From NCBI GenBank assembly GCA_963762255.1, contig CAVXKA010000001.1:480001-544000 (forward strand): 64,000 bases of DNA, in the 5' to 3' direction. The notes under the pieces are model-generated. The model was given only the letters and a program-made list of their open reading frames with translations, did not search any database and had not been told where the DNA came from. The DNA comes from Candidatus Eiseniibacteriota bacterium. GTDB lineage: Bacteria; Eisenbacteria; RBG-16-71-46; JABDJR01. The position numbers were made by a program, and so were the translations under genes. Below, piece by piece: positions 1 to 64,000 of the stretch. Each line of letters opens with the position of its first letter. The stretch's first letter is position 1.

Positions 1-426
1 CGCTGCGACGTGTGGGATGTCGACGACCGGGAGGCCAAGCTCCTGTTGGCCACCCTGAACCGTCTCCAGGGTCAGGACCAGCCGATGCGCCGGGCACAGT
101 TGATCCACGAGTTGCTCGGTGAGATGAGCCTCGACGATCTTGCCGGACTCCTCCCCGAGACGGACAAGCAGCTCGAAGAGTTGCACGCGCTGTTGGAGTT
201 CCCGGCCGAGGAGATCGCCGCTCTCCTCGACGCCGAAGCCGAGGAGGCCGAGAAGGTGCTCCCCCGCGTCATCTCATTCGTCGTCACCCCGGAGCAGGAG
301 ACCGTCATCGAAGAGGCGGTCGAACTCGCCTCGGACGGCACCCCTGGCCGGGACCGCAAGGCCAAGGGTCTCGCCAACCTCGCCACCCACTTCATGGAGA
401 ACCGCCGTGAAGAAGCCGCTTCGTAA
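1..426 (+). CDS. ParB-like domain protein of phage-type packaging/methylase modules (5'-truncated by window)
   Basis: Frame open from base 1 (RCDVWDVDDREAKLLLATLNRLQG) resembles the end of a ParB/Srx N-terminal domain; lies directly upstream of terminase genes. Confidence 0.6.
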   Translation, partial: RCDVWDVDDREAKLLLATLNRLQGQDQPMRRAQLIHELLGEMSLDDLAGLLPETDKQLEELHALLEFPAEEIAALLDAEAEEAEKVLPRVISFVVTPEQETVIEEAVELASDGTPGRDRKAKGLANLATHFMENRREEAAS

Positions 427-960
427 GGTCCGGGAGGAGGCACGCCGCCTCTACCTTGCCGGCGAAGCCTCTTCCAACGTGGAGATCGCCACCCGACTCA
501 AGGTCAAGCCGCACACCGTGGCGCGCTGGCGGAAGGAAGAGGACTGGGATGGACTGCGGCTCAAGATCGACCGCCGGGCCGCGGAGATGTTCGTCGAGAA
601 GATCGCCACCGACCGCGTCACCCTCAATGTCCGTCACTACCGCCTGTGGGATCTGTTGGTCACGAAGCTCATGGAGGACTTGAAAGGCCAACCGGGAACC
701 GACATCCGGGAGTTGGACCGCATCGCCGGCATCCTGGAACGGGCACAGAAGGGACAACGCCTCGCGAAGGGTCTTACCACGACCGGCGAGTCCGAAGAGG
801 AGATCCTGGCCAAGGCCGAGGCCCAGCAGCGTCACTTGATCGACGTGTTCATCGACAGTCCGGGACAACGTCTCGGACGAGGAGATCCGGGACCGCATCC
901 AGCCGCTCCCTGGGCCATACCTGACGAGGCGGACGCTGGAGCTGGCGACCCCGGCGACCC
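407..960 (+). CDS. Putative terminase small subunit (N-terminal HTH); 3' end uncertain because of a frame disruption near 857
   Basis: GTG at 407 preceded by GGAG; EARRLYLAG..EIATRLKVKPHTVARWRKEEDW is a typical TerS/DUF1804-like HTH; adjacent to TerL. Confidence 0.6.
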
Positions 961-1016
961 GTGCCCTGACGGAGCCTCTGGCGACGTGGGCGGCGAAGAA
1001 GATCCGACTGGACGGG

Positions 1017-2489
1017 GTGCCGTTCCGGTTCGAGGGCCATGCATACCTCAAGGCGATCTACGACGACACCTCGCCGCACGTGGTGCTCTCCAAGGCGGCG
1101 CAGATCGGCGGCACGACCTGGGCCATCCTGCGTAGCTTTCATGCATGCATCCAGGGGTTGAACGTGGGGTACTACTTCCCCACCCAGACCGATGTCTACG
1201 ACTTCTCCCGGTCGCGGGTCGGACCGCTCTTGAAGGACAACCCGTTCCTCGCCGCCCGGCTCCAGGACACCGACACCGTGGGCTTGAAGCGGATCGGAGA
1301 GGCCAACCTCTACTTCCGAGGCATGAAGTCCACGGTCGGGATGAAGTCCGTCCCCTTGGACATGCTGGTCTTCGACGAGTTGGACGAGGCCACCCCGGAT
1401 GCGCGCGCGCTCGCGTGGGAGCGGATCGCGCACAGCGACTACAAGCGGGTCATTGAACTCTCGAACCCGTCGCTTCCGAATTACGGCATCGACGAGCAGT
1501 TCGAGAAGTCGGACCAGCGGCATTGGACCTTGAAGTGCCCGGCCTGCGGGGAGTGGACCTGTCTGGAGCGGGCGTTCCCGGCGAAGCTCGGTCAGGAGGT
1601 CACGGTGATCCGTCAGCGCGACGACGGCACCTACTATCGCGCCTGCCCCAAGTGCACCGCGGAGTTGGATCTCGATTTGGGTGAGTGGGTGGCGGACTAC
1701 CCGACTCGCTCCATCCACGGCTACCGCGTCTCGCAGCTGTTCTCCGTGAAGATGGACCCGGGCGAGATCTTGGACGAGTACCGGACCACCAAGTTCCCGG
1801 AACGGTTCTACAACTTGAAGATTGGCATCCCCTGGGCCGACCTCGAACGCCGCCTCGACGTGCAGACCGTGCTCGACCTCTGTCGCACCGGCGATGCCCC
1901 GTTCGGGTTCAACGTCATGGGCGTCGACACCGGCAAGGCTCTTCACGTGGTCATCCTGCGCACCAACGGGTACAGCGTGCGCCCGGCTCATCTCGTCCAC
2001 GTCCAGACCTGCCACGAGTTTGCCGAGTTGGACGCCCTCATGAAGCAGTACCGGGTGCGCGAATGCGTGATCGACGGGCTCCCCGAGACCCACGCCACCC
2101 GCGACTTCGCGCTGCGTCATCGAGGCTGGGTCTTCCTCAACTTCTTCAACGAGAGCCAGCGGGGCAGCGTCCGGTGGGATCGCCGGGAGTTGACCGTCAA
2201 CATCAACCGCACCGAAGCCCTGGACGCCTCGCGGGCCATCGTGCGGGACAAGAAGCTCACCCTCCCACCGAGGAGTCCCGAGATCGAGGAGTTCGCCCGC
2301 CACATGAGCTGCGACGCCAAGGTGTTGGACGAGGACCCCGAGACCGGAGCCAAGAAGTACCGCTACGTGCGGACCGGAGCCGACCACTACTCGCTCGCGT
2401 TCACCTATGGGCTGATGGCCCTCGACGGGATACACATGCCGGTGAGCCCGGAGCAGGCGCGAAGACTCGCGGGATTGTTCTACGGGTGA
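1017..2489 (+). CDS. Phage terminase large subunit, GpA-like (true start probably further upstream; frame is open from at least 858)
   Basis: VLSKAAQIGGT (GpA-type Walker A), MLVFDELDE (Walker B), CPACG..CPKC zinc ribbon, MGVDTG and ADHY nuclease motifs. Confidence 0.88.
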   Translation: MPFRFEGHAYLKAIYDDTSPHVVLSKAAQIGGTTWAILRSFHACIQGLNVGYYFPTQTDVYDFSRSRVGPLLKDNPFLAARLQDTDTVGLKRIGEANLYFRGMKSTVGMKSVPLDMLVFDELDEATPDARALAWERIAHSDYKRVIELSNPSLPNYGIDEQFEKSDQRHWTLKCPACGEWTCLERAFPAKLGQEVTVIRQRDDGTYYRACPKCTAELDLDLGEWVADYPTRSIHGYRVSQLFSVKMDPGEILDEYRTTKFPERFYNLKIGIPWADLERRLDVQTVLDLCRTGDAPFGFNVMGVDTGKALHVVILRTNGYSVRPAHLVHVQTCHEFAELDALMKQYRVRECVIDGLPETHATRDFALRHRGWVFLNFFNESQRGSVRWDRRELTVNINRTEALDASRAIVRDKKLTLPPRSPEIEEFARHMSCDAKVLDEDPETGAKKYRYVRTGADHYSLAFTYGLMALDGIHMPVSPEQARRLAGLFYG

Positions 2490-2626
2490 TGAAGAACGAT
2501 GCAGAACCTTGGAACGACGCAAGCAATCCCCCGTCCAGCCACACGGATGACGGCATCGGTGGGGGGGATTCCCTTGATGTCATGGCGACACCGAGGTAGA
2601 GATGTGGACAGGAGAGATCGGATAAC

Positions 2627-4198
2627 GTGCGATCCATCAATCAGATAGAGGCGGTGCAAGCGGGGCACACCGACGCGTTGCCGCAGGCGGTCCCGATCCG
2701 CGCTGGCGTCTACATGCGCGTCAGCACCCGCGAGCAGGCTGAGAAATGGAGCCTGTCAGCTCAACGCTCCATCCTCACCGCGCACGCCGAGCGCATGGGT
2801 TGGGCGGTGCGCGTCTATGACGAGGGTGCCGCGTCCGGTGAGACCATCCAAGACCGGCCCGAGATGCACCGCCTCCTTGACGATGTGGAAGCCGGTCGCG
2901 TTGACATCGTGCTCGTCATCGAATGGGAGCGCCTCTCGCGGGCGTCCGACCTCACCGACCAGGCCCGGATCACGAGCACCTGCCGCCGCGCCGGGGTACG
3001 GATCGCCACCCCCGAGCGGACCTACGACCTGCGGCTGGCGGAGGACGACTTCGAGAGCGACCTGCACGGCATCCTGTCGAAGAGAGAGAAGCGTAAGCTC
3101 CTGGAGCGCACGAAGCGCGGCCTCCACGAGGCCATGGATGCCGGGAAGTTCGCCGGGGGACACCCGCCCCTCGGGTACCGGTTCGACCGCCAGACCGAGA
3201 AGGTGGTGCCCAACCCCGACGAGATACCCCTGGTGCAGCGCGTGTTCGAGTCCCCACTCTCGGCATGGCGACTCTCCCGGGAACTCAGGCTCGAAGGAAT
3301 CAACCTCCACTACGAGCGGATCCGGCGCACCCGGAGCTTACCGTTCTACCTGGGTCTTCGTCCGAACTCACGGGGCGAGCTGGTCCAAGCCGATTGGCCG
3401 GCAATGATCGACCAGGAGACTTGGGATCGACAGCAAGACCGTTCCAGAAGAGTCGCCCGGCGCAGCGCACCGGGAGCGAAGCCCAAGTACCTCCTGTCCG
3501 GGATCATCCGGTGCGCCAACTGCGGCAAGGCCGTTATCGGGGCACCCATCCGGCCCTCCAAGACAACGGGGATGGCGCTCCACGTTTACAAGTGTTTGGA
3601 ACCACGGAGGTGCCCGGCCAGAGGGGGGCAGCTCACCGGGTGGCTCGTGGACCTGCTCGTCCTGGACGCGCTCAAGGCGCACGCCGGAGACCCGGAGATA
3701 TTGAAGGACCGCTACGCCCGGGCCATGGAAACGGCGGGAAGTCAGGACGCAGCCGCCGAGCGCGATGCTCTGAAGGCTCAGGTGCGCGATCTCGAAGCCC
3801 GGCAGGCCCGGCTCGTCGACGCCGTCGAACAGGCACTTCTCCCGGACCACATCATCCGCAGGCGCCAGAAGACACTCGACGCCGAGATGAAGCTGGCGCG
3901 CAGCCGCCTGGACCACTCGGTGGACGCCGCGATTATCCCTTCGTTGCCGGACCTGCGAGCGATCCTGGCTCTAGCTGAGGGCTTGGAGAAGGCGGACCGT
4001 GACGGCCAGCGCGAACTCCTGGAACGTCTCGCCACCGCCGTCGCGATCGATCCGCGCACGCGGACGTTGACCGTGGTGTGGCGGCTCGGCGGCGAGACCC
4101 GATACCGAGTTCCACTGTTCCGAGGAGGCCCCAGCCGACGCGTCGAGACCTTCATGGAGCGGGTGGCGGAGTCGCCCGGAGACTTCGTTGTCCCATGA
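2627..4198 (+). CDS. Large serine recombinase/integrase
   Basis: GVYMRVST catalytic Ser, ERLSR, GGHPPLGY recombinase domain, LLSGIIRCANCG..YKC zinc ribbon, coiled coil. Confidence 0.93.
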   Translation: MRSINQIEAVQAGHTDALPQAVPIRAGVYMRVSTREQAEKWSLSAQRSILTAHAERMGWAVRVYDEGAASGETIQDRPEMHRLLDDVEAGRVDIVLVIEWERLSRASDLTDQARITSTCRRAGVRIATPERTYDLRLAEDDFESDLHGILSKREKRKLLERTKRGLHEAMDAGKFAGGHPPLGYRFDRQTEKVVPNPDEIPLVQRVFESPLSAWRLSRELRLEGINLHYERIRRTRSLPFYLGLRPNSRGELVQADWPAMIDQETWDRQQDRSRRVARRSAPGAKPKYLLSGIIRCANCGKAVIGAPIRPSKTTGMALHVYKCLEPRRCPARGGQLTGWLVDLLVLDALKAHAGDPEILKDRYARAMETAGSQDAAAERDALKAQVRDLEARQARLVDAVEQALLPDHIIRRRQKTLDAEMKLARSRLDHSVDAAIIPSLPDLRAILALAEGLEKADRDGQRELLERLATAVAIDPRTRTLTVVWRLGGETRYRVPLFRGGPSRRVETFMERVAESPGDFVVP

Positions 4199-4413
4199 CG
4201 AGAAAGCCCTTCGAGATGCCCAACCGCGCCGCACGGCTGATACCCCGACAGATGGTTTTCGTCGTCAAGTGGCGTCTTGGTGGCGAGGCCGAGATCCTCG
4301 TCCCGCAGCACCGATGCGGGCCGGAGAGAAGCATCGCGTCTGCGACCCCTCGCGAAGTCTCGGGGAGTTGGGGCTGCCGCGAACGGCGCAACCCATCGCC
4401 ACATAGAACATAA
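4195..4413 (+). CDS. Small ORF coupled to the recombinase, repeating its C-terminal WRLGGE motif (possible remnant or accessory factor)
   Basis: ATGA overlap with recombinase stop; VVKWRLGGEAEILVP vs recombinase TVVWRLGGETRYRVP. Confidence 0.35.
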   Translation: MTRKPFEMPNRAARLIPRQMVFVVKWRLGGEAEILVPQHRCGPERSIASATPREVSGSWGCRERRNPSPHRT

Positions 4414-4603
4414 AACACTATATGACAACCACTTACACACAAACACCGAGAGACGCGGAATGACTACTCACGTGTTTGGTATACGGTTCAGGTCAAGCCT
4501 TGTCGATCACCATAGAATACGGACTTGGTTCGGTGTAGATTGGCGTTAACGAGGCGCAGCTAGCCGTCTCCCAAATTGCTCGCTGGCCACAGGGGTTCAC
4601 CGT

Positions 4604-5032
4604 ATGGTTTCTGCTCATGATGTTGCCGCCTATATCCTAGAGCGACGCGGCCCCATGACCGCGATGAAGCTGCAGAAGCTGGTCTTCTATTGCCAAGCGT
4701 GGTCACTCGTTTGGGACGACGAACCGCTATTCGGCGAGAAGATAGAGGCTTGGGCAAATGGGCCAGTGGCCCGCGATCTCTACGAGGTCCACAGGGGACA
4801 ATTCAAGGTGTCGGAATGGCCATCCGGAGATCCGAATGCGCTCGACCTAACTCAGCGTGAAACAGTGGATGCTGTGCTTGGGTACTACGGCCACAAGACA
4901 TCGCAATGGTTGAGCGATCTCACGCACCGCGAACATCCGTGGCTGGATGCGCGTGCCGGCCTCCGGCAGGGAGAGCGGGGATCGAAAGAGATTACACCTG
5001 CCGCTATGGCCGAATACTACGGAAGTCTCTAG
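4604..5032 (+). CDS. Panacea-domain (DUF4065/SocA/GepA) antitoxin
   Basis: DVAAYIL..MKLQKLVFY..LF.EKIEAWANGPV..LSDLTH..PW signature. Confidence 0.88.
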   Translation: MVSAHDVAAYILERRGPMTAMKLQKLVFYCQAWSLVWDDEPLFGEKIEAWANGPVARDLYEVHRGQFKVSEWPSGDPNALDLTQRETVDAVLGYYGHKTSQWLSDLTHREHPWLDARAGLRQGERGSKEITPAAMAEYYGSL

Positions 5033-5038
5033 AGGCGA

Positions 5039-5488
5039 ATGGCCAAGAACAGATCCAATCGTAAGGCCCCGAAGGCAGCGATTTTGCCCACTCCAGAGAA
5101 GTCACCCCATGCCACTGAGGGTATCGACTTCCTTGACTTGTGCCCGACATGGAAGGTCGGGACCCTCGAATTGCATGGCCAATTTGGTTGGACAGCCCTT
5201 GCCGCCCCTGCGGTGGCCGCAGTTCAATCGCGCTTGTCTGCCTTCGAAACAATGAATTGGAAGGATATTCTCTTCAAGGGAAAGAAGCAGAACCACCATG
5301 TTGGCGTCCATCGCATCTGCAATGATGCCCGGCGGCGTCTTGAGGAGCTCGGACTCTCCGACGTGGACAAGCTAGTTTCCCTGCGCGTGGGAGCGACGGA
5401 GCGCATTTGGGGGATTCTCGATCAGGGATGTCTAAAGATCTTGTGGTGGGATCCGACGCACGCCATATGCCCATCCTTGCCGAGGTAG
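5039..5488 (+). CDS. Putative cognate toxin of the Panacea antitoxin (possibly RelE-like RNase fold)
   Basis: 6 bp downstream of the antitoxin; basic protein ending LVSLRVGATERIWGILD..LKILWWDPTH. Confidence 0.55.
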   Translation: MAKNRSNRKAPKAAILPTPEKSPHATEGIDFLDLCPTWKVGTLELHGQFGWTALAAPAVAAVQSRLSAFETMNWKDILFKGKKQNHHVGVHRICNDARRRLEELGLSDVDKLVSLRVGATERIWGILDQGCLKILWWDPTHAICPSLPR

Positions 5489-5589
5489 CACCGGTTCCGC
5501 CATCCATACGCCCCCAGGATCAGGTGCACTAACGTCCACCGAGCACCCCCATGCACAGGCACGGCGCCGTAATCACGCGTGCGAGCGCC

Positions 5590-6009
5590 TCACGATCGCA
5601 ATCCCCAGTTGTTCGCATAGGCGCTGAGCGGTGGCCTGTTCAACCTTGCCCACGACAGATCCCGGAAGTGCGCGTCCTTGCGCGCTGGCCCTGGTATGTT
5701 CGCATGTGCCTTGGCTGCGGCGTACGGCATGATCCACGACCTAATTGGCCCATCCTTGGGCTTGAAGAGGAAGACGATCCAGTCACATTCTCGCCGGTCA
5801 TCGAAGTTGAACCACTTGCTGGCCTTCCAGCCCTCGCTTTCGCTTCGCGTCTTGACACTTACCCTAATCAACCCATTACCAGTCTCGACGGCAAGATCGT
5901 AACCCTCCCAGTTGTCCGGCATTTTCGTGGCAGGTTTCCCTGCGAACGAGAACTGGCTCAACGCGTAATGCTCTCCAGCATCACCGAGCATCTTTGATGA
6001 GACCTTCAC
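5590..6009 (-). CDS. Cassette ORF: PD-(D/E)XK nuclease-like protein
   Basis: GDAGEHY..GYDL..RVSVKT fits the restriction-endonuclease-like E..D..xxK pattern. Confidence 0.6.
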   Translation of the reverse strand: MKVSSKMLGDAGEHYALSQFSFAGKPATKMPDNWEGYDLAVETGNGLIRVSVKTRSESEGWKASKWFNFDDRRECDWIVFLFKPKDGPIRSWIMPYAAAKAHANIPGPARKDAHFRDLSWARLNRPPLSAYANNWGLRS

Positions 6010-6047
6010 TCAGAGTCACTCCCGGACAATTTCCCGTTCCCGGTCCG

Positions 6048-6141
6048 ATCCAATTGTCCACCTCACCGACGACGACCGGCTATCTTTCAAAGACGCATCC
6101 TACTCCCCGGAGCGGGCGGGGACCGCAGCGGTTCGTTAGCG
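6048..6141 (-). repeat. attC site (degenerate R')
   Basis: + strand ATCCAAT...GCAGCGGTTCGTTAGCG; shares the internal CGACGACCGGC and TACTCCCC motifs with other sites. Confidence 0.6.
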
Positions 6142-6173
6142 GGCGGCAGACAGAGATAGCGTGGCCTATGACA

Positions 6174-6749
6174 CTAGCCACTTGCCAGTGCTCGGGCCGC
6201 CAGCTGCCGGTCTATCCTTCTGGCTAGCTTGCTCATCTCCTCCCTATACGCGGCCTCAGCGGCCTCGAAATTGACTCTGTCCAAGGACAGGGATTGGACG
6301 AAGGTGGGCCGAAGGCCTTCCTCGATCTTGCGCCTATAGCGCTCAAGTCGATCAAGCACATCGTATTCGTAGCGCGATTCGGGCCGCCCCCCGAGGTCAG
6401 TGGGGTTACCGGGGATTGCGACATCGCGTACAAGTTCATCCACCCGGTGAGCGATTAGGTTTCGAAAGTCCAGCAGCCCTTGGACCTCGCTGCTCTCCTC
6501 CCGGGTGAGGACACCTTCGTCCACCAGGACGGCAAAGGCCTTCTTGATCAGTTGCGTTGCCCTTTCAGGGAGACGCTCAGATGCGTCCTCACGGGGAAAT
6601 GTCCGATCGGTCGCGCGAATCGACTCAACGACATAGCGCTTGAGGCTCTCTGCCTGGAAGAGCACCACTACCATCTCAAGGGCGCGGAACTTCAGGATGT
6701 TCTTCTCGAGTGCAGGCACCTTCACGTCAATGTTCCATTCCGTGTCCAA
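6174..6749 (-). CDS. Cassette ORF: hypothetical, HEPN-like
   Basis: Helical protein with RNLIAH (Rx4H) motif. Confidence 0.55.
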   Translation of the reverse strand: MDTEWNIDVKVPALEKNILKFRALEMVVVLFQAESLKRYVVESIRATDRTFPREDASERLPERATQLIKKAFAVLVDEGVLTREESSEVQGLLDFRNLIAHRVDELVRDVAIPGNPTDLGGRPESRYEYDVLDRLERYRRKIEEGLRPTFVQSLSLDRVNFEAAEAAYREEMSKLARRIDRQLAARALASG

Positions 6750-6774
6750 TCCGTGGGTGATCCGATTTCGGCCA

Positions 6775-6871
6775 TGCTAACGCTCAGGCTCAGCAGCAGG
6801 CCGAGTGTCATGGTGGGTGCTCCGCGCCCGCCGTGACACGACAGGCCCTCAGCTGCAGCCGGTTGTTAGGT
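6775..6871 (-). repeat. attC site
   Basis: Minus strand ACCTAAC-AACCGGC-TGCAG...CTGA-GCCTGAGC-GTTAGCA; the upstream ORF's TAA lies inside the R'' box. Confidence 0.88.
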
Positions 6872-7528
6872 CTTCCTCTTCCACTCACCCGCCAACTGCT
6901 GGAGAAAGTACGCCGCTTCTGCTGAAAGGTCCCACTGATCCTCGATGCCGACCAGGGCACCCGACAGCAGATCTAGCAAACCATCCATATGTCGTGCAAA
7001 CCCGACCACGTTGATTACGAAGTGCTTGGGCAAGGACGGGTTCATCCTGGTATCGACTGGATATCGAAACGTAAACGACAATGGATCCACTTCGTCAAGA
7101 GATCTAACGAGAGCTTCGAACTCTGCCCAGCTTGCGACACCCGAGACCTCACAGTCCCATTTCCAGTCCATTGCGCCAAACACAGTAGCCAGCACTGGAA
7201 GAAAGGGAACCAGCCTGTGCTTTCCAAACACCCTACTCAGGTCAGTCTGTTCGTCCGAGATCAAGCCAAGAAGCTGCTCGCCGCGGAACGCGATCGCTTT
7301 GAAGTAGAGCTCCATGGAGTGCCTGTACAAGAACAGAATCGGATAACCTTCGTAGTCTGCGTGACCGTGTGACTCGGCAAGCCGAGTGGCAAGGATCTTC
7401 CCCGCATCATGGTAGCCATGCGCAAATGCACCGAGCTGAACAGATGTAGTCCCCGAGAAATTGAAGACAACGTTTCCATGTTGATGGTCCGGGCCAAAGA
7501 CTGGGTGAATCTCTGAAGCGTGCGTCAC
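6866..7528 (-). CDS. Cassette ORF: hypothetical, possibly HEPN-related
   Basis: YPILFLYRHSMELYFK and DPLSFTFRYP motifs; stop codon in attC R''. Confidence 0.55.
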   Translation of the reverse strand: MTHASEIHPVFGPDHQHGNVVFNFSGTTSVQLGAFAHGYHDAGKILATRLAESHGHADYEGYPILFLYRHSMELYFKAIAFRGEQLLGLISDEQTDLSRVFGKHRLVPFLPVLATVFGAMDWKWDCEVSGVASWAEFEALVRSLDEVDPLSFTFRYPVDTRMNPSLPKHFVINVVGFARHMDGLLDLLSGALVGIEDQWDLSAEAAYFLQQLAGEWKRKT

Positions 7529-7541
7529 ATTGTGCTCCGAA

Positions 7542-7640
7542 ACTTAACCCCTCACCGCTCAACTGCACCCCGCGCGGCTACCTGCCTTTGCGTCTTTGCC
7601 TTCCCCCCGCGCGGGCGGCGGCTGCAGCGGGAGGTGAGAT
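7542..7640 (-). repeat. attC site with mutated R'' box
   Basis: + strand ACTTAAC...GCTGCAGCGGGAG-GTGAGAT (GTTAGAT expected). Confidence 0.7.
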
Positions 7641-8192
7641 TCCAAACCGCACCGGTGGTGTGTTCTCAGTTATCCACTGGTGCACCATGTCACACTTCGC
7701 GCGTATCCGTTGGAAGTTCCGCGGTTCTCTAATGTCTTCCAAGACTTGCCGGATATCCGGAAATCCTGCCGGCAGTGACCGCTCCGCCGGCGCAGCTTGG
7801 AGGTTTGGAAAACCCTTGTGGACGATGATATGCCGCGCGGTCAGAACAAACCGCAGTGCATCAAGGACATCCGTCGGCATGACTGAAGCAGCCCTCTCTT
7901 CCAACTTTGCGTACGGGAGGTCGAAGACCATCTGATCACTGAACGAGTCGTTTGCGAAGTACGAGAAGCGCAACCTCTGGGCGATGTATTCAGAGGACAT
8001 CAAGAGCCATGCCACGAACACACCAGCATCCGAAAGATGCCGATGGTTCTCCTTGGCCACCTGCTCTTCAAGCTGCTTGATCCAACAACCCCAGTGGTCG
8101 TCATTGCCCAGGGCTTTTGCCCCGTCCCACCGCGCAGCCTCCGGAGCTTGAATCTCCTCGATGTCTTCCTTTCGAGCCGACTCGCGATTCAT
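7578..8192 (-). CDS. Cassette ORF: hypothetical, HEPN-like; reads through into attC
   Basis: ATG at 8192 with GGAGAGG; RHIIVH (Rx4H) motif. Confidence 0.55.
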   Translation of the reverse strand: MNRESARKEDIEEIQAPEAARWDGAKALGNDDHWGCWIKQLEEQVAKENHRHLSDAGVFVAWLLMSSEYIAQRLRFSYFANDSFSDQMVFDLPYAKLEERAASVMPTDVLDALRFVLTARHIIVHKGFPNLQAAPAERSLPAGFPDIRQVLEDIREPRNFQRIRAKCDMVHQWITENTPPVRFGISPPAAAAARAGGRQRRKGR

Positions 8193-8210
8193 CGACCTCT
8201 CCACTTAGGA

Positions 8211-8270
8211 ATCTAACGTGCTGCCAGTCAGCCGTGCCCGCGACGACCGGCCTCCCGAGCATTCTACACC
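8211..8270 (-). repeat. Partial attC (R'/L' half only)
   Basis: ATCTAAC-GTGCTGCCAGTCAGCCGTGCCCGCGACGACCGG, nearly identical to the site at 10510; no R'' half found. Confidence 0.65.
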
Positions 8271-8452
8271 ACTGACCATTGCCACCCGGTTTGGTGGCTC
8301 CAAGCAGACCATGTTCGCCAAGATGCACGAGTTCGACTTGGCGTTCATCGAGGTGCTGGTGGACCGGAGAACGGGCAGGACGTTGTGGAAGGCGACCCCA
8401 TAGCGGCACCGGCGGCCGAAGGCCAGCACTACGCCGGCGGTGACAGAGTCAG

Positions 8453-8869
8453 TCAGCTCGCCGACTCGGTCTCCAGGTCCCGTTTCAGAACGATCTGGAT
8501 AGTGATATCGAAATAGGTCAGGCAGTCGCGGTAGCGCCGCTGGCCCTTCGGGGAGCCTTCATAGCCCTCACAGTGTTCCAGGAACTTCTGCTCACGCTGA
8601 CCGTTCGTGATCATTCGGTGAACGAGCATGCCGATCTCAACACCCCCCCCATAGCATTGGGGATTCCTGCAATCAATCGCACCCCGGAAGTTCTTCTCCG
8701 TGAAATGTAGTTGGCGCCCGGTCGGTCGCCCAAGCACTGATTCAGAAACCTCAACGGACAGGTGGGCAATCGTGGGATAGGCCTCCGCGAATGTATTGGC
8801 GCGCGGGGCAAACGGACGATCCACATTGCGAAGCAGGTCCGTGAGCTTGTCTCTCCTCGAGGAACTCAT
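8453..8869 (-). CDS. Cassette ORF: hypothetical protein with four Cys (CRNPQC, CEGYEG..C)
   Basis: 138-aa ORF with upstream GAGG, located between attC-like sites. Confidence 0.6.
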   Translation of the reverse strand: MSSSRRDKLTDLLRNVDRPFAPRANTFAEAYPTIAHLSVEVSESVLGRPTGRQLHFTEKNFRGAIDCRNPQCYGGGVEIGMLVHRMITNGQREQKFLEHCEGYEGSPKGQRRYRDCLTYFDITIQIVLKRDLETESAS

Positions 8870-9009
8870 TCATGTCCTCACTTCCACAGGTCCTGCACGT
8901 CTCTCCTCCCGCGCCAAAGACATTGGCACCGGATTGAAGCAGCATTCCGTGAGTGTGGCAAGTCTGTGGCCGCATCGGCGTCGCTCAGCAGGAGAAGCGG
9001 GGCCACGCA

Positions 9010-9100
9010 GCCTCCCACCGGTCAGCCGCGCCCGCGACGACCGGCCACTGACCTGCATTCCGCTCCCCATGAGCGGGCGGGACTGAAGCGGTCGTTAGGC
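9010..9100 (-). repeat. attC site (R' degenerate)
   Basis: CCGGTCAGCCGCGCCCGCGACGACCGG...CTGAAGCGGTC-GTTAGGC. Confidence 0.72.
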
Positions 9101-9105
9101 AGATG

Positions 9106-9759
9106 CTAGCCAATGCGGCGGTACTCCCCTTCGAAAGACACGTTCATTCCGAAGTAGCCCACGATGTACTTCTCGGTAGCGATGAGTCGATCGCCATCGA
9201 ATTGGAGTTCCAGGCGGTACTCGTCACCACCCAGGCTCGCGTCCGAGAACACTGCACGGTCGTCACGCACTTCCGCCTCAAAATCCAATTCACCAAGGTT
9301 CGGCCCGTACTCGCGAGTCTTGCCCCACACTGCCATGCCAGTCACCCGCACATCCCCATTCAGGAGGGTGCTGACCTGAAGTTCTGCGCTCGAGAAATCG
9401 CCTTCACGAACGTAGTGCCCCGACGCATCACCCTTGCCGCGGATAGTAGCCTTGCCGATCGCGACCGGTTGATTCCATGCCCGTTCGATCACCTCGTGCA
9501 GGTCCCTGCGAAAACGCCTCGCCTCTTGTGGCGTCAGACCTTTGCTTTGACTTGTCCGACTGTCGTACTGATCGTGATGCTCGAAACACATGAACGCCAG
9601 GTTGTCCATGTCGTTGTTGTCGTTGCGGCCATCGAGGTGCGCGATCTGACCCGACTTGATGTCGAGATCGCGGTTGAGCCCGTAACATATGCAGCATCGT
9701 CGACGGCAGAGGACCAGAACGTTCTCCTCTGTGTCCGAAGGGATTCTCTTTCTAGCCAT
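9106..9759 (-). CDS. Cassette ORF: N-terminal HNH-like nuclease domain plus unknown beta-rich domain
   Basis: RRRCCIC..IAHLD..N..DNLAFMCFEHHD. Confidence 0.7.
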   Translation of the reverse strand: MARKRIPSDTEENVLVLCRRRCCICYGLNRDLDIKSGQIAHLDGRNDNNDMDNLAFMCFEHHDQYDSRTSQSKGLTPQEARRFRRDLHEVIERAWNQPVAIGKATIRGKGDASGHYVREGDFSSAELQVSTLLNGDVRVTGMAVWGKTREYGPNLGELDFEAEVRDDRAVFSDASLGGDEYRLELQFDGDRLIATEKYIVGYFGMNVSFEGEYRRIG

Positions 9760-9775
9760 CTTAGGGACCCCGTCT

Positions 9776-9871
9776 GCCTTACATGTCGCCGCTCAACCGC
9801 AACGACCGATCGACCCTCAATGCTGGATTCTACTCCCCAGGAGTGGGGGCGGCTGAAGCGGACCGTCAGGC
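9776..9871 (-). repeat. attC site (both R boxes with one substitution)
   Basis: GCCTTAC...GCTGAAGCGGACC-GTCAGGC. Confidence 0.7.
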
Positions 9872-9881
9872 TATTGGATAC

Positions 9882-10136
9882 TCATGCAATCAGGTTCCGG
9901 ATGGCTTGGCGAGTTGGCTCGTCTCCAACGACTGTTGCCAACCGCCGCTCCAAAGCCTGGGCATACTCCGGTGCCGCGCGGCCTGAAGATACAATCAAGA
10001 GAGCCAACCGCAATTCGTCGATCAGCCTCCACTCCTCTGCCGTGATACCGGATGGGTCCTTGCGTCCGGCGACGGCAAAGCCATCGATGTCCCCGCCGAA
10101 CTTCCTGTAGGTGGCGACCTTTTCGGGTGTCAACAT
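9882..10136 (-). CDS. Cassette ORF: small hypothetical protein
   Basis: ATG at 10136 just inside the cassette boundary; MLTPEKVATYRKFGGDIDG... Confidence 0.6.
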   Translation of the reverse strand: MLTPEKVATYRKFGGDIDGFAVAGRKDPSGITAEEWRLIDELRLALLIVSSGRAAPEYAQALERRLATVVGDEPTRQAIRNLIA

Positions 10137-10147
10137 AGCGTGAAACA

Positions 10148-10209
10148 GCCTAACGCCTTGCCGATCAGCGGCCGGCCGCAGGCCGGGCCGCTGCATCGGC
10201 TTGTTGGGC
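10148..10209 (-). repeat. Canonical 62-bp attC site
   Basis: Minus strand GCCCAAC-AAGCCGA-TGCAGCGG...CCGCTGA-TCGGCAAGGC-GTTAGGC. Confidence 0.92.
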
Positions 10210-10257
10210 GGCCTACGCGCAGTTTCTCAGAAGAAGGGGCCGCCCGCACTCTCTGGC

Positions 10258-10425
10258 TCAGTTATGGTCCGCCTTCGAATGCCCACAGAGCTTTTTCGTG
10301 GGCGGACGGATGTTGATGCACTTCTCGGGACTGCCGGAATCCGACCTCCAGCTCGGGCAGCTGCATTCCTTGCATCCGCCTGCAGCCTTGTCTTTCCCAG
10401 CGCCCTCTTTCTTGGTCTCGGACAT
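10258..10425 (-). CDS. Cassette ORF: 55-aa Cys/His-rich microprotein (not in the ORF track)
   Basis: Translated by hand: MSETKKEGAGKDKAAGGCKECSCPSWRSDSGSPEKCINIRPPTKKLCGHSKADHN; AAAGGAG RBS upstream. Confidence 0.7.
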   Translation of the reverse strand: MSETKKEGAGKDKAAGGCKECSCPSWRSDSGSPEKCINIRPPTKKLCGHSKADHN

Positions 10426-10509
10426 CGTGATCTCCTTTCTTACTGAATCGGGCGACTTGTGATCCGATCAGTGACAGCACGAGGCAAGTCTCCTCAAGGT
10501 CAGTAGCCC

Positions 10510-10590
10510 GCCCAACGTGCTGCCGGTCAGCCGCGCCCGCGACGACGGGCCCCCTTCAAAGCCCTATTCTACCCCCACGAGCAGGCGACG
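10510..10590 (-). repeat. Partial attC (R'/L' half, R'' lost)
   Basis: GCCCAAC-GTGCTGCCGGTCAGCCGCGCCCGCGACGACGGG. Confidence 0.68.
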
Positions 10591-10604
10591 ATCCTGGTGG
10601 CATC

Positions 10605-11237
10605 CTAGCCTGTCTTCTGCGCGTAGAAGAACGCTACGTCCCGTGCAATCCGTTCAGACCGAGCGCATTTGGCCGAGCCGATTTCCAGCCCAAGTGCTTG
10701 CTCGAATTGCTTCTTCTTCGGCGCAATCCACGGCCGGCCATTCCGATTCGTCTGATGCTGATAGAGCACGAGAAGGTCGCGCGGAATCAGTGCCGCCCAG
10801 ATGGCCCAGACCTCCGATTCAAGAATGTGCTTCAGACTCGGAGACTCAGGAGCCAGGCCAGTATCGGGGTCAAGAAGGACAACCGTCGTACTCCCACTCT
10901 CACGGGCTTGGATGGCTTCTAGGACAGCCCGTTGGTAGGTTCCGCGATCCTCGAATGTCATATCAAGGACTCCGATTGAAAGTTGGGCGCGAATGAAGCT
11001 CGTGAGCCCTGAAGCGCGCCGGATGTCTCGGAAGTGCTGCAGAACAGCGTCGGGCATCTTCACGGATACATCACCGATACTGAGGGAGGGCCATTGTCCA
11101 GGGCCGAGGCCCTTCCATTCGGTTGGCCTATGGTAGGCAACGTGAAGGATGCGGGAGGCTTGGTGAAGCTGTGCAAGGTGAATGAGCACGCCCCATTTCA
11201 CGAGGTCCTTGTTGTCGCCATACCACTGATCTTGCAT
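10605..11237 (-). CDS. First cassette-like ORF: conserved-looking hypothetical protein (possible methyltransferase-like fold)
   Basis: MQDQWYGDNKDLVKW..VVLLDPDTGL..LVLYQH; ATG 11237 with GGGAG. Confidence 0.55.
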   Translation of the reverse strand: MQDQWYGDNKDLVKWGVLIHLAQLHQASRILHVAYHRPTEWKGLGPGQWPSLSIGDVSVKMPDAVLQHFRDIRRASGLTSFIRAQLSIGVLDMTFEDRGTYQRAVLEAIQARESGSTTVVLLDPDTGLAPESPSLKHILESEVWAIWAALIPRDLLVLYQHQTNRNGRPWIAPKKKQFEQALGLEIGSAKCARSERIARDVAFFYAQKTG

Positions 11238-11552
11238 GCTCCCACCGATGTCACCCCGGCTGAATTGGCCAGCGAGATCGCTCGCCCAGATGCCGTGCCC
11301 GCAGTATAGGCCTTCAGTACGGCTTCTGGCTTCCGGTCTTGCTACCTGCAGCCGGTGGACTCTGTCACAGTCCTGGGGCGCGGCGTTCAAGGCCCCGTCA
11401 GCTTGTGGACATTAGGCGACCGGTGCGATCTGCTTTCCTTGGGGAGGGGCAGCGTTTGTGCCCACTCGACTCGACTGGACATGAACCGTGTGTCTCCCGT
11501 GGGAGCCACGGAGATTCGTCTCCCACTTTCTTTCAGCGTCGGGACTCGGAAG

Positions 11553-12485
11553 CTAGTCGTACATCGACTTGATCGCGCCCCAAGTCGTCAACCGCACCGG
11601 CACGGAGAGGGCCTGACAATCCGCATCCGAGCAGACCCAGCCGCAGCGTACTACGCTCCATACGCCGCCCACGTACTCACACGCACGCTCCGAGATTTGC
11701 GACAGGCCTCCTGCACACCCGACGCCGGGATAGCAGCAAGCCATCATGCCCGAGCTCCACCCCGCCTTGCACGGGTCGTCAAACACCCAAGGACATGTGC
11801 AGGCACCATGGACGTTCCAATCATTAAAGTCAGGGCCAAAGCCGATTTCTCCCAGCGAGACGAGGTCGATGCCAATCGTGTAATCGGTCCATTTTAGTTC
11901 CGTGGCCTCGCCCGCGCAGTTGATCACTTGCGCCGCGCGTTTACTCGTGTCGAGGCTGCCGATCGCGAACTTCCCGGATCCGCCGATGAGGCAGACTCCG
12001 AGCAGGACCGTGCCGTCACCCTCCGGATCCGCCGGATCGGGGTTGGTACCCACGCAGGTGGGAAACTCGATGTCGATGGTAGTACCGCTGTCGAGCCAAT
12101 CAGGAACCAAGGTCGCGTTCGCACACCACTGCGGTGGATCCAACCACGGTGCCTGTACCAACACGCCCGGGTCGCACTCGATCTTGAAGGAGACCCGCTT
12201 GAGCCCCACGGCTGTATTGATGTCGGTCGCCAGAATGTAGAGGGTATACCACGTGTCTGCCGCACCGACGACCTGGAACCCCGCGTCGTAGACCGGCGTG
12301 TCGGCGCAGCGGGAGGGAATCACTTGACTGCAGCTCCCCTCCTGGGGAATTCCCGGCACCAGATGCAGGGCGATCTTCGTCAGCTTCAGATCCCCCGGCG
12401 TCGCCAGAGCGCCCTGCGCCGCAACGAGAAAAGGCAAAGCCATAAGAGCGGCTCTGCCCAAAGTCTTCATTCTGGTGATCGGCAC
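11553..12485 (-). CDS. Secreted Cys-rich protein with C-terminal TTWGAIKSMY tail
   Basis: Signal peptide (AQGALA), many Cys, ends VPVRLTTWGAIKSMYD. Confidence 0.75.
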   Translation of the reverse strand: MPITRMKTLGRAALMALPFLVAAQGALATPGDLKLTKIALHLVPGIPQEGSCSQVIPSRCADTPVYDAGFQVVGAADTWYTLYILATDINTAVGLKRVSFKIECDPGVLVQAPWLDPPQWCANATLVPDWLDSGTTIDIEFPTCVGTNPDPADPEGDGTVLLGVCLIGGSGKFAIGSLDTSKRAAQVINCAGEATELKWTDYTIGIDLVSLGEIGFGPDFNDWNVHGACTCPWVFDDPCKAGWSSGMMACCYPGVGCAGGLSQISERACEYVGGVWSVVRCGWVCSDADCQALSVPVRLTTWGAIKSMYD

Positions 12486-12689
12486 TTCACGCCTCCCTCT
12501 GAGCCGAATCCCACTCCTCAGGAGGGGACGGCCACACTTGTATCAAATGGTCAATCGGTCTCCGATCCTTCCTTCTTCAGGGGGTCAAACCACGTACCGC
12601 GCCACATAGTATAGCTCCGCTTCAGATATCGGGGACAACGCTATTCCATAGGAGACGGGTCTTTTCTCCGCGAGAGTGACGGCAATCGC

Positions 12690-13550
12690 TCAGAAATTGA
12701 CCGCCACCCCGATCACCGGACCGTTGAGGTCAACATTCTCGGTGGACGTCCATCGATAACCGGCCTTCACGCTCACCACCGACCGCCGTGCCACCGCGAG
12801 CAGTGAGCAGTCGGTGATCGTGTTCCCGCCCATCGAGGCCCACGACGGGCGAAGCTCGAAACCCAGAGCGGATGTCGGGTAGACGCGAAGCGGCGTGGTC
12901 AAAGATGGGCCGGTGGTGTTCCGGTTTCCGGAGAGCGTCGCGTAGCCGTAACCGAGGTCGATCTCGACCGAACGCGAGAACGACATGCGGTAGAGGAAGT
13001 GCGCCCGCGTGATCGTCATCACGTCCTCGGGGCGGCGCTCGCGATACCCGATCCTGCGAACCTCGATGGCGATCGGACCGTAACCCGCTTCGGCGCGCAC
13101 CTCGGTGGCGGACACATCACCGCCGCTGTCCTGCATCTGACCATCCACGGATACGAACGGGATCAGCGGTTCGCCGACGGCGCGCATCGGGAACTCGCTC
13201 GCCCACTCATCGGACGAGGAGCCCTGCACGCGTACCCAACTCCCCACACCCCCATAAACGCTGCTCCAGAGGGAAGCCCGCCCGAGTTCCAAGAAGAACG
13301 CGATCCCGAAGTCATCGCCTTCGTCGCAGTCACAGTCGCCGCGATGGTGGCCCCGACCGCACCCACTGCGTTCGTCCCCGTGATCGCGATCCCGGTCTCT
13401 CCCGGAGCGGGTGGCTTCTTCCTCGAAGCGAGCGAGCGTACCCTTCTCGCGTTTCTTTGTGGCGTGCTTCCCCAAATCCTCGGCCAACAAGACCCCGGGC
13501 GCGCCGGCAAGTAGCGAGAACACCAGGGCCAGGAACGCTATCCATCGCAT
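12690..13550 (-). CDS. Putative outer-membrane beta-barrel protein
   Basis: Signal peptide, alternating beta-strand pattern, terminal Phe (GVAVNF). Confidence 0.65.
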   Translation of the reverse strand: MRWIAFLALVFSLLAGAPGVLLAEDLGKHATKKREKGTLARFEEEATRSGRDRDRDHGDERSGCGRGHHRGDCDCDEGDDFGIAFFLELGRASLWSSVYGGVGSWVRVQGSSSDEWASEFPMRAVGEPLIPFVSVDGQMQDSGGDVSATEVRAEAGYGPIAIEVRRIGYRERRPEDVMTITRAHFLYRMSFSRSVEIDLGYGYATLSGNRNTTGPSLTTPLRVYPTSALGFELRPSWASMGGNTITDCSLLAVARRSVVSVKAGYRWTSTENVDLNGPVIGVAVNF

Positions 13551-13699
13551 GACGACCTCCCGGTGAGAGCACCCGGGAGAGAATCACGATTCATGCCACG
13601 GGACGGGGCCCTGCGGCAGCCGCGGGCCGCCCGCGTGTCGCACCAGTCCCACAAGGTGTGGCCCTCGTGCGACACGCGAAGTGCCGCGAAGCGCGCCGT

Positions 13700-15052
13700 C
13701 TAGTGCGCGATCACCGATCCAAACACCGGCGAGCGCTGCAACGCCTCGATCGCCGCATCCGAGAGCGTGCCCCAGCCGACAACCGCCGGCTTGGCGCCGT
13801 TGCCCGCCGAAACACCCGCCATCTGTCGCAGATCCACCAGCGGGATTGCGGCACCGTAGGCCTCGTTGATCGTCCGGATCGTCTCGTTGGCGAGAAGCGC
13901 GCTACCGAGATCGGTCGGGTGAATCCCGTCCAGACCGATCACCCCACCGCTCACGAACTCCGTGGTGTAGTCGAGTCCGCCTACCTTGATCCCCTCGACG
14001 GTCGCCTGATGCAGCAGCTCACCCATCCCCACGACGGGGATCCCGTGCTCGGCGGCTACCGTCGTGACGACATGGTTGAACTCGATCACCCGCTGGTTGA
14101 TCAGGCCTAGCTCGGTGCTGTTCAAGACCACCACGTCGGGGAGCGGCGTCCCCGCGCCGCCCAGGGCCACCGGGATCCCGATCCCCTGGCGCATGAGCGA
14201 GATCGCCCCGATCGTGACCAGGTCGGTGAGCGCGAGCGGTCCGTCCGGCCCGATCAACGGCACGAGCTGTCCGCCCACGATCACCGGCAGGCTGGTCGCG
14301 GGATTCACCACGACCGGCGGCACCGTGGTCGCGAAGGGAATGCTGGTCACCCCCGGCACGTCGTAGACCACGAGCTTCGGGGCCGAAGGCAACGCAAGCA
14401 GCGTCGTGATGAGCTGCCGGTAGTTGGCCTCGAAGGTGGCCACCGCCGGCGGCGTGGTGTCGGAGGTGACCGCTCCCAGCACCTCGTTGGCGCCCAACTC
14501 CACAACGACGAAGGTGGGTGCGAGCGACGACGCCAGATACAACATCGTCCCCTGTCCCCGCATCACCAGATTGAAGTAGGGATTCGCCCCGGAAGTGACC
14601 GTGTTCAGGGCGTCGGCCACGGTCGCTCCCGGCACCGCGAGATCGTTGTAGGCTGCCAAGTACGTCGTGTTCACCGGTGCGCCCGGCGTCAGGATCGGCT
14701 CGATCACGGCCGGGACCAGGCTCGTGAGCTGGAGCGTGCCGGCGCTTCCCGGATCTCCGTAGCCCGGAATCACGAACTCGCCGGTCTGAGCCGTGGTCGC
14801 TCCGTGCGAGACCACCTGCTTACCCAGCGCCTTGGCCAGGAGCGCGACGTGCGAGTTCACCTGCCGCGACTCGGTCAGCCCCCCGTTCTGGTAGCCGGCG
14901 GAGATGCTGGTGCCCAGCACGGCCAGCGTGGTGAAGTCCGCGCTCCCGGTGTCGACCGGAGGCGCGCTGATCGGATCGATCTTGGCGCAACCGACGGCGA
15001 GGACGGTCGCCGCCAGCGCGCACGCCATGAAAACGAAAAGTCTTCTGCGCAT
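13700..15052 (-). CDS. SGNH/GDSL hydrolase lipoprotein
   Basis: Lipobox LAVGC; block I GTSISAG, block III ELGANE, block V DGIHP. Confidence 0.82.
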   Translation of the reverse strand: MRRRLFVFMACALAATVLAVGCAKIDPISAPPVDTGSADFTTLAVLGTSISAGYQNGGLTESRQVNSHVALLAKALGKQVVSHGATTAQTGEFVIPGYGDPGSAGTLQLTSLVPAVIEPILTPGAPVNTTYLAAYNDLAVPGATVADALNTVTSGANPYFNLVMRGQGTMLYLASSLAPTFVVVELGANEVLGAVTSDTTPPAVATFEANYRQLITTLLALPSAPKLVVYDVPGVTSIPFATTVPPVVVNPATSLPVIVGGQLVPLIGPDGPLALTDLVTIGAISLMRQGIGIPVALGGAGTPLPDVVVLNSTELGLINQRVIEFNHVVTTVAAEHGIPVVGMGELLHQATVEGIKVGGLDYTTEFVSGGVIGLDGIHPTDLGSALLANETIRTINEAYGAAIPLVDLRQMAGVSAGNGAKPAVVGWGTLSDAAIEALQRSPVFGSVIAH

Positions 15053-15064
15053 GGTGGTCCTCCT

Positions 15065-16357
15065 CTAGTACCGGTAGCCCAGGGTCAGGCCGGCGATTTC
15101 GACGTTGTTGGCGTAGGTCCCCTCGTACCCGTCCCGATTGATCCCCTCGGTCTCACGGTCCGGCATCACGAGATAGAGCCCGAACAGATCCGCGTGGAAC
15201 TGCCCCCAACTCTTGCCGATCCCCAGGCTGATCCCGTGTCGGTTGTTGTCAGGGAGAAGCGGGCTGACCGCTTCCGTGGGCTGCGGTGTCTGGTCGTAGT
15301 AGTAGCCGAAGCGCAGTTGCACGTCGGGCCGCACTTGCAGCTCGGCGCCCGCGCGGAAGAAGAACGCGTCGTCCCATTCCTCCGTGAGATCCTTGCTGAG
15401 CGATTCATCTTCGAACCGCAGCGGCAGCGTCTTGAACGAAGACCACTGCGTCCATCCCAGATCCCCTTCCAGCGCAAGTTTGGGAGAGACCTGCACCGCC
15501 AGCGCGGTGACGAAGATGGCCGGAAAGTCGAGGTCGGTCGAGACGCTCTGGTCTGCGGGGAACAAGAGCTGGAGCTGCGGATCGAGCCCCGACCCCGCAC
15601 CGGTGTAGTTGAAGTCCGCGTCGCCCTCGTAGGTGATCTCGACCTTGCTCCTGTAGTTGGCACCCAGGGTGACCGTGGGCATCACATCGACCTGCATGCC
15701 GAACGTGAAGCCGTAGTCGAGGTCGTTCTTCCCGTTGAGCTGCACGGTGCCCATATCGAGCACTTCCGGCTCCAGAGCGTTCGCATACGCGGGGTTGGGC
15801 TGCGCGACGTGGCGTCGCAGCTCCAGGCTCGAGTGTACGGCCATGAGCCCGGCGCCCACACGGAAGCGGGGTCCTAAAGAGACCGCGGCCGTGGGGTTGA
15901 AGTAGAAGGGCGTGATCGAGGCCTTCGTGGACAGGAACCGCCCAGAGAACTCGTCGGGATCCTCCCACTCGGTGGTGAGACCGAAGGGGTTGTACACGCC
16001 GAACCCGACCACCATCGCGCTGCTCACGCGCTGCGCCCAGTAGAGGTGCGATGGAAAGAAAGCCGCCTTGGGCGACTTCTCATGCACGCCGTAGCCCGGC
16101 CAGGGTTCCACGCCCGCGAACTCGCGGGTCACGTAGATGAGGCTGGTCCCGAGCTCCAGCTCCCCGCTCTCCACCTTGGCCAGCCCGGCCGGGTTGTAGT
16201 AGATGGCCGACGCATCGCCCACCCGCGCGGCGTAGGCTCCGGCCGAGCCCATGGCGCGGGCTCCCTGCTCGTAGAGACTGAACCCGGCCCCCCACGCGAC
16301 CGTGGGCAGAACCAGGAAGGCTGCCAGCAACAGCGGCAGCCGGTGTGTCCTTGTCAT
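15065..16357 (-). CDS. fadL: Long-chain fatty acid outer-membrane transporter (FadL/OmpP1/TodX)
   Basis: Mature N-terminus AGFSLYEQGARAMGSAGA..DASAIYYNPAGL; ends GYRY; AAGGAG RBS. Confidence 0.9.
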   Translation of the reverse strand: MTRTHRLPLLLAAFLVLPTVAWGAGFSLYEQGARAMGSAGAYAARVGDASAIYYNPAGLAKVESGELELGTSLIYVTREFAGVEPWPGYGVHEKSPKAAFFPSHLYWAQRVSSAMVVGFGVYNPFGLTTEWEDPDEFSGRFLSTKASITPFYFNPTAAVSLGPRFRVGAGLMAVHSSLELRRHVAQPNPAYANALEPEVLDMGTVQLNGKNDLDYGFTFGMQVDVMPTVTLGANYRSKVEITYEGDADFNYTGAGSGLDPQLQLLFPADQSVSTDLDFPAIFVTALAVQVSPKLALEGDLGWTQWSSFKTLPLRFEDESLSKDLTEEWDDAFFFRAGAELQVRPDVQLRFGYYYDQTPQPTEAVSPLLPDNNRHGISLGIGKSWGQFHADLFGLYLVMPDRETEGINRDGYEGTYANNVEIAGLTLGYRY

Positions 16358-16445
16358 CGTCCTCTCCTTTCCAACCCCCTCTGCGAGGGCGCGCAAACTC
16401 GACCAGCGTGCCTGCGGTTCGCAGGCGGCGGCTTCGGATCCGGCC

Positions 16446-18254
16446 CTACGATCGGCCCGGCTCCGACCCCGCCTCTTCGGCGTAAAGCGCCTCGATCCGT
16501 GCGGCGTACTTCTGCACCACCTGCTTCCGCTTCACCTTGAGGGTTGGAGTCAGCTCTCCAGCCTCCAGCGTCAGCTCGTTATCGAGGATGTGAAACCTTC
16601 GGATCTTCTCGTAGGGCGCCGCGTCCGTCTGATGACGCTCGATACGCCGGCGCATCAGATCCAGAACCCGTGGGTGGCGCACCAGCTCGGCTAGCGACAT
16701 CTTGCCCAGGTTCTTGACCACCCGGTAGCTCTCGATGTTGGCGAAGTTGGGAACGATGAGCGCCACGAGATACGGGCGTCGATCCCCGATCACCACCGCC
16801 TCGGCGATGAACTTGTCGGTCTTGAGCGCGTTCTCGATCGGCTGCGGCGCCACGTTCTTTCCACCCGCAGTGACGATGAGATCCTTCTTGCGGTCGGTGA
16901 TGACGAGGAACCCGTCGGCGTCCAGATGCCCGATGTCCCCCGTGTGCAGCCAGCCGTCCTGGAGCGTCTCGGCGGTCGCCTCCGGCATGTTGTAGTAGCC
17001 CTTCATGATGTTGGGGCCGCGGGCAAGGATCTCCCCGTCCTCGGCGATGCGAATCTCTACGCCGGGGACCGGCTTGCCCACCGTGCCGAGCCGGATGTCC
17101 TTGAAGGTATTGATCGCCAGCACGGGCGAACTCTCGGTGAGGCCGTATCCTTCCAGCACAATCAGCCCCGCCGCGTAGAAGAACTCGGCGATGTCGGGGG
17201 CCAGGGGCGCACCGCCGGACACGAAGAACCGCAGGCGGCCTCCCGTCCGCGCGCGCAGCTTGGCGAAGACGAGATGGTCGGCGATGCGGAACCGCAACGC
17301 GAGCCAACCGCCGACCGGCTTTCCGGCGAGCAGGCACCGGGCCCGCGCGAGCCCCACCGAGCGCGCCCAGAAGAAGATGCCCTTCTTGATCGGTCCGCCC
17401 TTGGTGGCGGCGTCGAAGATGCGCGCGTAGATTTTCTCGTAGAGCCTTGGCACGCTCACCATCACCGTGGGATGCACGTCGCGAAGATCGTCCGACACCG
17501 TGTCCACCGAACCGGCGTAGGCGATGGTGGCCCCCACGAACCACATGCAGTAGAGACCGGCCATGCGCTCCAGGATGTGACTCAACGGCAGGAACGACAG
17601 GGCGGTGTCCCGTTCGCCGAGGTCGAAGATCTGGAGCGCGGCGAGCACGTTGGACACGATGTTGGCGTGGGTGAGCATCACGCCTTTGGGTGGGCCGGTA
17701 GTGCCGCTCGTGTAGATGAGCGTAGCCAGATCGTCCGGTTTCACGTCCGCCGCTCGACGACGATAGAGATCGGGCTCCGCCTCGCCGAGCGCTCTGCCTC
17801 GGGCCCGAAGTTCCTCCAACCCCATCCCGCCCGTCACGCTGGTGGCGTCGTCGAACACGAATACCGGAAAACTATGCCTCTGCTGGCGGAAGCGTCCGAG
17901 CTTGGCCGCCTGCTCCGTGCCCGAGACGAAGATCGCCCGCGCACCGGAATCCTTGAGGACGTACTCGACGACCGACTCGGTCAGGGTGGGATAGATGGGA
18001 ACGGATGCGAGGCCGGCGCTGAGAATGGCCAGGTCGGCCTCGGCCCATTCCAGACGTGTCTCGGCGAGGATGGCGACGCGATCGCCCGGCGCCATCCCGA
18101 GCGAGACGAGGCCCAGGGCCATCTCCCGCCCCGCGTCGGCGAACGTGGACGTGGAGACGTCTTCATAGACGCCGGCCACCCGGCGGCGAAACGCCCCTCG
18201 GGTGTGTTTCTCCATGCCTTGGAAGTAGAGGTCGTTGAGGGTCTTGGGCGACAT
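16446..18254 (-). CDS. fadD: Long-chain fatty acid-CoA ligase
   Basis: IYTSGTTGPPKG AMP-binding motif, EGYGLTE, GWLHTGDIG, ITDRKKDLI. Confidence 0.92.
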   Translation of the reverse strand: MSPKTLNDLYFQGMEKHTRGAFRRRVAGVYEDVSTSTFADAGREMALGLVSLGMAPGDRVAILAETRLEWAEADLAILSAGLASVPIYPTLTESVVEYVLKDSGARAIFVSGTEQAAKLGRFRQQRHSFPVFVFDDATSVTGGMGLEELRARGRALGEAEPDLYRRRAADVKPDDLATLIYTSGTTGPPKGVMLTHANIVSNVLAALQIFDLGERDTALSFLPLSHILERMAGLYCMWFVGATIAYAGSVDTVSDDLRDVHPTVMVSVPRLYEKIYARIFDAATKGGPIKKGIFFWARSVGLARARCLLAGKPVGGWLALRFRIADHLVFAKLRARTGGRLRFFVSGGAPLAPDIAEFFYAAGLIVLEGYGLTESSPVLAINTFKDIRLGTVGKPVPGVEIRIAEDGEILARGPNIMKGYYNMPEATAETLQDGWLHTGDIGHLDADGFLVITDRKKDLIVTAGGKNVAPQPIENALKTDKFIAEAVVIGDRRPYLVALIVPNFANIESYRVVKNLGKMSLAELVRHPRVLDLMRRRIERHQTDAAPYEKIRRFHILDNELTLEAGELTPTLKVKRKQVVQKYAARIEALYAEEAGSEPGRS

Positions 18255-18420
18255 GCTGCGTCCTCCACGGAGACGACCTCGGAAGCGGGCGAAAGTAGGT
18301 GAGACATAGCACCGGGGGGAGGGGGGGTCAAGCCATGACCGCGGGGGAAAGCAAGGAGCCGCGCCGGTAACCCGGCGCGGCTCTCAGGGGCCACAGGCCC
18401 AAACTAGAAGATAGTTCTTG

Positions 18421-18825
18421 TCAGCTAGCCAGTTTCGGCAGACTCGCGGTGTCGGTCTGGCCGAGCATCGCGTTGATGCGGTCGACCAGCTTGCGCGGGC
18501 TGAAGGGCTTGGTGATGTAGTCGTCCGCCCCCACGTCGTAGCCCGTTTGCATGTCGACATTGCGCCCCTTGGCCGAGAGCAGGATCACCGGGATGTGCCG
18601 GGTGCCCTCCCCCGCCTTCAGGGTTCTGCACGTCTCGTAACCGTCCATCTTGGGCATCATGATGTCCAGCACGATGAGGTCCGGCTTGCACTCCTGCACC
18701 TTGCGCAGGGCCTCCTCGCCGTCGAGGGCCGTGACGACCTCATAGCCTTCCATGCCCAGACTAAAGTCCAGGATGTGCACGATGTAGATCTCGTCGTCCA
18801 CAACCAGGATGCGTCCACGAGACAT
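18421..18825 (-). CDS. Single-domain response regulator
   Basis: ILVVDDE..LDIMMP..LSA..KPF receiver motifs. Confidence 0.92.
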   Translation of the reverse strand: MSRGRILVVDDEIYIVHILDFSLGMEGYEVVTALDGEEALRKVQECKPDLIVLDIMMPKMDGYETCRTLKAGEGTRHIPVILLSAKGRNVDMQTGYDVGADDYITKPFSPRKLVDRINAMLGQTDTASLPKLAS

Positions 18826-19029
18826 CGGTACTCACCTCCTAAGCGCCCGCAACCGGGGACCGCTCGCGGCCCCCGCCCCCTCGGGCGAGCCCCGCCAGCC
18901 TGTTTGGCGGCGGGAAATCGGCGCTAGCCCCCGACCCATGTTCGGGGTGTCTGACTCTGGTATCGGTGCGCCCGGGCCAGACTTTACGTTTTTCCCGAAG
19001 GAGGGGAATCCCCCCCAGCGGGCCCCGTC

Positions 19030-19995
19030 TCAGCCGTCCGAGCCGGTCCGGTAGATCTGCGTCGAACTCTGCCGGCGCTCCCGGACCACCACGCTCCCGG
19101 GCCTCTGCTTCCCCACGTGCTTCAACTCGGCCACCACGTCGTTCAGCATCGCCACATGCTCGATCTGGTAGCGGTCCGACTCCACGAGCGCGATGGTCAC
19201 GCTGACGATCGGAAACTGCTCCAGCTTGTTCTGCCGGTTCGCGATCTCCACGTACCCCTGGGCGCGCTCGGCCGGCCGGTAGTACTCCGGGATCTGCGCG
19301 TCGAACCGCTCGATGATCGCCCCGGCGACCTCGTCCGCGCGGTCGGGGGTCGTGATCAACACAAAATCGTCGCCGCCCACATGCCCCACAAAGTCGCGCG
19401 GGTTGCCCTTCTGCTCCACGGTCTCGGACAACACGCGGGCCATGAGCTTGATCACCTCATCGCCGGCACGGTAGCTGTAGTAGTCGTTGTAGGCCTTGAA
19501 GTGGTCGATGTCCACGTAGAGGAACGCGAACACCCGTCCTTCCTTCAAGAGAGCCTCGACCTCGGCCTCGATCGCCGGGTTCCCGGGAAGTCCGGTGAGC
19601 GGGTTGCTGTGCCGCTGGGCCTGGCTCCACCCGATCAGGTTCTTGACCCTGAGCAGCATTTCTTTTCGCTCGTAGGGCTTGGTCAGATAGTCGTTCGCGC
19701 CGTCATCCAGACCCTCCAGCTTCGAGTCGATGGTGGCGTTGGCGGTCAGGAAGATGACCGGGAGATGCTGGAGCCTTCGGTCGGCGCGAATGGCTCGGCA
19801 GACTGCGCGCCCGTCCAGGTTCGGCATCATCATGTCGAGAAGCACGAGATCGGGTACGTCGCGCTCGAGAAGTTCGAGCGCAGCCACGCCGTCAACGGCC
19901 TCGAGGGTCTTGTACCCCGCGGCTTCCAGTTGAAACGTGAGGATGCGGCGGATGCTGGGGTCGTCCTCGACCACCAACACGCGATCCTGGCTCAT
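19030..19995 (-). CDS. Response regulator-diguanylate cyclase (REC-GGDEF)
   Basis: Receiver domain, NPLTGLPG, DIDHFKAYND, HVGGDDF. Confidence 0.9.
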   Translation of the reverse strand: MSQDRVLVVEDDPSIRRILTFQLEAAGYKTLEAVDGVAALELLERDVPDLVLLDMMMPNLDGRAVCRAIRADRRLQHLPVIFLTANATIDSKLEGLDDGANDYLTKPYERKEMLLRVKNLIGWSQAQRHSNPLTGLPGNPAIEAEVEALLKEGRVFAFLYVDIDHFKAYNDYYSYRAGDEVIKLMARVLSETVEQKGNPRDFVGHVGGDDFVLITTPDRADEVAGAIIERFDAQIPEYYRPAERAQGYVEIANRQNKLEQFPIVSVTIALVESDRYQIEHVAMLNDVVAELKHVGKQRPGSVVVRERRQSSTQIYRTGSDG

Positions 19996-20134
19996 GGCCC
20001 TGTTATCGGTTGTTCAGCCGGGGACTGTAGGGGATTCTGGCGGGGGCCCTGACGCTATCCGATTGTAGGGAATTGCGTTACAGCTAAGACTTTGGAGATC
20101 CTTGGGATGCGGGTTTGGAAACCCGACCGGCCGC

Positions 20135-21181
<1,047 letters not shown>

Positions 21182-21266
21182 GCGAGGAGTCTACCAGCCC
21201 TCCCCTTGTCGGTCCCGTGAGGAACCGGTAACGTACACGGTCCGGTGTCGACGATCAGGGGGGATC

Positions 21267-21908
21267 ATGCACGAGACGGTCAACCGAATCCGCAAACGCA
21301 TCCGTGACGACGCGCCTCAAGAGGACTTCGCCAGCCTCTTCTCGCAGCGGTTGCAGGAGAACGGGGTGAGCCGAGCGCTCGCCGAGCCCCTCTCCGCCCA
21401 GATGGCCCTCCTCTACCAGGAGGCCTTTCGCTGGCTGCGCGCGGTCGACAAGTACGCTCGACCCGCCGAGGATTCGGACCCGGCTCCGCTCTTGCGCCAG
21501 ATCCAGTTCACGAGCCGCCGCCTCGCGACGGTCCTCGACGGCGCCGTTCCATTCCTGGAGCGCGCCGAGGACAACCTGAGCGAGAACAAGGAGATCACGC
21601 ACCGCGAGAGCGGGTACGAGCGTGAGGTGGCCCCGTTCTCCCGCGTGGACAGCACCGAGGACATCCGCGCGCGTTTCGCGGCGACCCCGGGGTTCGCCCT
21701 CGCCTCCGCCGCCGAGGGCGCGCAGATCACCGCCGATCTCCTCAAGGTGATCTACATCGAAAAGCGGGTGCGCGACGGGATCCCCAAGCCGGCCGATCTC
21801 TATGCGCTGGTGGTCGAGGTGATCCTGGACGGACGCCGCCACGTGGCGCCGGGCCTCGCCGAGGGCTCCGAATTCATGAAGGCGCTCAAGACAGCTGTGG
21901 AGAGCTGA
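21267..21908 (+). CDS. Hypothetical alpha-helical protein
   Basis: ATG 21267 after a G-rich RBS-like run; host-like codon usage; fills the tsaD-atpC gap. Confidence 0.65.
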   Translation: MHETVNRIRKRIRDDAPQEDFASLFSQRLQENGVSRALAEPLSAQMALLYQEAFRWLRAVDKYARPAEDSDPAPLLRQIQFTSRRLATVLDGAVPFLERAEDNLSENKEITHRESGYEREVAPFSRVDSTEDIRARFAATPGFALASAAEGAQITADLLKVIYIEKRVRDGIPKPADLYALVVEVILDGRRHVAPGLAEGSEFMKALKTAVES

Positions 21909-21969
21909 GACGGCTGTCGAGAGCTGAGGGTCGCCGCGCCCGCCGGAAATCTAGCGCGCGCCCATGGGC

Positions 21970-22393
21970 CTAGCGCGCCGACAGGTCGTCGCGGCGCGCC
22001 TTGAGGCGATTCAGCGCCCGGCGCAGGGCGGCCTCGGCGCGATCCACGTCGATGTCCGTGCTGCGCTTCTCCAGCCACTCCCGCGCCCTTCGCGCCGCGG
22101 CCTCCGCGCGGTTCGACGTCGATGTCCTCGGGGCGCTCCAACGCATCGGCCAGGATCGTCACCGTGTTGTGGTTCACCTCGAGAAACCCGCCCGAGACGA
22201 CGTAGACCGTCGCGTTGCCGCCGAGATCCTTCACCGTGAGCTTGCCCGGCATGAGTTGGGTCACGAGCGGCGCGTGATCGCGCAGCACGCCAAGGTACCC
22301 CTCGGATCCCGGGGCGACGATGGAGAGCACCTGCTGGTCCAGCACCGCCTTCTCTTGCGTGAACACGGTGAGGCGGAAGCCCTTGTCGGCCAT
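21970..22393 (-). CDS. atpC: ATP synthase epsilon subunit (+1 frameshift near 22112, probably an error)
   Basis: PGSEGYLGVLRDHAPL, VSGGFLEV; after removing one base it continues RAEAAARRAREWLEK..RAEAALRRALNRL to TAG 21970. Confidence 0.9.
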
Positions 22394-22395
22394 GA

Positions 22396-23871
<1,476 letters not shown>

Positions 23872-23928
23872 TCACGTTGCCGGCGGCATGGGCGCCGCCG
23901 GATCCACGCCGGCCGCTTGCGCGGGGCG

Positions 23929-24780
23929 CTATTTCAGCGCTTCCGCGCCTCCGACGATCTCCGCGATTTCCTTGGTGATGGCGGCCTGACGCGCGCGGTT
24001 CCGCACCAGGGTGAGCTTGTCGATCATCTCTACCGCATTGGTCGACGCAGAGCCCATGGCCACCATCCGGGAGCCGTGCTCGGAGGCGGAGGCCTCGAGC
24101 AAGGCCATCAACATGCGGTTGGCCACGTAGCGGGGCAAGAGCGCCGCGAAGATGTGCTCCGCGTCGGGCTCGAAGATGGGATTCTGAAGTTCGGCCTTCC
24201 CCGCCGGCGGCTCGATAGGCAGGAACGTCTCCTGGGTCAGCGAGCGCGACACCGCGGAGATGAACCGCGTGCCGAGGAGGTGAATCTCGTCCACCTCGCC
24301 GTTCAGGAAGAACCCGACGATCTCCCGGCTCATGGCCTGCGCCTTGGGCATGTCCACCGGGTCTCCGATCTCCTGATAGTGCTTCAGGATCGGATAGCTC
24401 CGCCGCCGGAAGTAGTCGCCCCCCTTGCGGCCGATCGTGATGAGAACCGTACGCGCGCCCTCCTCCGATTTCATGTGCGCCTCGGCGCGGCGGATCACAT
24501 TGGCGTTGTACGACCCGGCGAGCCCCTTGTCGCTGGTGACGACCACCAGAGCACGCCGCGCCACCGCGCGCTTCTCGAAGAGCGGGTGATCCAGTTCGGC
24601 GGCCGCCGCGGCCAGGTTCTCCAGCATCTCCCTCATCTTGCGGCCGTACGGGCGCGCGGCATCAAGACGGCCCTGCGCGCGGCGCAGCTTGGCCGCCGAG
24701 ACCATTTCCATGGCCTTGGTGATCTGCTGGGTATTCTGGACGCTGCGGATACGGCGCCGGATGTCTGCGAGAGTGGCCAT
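23929..24780 (-). CDS. atpG: ATP synthase gamma subunit
   Basis: QITKAMEMVSAAK, RQAAITKEIAEIVGGA. Confidence 0.97.
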   Translation of the reverse strand: MATLADIRRRIRSVQNTQQITKAMEMVSAAKLRRAQGRLDAARPYGRKMREMLENLAAAAAELDHPLFEKRAVARRALVVVTSDKGLAGSYNANVIRRAEAHMKSEEGARTVLITIGRKGGDYFRRRSYPILKHYQEIGDPVDMPKAQAMSREIVGFFLNGEVDEIHLLGTRFISAVSRSLTQETFLPIEPPAGKAELQNPIFEPDAEHIFAALLPRYVANRMLMALLEASASEHGSRMVAMGSASTNAVEMIDKLTLVRNRARQAAITKEIAEIVGGAEALK

Positions 24781-24783
24781 GCG

Positions 24784-26307
24784 TTATGCCTTGAAGCTCG
24801 TCTTGAATTCCTTGAGCGCTGCGTGGAGCTTGTCCTGGACGTCCTTGGCCAAGTCGCCGGTAGCGGCGATCGCATGCGGGATGTCCGGGTACTGCGTGTG
24901 CACGAACTCGCGGAACTCCGTTTCGAACCGTTTCGCCGCGGAAGTGGGGATGTCGTCGAGATATCCCTTCCCGGCGGCGAAGATGATGATGATCTGATCT
25001 TCGAGGGGCTGCGGCACGTACTGATCCTGCTTCAGGACCTCGACCATGCGCTCGCCGCGGCGAAGCTGGGCCTGAGTGGACTTGTCGAGGTCGGAGCCGA
25101 ACTGGGCGAACGCGGCCAATTCGCGGTACTGCGCGAGGTCGAGCCGTAGCGACTTCGCCACCACGCGCATGGCCTTCGTCTGCGCGTTGCCGCCGACGCG
25201 ACTCACCGAGATGCCCACGTTCACCGCCGGCCGCACGCCGGAGTAGAAGAGGTCGCTCTCCAGGTAGATCTGCCCGTCGGTGATGGAGATCACGTTGGTC
25301 GGAATGTAGGCCGACACGTCGCCGGCCTGCGTTTCGATGATGGGAAGCGCGGTCAGCGAACCTCCCCCGTTCGCGTCCGAAAGCTTGGCCGCGCGCTCGA
25401 GGAGCCGCGAGTGCAGGTAGAACACGTCCCCGGGGTACGCCTCGCGTCCCGGAGGGCGGCGCAGGAGGAGCGAGAGCTGCCGGTAGGCTGCGGCGTGCTT
25501 GGAAAGGTCGTCGTAGACGACCAGCACATCCTTGCCGCTGGCCATCAACTCTTCGCCGATGGAGACCCCGGCGTAGGGCGCGATGTACTGAAGGGGGGCG
25601 GGGTCGGATGCGCCCGCCACCACCACCGTCGTGTACTCCATCGCGCCATGCTGTTCGAGGACGGCCACCACCTTGGCCACCGTGGATTCCTTCTGGCCGA
25701 TGGCGACGTAGATGCAATAGAGAGGATCGCCGGCCTTGTTGGTTTCGCGCTGGTTGATGATCGTATCGATGGCGAGCGCGGTCTTGCCGGTCTGCCGGTC
25801 GCCGATGATCAACTCGCGTTGGCCGCGGCCGATGGGGATCATCGAGTCGATGGCCTTGATCCCGGTCTGCACCGGCTCCTTCACCGGCTGCCGGTCGATG
25901 ACGCCGGGGGCCCGTCCTTCCAGCACGCGGAACTTGCTGGTGACGATGGGCCCCTTCCCGTCGAGCGGCTTGCCGAGGGGATCGACCACGCGGCCGATCA
26001 GCGCATCGCCCACCGGAACCTGGGCCACCTTGCCGGTGCAGCGCACGATGTCGCCTTCCTTGATCCCGGTGTCGGGGCCGAAGAGCACCGCGCCCACGTT
26101 GTCCTCTTCGAGGTTCAGCACCATGCCGATCACGCCCCCGGTGAACTCCAGCAGTTCCCCGGCCATGGCGTCTTCCAGGCCCCACACGAGGGCGATTCCG
26201 TCGCCCACCTGGAGCACCGCGCCCCGGCTCTCCATCTCGAGCTGGGTCGTGTACTTCCTCAGCTCCTTCTGGATGATGGCGCTGACTTCTTCAGGTCGAA
26301 ATGACAT
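24784..26307 (-). CDS. atpA: ATP synthase alpha subunit
   Basis: [30 protein letters not shown]. Confidence 0.98.
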
Positions 26308-26352
26308 CGTGACTCCTCGAACCGGCGGCGACCCGCCGCGATTCCTCTCGGC

Positions 26353-26902
26353 CTAACCTACGTCGACACGGAGCAACCGGTCGCCGAGCTCTTTGAGCCC
26401 GCGGCGCAAGCTGCGATCTATGACTTTCTTGCCCATGTGAACGATGACCCCGCCGAGCACCGACGGATCCACGCGCTTCTCCAGCCGCACGTCCTTCCCG
26501 GTGAGGCGGTCCAGCTCCTGCTTGAGCCGCGCCTCCTGGGTGGCGTCCAACGCCACCGCGGAGAGGACGTTCGGCCCGCACGAGGCCCTGGTGCTCCTCG
26601 TAGAGTTGCTGCACGTCGCGACAGATCTCGGTCAGGTGCGCGATCCGTTTCTTGTCCATGAGCAAGAGCAGGAAGTTCACGGTGAGCGGATCCGCCCAGG
26701 GCCCGATAACGGTGCGGATGAACTCCTCCTTGCCGTCGGTGAGCACCTCCGGCGTGAGCAGGAAGTTCAGGAACGCGGGGTCCTGCCGGTTGAGGGCGAG
26801 CACGTTGGCCAGATCCCCGGCCACGCGCGGGAGCTTGTTCTCTTCGAGGGCGGCCCCGAAGATCGCGCGCGCGTAGCGGTGGGAGATGGTCGTGGTGAGC
26901 AT
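26353..26902 (-). CDS. atpH: ATP synthase delta subunit (+1 frameshift near 26570, probably an error)
   Basis: N-half RYARAIF..NFLLLLMDKKR joins C-half VDPSVLGGVIV..IDRS after removing one base. Confidence 0.9.
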
Positions 26903-26905
26903 GGC

Positions 26906-27406
26906 CTAGGCCTTCTCCTTCGCCTGCAGCTCGTCCAGGAAACGTTCCACGAGCTTGTGGTGCTCGGGTGCGTCCATGCGCTCCTGGAGCAGCCGCTCGG
27001 CTGCGCTCAACGACATGGTCACCATCTCTTCGCGCAGCTCGGCGCGGGCCTTCTTGTACTCCATCTCCAGGTCGGCCGTGGCCTTCTCGGTGATGACGCG
27101 CGCCTCCCGGTGCGCGTTGGCCCGAATCTCCTCGGCCACCTTCTGCCCTTCGGCGACGGCGGCCTGGATCCGCTGGCGGGCCTGCGCCTCGATGCCCTTG
27201 AGCTGCTCTTCGTACTCCGCCCTGATCCGTTCGGCTTCATGGCGGAGTTTCTCCGCCGAGGCCACATCGTTGGCGATGCGGGCGCGGCGTTCCTCCAGAA
27301 GACCGAGCACCGGCTTCCATGCGTAACGCTTCAGCACCCAGAGGACGATCAGGAAACCGATGATCTGGGTGACGAGGACTTTGGGATCTATGAGCTCCAT
27401 GACCAT
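26906..27406 (-). CDS. atpF: ATP synthase subunit b
   Basis: N-terminal TM, AWKPVLGLLEERR, coiled coil. Confidence 0.95.
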   Translation of the reverse strand: MVMELIDPKVLVTQIIGFLIVLWVLKRYAWKPVLGLLEERRARIANDVASAEKLRHEAERIRAEYEEQLKGIEAQARQRIQAAVAEGQKVAEEIRANAHREARVITEKATADLEMEYKKARAELREEMVTMSLSAAERLLQERMDAPEHHKLVERFLDELQAKEKA

Positions 27407-27470
27407 CCTCAGGCGCCGGACCGGGCCGGCGCCGCGCGATGACGCGCCTTCGAGCCGGGGACGCCGCGGA

Positions 27471-27701
27471 CTACATCTTGTTCTGGAAGAAGAACAGCGA
27501 GACGAACACGTAGATCGTCAGGGCCTCGATGAACGCGGCGCCGATGATCATGGCGATCTGGATCTTGGCGATCGCCTCGGGCTGGCGGCCCATCGCCTCC
27601 ATGGCGCCGGACACGGCCTTACCGAGGCCGAACGCGGAGCCGAGAGCGGCGAGCCCCAGCGCAAGCGGGAGCGAGAGAGCGAGCAGGTTCACGTTTTCCA
27701 T
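27471..27701 (-). CDS. atpE: ATP synthase subunit c (H+-type)
   Basis: GRQPE loop; FIEAL carboxylate without the Na+-type Q..EST signature. Confidence 0.96.
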   Translation of the reverse strand: MENVNLLALSLPLALGLAALGSAFGLGKAVSGAMEAMGRQPEAIAKIQIAMIIGAAFIEALTIYVFVSLFFFQNKM

Positions 27702-27733
27702 CGTCTTGTCCTCCGACTCGAGATCACGGTTGC

Positions 27734-28855
27734 TTAGTGGTTCGGAACGGGATGACCCACGTCTCCCTCGTGCTTGTCCTCATGCTCGTGGTGAGGAAGA
27801 ACGAGGGCCATGTAGATCGTGCTGAGCAGCATGAAGACCAGCGCCTGGATGAGCGTGGTCAGCATGGCAAGGAAGATGAACGGGATGTGCAGGGGGAACC
27901 CGATGGGCAGATGGGTGAACGCGAGGATGGACACCCCGAGGCCGAGGAAGACCGCGATCAGCGTCTCCTCACCCATCATATTCCCGAAGAGTCGCAACGA
28001 GAGGCTGACCGGCTTGGCCAGCTCGCCCACGATGTGAAGCGGGAGCATGAGCGGCGTCATCGCCCAGCCCACCGGATCGCGCGGGTCCCCCGCCATGTGG
28101 CGCAGGTAGCCCACGATGCCACTGCGGCGGATCCCCTCGAACTGCACGTAGACGAACACCACCAGGGCCAGCGCGGCGGTGGTGCTCAAGATTGAAGTCG
28201 GCGTGAACATGAGCGGCACCAGTCCGAACACGTTCTGCGCGTAGATGTAGAGGAAAAGCGTGCCGAAGAACGGGACATAGCGGCCCTCCTCCGGTCCGAG
28301 AACGCCCTTGATGAAGTTGTCGAGGCCCTCGATCACCATCTCCACCAGGTTCTGGAGCTTACCCGGCATGAGCTGCATGGCGCGGGCCCCGCTGATGCAG
28401 ACCGTGCAGAGGAGGATGATGACGAAGAGGCTGAAGATGGGGGCCTGGAAGGTGACCAGGGTGCGGGCCGTCGGGCTCAAGTAGGCTTCGGTTGCGTGGG
28501 GGGTGCCGAGCGCGTCGCGTTCGGCCGGGCTCAGGTGCTTGTTGCGGTGGGCGTTCTCGATGATGTTGGCGGCCAGGGTCACCAGCGTGGGCGGATGAAC
28601 GGTGCCGCCTTCGTGCTCGGCGGGCGCATGCGCCGGCCCGTGCGCGGCGGGCGTCTCGTGAGATTCCGCCGTCTCCTGAACGACCGCGGGTTGATCCTCC
28701 TCGGCAAGAAGCAGAGGAGCTCCGAACATCAGAGCCACTCCGAGCACGAGCGCAGAGATCAGGAACGCGGGAGACGCGCTCACCGCTTTCCAGCGGCGGC
28801 GTGCGGCATCCATCCGCGAGGCCTCGTTGCGTGCTTCCATGATCTTCGCGTTCAC
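27734..28855 (-). CDS. atpB: ATP synthase subunit a with long N-terminal extension
   Basis: KPVSLSLRLFGNM, IQALVFMLL; GTG 28855 overlaps the atpI stop (ATG 28840 is an alternative). Confidence 0.93.
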   Translation of the reverse strand: MNAKIMEARNEASRMDAARRRWKAVSASPAFLISALVLGVALMFGAPLLLAEEDQPAVVQETAESHETPAAHGPAHAPAEHEGGTVHPPTLVTLAANIIENAHRNKHLSPAERDALGTPHATEAYLSPTARTLVTFQAPIFSLFVIILLCTVCISGARAMQLMPGKLQNLVEMVIEGLDNFIKGVLGPEEGRYVPFFGTLFLYIYAQNVFGLVPLMFTPTSILSTTAALALVVFVYVQFEGIRRSGIVGYLRHMAGDPRDPVGWAMTPLMLPLHIVGELAKPVSLSLRLFGNMMGEETLIAVFLGLGVSILAFTHLPIGFPLHIPFIFLAMLTTLIQALVFMLLSTIYMALVLPHHEHEDKHEGDVGHPVPNH

Positions 28856-29289
28856 TCCGCGGGCCCCGATCGCCTCGACGCCGAGTCGTCGCCGGCGCCG
28901 GCCTTCGGCCACCAGATGGCCCCCAGCGAGCGCAACAGCACAACCGCGAGAGGCCAGGTGAATCCCGCCATCACTGCGATAGGCGGGAACCATTGTTGAA
29001 AGAGAACCCAAGCGCCGAGTCCGTAGAGGCCCACGACCTTGAGCGCCGCCCACCCCGCCACTCGCCCTTTGTGAATCCCTTCGCGGCTGGTGATCTCCCG
29101 CAAGAGAGCGGCGAGAACCGCGAAGTTGGCCAAGCTCCACAGCATCGCTGCGGTGAAGCCGGCGCCGGAACGCCATCCCCACGTCCACGCAACCCACAGT
29201 CCGATCAGAACCCCGGTGACAAGAGCAACGAGGCCCGTGCGGACAAGAAAGTTGGGCCCGCTTGTGCGTTCTTTCACAATCGATGTCAA
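28852..29289 (-). CDS. atpI: ATP synthase protein I (membrane)
   Basis: About 4 TM helices, immediately upstream of atpB. Confidence 0.7.
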   Translation of the reverse strand: MTSIVKERTSGPNFLVRTGLVALVTGVLIGLWVAWTWGWRSGAGFTAAMLWSLANFAVLAALLREITSREGIHKGRVAGWAALKVVGLYGLGAWVLFQQWFPPIAVMAGFTWPLAVVLLRSLGAIWWPKAGAGDDSASRRSGPAE

Positions 29290-29303
29290 GAAAAGGCCGC
29301 CCG

Positions 29304-29552
29304 CTAGTCCCTGGACACCTTGCGCAGGATCAGGACCGTCTCACGCACTCCCGCCGCAAACCCGATCGCCAGCATGACGAACGAGAACCAGGGCTCGGTG
29401 TGGAGCCGGCCGTCGATCCAGCGGCCGAGGTAGTACCCGACCAATGGTGACGCGGCCAGGAGCATCGGGATCGTGGTTAGCAACCCGAGCTGTCTGGCAA
29501 GCTGGTGTTTTTCGGATGGTTGGCCGCTGGGCGGCCCGTTCCTGGGAGGCAT
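29304..29552 (-). CDS. AtpZ/AtpI-family (ATPase gene 1) protein
   Basis: GYYLGRWID..TEPW..LAIGFAAG two-TM pattern; first gene of the operon. Confidence 0.85.
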   Translation of the reverse strand: MPPRNGPPSGQPSEKHQLARQLGLLTTIPMLLAASPLVGYYLGRWIDGRLHTEPWFSFVMLAIGFAAGVRETVLILRKVSRD

Positions 29553-29594
29553 GTTCTCCCGGGGCTGAAGAGCCCCGCGGTTGGCCGAGCGCGC

Positions 29595-29623
29595 AATCTA
29601 GCCGAGAGGGAAAAGCGAGTCAA
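29595..29623 (-). promoter_or_regulatory. Sigma70-type promoter of the atp operon
   Basis: Minus strand TTGACT-N17-TAGATT about 40 bp upstream of the first gene. Confidence 0.65.
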
Positions 29624-29735
29624 GCGGTTTCCTTTGCAGGCGGTTGTGAGGCCGTCCCGACCGTCTTGACGGCGCGCTTCGACTCTGGAAGGATGCCGCC
29701 CGCGTCGCGATTCCTCGGGAAGGAGCCGAACACCT

Positions 29736-30626
29736 ATGCGTCGGTTAACACTCTATTTTGTAATGAGTTGCATCCTGCTTGCCGGGCCGGCACTGGCGCA
29801 GTCAGCGGACACCACCGTGACCTACGGCTGGGATCATTCGCTCGAGGCGGGACTCGGTTTCACGCAGACCAAGTTCGAGAACTATGCAAAGGGTGGTGAA
29901 AGTTCACTCACCTGGACGTCGTCTCTGGCCTACAAGGCGATCGAGCTTGGGCAGAAGCACGAGTGGAAGAGCGAAGTCGAGGCTCAGTTCGGGCAGACCC
30001 AACTGGGGGGTGGCGACCTGCGCAAGGCCGTCGACCGGATCCGGCTCGCATCCCTCAACACGTGGAAACTCGGGGAGGCGGTGGATCCCTACATCGGCGT
30101 CGAGGCTCGCACGCAGTTCGCCAAGGGCTACGCCTACTCGGCGGATGGCGGCGAGGTCCTGGTCAGCAGGTTCTTGAACCCGCTCGAACTCACCGAGCGG
30201 TTCGGCGGCAGCCGCACGCTGGGACCGGGTTTCGTCACCCGCCTCGGCGTGGCCTTCAACGAGTACATCGTCACCGACACCTACTTCGCCGCCATCGACA
30301 GCCCCGGCGTGAACATGCGCTACACGGACGATCCGGAGACGGCCAAGCGCGAGAAGTTCCGCCTCGACACCGGCATGGAGTCCGTCACCGAATACGAACG
30401 CAGCTTCGAGAACGACCGCTACAAGGTCAAGTCGTCGCTCAAGCTCTTCTCGAAGTTCGAGGACCTGTCGAAGATGAAGGTGGAGTGGAACAGCAAGTTC
30501 ACCGCCAACCTGATCTCGTTCGTGAACGTCATGCTGGAGACGGAGGTGCTCTACGACGAGGACATCGTCAAGCGCACGCAGCTCAAGGAAACCTTCTCGA
30601 TCGGGCTCTCGAAGACGTTCTTCTAG
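29736..30626 (+). CDS. Outer-membrane beta-barrel protein (DUF3078/DUF481-like)
   Basis: Signal peptide ALA-Q; FENYAKGGESS, RKAVDRI, LYDED..TQLKE, terminal FF. Confidence 0.75.
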   Translation: MRRLTLYFVMSCILLAGPALAQSADTTVTYGWDHSLEAGLGFTQTKFENYAKGGESSLTWTSSLAYKAIELGQKHEWKSEVEAQFGQTQLGGGDLRKAVDRIRLASLNTWKLGEAVDPYIGVEARTQFAKGYAYSADGGEVLVSRFLNPLELTERFGGSRTLGPGFVTRLGVAFNEYIVTDTYFAAIDSPGVNMRYTDDPETAKREKFRLDTGMESVTEYERSFENDRYKVKSSLKLFSKFEDLSKMKVEWNSKFTANLISFVNVMLETEVLYDEDIVKRTQLKETFSIGLSKTFF

Positions 30627-30706
30627 CCGCGGCGACCACCTTCCAGCGGCGGCGACCACCTGATGGCGCCCGCGGCTGCGTTCCAGCGCCCGCGGGCACA
30701 AAATGA

Positions 30707-30734
30707 GGAGGGGGCCGTCACGCCGGCCCCCTCC
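30707..30734. terminator. Hairpin terminator between convergent genes
   Basis: GGAGGGGGCCG-6 nt loop-CGGCCCCCTCC perfect 11-bp stem; T-run follows on the minus strand. Confidence 0.65.
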
Positions 30735-30820
30735 GATTCACCCCACATCCCCTACCACCCCCACAATTGTCTGCGTCGCCCGCCCGACACCGGGCGACCC
30801 CTCGCACCTCCATTGTTTGA

Positions 30821-32383
30821 CTAAGCCGTAGCCTCCGCTCCGCGCAGCATCGCCTCCACGAGAAGCGGATCGTGTTTGACTCCCGCCTCGACGCGCAGCA
30901 CGCGCAGTGCTTCCGCCGTGGAGAGGGCCGGACGGTGCGGTCGCGCGCTGGTGAGCGCGTCGAACGTGTCGGCCACCGCGATGATGCGTGCCTCGAAGGG
31001 AATGGTGTCCTCCCGCAGTCCGTGGGGGTACCCCGATCCGTCCCAGCGCTCGTGGTGGTGCCGCACCGCGTTGACGACGAGATCGGGCCAATCGGACTCG
31101 CCGAGAAGCTTCACGCTCTCCTCGGGGTGGCGGCGCACGATCTCCCAATCCGCCGCACTGAGCGGCCCCGGTGTCGCCCAGAGCCGCGCTTCCACTTCGA
31201 ACCGGCCGATATCGTGAAGCAGTCCGGCCAGCGTGAGCTGGGCCAACTCGTCGCCCTCGAACCCCACCCTGGCGCCGATCTCCTCGACCAGCCGCGCCAC
31301 CCGCTGGCTATGCCCGTGCAGATACGGATCCTTCGCCTCGAGATGCAGCACCAGCGTGCCTAGGGTATGCGCGGTCACCTTGCGCTCGGCGGCCCGCTGC
31401 TCCTGAGCGATGAGGGCCGGGACGAGGGCCGAGAGCAGGAAATGCCCGACGCGCAGCGTCTCTTCATCCGGAGCGCCGCCTCCCGGCGCTTCACCGATCA
31501 GAACGAGGCCGACCAGCCGGCCGCTCGATATCAAGGGAACGACGGCGGTGAAGCCTCCGGCGGCAAGCACGCCCAGCTCCAGGCGCAGCCCGGGTACGCG
31601 GGCGAGCCGATCCAGCACGAGCGGGCTGCCGGTCCCTTCGATGAAGGAGGCCAGTTCGCCCGCCATGTGAATGCGGACGCGCTCGGCGAGTCGCCCCGGC
31701 ACGCCCCATGTGGCGCGCGCAGTGAACCAGGTGCCGCCCGCATGCGAGGGAGTCAGGAGGGCCAGCCGCGCGACGGAGAGTTCGGCGCTCAAGTGCTTGA
31801 GCATCGCCAGACGGGTGGCGTCCACGTCCGCCGCGGGTTCGAGCCGCAGGTGAAAATCCACCGCCCGCTGCAGCAAGCCCACGTTGCGCTTGAGTTGACC
31901 GCGCAGCGACAGGATGTCGCGCTGCAGGGAGTCGGCGCGCGTCTCCACCGCGAGTTCTTGTTCGAGAAGCCTGCGGCTCTGCGCCCGACGCTCGACCGCG
32001 CGGCGCACCCGGATCACCGCCTCCTGCCCCGCCATCGGTCGTACCAGACAATCCTCCGCGCCAAGCACGAGCGCCTTGAGCCGAAGCTGCTCGTCCGCGG
32101 CGTCGGCGGTCACCAGCACGGGTACGTGCGGCGCGGAGATCCGGATCGAGTCGAGGATGCGGAATCCCGCCTTGTCGATGAACGAGGCGTCGAGGAGGAT
32201 CGCGCTCGGGCTGCGGTAGGCCAGCGCCAGGGTGATCGAATCGGGCGACGGCGTACGATGCGGGTAGAAGCCGGCGCGCTCGAAGGCCTCGCAGAGGGCC
32301 TCTCCCCACTCGCCCTCCGGCACGGCAAGAACGACCCACGGGGCTTCCGTCCTGGCAACTTCTTCACGAGTCGGTCGAGACAC
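30821..32383 (-). CDS. REC-GAF-HD-GYP cyclic di-GMP phosphodiesterase
   Basis: Atypical receiver, GAF-like middle, HSQRV..HDIG..HHERWDGSGYP..ADTFDA; GTG 32383 with GGAGG. Confidence 0.88.
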   Translation of the reverse strand: MSRPTREEVARTEAPWVVLAVPEGEWGEALCEAFERAGFYPHRTPSPDSITLALAYRSPSAILLDASFIDKAGFRILDSIRISAPHVPVLVTADAADEQLRLKALVLGAEDCLVRPMAGQEAVIRVRRAVERRAQSRRLLEQELAVETRADSLQRDILSLRGQLKRNVGLLQRAVDFHLRLEPAADVDATRLAMLKHLSAELSVARLALLTPSHAGGTWFTARATWGVPGRLAERVRIHMAGELASFIEGTGSPLVLDRLARVPGLRLELGVLAAGGFTAVVPLISSGRLVGLVLIGEAPGGGAPDEETLRVGHFLLSALVPALIAQEQRAAERKVTAHTLGTLVLHLEAKDPYLHGHSQRVARLVEEIGARVGFEGDELAQLTLAGLLHDIGRFEVEARLWATPGPLSAADWEIVRRHPEESVKLLGESDWPDLVVNAVRHHHERWDGSGYPHGLREDTIPFEARIIAVADTFDALTSARPHRPALSTAEALRVLRVEAGVKHDPLLVEAMLRGAEATA

Positions 32384-32546
32384 GCTGCTTCCTCCGATGA
32401 TCAAGATTGAGGGGAGGGAAGGCTCGTCGCCGTCCGGTCACCGAAAGTTTCTCCCACCACCGGCGCCGGTCCCTCCCCCCACGCTCGCGGCGCCGTCCGG
32501 CGGCTAGAGCCGGGTCGGCGCCGAGTGCGTGGCCCCCCTCTTCAAC

Positions 32547-32561
32547 GCAACCGCTGTGCCA
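32547..32561 (-). promoter_or_regulatory. Sigma54 (-24/-12) promoter upstream of the HD-GYP gene
   Basis: Minus strand TGGCAC-AGCGG-TTGC, exact consensus spacing, intergenic. Confidence 0.65.
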
Positions 32562-32857
32562 CGGGCGTGGCCGGTTTGGACCGCGGGCGCGCACGGCGTG
32601 GCCGTACTCGTAATCCACGGCCCACACTGGAGTTGTGCGGAACCCCACCATCGCGCGGAATGCAATGCCGTCGAATTCCACCTCGAATCGCGCGAAACCA
32701 GCCACCACCGGAAGAGGAGACTCCTCTGCGGTCGGGGGTTTTGACCCGCTCATGGGCCCCCGCCCCCATGCAACGCGGGGCGGCCGGCGGAGGAGCCGGA
32801 GGAGTCCGATAACGGGACAGGAACCCTTCGTTCGGACTTTCAGCATGGGGGACATGC

Positions 32858-33709
32858 TTGGACGACTCGCGGTCGCTGTTCACCGATTTCACCGACGAGA
32901 CGCGGAATGTAATGCCGTCGCATTACTTCATGATGCGGTCATTCCTGCACTCGCGAGTGGAGACTGGCGAACTTTCCGACGCAGAGGGCGGGGCAGAGAG
33001 CGTCGACGCCTACCTCGCCCATCTCCTCCAGTCCTTCAACGATCCCGAGCGGGCGGAGAGTGCCAAACCCTATCTCCATCGCTACGACCAGGAGGCGCTC
33101 GGGCGGCTGTCCCGATGCACGGACGCGCGACTGAAGTACAAGATCTGCAAGACCGACACGGACTTCCTCCTGGTCTCCGTCGGAATCTTCGATAACCCAG
33201 GTCAAGCGCTCATGCAGAAGCTGCACGCAGGCCCGGCGGCGCGGCGCATTCAGGAGCCGGCCGAAGAGGCCGGCATCTCGCGCGGGCCGGCGCACTACCG
33301 GTTCACCTACCAGTACAGCCAGTTGGTGCCGCGCCGGCGACCGGACTTGAGCGAGGTGATGGACAAGCTCTCGCGCGGGCTCGACCGGTACACGCGAATC
33401 CTCGCCCACTTGCGCGGCGAGTACGTTGACATCGTGGAGCAGTTGGGGCGGGGCGAGATCTATCACTTGGAGCGGACGGTGAACGCGGAAGAGCGGCGCG
33501 AGAAGCTCCTCGAGCGACAGGACGAATTCCTGGACGCCTTTGCCGGTTGGCGGCGAACGGGTGGCGGCTCCGCCCGCGCGCGCCTCGACCAGGCTATCGA
33601 GGCGCTCCAGGCGCTGGATCCGGAGTTCAAATTCGATGTCGACGTCCATTCGGGCGCCGAGAAGCAGAGGCGCGGGAACCGCCCGAGGAGGGGCGCCGCG
33701 GCCGCCTGA
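32858..33709 (+). CDS. Hypothetical protein
   Basis: 283-aa ORF with host-like codon usage filling the gap before guaB; no motif recognised. Confidence 0.65.
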   Translation: MDDSRSLFTDFTDETRNVMPSHYFMMRSFLHSRVETGELSDAEGGAESVDAYLAHLLQSFNDPERAESAKPYLHRYDQEALGRLSRCTDARLKYKICKTDTDFLLVSVGIFDNPGQALMQKLHAGPAARRIQEPAEEAGISRGPAHYRFTYQYSQLVPRRRPDLSEVMDKLSRGLDRYTRILAHLRGEYVDIVEQLGRGEIYHLERTVNAEERREKLLERQDEFLDAFAGWRRTGGGSARARLDQAIEALQALDPEFKFDVDVHSGAEKQRRGNRPRRGAAAA

Positions 33710-33840
33710 TTGGGTCTCTCTCATCCCGGCCACGGCCGGGACAGAGAGGCCACGCCTCCTCCCACGCACCGAGTACACCTGCACCATCGCGGGGGGAGGC
33801 CCCTCTTGATAAGGCCGGCGTCGCGTCCAGGCGGCGCCGG

Positions 33841-35310
33841 CTACAGCACCTTGTAGTTGGGCGCTTCCTTCGTGATGGCGACGTCGTGAGGATGGCTCTC
33901 GCGCAGTCCCGCGGTCGAGATCTGCACAAAACTGGGTCGGGTCCGCAGCTCCTCGATGGTGCGCACGCCGCAGTACCCCATGCCCGCGCGCAGCCCGCCG
34001 ACCATTTGATACACCAGGTCGTGCAGCGGGCCCTTGAAGGGAACACGGCCTTCGATTCCTTCGGAGACGAACTTCTTCTCGTCCACACCTTCCTGGAAAT
34101 AGCGATCGCCGGAGCCTTCCTTCATCGCTCCGACCGAACCCATGCCGCGGAATACTTTGAACGAGCGGCCTTCGAGGAGAATCGTCTCTCCCGGGCTCTC
34201 GGCGGTGCCGGCGAAGAGCTGGCCGATCATCACCGAGTGCGCGCCGGCGGCCAGCGCCTTCACCACGTCGCCGGAGTACTTGATCCCACCGTCGGCGATG
34301 ACGGGGATACCGTGCTTCGCAGCTTCCTCGGCGCACTGCAACACCGCGGTGATCTGCGGCATGCCGATCCCGGCGACCACGCGCGTGGTGCACGACGCGC
34401 CGGGTCCCATGCCGATCTTGACCGCGTCGGCGCCGGCGGCGGCGAGATCGCGCACGCCTTCCGGGGTGGCCACGTTGCCGCCGATCACTGGGAGATCCGG
34501 ATGCGCGCTCTTGATGCGCGTCACCGCTTCGAGCACGTTCTTCGAATGGCCGTGCGCGCTGTCGAGGGTGACCGCGTCCACGTAGACCTCGCGCAGGCGG
34601 GCCACGCGATCCATGAGATCGGCCGAGATTCCCACCGCCGCGCCCGCGCGCAGCCGCCCGTGGTCGTCCTTGCAGGCGTGGGGATATTCGAGCTTCTTCT
34701 GGATATCCTTGACCGTGATGAGCCCGCGCAGTCTGCCCTCGGCATCCACCACCGGGAGCTTCTCCACCTTGTGCCGCGAGAGGATCTGCTTCGCGTCTTC
34801 GAGGGTGGTGCCGAGCGGAACGGTGACGAGGCCGGTCGAGGTCATCAACTCGGAGACCGGAGCATCCAGGCGGACGTCGAACCGCACGTCGCGGTTGGTG
34901 AGGATGCCGACCAGCGTTCCGTCCGGACGCGTGATCGGCACTCCGGAGATGCGGAATTTCTCCATGAGTCCGAGCGCTTCCCGCAACAGCGCGTCCGGGC
35001 CGAGGGTGATCGGGTTCATGATCATCCCGCTCTCGGAGCGCTTGACCTTGTCCACTTCCTCGGCCTGGCGATCGATGGAGAGGTTCTTGTGGACGAATCC
35101 GAGGCCGCCCTCGCGGGCCAGAGCGATGGCCAGCTCGCTCTCCGTCACCGTATCCATGGCCGCGCTCACCAGCGGAATGTTGAGACGAATCGCGCGGGTG
35201 AGCTGCGTCGAGACGTCGACGGTGCGGGGATGGACGTCGCTCCTCGCGGGGACGAGAAGGACGTCGTCAAAGGTGAGTGCGAGCCCCCGCACCCGAGGAT
35301 GCCCTTCCAT
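33841..35310 (-). CDS. guaB: IMP dehydrogenase
   Basis: [20 protein letters not shown] pair, GPGASCTTR catalytic Cys, ESHPHD. Confidence 0.97.
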
Positions 35311-35349
35311 GCCGGTCTCCCCCGCGAATCGCGGCGATGCGGTCGCCGT

Positions 35350-36054
35350 CTACTCCGACTCCTCCGCCGGCTTCTCTTCCTTCTCCACGGGCGGCGCCGC
35401 GCTCGGCTGCTTGATCGTGAAGTAGTAGTTGGCGCCCATGCGGAACTCGCCGAACGAGGTGTTCTGGTTTCCCCACTTGTCGAAGCGGCTCGAGTCCTCG
35501 GCGAAGATCATGTGGTAGACGAAGTCCCAGTTGAGGGACACGCCCTTGTCGAAGAGGTACTCGGCGCCCACCTTGCCGTAGATGCCCGGCTTGGTCCAGT
35601 TGAGTCGCTCCGTCCCGCTGTTCGAGTACGCATAGGTGCGGAACGAGTCCTTCACGCCGAGGGAGTAGAGGCCCACACCCACGCCCACGTGCGGCCAGAT
35701 ATGGCTCTCGCCCTTTTGCCTGCGGAACTCGAGGCCCAACGTGGTGGGGACGACGGTGGCGAGGGTGTCGTCGACGCCCGCGCGGTTGTTGGGGTAGGCG
35801 TTCCAACCCCAACCGCTCTCCAAGACGCCGGCAAGACCGGTGGAAAAGTTGTACTTGAAGACAACCTGTCCGATGAAGCGGACGTTGCCTTCGCCGAAGT
35901 CGTCGCCGGTCAGGAACTTCATTCCGCCGAGGCTTCCGCCGACGCTTCCCCTGCCCACGATGTCCGCCGCCTGGACCGCGGGGGGCGCGAACGCCGCCGC
36001 CGACAGAGCCAACACGGTAACGAGAACCAGCCACGCACCGAAGCGCTTGCTCAC
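35350..36054 (-). CDS. Outer-membrane beta-barrel protein (OmpA/OmpW-like)
   Basis: GTG 36054 with AAGGAG; signal peptide VQA-A; PHVGVGVGLY and MGANYYF strands. Confidence 0.75.
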   Translation of the reverse strand: MSKRFGAWLVLVTVLALSAAAFAPPAVQAADIVGRGSVGGSLGGMKFLTGDDFGEGNVRFIGQVVFKYNFSTGLAGVLESGWGWNAYPNNRAGVDDTLATVVPTTLGLEFRRQKGESHIWPHVGVGVGLYSLGVKDSFRTYAYSNSGTERLNWTKPGIYGKVGAEYLFDKGVSLNWDFVYHMIFAEDSSRFDKWGNQNTSFGEFRMGANYYFTIKQPSAAPPVEKEEKPAEESE

Positions 36055-36130
36055 GGGAAATGACTCCTTATCGGGGATCGATCGCACGAGCGGGCTTGAC
36101 GACGGGGATGCCTCAGGTTCAAGGGCGGCG

Positions 36131-36159
36131 AGTATAGGATGGGGTCGCGGGAGTGTCAA
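36131..36159 (-). promoter_or_regulatory. Sigma70 promoter for the omp-guaB unit
   Basis: Minus strand TTGACA-N17-TATACT. Confidence 0.78.
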
Positions 36160-36169
36160 GGAAGCGCGC

Positions 36170-36198
36170 TTGACAGGGTTTAGCGGCTTTTCTACACT
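36170..36198 (+). promoter_or_regulatory. Sigma70 promoter for the tRNA
   Basis: TTGACA-N17-TACACT, back-to-back with the divergent promoter. Confidence 0.75.
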
Positions 36199-36252
36199 CC
36201 CGTGCCCGCTTGAGACTCGGGGGTTTCTCCGGGCCTTCCGCAGGTTTTTGGG

Positions 36253-36329
36253 GGCGGCTTAGCTCAGCTGGTTAGAGCAGCGGAATCATAATCCGCGTGT
36301 CCGGGGTTCAAGTCCCTGAGCCGCCACCA
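36253..36329 (+). tRNA. tRNA-Met(CAT), elongator type
   Basis: 77 nt; GGCGGCT/AGCCGCC acceptor stem, GCGGA/TCCGC anticodon stem with CAT, GTTCAA T-loop, encoded CCA. Confidence 0.93.
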
Positions 36330-36399
36330 TTCATCTTCTTGTGCTGCCGCGTGTTGGAAATCGGGTCCCTGCCCGTCTCCAACATATCTCCAAAACGCG

Positions 36400-36626
36400 C
36401 CACAGGATGTGGCTCCTCCAGGAGCCGCATCGCGGCGTCGACCGCTGCCGGACTGAGGTGCATGTAGCGCTGCGCTGCGCACCAGCACTTGCAGCACCTT
36501 CCGCGTCAGCGGCGAACCGTCTGTCTGGCAGGGCACCCGTTTCCCTTTCAGACGACGGTACGCCATGAGCGCCTCGGCGAGCCGGCCCGTAAGGGGGATG
36601 CGCCGCGGGCGGCCGCCCTTCGGCAT
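36400..36626 (-). pseudogene. Tyrosine integrase C-terminal remnant
   Basis: PKGGRPRRIPLT (catalytic Lys region) and, in another frame, QRYMHLSP (catalytic Tyr); the HxxR box between them is missing. Confidence 0.72.
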
Positions 36627-36738
36627 CGTCGCTGTGCCCTCCCAGACTGGACATCCTCGGGCACGTTCCGGATGGGCCAGACCCGCTGCGGTGAATCAGG
36701 TGTTGGGGGCAGTACCGCCCCCCACCAGCCGCGACGAA

Positions 36739-37453
36739 CTAGCCCCGATGGACTTGGGGGGCACCGACTGCTGCAGGACGCTCCCTCGCCCCGAAGGTGA
36801 TCAACCACAACATCAGCGCCGCCTCGCCGAACAGGAACGGGGTGGCTATCTTGAACAAGACATCGTGGTACCGCGGCCACAGAATCCCCGTGACGCTTAC
36901 GACTACGTATGCAATGCCATTGGCTAGCAGCCAAACGCCGAGCAGGCGGGGTAAGAATCGTGCTCGGTACACCAGTAGCCCAAGAGGGAGAAGCCACAGC
37001 CCCCAGAAAAGCTCGGATGCGAGTACGCCAGCGTGGTCGAAGTTGAGCAAGAGCATGACCATGGCATCGCGCTGTGGCTCATCGTAGACGGCAAGGAAAC
37101 CAGGATCTATCAGGAACTTGAGTGTCGCTACCTCACTTGCCGCGCCAGCGATCGCCAGCGGGGCAACGATTAGGATGGGGACTACCATGAGAGCGGCGAG
37201 TTGCGGTCCGAACGTCCTTGAGAAGGCGATATAGGGCCAGTACGGAGGCGATGAAGAACAACTCGGACACTATCCCCAGCATGGTGCTGGCCCGAAACAG
37301 GGATTGATTCGCCAGGATGTTGCTTGCGGTTGCCGAAGCGTCGCCCGGGACAAAGAGCTTGCCCGGGACGTAAAGCAACACGAATGGCCCGATGAGCACC
37401 ACGGGTAGGTAGAGCCATCCTGCCAGTCGTGCGGTCCTCCTGATTAGGTGCAT
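36739..37453 (-). CDS. DUF4386-family membrane protein (+1 frameshift near 37211)
   Basis: ARLAGWLYL..GDASATASNIL..FWGLWLLPLGLLVYR..GE..LWL; the two ORFs join on removing one base. Confidence 0.75.
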
Positions 37454-37722
37454 CCCTCTCCTCCTCGTGGGCATCCGACCGCTTTCCGGTCAGCCATGCG
37501 CCTCTGGTCGCCTACGCAACGGCCTGCGGTTGGTTGCTCCAATCACAGTGCCACGGTGTCCACCAAACCGGGTCAACTCCAGACCTCGACCCCTTGGCGC
37601 CAGAAGTCGTGAACCATCACCGAGATAGGGTCTTCGTTCCAGATGGCTTCAAATCCCTGAGCCGCCACCATTCAATCTTCTTGCCAGATGCAGGCCTCGC
37701 CGCCGTCCGCTATCCTCGTGCA

Positions 37723-37944
37723 ATGAGCGACGACGCGCACGATCCCCCGGCAGACCCCCCTGAGTCCGCGTGGGAAATCGCCAGACAGGCCGGAGTCGAC
37801 ATGGACCTGCTCGAGGACTGCCTCCGGCTTACGCCCGAAGAGCGGATCCGCGTCCACAGTCTGGCTCTGCAGACAGGGCGGACGCTCCGAGAGGCCCTGC
37901 TGGAGTGGGAGGAACAGCGAAACAAGGCGCCAGCGGCTGAGTAG
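37723..37944 (+). CDS. Small hypothetical protein resembling partners of nucleotidyltransferase TA-like pairs
   Basis: GVDMDLLEDCLRLTPEERIR motif; 73 aa. Confidence 0.5.
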   Translation: MSDDAHDPPADPPESAWEIARQAGVDMDLLEDCLRLTPEERIRVHSLALQTGRTLREALLEWEEQRNKAPAAE

Positions 37945-37963
37945 CCGGCCCACACCCGTCGCT

Positions 37964-39104
37964 CTACGAAACCGCCACCCCCAACCCGCTCCGCCCCAAC
38001 GCCGCCAGGAACGCCCCCGGCTCGATGCACCGCTCCTGCGGCATCGCGCCCTTCTCCGCCACCTCGCCGCGTGCCAGCATCATCAGCACCACCGTCGCCG
38101 GATAGGCCGTGGTGCGCATCATCGCGGAGAGCCCGTGCTCCGTGTCCGGATACTCGATCATCGTGTACACCCGGGTGAACGCTTGCCCGGCCCGAAGGCC
38201 CCGCGCGGTCACCCGCAGCAGGATCGCATCCGGCTCGCCGCGATCCAGCACCGGCCCCGCCGCTGCCGCGAACAGCGCGCGCGGCTTCACCTGTGCGCCC
38301 TCCACCACGACCGGCGCAGACGAGAACAACCCCAACTGCTTCATGGCCAGGATCGACCGCCCGTGCCCCGGATAGCGGATCGTCTTGTAGTTGAGCCGGC
38401 GCACGCGGCCGCGATACGTCTCGGGAAGGGTGGAGACACCGCCCGATGTGTTGAACGCCTCCAACGTGCCGAACGGCGCCGGAAACTCCAGCTCTTCGAA
38501 GTCCCCCGGGCATTCCACGACGCACGGCTCGCCGTTCTCCAGAACCACACCGTCCTCGATGTACTCGTTGATGAGCCCCTCGATGTTGAACACGAGCGAG
38601 TAGTCCATCGGGCCGCCCCGCCGCTGCGGGATCCCGCCCACCCGGATCTCCACGCTCTCGGCCACATCCATCGCGTTCACAGCGTCGGCCGCCAACACCG
38701 ACACCATCCCCGGAGCCAGCCCACAGTCGGGGACAATCGTGATCCCCGCCGAGCGCGCTTCGGCGTCCAGAGCCAATTCCTGCCGCACCACGTCGTTGTT
38801 GCCACCCAGGTCGCAGAAGCTGCATCCGGCCGCGACCGCCGCGCGTGCAAGCCCGACATTGAACCGGTAGGGCGCCATGCTCAGCGCGGCCTGAGCGCCG
38901 CGCAATAGCCGGACCGTGCCCTCGACGTCGGCGGCGTCCCACTGCACGGCCTTCATCCGCGCATCGCCCCAGCGTCCAGCCAACGCCTGCGCGCGCCCGA
39001 AATCCGAATCCGCGATCGTGATGTCGGTCAGATCGCTTCTGCCGGCTCAGATCGAACGAGGCCGCCTGAGCCATGAGCCCCGCGCCAAGGAGCACCACCC
39101 GCAT
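37964..39104 (-). CDS. Saccharopine/lysine 6-dehydrogenase family protein (+1 frameshift near 39037)
   Basis: MRVVLLGAGLM Rossmann start with GGGAGG RBS; DLGGN, CGLAPG, EGLINEY, KTIRYPGH, AMMRTT. Confidence 0.88.
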
Positions 39105-39273
39105 GCAACACCTCCCGTAGAGAAAACCCAAGCAAGCATCGGCCGAAGCACGCCCGCGGCGCAACCCCCGCAAGAGCGCAACCCCCGCAAAGTCACCCCA
39201 CACGATCCTCCAAAGCGCTAAGCTCTCCACCGGACGGGGCATGCGCGCCCCTCCGGGAACGAGGGCGAGAGCC

Positions 39274-40716
39274 ATGCTCGAACAACGGGTTCTGGACTTC
39301 TTCACCCACACGTGTCCGACACAGCCCGGCGACAGTCTTCTGGTGGCGGTCTCGGGCGGCGTCGATTCCACCGCGCTGCTCCACTTACTTCTGGGCGTGC
39401 ACGACACGCTCGGCGTCGCCCTCCAGGTCGCGCACCTCGACCACGGCATCCGCGGTGAGTCAAGCCGAGAGGATTCCCGCTTCGTGGCCGAGATGTGCCA
39501 GGAGATGGGTCTCACCCTCCATCGCCGGCGCGTCGACCTCCTCGCGCGCCACGACAAGGAGGGCGGCTCGCTGGAGGCGCTGGCGCGCCGCGAACGCTAC
39601 ACATTCCTGAGCGAAGCACGCGCGGTGGCCGGCGCCCGTTGGGTCGTGACCGGCCACACCGCGGACGATCAGGTCGAGACCTTTCTCTTGAATCTCTTGC
39701 GCGGGGCGGGGCCGCGAGGCCTCGGCGGGATGCTCCCGGTAGGTCCCGGCTTCATGTGCCGCCCGCTCCTCACCACCTGGCGCGACGAGATCATCGAGTA
39801 CCTCGAGGACGAAGAGCTTCCCTATCGCATCGATCCCACCAACGAGGACGTCACCTTCACGCGCAATCGCATCCGCCACCGGCTGGTGCCGGTGCTCGAT
39901 CGCGAGTTCGGCGCCTCGGTGCGTCCCGCGCTTTCGCGCGCTTCGCAGCTCATGAACGAACTGGATGAGTACTTGAGCATTCAGGGCGAGCGCATCCTCA
40001 GAGCGGCCACCCGCGATGAGGAATCCGTCGGCGATGGGCTGGAGATCCGTCTCTCGACGTCGGTGCTTCGCGAGCATCCCCGCGTGCTTCAGCGTTCGGC
40101 CATCCGCGCGGTGTTCGAGGATCTGGCCGGCGGCCTCGAGGAGTTCACCCTCGCGCACGTGGACGCGATGCTCGATCTGGTGGAGCGCGCCGAGGGCTCC
40201 GGCGCGGTGGACCTGCCGCGCGGGCTCAAGGCCCACCGAGAGCACGACGCGCTGACCGTGGAGATCGCGCCCGAGGCGGCCGCCGCGTATGCCGTCCCCG
40301 AGCCCTCGCCCCCCCTCGACCTCGACCGCACCGGTCAGATCCGCTGGGGGCCTCTCTACATGAAGTGGATCCACGCCGCCCCCGCGGACATGCCGATTCC
40401 GGCCTGGGCCGACACCCCCGGCCACGCCTGCTTCGACCTCGAGGCGCTGGTGCCCCCGGTCTTCGTGAGGGCCGTGCGGCCCGGTGACCGCCTGGCGCCG
40501 TTCGGGATGGAGGGGACCCAGAAGGTGAGCGACCTTCTCATCAACCGGAAGGTGCCCCGCCGCATCAGGACTCGAGTGGCTCTCGTGTGCGACAATGGGG
40601 GGTCGGAAGGCGGCGAGCGGATCCTGTGGGTGGCCGGCCACCGGCGGTCGCGCCACGCGTCGGTCGATCCGGACACGTCTCAAGTCGTTTGTTTTGAAGC
40701 CGAAACGATAGTCTAG
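39274..40716 (+). CDS. tilS: tRNA(Ile)-lysidine synthetase
   Basis: [31 protein letters not shown]. Confidence 0.95.
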
Positions 40717-40774
40717 CTTGACGCCTCGAAAGGACTGCGCACGAATGATCTTGGAGAAGGGCGAATCCATTCCA

Positions 40775-42826
<2,052 letters not shown>

Positions 42827-42838
42827 GGGCGACGGCGC

Positions 42839-43693
42839 ATGAGCCTGACGACGAAACCGCCGCCCTGGCGCTTCCGGGGCGGCGGTTTCGATTTCAGCCG
42901 GGCACGGGTTGCGGGCATCGTCAACGTGACCCCCGACTCCTTCTCCGACGGCGGCCGGTTCCTCGATGCCTCGGCGGCGATCCACCACGCCGAATCGCTC
43001 GTCCGCGAGGGGGCCGACCTTCTCGACGTCGGCGGGGAGAGCACCCGTCCCGGCTCCGATCCGGTCTCCGTCGAGGAGGAACTTCGACGAGTCGTGCCGG
43101 TCATCCGCGAGGCCGCGCGTTTCGGCGTGCCGGTCTCCATCGACACCGCCAAGCCCGCGGTGGCGCGCGAAGCCATCGAGGCGGGCGCCGCGATCGTCAA
43201 CGACATCACCGCCCTCGGCGATCCGGCCATGGCCGGTCTGGCCGCGGAGTCCGGCGTCGGGCTCATCCTGATGCACATGCGCGGCACCCCGCGCACGATG
43301 CAGGACGCTCCTCACTACGACGATCTCCTGGGTGAGATTCGAGAGTTCCTGATCGAGCGGCGGGCCCGCGCCGAAGCCGCCGGCGTCCCCCGCGAGCGCA
43401 TCGTGCTGGACCCGGGCATCGGCTTCGGCAAGACGACGGCGCACAACCTGGAGATCCTGAGCCGGCTTGCCGAGATCGTCGCCCTCGGCTCCCCGCTCCT
43501 GGTCGGCGTGTCCCGGAAGCGTTTCATCGGGGCGGTGACCGGCATCGAGGATCCCGCCGAGCGCCTCGCGGGGAGCCTCGCCGCCGCGGTGGCGGCCCGA
43601 TCGGCGGGCGCCGTACTCGTTCGAGCCCACGACGTCCGGGCCACTCGTGAAGCCCTCGCGGTGGCCGACGCGATCCTGCGCGGCCGCCAGTAA
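42839..43693 (+). CDS. folP: Dihydropteroate synthase
   Basis: NVTPDSFSDGG, GGESTRPG, DPGIGFGK, SRKRF. Confidence 0.96.
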   Translation: MSLTTKPPPWRFRGGGFDFSRARVAGIVNVTPDSFSDGGRFLDASAAIHHAESLVREGADLLDVGGESTRPGSDPVSVEEELRRVVPVIREAARFGVPVSIDTAKPAVAREAIEAGAAIVNDITALGDPAMAGLAAESGVGLILMHMRGTPRTMQDAPHYDDLLGEIREFLIERRARAEAAGVPRERIVLDPGIGFGKTTAHNLEILSRLAEIVALGSPLLVGVSRKRFIGAVTGIEDPAERLAGSLAAAVAARSAGAVLVRAHDVRATREALAVADAILRGRQ

Positions 43694-43777
43694 GTTCTCG
43701 CCTTTGCCGCGCGTGGAATGCGAGAATCAGGACGGCAGCGCTCCCCACCCCTGTCGCACCGCGAATCGGCTTTGAAC

Positions 43778-44590
43778 ATGCTGGATCTACTGCGGAAATA
43801 CTGGCGGGACATTCTCGACGTCCTCATCCTGGCCAGTCTGTTCTATTACTTGTTCCGCTTCATCCGCGGCACGCGCGCGGCACAGATGTTCGTGGGGCTC
43901 CTCATCATCGTGTTCGCATCGATCGGTGCCGGCCTGCTTCAGCTCGACGGGCTCAACTGGATGATCTCGAGCCTGCGCACGGTGTGGGTACTCGCCTTCC
44001 TCATCATCTTCCAGCCCGAGCTCCGCAAGGCCCTCACGTCCCTGGGCGGCGGGAAGGTCTTCAGCTCGTTCACGCGCGGGCGCGAGTCGTCGATTCTCGG
44101 CGAGTTGGTCCGGGCGGTGGAAGGACTCTCCGAGAAGCATCTGGGCGGGCTGGTGGTCATCGAGCGCACGGTGGGACTCAAGAACATCGTGGAGACCGGA
44201 ACGCTGCTCGAGGGGCGGGTCTCGGCCGAACTCCTGATGACCATCTTCACCCCGCCGTCGCCGCTGCACGACGGGGCGGTCGTCATCTCGGGGACGCAGG
44301 TCGTGGCCGCGGGGTGCATCCTTCCGCTGAGCCAGAATCCGCGCCTCGCCTACGCGCTCGGCACCCGCCACCGCGCCGCGCTCGGCATCAGCGAGGAAAG
44401 TGACGCGATCGCGGTGGTGGTCAGCGAGGAGACGGCTCAGATCTCTATCGCGGAGGGCGGGCGCCTTATTCCCAACCTGGATCCGGGGACGCTTCGCAGC
44501 ACGCTCGCCACCCTGTTCAAGGCACGCCCGCAGCCCCAACCCCCTACGGAGAACGAAGCTAGGCCGGAAGAGGCGGCGGCTCGCACCTAG
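43778..44590 (+). CDS. cdaA: Diadenylate cyclase CdaA/DacA
   Basis: Three N-terminal TMs, FQPELR, LHDGA, GTRHRAA, VSEE. Confidence 0.93.
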   Translation: MLDLLRKYWRDILDVLILASLFYYLFRFIRGTRAAQMFVGLLIIVFASIGAGLLQLDGLNWMISSLRTVWVLAFLIIFQPELRKALTSLGGGKVFSSFTRGRESSILGELVRAVEGLSEKHLGGLVVIERTVGLKNIVETGTLLEGRVSAELLMTIFTPPSPLHDGAVVISGTQVVAAGCILPLSQNPRLAYALGTRHRAALGISEESDAIAVVVSEETAQISIAEGGRLIPNLDPGTLRSTLATLFKARPQPQPPTENEARPEEAAART

Positions 44591-44897
44591 CCCCGGAGCG
44601 ACGATTCTGTTCTGTGTATGACCGTCATTCACAAAAAGTATAGGCTAATCGGACCCCCCCCTCCTATTCTCTGGCCCGCTCTAACGACCGGGACGACGCC
44701 TGACCAGGCGTTCCCATGGAAGCTCGTTCGCCAGGCCCGATGGCTAGCCGCGCCGCCGGAAACCGGAACGAGTGGGTACGAGGGCTTTGACAAGGCGGAT
44801 CAACTGCCAAGTCGATGGCAGGATCCGCCGGGGTCCCGTTCGGGGCTCTCAGCGGCAGCCGGCAAGGCCGGCTTAAAGATCGGAAGACAAGGAAACC

Positions 44898-45497
44898 ATG
44901 AAGACCAAACTCTTCGTGTCCGTTGCTCTTGTGCTTGCGGTGGGCCTGGCGGGATGCGCAAAGGTCCCGGCGGAGAAGGTGACAGCGGCGGAGACTGCGC
45001 TCAGCGCAGCGATGTCTGCGGAAGCCCAGATCTATGCCCCGCAGGCGGTGGCAGCGGCTCGTGACTCCCTCAACGCCGCGAAGGCGGAGATCGAGGCACA
45101 GAACAAGTCGTTCGTGCTGATGCGCCGCTACGGCAAGGCTACCGCGCTCCTGACTGCGGCGGAAACCGCCGCCACCAACGCGGCCCAGGAAGCCACCACG
45201 CGCAAGGCGCAGGTTCGCGCCAACGTGGAAACCCTCATGACCAACGCGACCGCTGCGGTCGACTCGGTGGCCACGCTGCTGGCCAAGGCGCCGGTGGGCA
45301 AGGACAACCGGGCCGACGTCGAGTTGATGAAGGCGGATCTCGAGGCCATGCGGACCTCGTTGACCGACATCCGCGGCCTGTACGATCAGGGCGCCTACAT
45401 GGACGCCCAGACCAAGGCTGAGGCGCTCATGGAGCAGCTCAACCGGATGGCCGCCGAGATCGAGGCAGCCAAGGCCGCCAAGGCCATGAAGAAGTAG
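44898..45497 (+). CDS. Ala-rich helical lipoprotein (DUF4398-like) ending in KK
   Basis: Lipobox LAGC; AEAQIYAP motif; AAGGA RBS. Confidence 0.8.
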   Translation: MKTKLFVSVALVLAVGLAGCAKVPAEKVTAAETALSAAMSAEAQIYAPQAVAAARDSLNAAKAEIEAQNKSFVLMRRYGKATALLTAAETAATNAAQEATTRKAQVRANVETLMTNATAAVDSVATLLAKAPVGKDNRADVELMKADLEAMRTSLTDIRGLYDQGAYMDAQTKAEALMEQLNRMAAEIEAAKAAKAMKK

Positions 45498-45520
45498 CTC
45501 CGCCTGGAGCTCATGTGGAG

Positions 45521-45552
45521 AAGAGCCGGGTCAACATGACCCGGCTCTTTCC
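45521..45552 (+). terminator. Intrinsic terminator
   Basis: AAGAGCCGGGTCA-ACA-TGACCCGGCTCTT followed by T-rich sequence. Confidence 0.8.
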
Positions 45553-45561
45553 TTATACTCT

Positions 45562-46698
45562 GTGACCATGCACAACCCGTCGTTCCCTCGTATGACCTCC
45601 GCCCGCCGTCTTCGCGGGTGGTGGATCCTGACTGCCTCGGCCACCCTGTTCTTTGCCGAGGGCTGCGGCCGGGTGCCCGTCGAAGACTTCCGGCCCGCCC
45701 AGGCCGCTCTCAATCGGGCGCGCGAGGCTCGCGCCGAAGAGTACGCGCCCGCCGCGCTCGATTCCGCTCAGGCGTTTCTCGCGCGCGCCTCGGCGATGAA
45801 CATCTCGGTTCCCCGCACCTGGTACGGGTGGCCCAAGTCCGACTTGATACGAGGCGCCATCACGGAGTCCGTCCGCTGGTCGATCCTCGCGGTCGACACC
45901 TCGGACAGCCTTCACACTGACAGGATCCACCGCAACCGCGTCCACCTGACGGGAGCGGAACGAGAGCTCCGCGCCATCGAGAGTCAGCTTTCGAACGCAT
46001 CCGGCAAGCGCACCAATCGCCGCCTGCTCCGCCAGGCGCAGGTCGATCTCAAGGAAGCCGGGAAGTGGCTGGACCGCGGCGAAGCCGCCCGAGCGGAGGC
46101 CGTGCTGGCCCGCCTGCAACTTCGCTCCTCCGATCTCGGCACGCGGGCGGCCGAAGATCTTCGCCGATTCGACAATCCAGATGCCCAGAAGAACTGGCGC
46201 AAGTGGCTCACCGAGGGCATGCGAATCGCGCAGAACGGACGCAAGCTCCTCGTCATCGAAAAGGAGTCGCGCACGAGCTACCTCGTACACAAGGGGCGGG
46301 TGCTGTACCGGACGCCGGTGGACCTGGGCGTCGAGGGCACGCGCGTCAAGACGAGCCAGGGCGATCTCGCCACCCCCGAAGGTCTTTACACGATCACCAA
46401 GAAGAAGGGGAACGGCCAGACCAAGTACTACAAGGCGCTTCTCCTCGACTACCCCAACGCCGAGGACGTGGCCCGCTTCCGCGCGCTGAAGAAGCGCGGC
46501 GCAATCAGCGCGAACGCGAGGCTGGGCGGGCTGATCGAAGTGCACGGCGACGGGGGGCGCGGCGAGGACTGGACGCTGGGCTGCGTGGCCATCGGCAACT
46601 CGGAGATGGATCGCCTCTACCGAGAACTGAGCGTGGGCGACAAGGTCGCGATTGTGGGTCGCGTGCCCGAAGACGTGTTGCGGGGAACGGCCCGATGA
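45562..46698 (+). CDS. L,D-transpeptidase (YkuD) with N-terminal DUF4398-like helical domain
   Basis: GDLATPEGLY, LLLDYPN, IEVHG..WTLGCV catalytic His/Cys. Confidence 0.85.
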   Translation: MTMHNPSFPRMTSARRLRGWWILTASATLFFAEGCGRVPVEDFRPAQAALNRAREARAEEYAPAALDSAQAFLARASAMNISVPRTWYGWPKSDLIRGAITESVRWSILAVDTSDSLHTDRIHRNRVHLTGAERELRAIESQLSNASGKRTNRRLLRQAQVDLKEAGKWLDRGEAARAEAVLARLQLRSSDLGTRAAEDLRRFDNPDAQKNWRKWLTEGMRIAQNGRKLLVIEKESRTSYLVHKGRVLYRTPVDLGVEGTRVKTSQGDLATPEGLYTITKKKGNGQTKYYKALLLDYPNAEDVARFRALKKRGAISANARLGGLIEVHGDGGRGEDWTLGCVAIGNSEMDRLYRELSVGDKVAIVGRVPEDVLRGTAR

Positions 46699-47324
46699 GC
46701 CGGCGCGCAGTGTGGTTCGCCGGTCTGACCGCGGCCTGGTGTCTCGTCTCGTGCAGTCAGCCGAGCGCGGAGATCAACATCGACGAACTCCGCAAGCAAG
46801 ATGCGGAGATCCGCAAGGAAGTGCAGGAGCTGGCGAAGACTCAGAATCAGTTGAGCAAAGAGTTCGCCAAGCTCGGACCCCGCGGCACCTACGTCGTCGT
46901 CGACACCTATCGCAACGAGATCTCGCTCTTCAAAGACGACAAGCTGGTGGTCAGGGACCACTGCTCGACCGGAACCAACTCGACCTTGGTGGATTCCCTT
47001 TCGGGACGCGAGTGGACGTTTCGCACACCCCGCGGCCAGCGCACCATCCGCAGCTCGGCCAAGGCCGACCCGGTCTGGATCCGCCCCGATTGGGCGTTCG
47101 TGGAGGAGGGGCTGCCCCCGCCCAAGAGCTACGACGAGCGCCTCGAGGAAGGCGTGCTCGGGAAGTACGCCCTTCCGATCGGCGACGGGTACTTCATCCA
47201 CGGCACACTCTACACACGTCTTCTGGGCTATCCCGCCACTCACGGCTGCATCCGCGTCGGCGACAAGACCCTGGAGACCATCGTGAAGGACGCACGTGCG
47301 GGCACCCCGGTTGTCATCTACTAG
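46695..47324 (+). CDS. L,D-transpeptidase (YkuD) lipoprotein
   Basis: ATGA overlap; LVSC lipobox, short coiled coil, TPRG, YFIHGT..ATHGCIR. Confidence 0.85.
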   Translation: MSRRAVWFAGLTAAWCLVSCSQPSAEINIDELRKQDAEIRKEVQELAKTQNQLSKEFAKLGPRGTYVVVDTYRNEISLFKDDKLVVRDHCSTGTNSTLVDSLSGREWTFRTPRGQRTIRSSAKADPVWIRPDWAFVEEGLPPPKSYDERLEEGVLGKYALPIGDGYFIHGTLYTRLLGYPATHGCIRVGDKTLETIVKDARAGTPVVIY

Positions 47325-48045
47325 GCGCATCGGGCGAGCTGCGGCGCTGCTGGGGATGGCCCTGCTCGGCGCCGGCTGCGGGGAGAAGCGCCCCGCCCCT
47401 TCCAGCTCCGAAGCCGGCCGCGTCCTCGCCACACACGACTCCCTCCTCGCGGCACGCGACGCACGCCTCTACGAGGTCGCCTGGCTGCGATCCGAGCTGC
47501 GCGCCGCGCGTGAGAAGACGCCCTACCTCGTCCTGGACTTCGACAGAAACGTCGTGTGGTTGAAGGTCGGCGGAGCCGCATTCGACTCCCTTGTAGTCGG
47601 CGATCACGACCTCGACATCCCCGACGCGGATACGCTCGGGTTGGGCTCGCTGCATCGCATCCTGGCCGCCGAAGTCCTTGCCGCGCGACCGGCCAAGCTC
47701 GACGTGGACACCACGGTGGACAAGGCGGCGGCGATCCTCGCCCGGATGATCCCGCCGCGCCCGAAGCCGCTGCGTTTCGTGATCCACTCCGAGGACTTGA
47801 GCGTTCGCTTCACCGCGGGCAAAGTGCGCACTTGGGAGGACATCAAGCTCTTTGTGCAGCGCTCGTGGGGAGCCCCGCCCGACAGCATCGCCTCGGAGCC
47901 CCGCACGCGGCTCGATGTCGTGATCAACGCCGAGGACCTGACGCGGCTCGAGCACTTCGTGGATCGGCGGATGCCGCTCCTCCTGCGGTTCTCCCCCCAG
48001 GAGCGCGAGCGGCTGATGCGGCACGATGCAGAACATCGAGATTAA
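47296..48045 (+). CDS. Putative lipoprotein with degenerate YkuD-like fold (no catalytic motif)
   Basis: GAGC lipobox; PYLVLDFDRNVVWLK resembles YkuD first strands; no HG..GC. Confidence 0.5.
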   Translation: MRAPRLSSTRRIGRAAALLGMALLGAGCGEKRPAPSSSEAGRVLATHDSLLAARDARLYEVAWLRSELRAAREKTPYLVLDFDRNVVWLKVGGAAFDSLVVGDHDLDIPDADTLGLGSLHRILAAEVLAARPAKLDVDTTVDKAAAILARMIPPRPKPLRFVIHSEDLSVRFTAGKVRTWEDIKLFVQRSWGAPPDSIASEPRTRLDVVINAEDLTRLEHFVDRRMPLLLRFSPQERERLMRHDAEHRD

Positions 48046-48538
48046 GACCTCGCTCCCCGATCCCGCGGTCGTCGAGTCGCGCGTGCGCGCCGCGGGGGCG
48101 GCGTTCCAGTGGTCCCACCGCCAACGCGACGTCTTCTTCCGGGTGCCGGCGGGGTATCTGAAGCTGCGCACCTCGGAGGGAGGCGCGGGCGAGTTGATCG
48201 CCTACGACCGCGCGGCCGGCACCGATCCGCGCCCCTCCGATTACGACATCGCTCCAGTTGCCGAACCCGCCGCTCTGGAAGCGGTGCTGTCGCGGAGCCT
48301 CGGGACGCGAGGCGTCGTCGAGAAGGTGCGCCGGCTCTACCTCTGGCGGCACACGCGGATTCACCTGGACGAGGTGACGGGGTTGGGGTCGTTTCTGGAG
48401 CTGGAAACGGTGGTGCGCGGCATCTCGCGCGAGGATGCCGAGACGGAAGCGCGGGAGCTGATCGGAATCCTGGAGCTCGATCCGGCGCGGTTTCTGGACC
48501 GACCGTACCTGGAGATGCTCGAATCCCCGGGTGCTTGA
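48026..48538 (+). CDS. CYTH-domain protein (class IV adenylate cyclase family)
   Basis: NIEIK, QRDVFF, LKLR, VEKVR, IHLDEV..LGSFLELE, PY. Confidence 0.88.
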   Translation: MQNIEIKTSLPDPAVVESRVRAAGAAFQWSHRQRDVFFRVPAGYLKLRTSEGGAGELIAYDRAAGTDPRPSDYDIAPVAEPAALEAVLSRSLGTRGVVEKVRRLYLWRHTRIHLDEVTGLGSFLELETVVRGISREDAETEARELIGILELDPARFLDRPYLEMLESPGA

Positions 48539-50341
48539 TCAGCCCAAATCCGCGCGGTCCGAATCCCCCATCGTCATGCCGGCCGGGAAGTATTCCGCCC
48601 ACCGCGCATCGACTTTCCGCGCGGTGTCGGGATCGCAGAAGAGCTCCTCGGGGAAGCCGGGCTTCAAGCGCGCGTCAATGACCACCGGCGCGCGATAGGT
48701 CACGTGATGCCGCGTGACCTCGAACCCCGCGGCGTGGATATCCGCGCCGGGCTCGAAGCGCGTGAAGGTGGTCCAGAGGAACCTCGGCACGCTCCGCACC
48801 GCAGCGCCCGCGTCGTCCACCAGCACGAGGAGCGGCCAATCACGGAACGATTCATGACGCGCCAGCCGCACCGGAGCCGCCGGGTCCTCGGCGAAGGACG
48901 GCCCCGACACCACCAGACATCCGCCGCAGAACACGCGCGTCTCGCGCACGTCTCCCGGAGGCTCACCGGCGAACTCGCGCGGCAGCTCGCGGATCGGCTC
49001 GCCGACGCCCAGGAGCACCCCCTTCGAGCCCTCGTTCACCTTCGGCCCCGTATAGTCGAGGGTGTCCATGGAGAGGTTCGAGAAGACGTAGAGATCGCTG
49101 CGGAAGTCGGCACGCGCCAGCACGTGCTCCAGCACCGCGCGGAAATCGCGAAGATCCATCGGCTGATCCAGCACGAGCAGGAACTTGGTCAGCGAGAGCT
49201 GCCCCTCGCCGAGGATGCGAAACGCCGAGGCCATCGCCTCGCGCTTGTAGCGCTGCTTCACCACCGCGGCCGCGAGAGAGTGATAGCCGGTCTCGCCATA
49301 GGACCACAGATCGACCACCGACGGCATCACCAGAGGGAACACGGGCGCAAGCAACTCTTGCAGGAAGTCGCCGATGAAGAAGTCCTCCTGACGAGGCTTT
49401 CCGACCACCGTCGCCGGGAAGATCGGATCGCGCCGGCGCAACAGCGCGCGGCAGCGGAAGACCGGATAGTCGTGCTTGAGCGAGTAGTACCCGTAGTGAT
49501 CGCCGAAGGGGCCTTCCGGCGCGCGCTCGTGCGGGGTCACCTCGCCGACCAGCACGAACTCGGCGTCGGCGGGGACGGGGAGGGAACCGGCCGGGTTTGC
49601 CGCCATCGAGAGCTTTCCACCCAAGACCAGCGACGCCAGCAATAGCTCCGGCACGTTCTCCGGCAGCGGTGCGATCGCGGCCAGGATGAGCGCGGGCGGT
49701 CCACCCAGGATGACGTTCACCGGCAGCGCCTCGCCGCGCGCCTCCGCAATCGCGTAGTGGAAGCCGCCCCCCTTGCCGATCTGCCAGTGCATGCCGGCCC
49801 GGATCGCGTCATGGATCTGGATGCGGTACATGCCGAGGTTATGGCCGCCCGTCTCGGGGTGCTCGGTGTAGACAAGCGGCAGCGTGAGGAACGGGCCGCC
49901 GTCGCCGGACCATGTGGTGAGCGTGGGAAGACGACGCAGGTCGGGAGCCGTCTCGCATGTCTCGAGCACCGCGCCGCCCCGCCGCTGCCGCAGCCCCACC
50001 TTGGCCAGCGCGCCGATCGTGCCGCGTTGGCCCCATAGCTTGGGCCATGTAGGCGGCATGAGCCGCTCCGGCATCGCCGCGATCGCGCGCACCAGCTCGC
50101 GGGGGCGCGGGCCGAACGCCATCTCGACACGCTTCGCGGTCCCGAACAAGTTGGTCACCACGGGGTACGGCGATTCGCCGACCCGGGTGAACAGGAGGGC
50201 GGGCCCCCCGGCGGCGATCACGCGGCGATGCACCTCGGCGATCTCAAGGCGCGGATCCACCGGCGCCGAGATTTCGACCAGTTCCCGCTCGGCGCGCAAC
50301 GCCTCGACAAAAGTCCTCAGATCGCCCGCAGGCGGACTCAG
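48539..50341 (-). CDS. ubiD: UbiD-family decarboxylase (probable CTG start coupled to the aconitase stop)
   Basis: EIAEVHRR, NLGMYR, EGPFGDHYGYY, VVGKPRQED. Confidence 0.9.
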   Translation of the reverse strand: MSPPAGDLRTFVEALRAERELVEISAPVDPRLEIAEVHRRVIAAGGPALLFTRVGESPYPVVTNLFGTAKRVEMAFGPRPRELVRAIAAMPERLMPPTWPKLWGQRGTIGALAKVGLRQRRGGAVLETCETAPDLRRLPTLTTWSGDGGPFLTLPLVYTEHPETGGHNLGMYRIQIHDAIRAGMHWQIGKGGGFHYAIAEARGEALPVNVILGGPPALILAAIAPLPENVPELLLASLVLGGKLSMAANPAGSLPVPADAEFVLVGEVTPHERAPEGPFGDHYGYYSLKHDYPVFRCRALLRRRDPIFPATVVGKPRQEDFFIGDFLQELLAPVFPLVMPSVVDLWSYGETGYHSLAAAVVKQRYKREAMASAFRILGEGQLSLTKFLLVLDQPMDLRDFRAVLEHVLARADFRSDLYVFSNLSMDTLDYTGPKVNEGSKGVLLGVGEPIRELPREFAGEPPGDVRETRVFCGGCLVVSGPSFAEDPAAPVRLARHESFRDWPLLVLVDDAGAAVRSVPRFLWTTFTRFEPGADIHAAGFEVTRHHVTYRAPVVIDARLKPGFPEELFCDPDTARKVDARWAEYFPAGMTMGDSDRADLG

Positions 50342-52620
50342 TGCATTCCTCCCTGCTTGCGCAGCACGTTCAGCGCGCTTCCGGCGCGGAACCACTCGAT
50401 CTGCTCCCGGTTGTAGCTCTGCTTGAGCTCCACCCGATCGGTCGTGCCGTCCTCGTGGTGCAGCACCGCGAACAGGTTCTTGGCCGGGGCCAGCGACTCG
50501 AGCCCCTCGATGGTGACCGTGTCGGTCTCGCGCACCTTCTCATAGTCCGCCGAGTTCACCAGCGTGAACGGAAGCACACCCTGCTTCTTGAGATTGGTCT
50601 CGTGAATGCGCGCGAAGGACCGCGCGATGATCGCACCCGCACCCAGGAGCCGCGGCGACATCGCCGCGTGCTCGCGGCTCGATCCCTCGCCGTAGTTCTC
50701 GTCCCCCACGACCACCCACAGCTTCCCCTGCGCCTTGAGCGCGCGGGCCGCCTCCGGCACCGGCCGGTCCTTCTCGCCGGTCACCGGATTGCGGGTCACC
50801 CCGCGGCCGCCGGTGAACGCGTTGATGGCGCCGGTGAACATGTTGTCGCTGATCCGGTCGAGGTGCCCGCGGAACTTGAGCCACGGCCCCGCCGGGGAGA
50901 TGTGGTCGGTCGTGGTCTTCCCCTTGGTCTTGAGCAGGAGCGGCATCTCGCGGTAGCGGTCGAACTGAGGCGCGGCGAACGGCGTCAAGCGCTCCAGGCG
51001 CTCGCTGGTCGGCGACACCGCGACCTCGATCGCGTCCGGGTTCTCCGAAGGCGCGATGTACCCCTCGCGCGCGAACACGAAACCGCTGGCGGGGACTTCC
51101 GGCGCCGGCTTCGGCGGCTCCAGCTTCCACTCCTTCCCGTCCGCGCTCTTGAGCGCATCGCGGCGCGGGTCGAACGAGAGCCTCCCACCGAGGCCCAGCG
51201 CCATCACGATCTCGGGGCTGGCGATGAAGGCGAGCGTCTCCGGGTTCGCGTCGTTGCGTCCCGGGAAGTTGCGGTTGAAGGTGGTGACGATCGAGTTCTT
51301 CTCGCCCTTCTGGATCTCGTCGCGCTTCCACTGGCCGATGCACGGACCGCACGCGTTGGCGAGCACGGTAGCCCCCGCCGCCTCCAGCGCGGCCATCTGG
51401 CCGTCGCGACGGATGGTGGCCATGACCTGCTCGCTGCCCGGCGTCACCAGGAGCGGCATCGCCAGCTTGGATCCGTGTTGCGCGGCTTGCACGGCCACGT
51501 CGGCGGCCCGGGAGATGTCCTCGTAGGAGGAATTGGTGCAGGAGCCGATGAGGCTCACCGAGATGCGATCCGGATACGCGTTCTCCGCAACCGCCTTCGC
51601 CACTTCGGAGAGCGGCCGCGCCAGATCCGGGGTATGCGGCCCCACCAGATGCGGCTCGAGCTTCGAGAGATCGAGTTCCAGGATCTGATGGAAGAACTTC
51701 TCGGGGTGCTTCTCCACTTCGGCGTCGGGGGTGACAAGATCGCGATTGGCGCGCGCGAGATCGGCCAGGGCTTCTCGGCGGGTGGCCCGCAGATAGGTGT
51801 CCATCCGGTCGTCGAACGCGAAGACCGAGGTGGTGGCGCCGAGTTCCGCACCCATGTTGCAGATCGTGCCCTTGCCGGTGGCGCTGATCGAGGCGGCGCC
51901 AGGGCCGAAGTACTCGACGATGCAGTTGGTGCCGCCCTTCACGGTGAGCTTTCCGCACACCCAGAGGATGACGTCCTTGGGCGCGGTCCAGCCCGACATC
52001 GTGCCGGTGAGGTGCACGCCGATGAGCTTCGGCTGCAAGACCTCCCAGGGGAATCCGGCCATGACGTCCACCGCGTCGGCGCCCCCCACGCCGCACGCGC
52101 ACATGCCGAGCCCGCCCGCGTTGGGCGTGTGCGAGTCGGTTCCGATCATGAGGCCGCCGGGGAACGCGTAGTTCTCGAGCACGACCTGGTGGATGATCCC
52201 CGAGCCGGGTTTCCAGAAGCCGATGCCGTACTTGGCCGAAACCGTGCGCAGGAATTCGTAGACCTCGCGGTTCTCGCTGTTGGCCGTGTCCAGGTCCGGC
52301 GTCGCGCCGGAATGGGCGCGGATGAGGTGATCGCAGTGCACGGAACTCGGCACCGCGGCCTCGGACTTGCCGGCCATCATGAACTGGAGGAGTGCCATTT
52401 GGGCGGTGGCGTCCTGCATCGCCACGCGATCGGGGCGGAGTTCGAGGTAGGCCTCACCGGCGGCGAGGTGCTGCTCGCGCGGCTTGTCGAGGTGACCGAA
52501 GAGGATCTTCTCGGCGAGCGTAAGGTGGCGGCCCAGGCGTCCCCGTACGATTTCGAGGTTGTTCCGCGAACGGGCATAGACGCGCTGGACGAGTTCTTGC
52601 GTGGTTTCGATCTGTGCCAT
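50338..52620 (-). CDS. acnA: Aconitate hydratase (mitochondrial-like)
   Basis: DRVAMQDATAQ, HCDH, IGSCTNSS, ACGPCIG, TTDHISPAG, GSSREHA. Confidence 0.95.
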   Translation of the reverse strand: MAQIETTQELVQRVYARSRNNLEIVRGRLGRHLTLAEKILFGHLDKPREQHLAAGEAYLELRPDRVAMQDATAQMALLQFMMAGKSEAAVPSSVHCDHLIRAHSGATPDLDTANSENREVYEFLRTVSAKYGIGFWKPGSGIIHQVVLENYAFPGGLMIGTDSHTPNAGGLGMCACGVGGADAVDVMAGFPWEVLQPKLIGVHLTGTMSGWTAPKDVILWVCGKLTVKGGTNCIVEYFGPGAASISATGKGTICNMGAELGATTSVFAFDDRMDTYLRATRREALADLARANRDLVTPDAEVEKHPEKFFHQILELDLSKLEPHLVGPHTPDLARPLSEVAKAVAENAYPDRISVSLIGSCTNSSYEDISRAADVAVQAAQHGSKLAMPLLVTPGSEQVMATIRRDGQMAALEAAGATVLANACGPCIGQWKRDEIQKGEKNSIVTTFNRNFPGRNDANPETLAFIASPEIVMALGLGGRLSFDPRRDALKSADGKEWKLEPPKPAPEVPASGFVFAREGYIAPSENPDAIEVAVSPTSERLERLTPFAAPQFDRYREMPLLLKTKGKTTTDHISPAGPWLKFRGHLDRISDNMFTGAINAFTGGRGVTRNPVTGEKDRPVPEAARALKAQGKLWVVVGDENYGEGSSREHAAMSPRLLGAGAIIARSFARIHETNLKKQGVLPFTLVNSADYEKVRETDTVTIEGLESLAPAKNLFAVLHHEDGTTDRVELKQSYNREQIEWFRAGSALNVLRKQGGMH

Positions 52621-52762
52621 GGCCTTCTCTCCTTGGGCGATTTGGAAGCCCAAGAGCATAGACCAAACCGCCCGAGGTGTTCACCCCGGGCGATCCGGTT
52701 GGCGAGAAGGGATGGCCGGCGGCCATCTTGGGCGCGTTGGGGGATCGCCGCGCCCGGGCGAT

Positions 52763-53467
52763 TCAACGATACATCTGCTTGACTCGACTCCAGCTCGTGG
52801 CCTCGACCGGCACGGGCGGCCGACAGGCAGGCACGCGTATGCCCCCGCCGTCGGTGAGGAACCTGACCAGCGGCTTCGTGCCGTTCTTGCCCACGGCCCC
52901 CGAGAGATCGCGCCCCCCCTTCACGAACCAGAGCCCCTCGGTGGGTGGGGCGACGCTTTTGAAGCTGACGATCAGCACGGGATCGTCTGGATCGGTCGGG
53001 TAGGACACGCCATCACCGTCGGGCACCAGCCCCCCCTCGCAGAACCCGACCTTCATGCCGTTCGTGTGGCAGTCCTGACCGAGGCCGGGCTCGTTGAACC
53101 CATACGAGTCCTCCGCCACCTCCAGGGAGCAGACCGACTCCGATTCCCCACCGAGCGTGATGCCGCTGTCACCGTCAAGGATGATGCTGCTCGCGGCCTC
53201 GCCTTCGCATTCGAAACGGATGGAGATATGGCTGGGGTCGCGATAGGTGATCCGTCCCTGATCCACGCGGTACAGACGGTAGGTGTAGGTGTACAGCCCA
53301 TGAATGTCCGGTCCCTGCACGTCCGAGATGACGCCGAAGTCGAACCCGACATCCTGCTGCTCCGCCACGCCGTCCCAGCATGAGTCGGCGAACGCGGGAG
53401 AGTAGATGATGAGAAGACCCGCCGCAGCGAGTGCGGCCAGGATAATGCGTCTTAGCACGATGACCAT
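52763..53467 (-). CDS. Secreted protein with C-terminal TSWSRVKQMY tail
   Basis: Signal peptide AFA-D; ends PVPVEATSWSRVKQMYR. Confidence 0.72.
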   Translation of the reverse strand: MVIVLRRIILAALAAAGLLIIYSPAFADSCWDGVAEQQDVGFDFGVISDVQGPDIHGLYTYTYRLYRVDQGRITYRDPSHISIRFECEGEAASSIILDGDSGITLGGESESVCSLEVAEDSYGFNEPGLGQDCHTNGMKVGFCEGGLVPDGDGVSYPTDPDDPVLIVSFKSVAPPTEGLWFVKGGRDLSGAVGKNGTKPLVRFLTDGGGIRVPACRPPVPVEATSWSRVKQMYR

Positions 53468-53848
53468 CCCTTCGTTAAATGCCGGCGGCGCCTTGCCAAG
53501 GGACACCGCCCCCCCAATTGCGTCACGACAAAAAAAACAGGGACCCCTCCTCGTCAAATGGACGAGGAAGCGCCCCATCGGTATGGATCAAGCAATGACA
53601 GCTGGGCCGGCGCCCGCCGGCCTTCGCTTCGTGTTCCCGGACATAATGGTACCATGAAAATCACGGGCGGATCGCAACATTTATTTTCTCAACGAAGGGA
53701 ATTTGCGCGCCCGAAGGCAGCCGATTCGTGCGGAGTCCATGTTCGTTGCATTTCACAAATAGTGGGTGAAATTCCCCGTTGGACGCGCCGGGATGCGCCG
53801 TTGCCGCATCCGAAGGGGTTCTAGCGAAAGAAGACGCGCGTCAGACCG

Positions 53849-54943
53849 CTATTTTTGCGGGAAATGTCGGAATCCGAGGGGGGGCAGCGACGCCCACCCC
53901 CCTGCGTGCGGGACAAAAATCCCCGCTCGACCCTCGGCGACTTCTCCGATCTCGGTAATCGGGATTCCAGCCAGCCGCCCCTTGTCGCGGGCCCGCTTCG
54001 CGGCGCGGGGAGGCAGCGTGAAGAGAAGTTCGTAATCCTCGCCGCCGCGCAGGCACGCCACGACCGCGTGCTCGCCCAGGGCGTGGGCCAGGGCCTCGAA
54101 CCGGGGCCGGATCGGCAGGCGGTCGGGGTCGATGTTGAACCGCGCTCCCGACTCGGCGAGGTGGCCGAGATCGACGGAGAGGCCGTCCGAGAGGTCGATG
54201 AGGCTGGTGGGCCGGAGCGCGCGCAGTGCGAGCGCGAGTCGAACGCGCGGCTCGGGGAGAAGGAAGCGCCGAAGCGCCGCCGCGGCTTCGACGTCGCTCG
54301 TGCGCAGCTCGCGCCGCCATGCGGGTTCTCCCGCGGGCGGAGGAAACCAGGGATCGCGGGCGGTCCGCTTGCGGCCGCTCGGGGCGGCCGGGAGCACTGC
54401 CGAGAGGAGGCGAAGCCCAAGATAGGCCAGACCCGGGCGCCCGGAGACGAACACCCGGTCGCCGGGACGCGCCCCTGTCCGAAGCAGCGGTTTCCCGCTC
54501 GGGAAGCCGCCGAGCAGAAAAACCGTGACGGAGATGCGTTCGCCGCGCGCCAGGTTCCCGCCGATCACCTGCACGCCTTCGCGGCGCGCCAGCCGGCGCA
54601 TGCCGCGATACATCCGCTCTACGGCCGAGACCGACGTCGTCGGGGGGAGGATGAGCGAGACCAGCGCGTGGGTCGGCCGGCCACCCATGGCCGCGGCGTC
54701 GGAGAGGTTGGCGGCCAGCGCCTTGTGCCCGACTTCCTCGGGGAGAAACCACGCTCGATGAAAATGCGTCCCCTCGACGAGGACATCCGTGGTGAGCAGT
54801 GCGTGAGTGCCACGCAGAGGAACGACCGCAGCGTCGTCGCCGATCCCGACGCTGTCGCGCGGGGGCGCACCGAGAACCCGGGCGATCCGACGGATAAGGC
54901 CGGTCTCACCCAGGTCAGCGACGGTGAGCTGAGGGTCGGTCAG
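53849..54943 (-). CDS. thiL: Thiamine-monophosphate kinase (probable CTG start)
   Basis: The frame continues upstream of the ORF-track start as LGETGLI..GIGDDAA..TTDVLVEGTHF..NLSDAAAMGG; IDLSDGL, GGEDYEL, GFRHF. Confidence 0.92.
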   Translation of the reverse strand: MTDPQLTVADLGETGLIRRIARVLGAPPRDSVGIGDDAAVVPLRGTHALLTTDVLVEGTHFHRAWFLPEEVGHKALAANLSDAAAMGGRPTHALVSLILPPTTSVSAVERMYRGMRRLARREGVQVIGGNLARGERISVTVFLLGGFPSGKPLLRTGARPGDRVFVSGRPGLAYLGLRLLSAVLPAAPSGRKRTARDPWFPPPAGEPAWRRELRTSDVEAAAALRRFLLPEPRVRLALALRALRPTSLIDLSDGLSVDLGHLAESGARFNIDPDRLPIRPRFEALAHALGEHAVVACLRGGEDYELLFTLPPRAAKRARDKGRLAGIPITEIGEVAEGRAGIFVPHAGGWASLPPLGFRHFPQK

Positions 54944-55140
54944 CGGACCAACCTGACGACGTAGCCCGCGCCCTTCTTGCTGAGCTGGACCTTCTCCTCG
55001 CGGGCCAGCCAGCCGACCCCCATCTGGACCATGGAAGGAGTCTGCTTGAGCTCCTCCTTGATGTCGTTCAGAGAGGCCTCGCCAAGCCGCTCCAGAAGAT
55101 GGTAGATATCACCGGCGACGAAACCGACCTGGTTATTCAT
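54940..55140 (-). CDS. Small winged-helix protein (DUF2582-like)
   Basis: VGFVAGDIY..GVGWLAREEK; GAGGAGG RBS. Confidence 0.8.
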   Translation of the reverse strand: MNNQVGFVAGDIYHLLERLGEASLNDIKEELKQTPSMVQMGVGWLAREEKVQLSKKGAGYVVRLVR

Positions 55141-55330
55141 CACGAAAACCTCCTCTTGTTGCCTTGGTTGAAATCGCAGCAAGCTTAGGCATTCGGGGGG
55201 ATGGGGTCAAGATGAAGGGTCCATCCGACATGATGAGTCATCTATTCGGGGGGAAGAACGGTCCGATCCCCCGGAATCGACATCTGTTCTCGGGGAGAAA
55301 TGGGGCGCACAATACCTTGAGGAGGAAATC

Positions 55331-56140
55331 GTGAAGCGCCTAATCGTCACCCGCCCCGGTCGCAAGATCCGTCTCAAAGACATCCGGACCGACGACGAAC
55401 TCGGTCTCGGCAGCAAGGAAGAGGCACACGAGCTCCTGAAGGCGGACCTGGAACGCCTGGGCGAACTCCAGCATCTGCTTTACGCCGACGATCGCTTCGC
55501 CCTGATGATCGTTCTCCAGGCCATGGACACCGGGGGGAAGGACGGGACGATCCGAAACGTCATGTCCGGGTTCGACCCCGTGGGCTGTGTCGTGACGTCG
55601 TTCAAGGTTCCCACGGAGGACGAACTGGACCACGATTTTCTTTGGCGCATCCACAGGGCGGTGCCGCCTCGGGGCGTGATCGGCGTGCTCAACCGATCGC
55701 ACTACGAAGACGTGCTCGTGGTGCGCGTGCACAAGCTCGTATCCAGGGAGACTTGGAAGCTTCGCTACCGCCAGATCAATGACTTCGAGCGGATGCTCAC
55801 CGAGAACGGCGTTCCGATCCTCAAGTTCTTCCTGCATATCAGCAAGGAGGAACAGGCGCTCCGGCTCAAGGCGCGTCTAGAGGACAAGACCAAGAACTGG
55901 AAATTTTCGCCGGCGGATATCGAGGAGCGCAAGCTCTGGAAGGATTATCAGGCGGCGTTCGAGGACGCCATCAACGCGTGCACCACGAAGTGGGCGCCGT
56001 GGCACATCGTTCCCGCCGACAAGAAATGGGTGCGAGACTGCGTCGTCGCCCGCGCCCTGCTCGAAAAGCTGGAGTCGCTCGATCTCCGGTACCCGAAACC
56101 GCTCTCCAAGGCGGCACTCTCGAAGATTGTGATCGGCTAG
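55331..56140 (+). CDS. ppk2: Polyphosphate kinase 2 family protein (class III-like)
   Basis: QAMDTGGKDG Walker A, HDFLWR, NRSHYEDVL, NWKFS, APWHIVPADKKW. Confidence 0.93.
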   Translation: MKRLIVTRPGRKIRLKDIRTDDELGLGSKEEAHELLKADLERLGELQHLLYADDRFALMIVLQAMDTGGKDGTIRNVMSGFDPVGCVVTSFKVPTEDELDHDFLWRIHRAVPPRGVIGVLNRSHYEDVLVVRVHKLVSRETWKLRYRQINDFERMLTENGVPILKFFLHISKEEQALRLKARLEDKTKNWKFSPADIEERKLWKDYQAAFEDAINACTTKWAPWHIVPADKKWVRDCVVARALLEKLESLDLRYPKPLSKAALSKIVIG

Positions 56141-56240
56141 ATTCCCGGATCAGCAGGCTTGTAGTAACGGGCGAGGAGAAGTAGTATGAAGGCCTGCGGA
56201 GTTCATTAGACTTAATTCGTCAATTATCGGGCTCCGTCGC

Positions 56241-57689
56241 GTGGAGGATTGTGTCGCAATTGTACAAAGCACTCGCTCGCCCGCCGACGACCCCAGAAGA
56301 GACCCGACCATGTCGCGCTCGATCAATTTGATTCGTTTTTGCATAGGGCCCCATGTTTCCCTCAGGGTCTCCCATCTTCTGGCTCTCCTGGCCTGCGTAA
56401 TCGCCTGTTTCTCCTCCAACGCCACCGGGGCCGACCCCCGGTTCGGTGATTCCACCTGGGTGGCCCCCGTCATGCCGATCGTGGGGGATCCCGGAAGCGC
56501 GGGCCCACGGGTGGCCGAGCCGGATCGCGAGCGCGCGTGGGAAACCGCGCTGCGTACGCCGTTCCGCGTCGTCTTCCTTCCGCTGCGCTTTCTGGCGCGT
56601 GGCATGGAGGCCGGCGTGGGTCATTTCGGAGGGAAGTTCCTCGACCCGAAGCCGAAGGAGGCGCCACGGCCGGGGCTGGCCCTCGGACCGCACGTGGACC
56701 TCAGCGGCGCGAGCGACGGACTCGGCGGGATCGGAGCGGGACCGGCCCTCACTTGGACCGGGTTCCCGACCGCGGATTCGCGGATGGTGGCGTCAGGCAC
56801 GATGTCCATCAACGATCGCCGCCGCGCACGTCTTCGTGGGGTGGTCGGAGATCGGCGCCTGGTCGGCCTTCTCCTGCGGGTCGACTACGAGTACCGGCCG
56901 GACCGAAGCTACTACGGCATCGGGAACGACGCGCGAGAGTCGGACCGTGCCTACTACCGCCTCGAGACCACGAGCGCAGAGGCAGGGTTGTTCTACGGGG
57001 CCTCGCCGCTGCGCCGCGTGCGGCTTCTGGGCGGCTACTCGGGGATTAGTCCGGGCCGCGGATACCACGGAAGCCCCCTGCTCGACGACGTGTTCACGCC
57101 GGGGAGCGTGCCCTACGACCGCGTAGCCACTCGCGTTCTCACGTACGGAATCGCCGGAGACCTGGCCACCCTCGATGACTTGGCTGTCCCGTCGCTCGGT
57201 CTTCACGGTCGTGCCGAGCTGAGGCAAGCGGCGGGCATGCGCGGAATCGACCCTGATTACACGCAGTGGCTGGTCGAGGGCCGGGCCTACGTGCCGGTGT
57301 TCGCCCACCGCCGCGTGCTCGCCCTGCGCGCCCTGTACACCGGCGTGGATCCGACCGGCAGTACGTCGGTCCTCCCCTTCTATCGTCTCCCGGTGACCGA
57401 AAACCCGTTCCGCCTCGTCGGCTATGCCTCGCAGCGCTTCCGGGACCGTCAGCTCATCCTCTGTCGCATCGAGTACCGCTGGATCATCGGGCGCAATCTG
57501 AGCGCGGTGGCCCTGTACGAACTCAGCGAGGTGGCTTTCGAAAGGCGGGCGTTCACCCTCCGGAGCATGCACTCGGCGTGGGGGGGCGGCCTCCGTCTGG
57601 GAATGAACGACGCGACGGCTGCTCGCCTCGAGTTGGGGAAGAGCGTCGAGGGGCTCCATGCCGTCCTGCGGTTCGCGAGCGACTTCTGA
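56241..57689 (+). CDS. Omp85 (BamA/TamA-like) beta-barrel without evident POTRA domains (start may be ATG 56310)
   Basis: Hydrophobic signal, LPFY..LVGY..RFRD loop-6-like motif, EYRW, GGGLR, terminal Phe. Confidence 0.75.
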   Translation: MEDCVAIVQSTRSPADDPRRDPTMSRSINLIRFCIGPHVSLRVSHLLALLACVIACFSSNATGADPRFGDSTWVAPVMPIVGDPGSAGPRVAEPDRERAWETALRTPFRVVFLPLRFLARGMEAGVGHFGGKFLDPKPKEAPRPGLALGPHVDLSGASDGLGGIGAGPALTWTGFPTADSRMVASGTMSINDRRRARLRGVVGDRRLVGLLLRVDYEYRPDRSYYGIGNDARESDRAYYRLETTSAEAGLFYGASPLRRVRLLGGYSGISPGRGYHGSPLLDDVFTPGSVPYDRVATRVLTYGIAGDLATLDDLAVPSLGLHGRAELRQAAGMRGIDPDYTQWLVEGRAYVPVFAHRRVLALRALYTGVDPTGSTSVLPFYRLPVTENPFRLVGYASQRFRDRQLILCRIEYRWIIGRNLSAVALYELSEVAFERRAFTLRSMHSAWGGGLRLGMNDATAARLELGKSVEGLHAVLRFASDF

Positions 57690-59353
57690 TGCGAGTTCTC
57701 TTCGTCACCCCCGTGCTCATCTTCTTCTCAGTTATTGCGACCCCCGGGGCCTCTCCGTCCCACGCCGCGGACGACTCGCCGAAGCCGGGAATCAACGACA
57801 GCACGTGGGTGGATCACGATGGCCTTCCCATTGCGCAGCCTCCCGATTGGGGGCCGACTCTCTGGGGTAGCCTGTTCCGCGAGGGAATCGTCGAGCCTCT
57901 ATCCCACATGTTCGACGTGCCCGACAAGCTGCTGAGCACCACGGAGGTTTTCGGCGCGGATCCGGAGCGCGAGGCGGTGAACGTGAACGCGTTCGACGAA
58001 GCGCCCAACTCGACTTGGTTCACGAACCGCAACCACATGCGAGCCGTGCCGGTGACCGAGTTCGAAGAGGCCCACGGCGCGCTGCGACCCACGAAACCAT
58101 GGACCATCAAGAAACCGAAGCAAGGCGGAAACACCGTGGGCTTCCAGATCAAGGATGCCGACGGTAAGAAGTGGCTCGTCAAGCTGGATCCGGCCGGTTA
58201 CCCGCAGCTCAGCTCGGGCGCGGACCTGATCACGAGTAGCCTGCTCCAGGCCGCGGGCTACAACCTCCCGCACAATCCGATCGTGAGTTTCCGGCGAAGC
58301 GATCTCAAGATCGATGAGGATCTGCTGCAAGGTAAGGAGGGGGCGCCGTTCACGGAAGCCGACCTCGATTCGCTGCTCGCATCGGGCGCGCTCCTGTCGG
58401 ACGGCAGCTACTCGGGTTTCGCCAGCCTGTTCCTCTCCGGCCACGTGCTGGGCTCTCCGAGCACACGCCGGCTTCGCCCGGGCGATACGAACGACTGGTA
58501 CTCGCACATGAACCGCCGCGAGCTTCGCGGTCTGTACGTGTTGAGTTCCTGGCTCAACAGTTGGGACACCAAGGATCTCCAGTTCCTCGACACGTTTGTC
58601 GAGACGCGAGACAGCCTGGGACACGTCGACCATTACATACTCGACGTAGGCGCGTCTCTCGGCGTGGGAGCCGAGGGGCCGAAGAAGCTGGCGAGCGGGT
58701 TCGAGCACACGATCGACTTCGAGTGGACCGCATGGCGGATCCTGAGCCTGGGCTTTGTCGTGGAACCCTGGCGCCGGGCCCGCCAAGAAACCGGCATTCC
58801 CTCGGTGGGGAACTTCGAGTCGGCGGTCTACAAACCGGCCAAGTTCAAGGCCCTGGTACAACACCCGGCGTTCCGTGAGATGACGGACCGGGACGGCTAC
58901 TGGGGAGCCAAGATCGTGGCGTCCTTTTCCAATGCCCAGATCGCAGCGGCGGTGGACGCGGTCCACTACGAGGACCCGCGTTCCGCCCCCTACCTGGTGC
59001 GATGCCTGATCGAGCGGCGCGACAAGACCGCCCGCTACTGGTTCGACCGGGTCGCCCCCTTGGACTTCTTCTCGGTGCGAGACGGGGTGCTGCGCTTCCA
59101 CGACTTGGCGGTGGACGTCGGCCTGGCGCAGCCTCGGGCCTATGAAGTGAAAGCCCGATCACCGGAAGGCGGTGTTTCGATGGGCGAGAAGGCCCGCCTG
59201 AGCGACACGGCACTACTTCTGATTGACCTCGGTAACATCGCGTCCCGCGTTTCGCTCGAGTTCTCCATCGCGGGGAACGGAGCGAAGCCGACGCGCGTGG
59301 AGCTGAGACGAGGGGGCTCTGGATGGGTGATAACTCAAGTACGGCACGGATGA
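57689..59353 (+). CDS. Secreted protein with atypical (HipA/PI3K-like) kinase-type motifs
   Basis: TGATG overlap; signal peptide SHA-A; KQGGNT..WLVKLD, WLNSWDTK, YILDVG. Confidence 0.6.
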   Translation: MRVLFVTPVLIFFSVIATPGASPSHAADDSPKPGINDSTWVDHDGLPIAQPPDWGPTLWGSLFREGIVEPLSHMFDVPDKLLSTTEVFGADPEREAVNVNAFDEAPNSTWFTNRNHMRAVPVTEFEEAHGALRPTKPWTIKKPKQGGNTVGFQIKDADGKKWLVKLDPAGYPQLSSGADLITSSLLQAAGYNLPHNPIVSFRRSDLKIDEDLLQGKEGAPFTEADLDSLLASGALLSDGSYSGFASLFLSGHVLGSPSTRRLRPGDTNDWYSHMNRRELRGLYVLSSWLNSWDTKDLQFLDTFVETRDSLGHVDHYILDVGASLGVGAEGPKKLASGFEHTIDFEWTAWRILSLGFVVEPWRRARQETGIPSVGNFESAVYKPAKFKALVQHPAFREMTDRDGYWGAKIVASFSNAQIAAAVDAVHYEDPRSAPYLVRCLIERRDKTARYWFDRVAPLDFFSVRDGVLRFHDLAVDVGLAQPRAYEVKARSPEGGVSMGEKARLSDTALLLIDLGNIASRVSLEFSIAGNGAKPTRVELRRGGSGWVITQVRHG

Positions 59354-60994
59354 CGACACGCACGCCGGACTCTCATACCGGTCGAGGCGGAGGCAGGCGC
59401 TTTGCCTTCGCAGCCGCGATCCTTGTCGTGCTCCTCGGCTGCGGCCACATCGGGCGTCTGCAGTACGTAGCCCAGCCCGTTTCTCCGGCGTCGACGGACA
59501 GCACGGAACTGAAGGCGTTCGTGGGGCCCATGCCTTGGCATCCCGCTGTTCGGCGACACGGCGATCGGCTTGGTGCCGGGCACCGCGGACTCTTCGATTC
59601 GCTTCCTGGGACGGCTGCGCAGCGGATACGCGGCGGATACGCTGAACATCATCCTGTGCGGCGACAACCGCCCGGGCTACCGCCTTGGGCGTCTCGCGCC
59701 GCAACTCCAGACCATCCGGCAGGGGGTCTCGCTGAATCCTCTCAAGGTCCTGCGCGCTCTGGTCACCATCCCCTACGCGATCGTGAAGGGACTGTATCCC
59801 GACTTCGCGCTCATCCGCGAGATTCCACCCATGATCAAGCGCATGCCTAAGTGGGGGCGCGAGCACGAAGTCATGGAAGCGATGCTGGTGAAGATCGATT
59901 CGCTGGAGACCCACGGGCAAGACGTCGCGGCGGTGATCAATGTCGGAGACGTCGTGAAAGACGGACGGTACCCCTCTCACTGGGAGCGATTCCTACGACT
60001 CACCCACCCACTCACGTCGCGGGTGCCTTACTTCCCCGTCCCCGGGAACCACGAGCGCACCGACACCGTGGAAGGGATCGAGAACTGGTGGACCGCGACG
60101 GGCCTGCCGGTCGGCGGTGATCGTCTCTATTACTGCTTCGATTCCGCCGATGGGTGGGTTCGATTCATCGCTCTGGATTCGAACCCGATCGTGAACTCAG
60201 GGAGCCACTGGACGCGTGAGGTCCAGATCAAGTACGCCGAGGAGCAATTCACCTGGTTGGTGGAGCGGGTCAAGGAGCACCGTGGGCCGGTGCTGGCCCT
60301 GCTGCATCACCCGCCGTTTTCGGCCGGCACGCACCGCCTCGAGTGGCAGAGAGATGAGTTGCTGCTCGAACAGCGCGAGCGCATGGTGCGGGCGTTGCAC
60401 GAGTCCGGAATCGCAGCCGTCGTGAGCGGGCACGATCACTCCTACCAGCGCGCCCTGCTCACCTGGCCCGATGCCGTGCTCATCGTCCTCGTCTCGGGCG
60501 GCGCTGGATCGCCTCTGCACGACATCCCGCTGCCCGCCGAGAGCGCGCGGTTGTTCAGCGAGTACAAGGTGGCCGGCTCGGTCGTGAAGCCCGAGAACGT
60601 CTTCACCAGCCAGGTGTTCAACTTCACCCACTTGCGTCTTTGGTTCGGCGGCGGCGATTTCTATACGTATGCGGTCGACCAGAACTCGAAGACGACGCTG
60701 ATCGACAAGGTGGAGATCGATCTCAACCGGTACGGCACGCCGGAGATCGATCAGCACAAGATGGTCATCCCGCCGTCCGGAGGGCCGTCAGAACCCTCGG
60801 AGGACAAGGCAAGCACGCCGGACTCGACCACGGCCACGGCCGATTCGACCACGGCGAGCGAGCGGCTCCTCTCGAAGCCGCCGCCGAGCGGGGAGTCCGA
60901 GCAACAGGGAATCAGCCCTGACAAGCCTGACTCCGTCTCGGTCAAGCCGCAGACCCCTCAGACGCCGGTGCCGGGCACGGGGCGACCCAGATAA
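59350..60994 (+). CDS. Metallophosphoesterase lipoprotein (+1 frameshift near 59535)
   Basis: ATGA overlap, LLGC lipobox; GDNR, GDVV, GNHE, HHP, GHDH calcineurin-like motifs; P/S/T-rich tail. Confidence 0.85.
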
Positions 60995-61031
60995 TGCAGC
61001 ACGTGCTTTTGCGCACGAGAACGATGGAGGA

Positions 61032-62441
61032 ATGGACATGACCACCACCGCGTCCGACCGAGGCAAAGACGCCGGGCCGCTGAGCAAGGACTCCAAGAGT
61101 CTGCTCGACCGCTTTCTGGGGATCTTCGCGGACGTGCGCGGCGGGGAGGGTGTAACTGCGCTCCTCTTGATGTTGAACATTTTCCTCCTGCTCGCGAGTT
61201 ATTACCTGCTGAAGACGATTCGTGAGCCCCTCATCCTGGCCGGGTCGGGCGGGGCGGAGATAAAGAGCTATTCCGCGGGGGTGATCGCGGGTCTCCTCCT
61301 CATCCTCGTGCCGCTCTACAGCATGCTGGCCTCACGTGTGTCGCGCGTCAAACTCATCAACGGGGTGACGCTGTTCTTCATCGCCTGCCTCGTTGCGTTC
61401 TTCTTTCTCAGCTTGAGTGGGGTTTCGATCGGCGTCGCGTTCTTCATCTGGGTCGGGATCTTCAGCATGATGATCATCGCCCAGCTCTGGGCGTTTGCTA
61501 ACGACGTGTACACCGTGGAGCAGGGAAAGCGGCTGTTCGCCATCGTGGGCTTTGGAGCGTCCCTGGGGGCCATCGCGGGGTCCTTCGTGACCGGGCAACT
61601 GGTGAAGGTGTACGGCCCCTACCCCTTCATGCTCGGCGCCGCGGGGTTGCTCGGCCTGTGCATGGTGCTCACGACTGTCATCCATTTCCGAGAGAAGCGC
61701 CGGCTCGCGGGCGCACCGCCGGCCGCCGGGGGCGGAGCGGGTGCGGACGCTGCCGTCGAGGAGACCGCCAACGTCGAGGCTCCCGTGAAGGGGCGCAGCG
61801 GCTTCGCCCTCGTTCTATCGGATCGATACTTGCTGCTCATCGGGCTCTTGATGCTTCTCGTCAACCTTGTGAATACGACCGGGGAGTACATCCTGGGAAA
61901 GACGGTCGTTGATCTCTACGCGGCAACCCATAGCGCCGGCGCTGGATCTCTCGACGAGGGAAAAGTGATCGGGGAGTTCTACGGCAACTACTTCACCGTG
62001 GTCAACGTTCTCTCGGCCCTCATCCAGGCTCTTGTTGTCTCACGCGTATTGAAGTACTTCGGCGTGAAGGTGGGGCTGCTCGTTCTGCCCGTGGTGGCGC
62101 TCATCGGCTACGGCGCCATGGCGTTCATCCCGTTGCTTCCCTTCATCCGCTCGGTGAAGCTGGCGGAGAACTCGATCGACTACTCGCTGCAGAACACCTC
62201 GCGAAACGCTCTCTATCTGCCGACGAGCCGGGAGGCGAAATACAAGGCGAAGCAAGCCAATGACACCCTCTTCGTGCGCTTCGGGGATCTCTGTTCGGCG
62301 GGGCTCGTCTTCGCCGGTGTCACATGGCTGGGATTCACGACGAAGCAGTTCGCCCTCACAAACGCCGCGCTCGTCCTCGTCTGGCTCGTCCTCGCGATCG
62401 TGATCGGCCGGCGTTTCCAGAAGCTCGCGAAGACAGCCTGA
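61032..62441 (+). CDS. NTT/Npt1-family (ATP/ADP translocase-like) carrier
   Basis: YYLLKTIRE, FFIWVGIF, QLWAFAND..QGKRLF, ENSIDYSL..LYLP..KYKAK; about 12 TMs. Confidence 0.85.
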   Translation: MDMTTTASDRGKDAGPLSKDSKSLLDRFLGIFADVRGGEGVTALLLMLNIFLLLASYYLLKTIREPLILAGSGGAEIKSYSAGVIAGLLLILVPLYSMLASRVSRVKLINGVTLFFIACLVAFFFLSLSGVSIGVAFFIWVGIFSMMIIAQLWAFANDVYTVEQGKRLFAIVGFGASLGAIAGSFVTGQLVKVYGPYPFMLGAAGLLGLCMVLTTVIHFREKRRLAGAPPAAGGGAGADAAVEETANVEAPVKGRSGFALVLSDRYLLLIGLLMLLVNLVNTTGEYILGKTVVDLYAATHSAGAGSLDEGKVIGEFYGNYFTVVNVLSALIQALVVSRVLKYFGVKVGLLVLPVVALIGYGAMAFIPLLPFIRSVKLAENSIDYSLQNTSRNALYLPTSREAKYKAKQANDTLFVRFGDLCSAGLVFAGVTWLGFTTKQFALTNAALVLVWLVLAIVIGRRFQKLAKTA

Positions 62442-62449
62442 GGCTATCC

Positions 62450-64000
62450 GTGACTCCGGTGCAAGTCTTCGGCCATGTCCTCCGCCGGCTCGGACTCGAG
62501 CCCGAGGAGAATAGGCTCCTGGGCCTGATGGGCGCGCTCTGCGCAACGCTCATGTGCGCCTACACGGTCGCGAAGGTCGTGCGGGATGCGCTGTTCCTGC
62601 AGGAGTTCGGCGCGCTCTCGCTCCCCTATGCCTATGTCGCCGTCGCGCTCGTGTCGGTGGCGTTCGTGTGGTTCGAGAGCCGGCTCGCCCGACGGTTGAC
62701 GCGTGTGGGCGCGACCTGGTTCAACCAGTACACCGCGATCGGGTTCAGCGTGGCCGCCGCGTTGATCCTGCCGCATGCCCGGCACTGGACGGCTGCGGTG
62801 TTCTATCTGTGGACCGGCAGTCAGGCCATGATGCTGATTCCGCATTTCTGGCTGCTGGCGCTCCATTTCTGGGATTCCCGGCGCGCGCGCCGCATCTTCC
62901 CGCTACTCGCCGGTTTCGGGCTCATCGGCGGACTCGCCGGCGGTGCGATCGCGGCCTGGTTGGCGCCGTTGGGCCTGGTCGCGCTCACGTGGATTCTGTC
63001 GGGGCTGCTCGTGGTGGCTCATGTGCTCACGCGCATCGTGAAGCCGCGCAGCACGCGCCTCGTCGCCGCCCTGGACGCATCGCCCGGCGTCTCCAGTTGG
63101 GAGATCATTCGGCGATCCCCGTACATCAAGGTCATGGTCGCCGGCCTCGCGTTGTCGGTCATCGTCGGGACCCTGGTCGATTTCCAGTTCAAGTTCTTCG
63201 CCCAGCAGCTCTACCCGGATCCACACGCCCTGACTAGATTCCTCGGCGCTTTCTACGTCGGGCTCAACGCTTTGGCGATGCTGCTCCAATTCGGCGTCGC
63301 CGGATGGCTGTTGCAGCGCTTGGGCCTGGGGACATCCATGGGATTGCAGCCGGGAACCGTGCTGTTGTTCGCGACGCTGACGGCGGTCACCAGCGGAGGA
63401 TGGGTGGTCATCGCAATGCGATGGATTCAGGGTGTCACCGCGCAGACGCTGGGAAAGTCGGCGGCCGAGATCTACTTCGCGGCGGTCCGCCCGAGCGAGC
63501 GCCGGCGCATCAAGCTCGCGATCGACACGCTGGTCGAGCGCTGGTCGGATGCGGCGGCCGGCATCGCGCTGATCGTCGTCCTGCGCGTCCTCCATGTTCC
63601 GATTATGTTCATCGGCGTCGGGACGGCCGTCCTGGCGGCAGCGTGGATCGTCGTGGTGTGGCGCCTGCACATGCGCTACGGCTCGGCCTTCGAGCAGGCC
63701 CTGAGCAGCCGCTGGATCGAGCCTGACGTGGCGCCCGAAGCGATGCGGATCCCCTCGGCGCGCAAGGCGCTGCTGCTGGCGTTGAACGACGACGATGAGC
63801 ACCGAATCGTGTTCGCGCTCAAGCTGAGCGAGAGCGCTAGCGATCCGGCCGTTGCACGCGCGGTGCGAGACTGCCTCCGGCACGCCTCACCCGGAGTGCG
63901 CACGGCGGCAATGAGAGCGATGGAGGAGACCCGCGCGCCCGACCCGGACGGCATGATCGAGGGTTTCCTGCGCGATCCCGACGAAGGCGTGCGCCGCGCC
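62450..64000 (+). CDS. NTT-like carrier fused to HEAT repeats (3'-truncated by window; absent from the ORF track)
   Basis: Hand translation from GTG 62450 stays open: AKVVRDALFL, HFWLLA..ARRIFP, LVDFQFK, ERRRIKLAIDT, then HEAT-like LRHASPGVRTAAMRAM and LRDPDEGVRRA. Confidence 0.8.
   Translation, partial: MTPVQVFGHVLRRLGLEPEENRLLGLMGALCATLMCAYTVAKVVRDALFLQEFGALSLPYAYVAVALVSVAFVWFESRLARRLTRVGATWFNQYTAIGFSVAAALILPHARHWTAAVFYLWTGSQAMMLIPHFWLLALHFWDSRRARRIFPLLAGFGLIGGLAGGAIAAWLAPLGLVALTWILSGLLVVAHVLTRIVKPRSTRLVAALDASPGVSSWEIIRRSPYIKVMVAGLALSVIVGTLVDFQFKFFAQQLYPDPHALTRFLGAFYVGLNALAMLLQFGVAGWLLQRLGLGTSMGLQPGTVLLFATLTAVTSGGWVVIAMRWIQGVTAQTLGKSAAEIYFAAVRPSERRRIKLAIDTLVERWSDAAAGIALIVVLRVLHVPIMFIGVGTAVLAAAWIVVVWRLHMRYGSAFEQALSSRWIEPDVAPEAMRIPSARKALLLALNDDDEHRIVFALKLSESASDPAVARAVRDCLRHASPGVRTAAMRAMEETRAPDPDGMIEGFLRDPDEGVRRA

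Follow-up and report, generated by a model that had tools for sequence, protein, structure and literature searches.

Nucleotide carriers of the NTT type are usually taken as marks of energy parasitism, and the periplasm is usually described as being without ATP. In eukaryotes, nucleotide carriers of the ER and Golgi supply ATP to the kinases of the secretory pathway. Barrels of the Omp85 superfamily normally handle proteins, and one of them, FhaC, has a plug helix. The sections of the NTT literature drawn on here describe these carriers as importers and treat their role in free-living bacteria as a question open since at least 2017 (PMC5381601). Omp85 proteins lacking POTRA domains (noNterm Omp85) have also been described (Heinz and Lithgow 2014, PMC4104836; Bettin et al. 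2024, PMC11358297). Our literature search found no paper describing a module in which such a barrel, an exported kinase-like protein and NTT carriers occur together.

The locus reported here has as its core a gene for a POTRA-less Omp85 barrel and, directly downstream, the gene of an exported protein whose predicted fold is protein-kinase-like. Its accessory genes are two paralogous NTT carriers (one with HEAT repeats, then a cNMP-binding protein) and an exported metallophosphoesterase lipoprotein. We see a real possibility, if somewhat short of an even chance, that the window (the whole 64,000-nt stretch of DNA analysed) holds one copy of a widespread, undescribed envelope module in which ATP export feeds the exported kinase. 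The features, called from the window sequence, are as follows.

55331..56140, + strand: PPK2-family polyphosphate kinase (Pfam PPK2, PF03976, 230 bits; TIGR03709, 375.9 bits, cut-off 247)
56310..57689, + strand: POTRA-less Omp85-superfamily outer-membrane barrel (alternative GTG start at 56241)
57689..59353, + strand: atypical kinase-like protein of 554 aa, exported (a signal peptide, then a kinase-like core and a beta-sandwich at the C-terminus)
59350..59538, + strand: N-terminal lipoprotein-signal part of the metallophosphoesterase gene (LLGC lipobox, frame of ATG 59350)
59539..59539, + strand: extra C breaking the phosphoesterase frame (frame analysis, contigs of near relatives)
59540..60994, + strand: calcineurin-like metallophosphoesterase, catalytic part, ending in a C-terminal tail of low complexity (Metallophos, PF00149, 50.8 bits, cut-off 21.5)
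61032..62441, + strand: NTT/TLC-type carrier 1, 469 aa (Pfam TLC, PF03219, 55.5 bits, cut-off 21)
62450..64000 and on to window-equivalent 65170, + strand: NTT-HEAT carrier 2, 906 aa (HEAT_2, 68.8 bits, three stretches)

The first-pass annotation of the window had described six co-oriented genes; all six are present on the + strand, and the overlaps and short gaps it gave can be read from the sequence. The barrel stop codon (TGA, 57687-89) overlaps the kinase-like start (ATG, 57689-91) as TGATG, and the phosphoesterase ATG at 59350 overlaps the kinase-like stop (59351-53) as ATGA. Carrier 1 (ATG 61032) follows a 37-nt gap with GGAGG, and carrier 2 (GTG 62450) a gap of 8 nt. The gap between the PPK2 and barrel genes measures 100 or 169 nt, depending on the barrel start chosen (GTG 56241 or ATG 56310). 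The module extends beyond position 64000, where the remainder of carrier 2 is followed by the cNMP-binding gene. Past the window end lies a polyphosphate cluster: a co-oriented CYTH-CHAD gene stands downstream of the cNMP gene, with PPX and PPK1 running convergently towards it. Promoter and terminator scans returned signals at or below shuffle level.

By profile comparison, both carriers are full-length homologues of solved ADP/ATP carriers, in line with the NTT identity given to them earlier. The carrier 1 family profile matched the ADP,ATP carrier 9j3n at E 3.3e-35 (positions 4-435 of 442) and the chloroplast NTT1 9j3j at 4.8e-26; the carrier 2 profile matched 9j3n at 1.2e-27, and the two carriers are paralogues (hhalign: probability 100, E 1.8e-72, 434 columns). 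Carrier 2 scored 16.1 bits against Pfam TLC, under the cut-off of 21. Both lie far below the NCBIfam NTP/NDP-exchanger model TIGR00769 (50 bits vs a cut-off of 387), and exchanger function is therefore not transferable from that model; a literature search on the binding residues of a solved NTT found no paper. Carrier 2 fits the NTT-HEAT clade, as far as the published account drawn on here describes it: HEAT repeats are joined C-terminally to the NTT domain, and a cyclic-nucleotide-binding gene is either fused as well or lies a few bases downstream. In our case this gene (L002 11164-11901; cNMP_binding 55.5 bits) starts 7 nt before the carrier 2 stop. The phyla given for the clade (Acidobacteria, Gemmatimonadetes, Latescibacteria, Marinimicrobia and Poribacteria) overlap those holding the module, whereas the account, in the same sections, leaves the function open and is without an Omp85 barrel or exported kinase-like or phosphoesterase partners.

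The exported kinase-like protein drew no Pfam or NCBIfam match (0 Pfam families at E<=0.01), and its sequence and profile found chance-level cathepsin matches or none in the PDB. Its family is large, counting 2388 cluster representatives at E<=1e-3 and thousands of members, and neither Pfam nor NCBIfam has a model for it. A bilobal protein-kinase-like fold is predicted by its AF2 model (pLDDT 89.4, pTM 0.90), which matched CtkA (Z 14.7, rmsd 4.2, 235 residues), PI4KII (12.4) and HipT (11.4); Fam20 structures gave Z 11.0 to 12.9, from the N-terminal extension at residues 37-40, and the top Foldseek and VIA matches were all kinases. The model and the structure matches bear out the kinase fold proposed in the first pass. 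Among 241 family sequences the catalytic Lys is kept in 233, the catalytic-loop Asp in 237, the Asn in 226 and the metal-binding Asp (DFG) in 238. The window copy retains the Lys and both Asp residues; Gln replaces the catalytic-loop Asn (Asp-x4-Asn motif), as it does in 10 other members, including the nearest relatives of the window copy. Of 133 full-length family members, 125 have a hydrophobic N-terminus and 61, by a crude pattern, a lipobox.

HipA/HipT and Helicobacter pylori CtkA, which are the best structural matches, are toxins of the cytoplasm or, in one case, a secreted effector, with lengths of about 300-440 aa. The present family differs in having a signal peptide or lipobox, an extension at the N-terminus, a beta-sandwich at the C-terminus and an Arg-rich helix (HEHRRELRG) that is invariant. 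Pfam HipA_2 gave weak matches in three of 53 relatives (best E 7.4e-5) and none in the window protein, and Fam20C (PF06702) was matched by neither the window protein nor any of the 53. The secretory-pathway kinases Fam20C and Fam20B are alike in that a kinase-fold enzyme works outside the cytosol beside a dedicated nucleotide carrier, but the module kinase has no Pfam Fam20C match and the module carriers are of another family (NTT). The likeness concerns a possible mode of working and not descent.

The barrel matched Pfam Omp85 at 21 bits (under the cut-off of 24) and NCBIfam Omp85_fam at 44 bits (cut-off 200). Its AF2 model (pLDDT 84.4) contains a signal helix, a helix at 76-111 and 16 strands at 124-455, and the top Foldseek matches were BamA and TamA barrels (E 3.6e-11 and weaker); Pfam and the model both gave no POTRA domain. 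As modelled, the gene product is a 16-strand Omp85 barrel without POTRA domains, an architecture that it would share with the noNterm proteins. In the sections drawn on here, the leptospiral noNterm proteins are flanked by DUF1566 lipoproteins, whereas the neighbour here is a kinase-like protein (PMC4104836, PMC11358297). The window barrel differs further in its long N-terminal helix (36 residues), predicted at moderate confidence. Two-partner secretion (TpsB/FhaC) and type Vd secretion (PlpD) likewise place an Omp85-superfamily barrel gene beside, or fused to, the gene of the exported enzyme that the barrel serves; however, TpsB has two POTRA domains and TpsA a TPS domain, and neither was found in the module, the kinase-like protein having matched no Pfam family.

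The phosphoesterase lipoprotein named in the first-pass annotation has the expected parts, a lipobox and a Metallophos domain, but not in one open frame: the lipoprotein signal (from 59350) does not share its frame with the catalytic domain (open from 59513), the split falling at 59539. In relatives (L014, L015 and L016) the same lipoprotein N-terminus is joined to the catalytic domain in one frame. The C at 59539 is absent in near-relative contigs from three studies; the contig of run X3 has one base fewer there, and those of X2 and X4 read ...ATGCCTTGG joined directly to 59540. None of the sequencing runs searched held the window's own sequence (best word share 0.29), and the extra base may be an assembly error or a real mutation. 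The nearest solved relatives of the intact orthologue are the diphosphonucleotide phosphatase 3zk4 (2.2e-5) and purple acid phosphatases, and eight phosphoesterase homologues from other loci also matched Metallophos. The earlier interpretation is partly supported: it overlooked this frameshift, while gene co-occurrence, kinase fold, NTT homology and its caution over PPK2 stood.

Co-occurrence in other genomes was evident both in gene neighbourhoods and in genome-wide presence and absence. Related loci (79) were found with a 12-sequence alignment and are biased to consensus-like members. In 12 of 12 class relatives the kinase gene is immediately preceded by the barrel gene. The same holds for 62 of the 72 loci in other phyla, over ten of them, where the upstream flank measures at least 1.5 kb. 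The full order of barrel, kinase, phosphoesterase, carrier 1, carrier 2-HEAT and cNMP-binding gene recurs in L027, L028, L076 and L079 (Ignavibacteria, Zixibacteria and others), and because it recurs in other phyla the arrangement is far beyond chance. Among the cultured bacteria with the module is Aliifodinibius salipaludis (locus L081). Across 206 genomes of the window's own phylum, 90 have both kinase and carrier (the latter scored as a TLC match), 13 the kinase only, 11 the carrier only and 92 neither; the corresponding counts for 121 genomes of a second class are nine, two, three and 107.

Of the 42 loci flanked on either side by 6 kb or more, only 17 have any carrier within 8 kb and only 14 have the phosphoesterase. 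In the two genomes checked (G208 and G209), carriers are found elsewhere in the genome though the 21-kb locus is without any. The 28 genes checked 3' of the pair in loci without a following carrier were heterogeneous and gave no further conserved partner; PAP2 genes adjoin the barrel-kinase pair in seven loci and in L077. Mirror-tree distances, which are weak evidence and in the TLC1 set mix subgroups, correlated between kinase and barrel at r 0.69 to 0.88 and between kinase and carrier 1 at r 0.22 overall and 0.66 in the window's own subgroup.

If ATP is exported, the inner-membrane carriers would trade ATP from the cytoplasm against ADP from the periplasm, with or without phosphate, and the HEAT and cNMP-binding parts would gate this exchange from inside the cytoplasm. 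Placed at the barrel or beneath it, the exported kinase would phosphorylate an envelope target (protein, lipid or LPS, or glycan) with the exported ATP, and the phosphoesterase would erase the phosphate mark or recycle the nucleotide. Only tentatively do we extend this to the general proposal, which we regard as rather doubtful, that in over ten phyla diderm free-living bacteria deliberately send ATP into the periplasm via NTT carriers under HEAT/cNMP control, powering a barrel-docked envelope kinase with a phosphoesterase eraser. If true, the module would stand in bacteria for what the secretory-pathway kinases and their ATP supply are in eukaryotes, and would explain the role of NTTs outside parasites and plastids; it hints, without proof, at ATP sent into the periplasm for phosphorylation in a free-living bacterium. 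The genetic link between carrier, exported kinase fold and barrel makes the NTT role in free-living bacteria experimentally addressable, and it offers a first functional context for POTRA-less Omp85 proteins and for a kinase-like family lacking a Pfam or NCBIfam model. In L064 and L082, PPK2 adjoins carrier 1, which fits a nucleotide theme and speaks for ATP export. Several observations count against it: a near carrier in only 17 of 42 loci, the 13 kinase-only and 11 carrier-only genomes, the TIGR00769 score (50 vs 387 bits), Gln in place of Asn, the broken phosphoesterase and the weak correlation between kinase and carrier 1. Since Omp85 barrels normally handle proteins, the barrel, too, may be an exporter and not a dock.

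As an alternative, the first-pass annotation offered capture of external nucleotides or polyphosphate. The same genes could instead scavenge nucleotides or phosphate, with the phosphoesterase (PAP2 elsewhere) processing external nucleotides, the NTTs importing them and the barrel-kinase pair serving uptake or sensing. Omp85 barrels are not known to act as solute channels, and scavenging leaves the conserved kinase fold, whose catalytic-type residues are intact, without a role. The relatives of the phosphoesterase among diphosphonucleotide and purple acid phosphatases, the PAP2 genes beside the pair in seven loci and L077, and the position of the module within a polyphosphate cluster in the window genome all speak for it, as do NTTs known as importers, such as the chlamydial and other symbiont NTTs (PMC5381601, in the sections drawn on here). 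With the phosphoesterase in only 14 of 42 fully flanked loci, and broken in the window, we hold scavenging to be unlikely. In the manner of two-partner secretion, the POTRA-less barrel might move the kinase-like protein to the surface or outside, to act on other cells or matrix as secreted CtkA does, the carriers being linked indirectly or by regulation. The near-invariable adjacency of the two genes, their co-variation (r 0.69 to 0.88), the best structural match to a secreted H. pylori kinase, CtkA, and the long N-terminal barrel helix, which recalls the plug helix of FhaC, are consistent with secretion. We nevertheless consider it quite unlikely: the barrel has no predicted POTRA domain, the cargo, matching no Pfam family, shows no TPS domain, about half of the kinase family is lipoprotein-like (a crude lipobox pattern picks out 61 of 133), suggesting membrane retention, and the strong genome-wide carrier link is left unexplained.

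The polyphosphate genes around the window copy raise a last alternative, a unit specific to this genome in which PPK2 makes NTP for the carriers or envelope polyphosphate is handled with CYTH-CHAD, PPX and PPK1. PPK2 is co-oriented with the module and 100 to 169 nt upstream of it, CYTH-CHAD comes after the cNMP gene in the same orientation with PPX and PPK1 converging on it, and PPK2 again stands beside the module in L046, L064 and L082. We find such a unit very unlikely, since PPK2 is near the module in only four of 93 loci (L002 and these three) and in none of 13 class relatives, and CHAD, PPX and PPK1 are absent from every relative's locus. The first-pass caution over PPK2 membership was well placed, and PPK2 is probably a neighbour and not a conserved module member. 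In same-family genomes without the module, CHAD and PPX are still found together, the only two polyphosphate genes shared, and the polyphosphate cluster is therefore independent of the module.

All six + strand genes proposed for the candidate envelope unit were found where the first-pass annotation had placed them. Its junctions were likewise borne out, with a TGATG at 57687–57691, an ATGA at 59350–59353, and gaps of 37 and 8 nt before the carrier genes; a GGAGG lies inside the 37-nt gap 5' of the carrier 1 gene. The gap between PPK2 and the barrel gene is 100 or 169 nt, depending on the barrel start.

55331–56140, + strand: PPK2 (Pfam, 230 bits; TIGR03709, 375.9 bits against a cut-off of 247)
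56241 or 56310 to 57689, + strand: Omp85-like protein, the barrel (Pfam Omp85, 21 bits, slightly below the cut-off of 24)
57689–59353, + strand: kinase-like protein (neither a Pfam nor an NCBIfam match)
59350–60994, + strand: metallophosphoesterase (Pfam Metallophos, 50.8 bits)
61032–62441, + strand: TLC-type carrier 1 (Pfam TLC, 55.5 bits)
from 62450, + strand: carrier 2, with HEAT repeats

The same annotation had closed the unit at 64000, but the unit extends past this point. In L002, the locus that continues the window in its own genome, carrier 2 is 906 aa long and its end is overlapped by a cNMP-binding gene. A CYTH-CHAD gene (+ strand) follows 48 nt beyond, convergent with PPX and PPK1 on the − strand; the stretch from the cNMP-binding gene to these genes is L002 11164–17867, beyond the window and equivalent to 65164–71867 in its numbering. 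The upstream PPK2 and the downstream CYTH-CHAD, PPX, and PPK1 genes place the module (barrel, kinase-like protein, phosphoesterase, both carriers, and cNMP-binding gene) inside a polyphosphate gene cluster.

Structure prediction indicates that the kinase-like protein is a protein with a kinase fold. The AlphaFold model was confident (pLDDT 89.4, pTM 0.90), and its leading structural matches were all kinases: Helicobacter pylori CtkA (Z 14.7), Fam20 kinases (Z 11.0–12.9), PI4KII (Z 11.8–12.4), and HipT and HipA (Z 8.7–11.4). A separate beta-sandwich spans residues 457–543 (Z 6.5–6.6; residue numbers refer to 57686–59353 and exceed by one those of the true protein, whose start is at 57689). The window's protein starts with a signal peptide; of 133 full-length family representatives, 125 are hydrophobic at the N-terminus, and a crude test finds a pattern resembling a lipobox in 61. 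The family is large: 2388 cluster representatives match at E ≤ 1e-3, of which 556 also pass E ≤ 1e-30. In an alignment of 53 sequences, a Gly-rich stretch precedes an invariant Lys, and a WLNHxDxxxxN loop and an IDFG-like motif are also present; among 241 members, the catalytic-type residues were kept in 233 (Lys), 237 (loop Asp), 226 (Asn), and 238 (DFG Asp), with Gln replacing the Asn in the window's copy and 10 other members, its nearest relatives included. Kinase families were also nearest in a language-model atlas, with weak scores, and HipA_2 gave weak matches in three of the 53 family members, the window's own protein not being one of them.

In the barrel model (pLDDT 84.4), a signal helix and a disordered linker precede a long helix (residues 76–111) and 16 strands; there is no POTRA domain. 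Its best structural matches were the BamA and TamA barrels (E 3.6e-11), and the predicted architecture would fit the functionally uncharacterized "noNterm" class of Omp85 proteins (PMC4104836; PMC11358297).

The barrel–kinase core is conserved. Within the window's class, the kinase family was present in 14 of 41 genomes, from which 13 loci were taken; the barrel gene was directly upstream of the kinase gene in all 12 loci with enough flank, and a carrier lay within 8 kb of the kinase gene in nine of the 13. For other phyla, a pattern scan using one genome per species yielded 567 relatives among 604 matched stretches, and we kept the best 79 loci, which are those closest to a consensus-type query and not a random sample. 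They came from Ignavibacteria, Zixibacteria, Calditrichota, Poribacteria, Marinimicrobia, Latescibacterota, KSB1, Cytophagia, Gemmatimonadota, Acidobacteriota, Planctomycetota, Nitrospirota, and Balneolaceae. Neighboring genes were assigned by locally built profiles on six-frame ORFs. Among these best 79 loci, the barrel was directly upstream in 62 of the 72 whose upstream flank reaches 1.5 kb or more, and within 8 kb of the kinase gene in 73 of 79.

Counts within 8 kb in the 42 fully flanked loci (at least 6 kb on each side) were 40 for the barrel, 15 for the carrier 1 type, 11 for NTT-HEAT, 17 for any carrier, 14 for the phosphoesterase, 11 for the cNMP gene, and one for PPK2. The exported phosphoesterase is a frequent companion of the core, and the exact gene order of the window is repeated in four loci (L027, L028, L076, and L079). 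Where no carrier follows the barrel–kinase pair, the 28 next genes checked were heterogeneous. In 33 of 93 loci, the neighbors include PAS/GAF histidine kinases and, after the cNMP gene, a stand-alone receiver, which is weak evidence because such genes are common; PAP2 phosphatases neighbor the module in seven loci.

Full operons of FCB-group bacteria have a stand-alone response-regulator receiver of ∼165 aa after the cNMP gene (among others, L027 17779–18273, L028 17843–18325, and L079 17732–18229) and a very large PAS/GAF hybrid histidine kinase 5' of the barrel. One further locus (L085 5580–9332) encodes a protein of 1251 aa whose N-terminal domain is a metallophosphoesterase and whose long C-terminal part has no Pfam match. 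Its blastp cluster, drawn from five loci, includes one ORF that the local profiles gave to the barrel family, and the protein may be a phosphoesterase–barrel fusion of the type that the first-pass annotation had proposed to seek.

Linkage and co-occurrence of the core with NTT-family carriers are strong and not obligate. Using thresholds of E ≤ 1e-10 for the kinase family and E ≤ 0.001 for Pfam TLC, we found both in 90 of 206 genomes of the window's phylum, the kinase family only in 13, TLC only in 11, and neither in 92 (a script-checked comparison of two genome lists). The count includes one unpublished genome (G081) positive for both, without which the first value is 89 of 205. The Fisher P-value of 8e-31 overstates the case because related genomes are not independent. 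Even so, co-occurrence is patchy across families and repeats in a second lineage, the class of Aliifodinibius salipaludis (121 genomes: both in nine, kinase family only in two, TLC only in three, neither in 107). Eleven of the 13 kinase-only genomes belong to a single family (f16), and each of the 11 has no copy other than a divergent paralogue (E 1e-30 to 1e-128). TLC is present in all four f16 members with a strong kinase match; only the strong-match kinase type tracks the carriers. TLC was present in all five genomes behind named loci, including two with no TLC in the 21-kb locus. Pairwise distances of kinase and barrel were correlated (r 0.69; 0.77–0.88 within subgroups); for kinase and carrier 1, r was 0.22 overall, in a carrier set that mixes subgroups, and 0.66 in the window's subgroup.

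Alignment by hhalign identifies the two carriers as paralogues (probability 100, E 1.8e-72). The profile of carrier 1 homologues matched the solved "ADP,ATP carrier protein 1" (9j3n) over almost its full length (E 3.3e-35) and chloroplast NTT1 (4.8e-26), and that of carrier 2 matched 9j3n at 1.2e-27. Both score far below the NCBIfam exchanger threshold, and ATP and ADP are hence only candidate substrates. Carrier 2 and the downstream cNMP-binding gene correspond to the NTT-HEAT/cNBD arrangement that Major et al. 2017 (PMC5381601) describe and leave uncharacterized.

These observations are consistent with a module in which ATP would cross the inner membrane through the carriers in exchange for ADP, for the exported kinase to use at the outer membrane; the phosphoesterase would reverse the mark or recycle nucleotide, and HEAT and cNMP binding could provide cytoplasmic control. 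NTT exchange is reversible in principle. Judging by the title of one report (PMC2606016), NTT-type carriers also accept phosphate as a third substrate. The module might instead scavenge nucleotides or phosphate, or the kinase might be secreted as an effector.

A polyphosphate-specific role could apply in the window's genome, yet the link is weak outside it. PPK2 was near the module in only four of 93 loci, upstream of the barrel in the window and L046 and adjoining carrier 1 in L064 and L082, and same-family genomes without the module still hold CHAD and PPX together. A literature search, mostly of titles and abstract openings, found no description of the module; three papers use the term "NTT-HEAT".

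The phosphoesterase lipoprotein of the first-pass annotation has both its lipoprotein signal and its catalytic domain, but not in a single open frame: the LLGC signal is read in the frame of ATG 59350 and the catalytic domain in the following frame, which is open only from 59513. In three orthologues (L014, L015, and L016), a single frame spans both parts. The base at 59539 is missing from contigs of close relatives in three metagenome runs, each from a different study; one has an explicit one-base deletion there, and the other two join the preceding letters straight to 59540. The window therefore carries an extra C, by which the signal peptide and the catalytic domain fall into separate ORFs, the catalytic one lacking a signal. 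The window's own sequence was not found in any sequencing run searched, and either an assembly error or a recent inactivation could account for the extra C.

Upstream on the − strand, a 271-aa ORF (52763–53578) with a hydrophobic N-terminal stretch and neither a Pfam nor an NCBIfam match lies between aconitase and a ThiL-like gene (53849–54945, −) called by eye from motifs. The latter has no ATG, GTG, or TTG between the in-frame upstream stop (55109–55111) and ATG 54688; motifs conserved at the N-terminus are nevertheless encoded upstream of 54688, and candidate CTG starts occur at 54943 and 54913.
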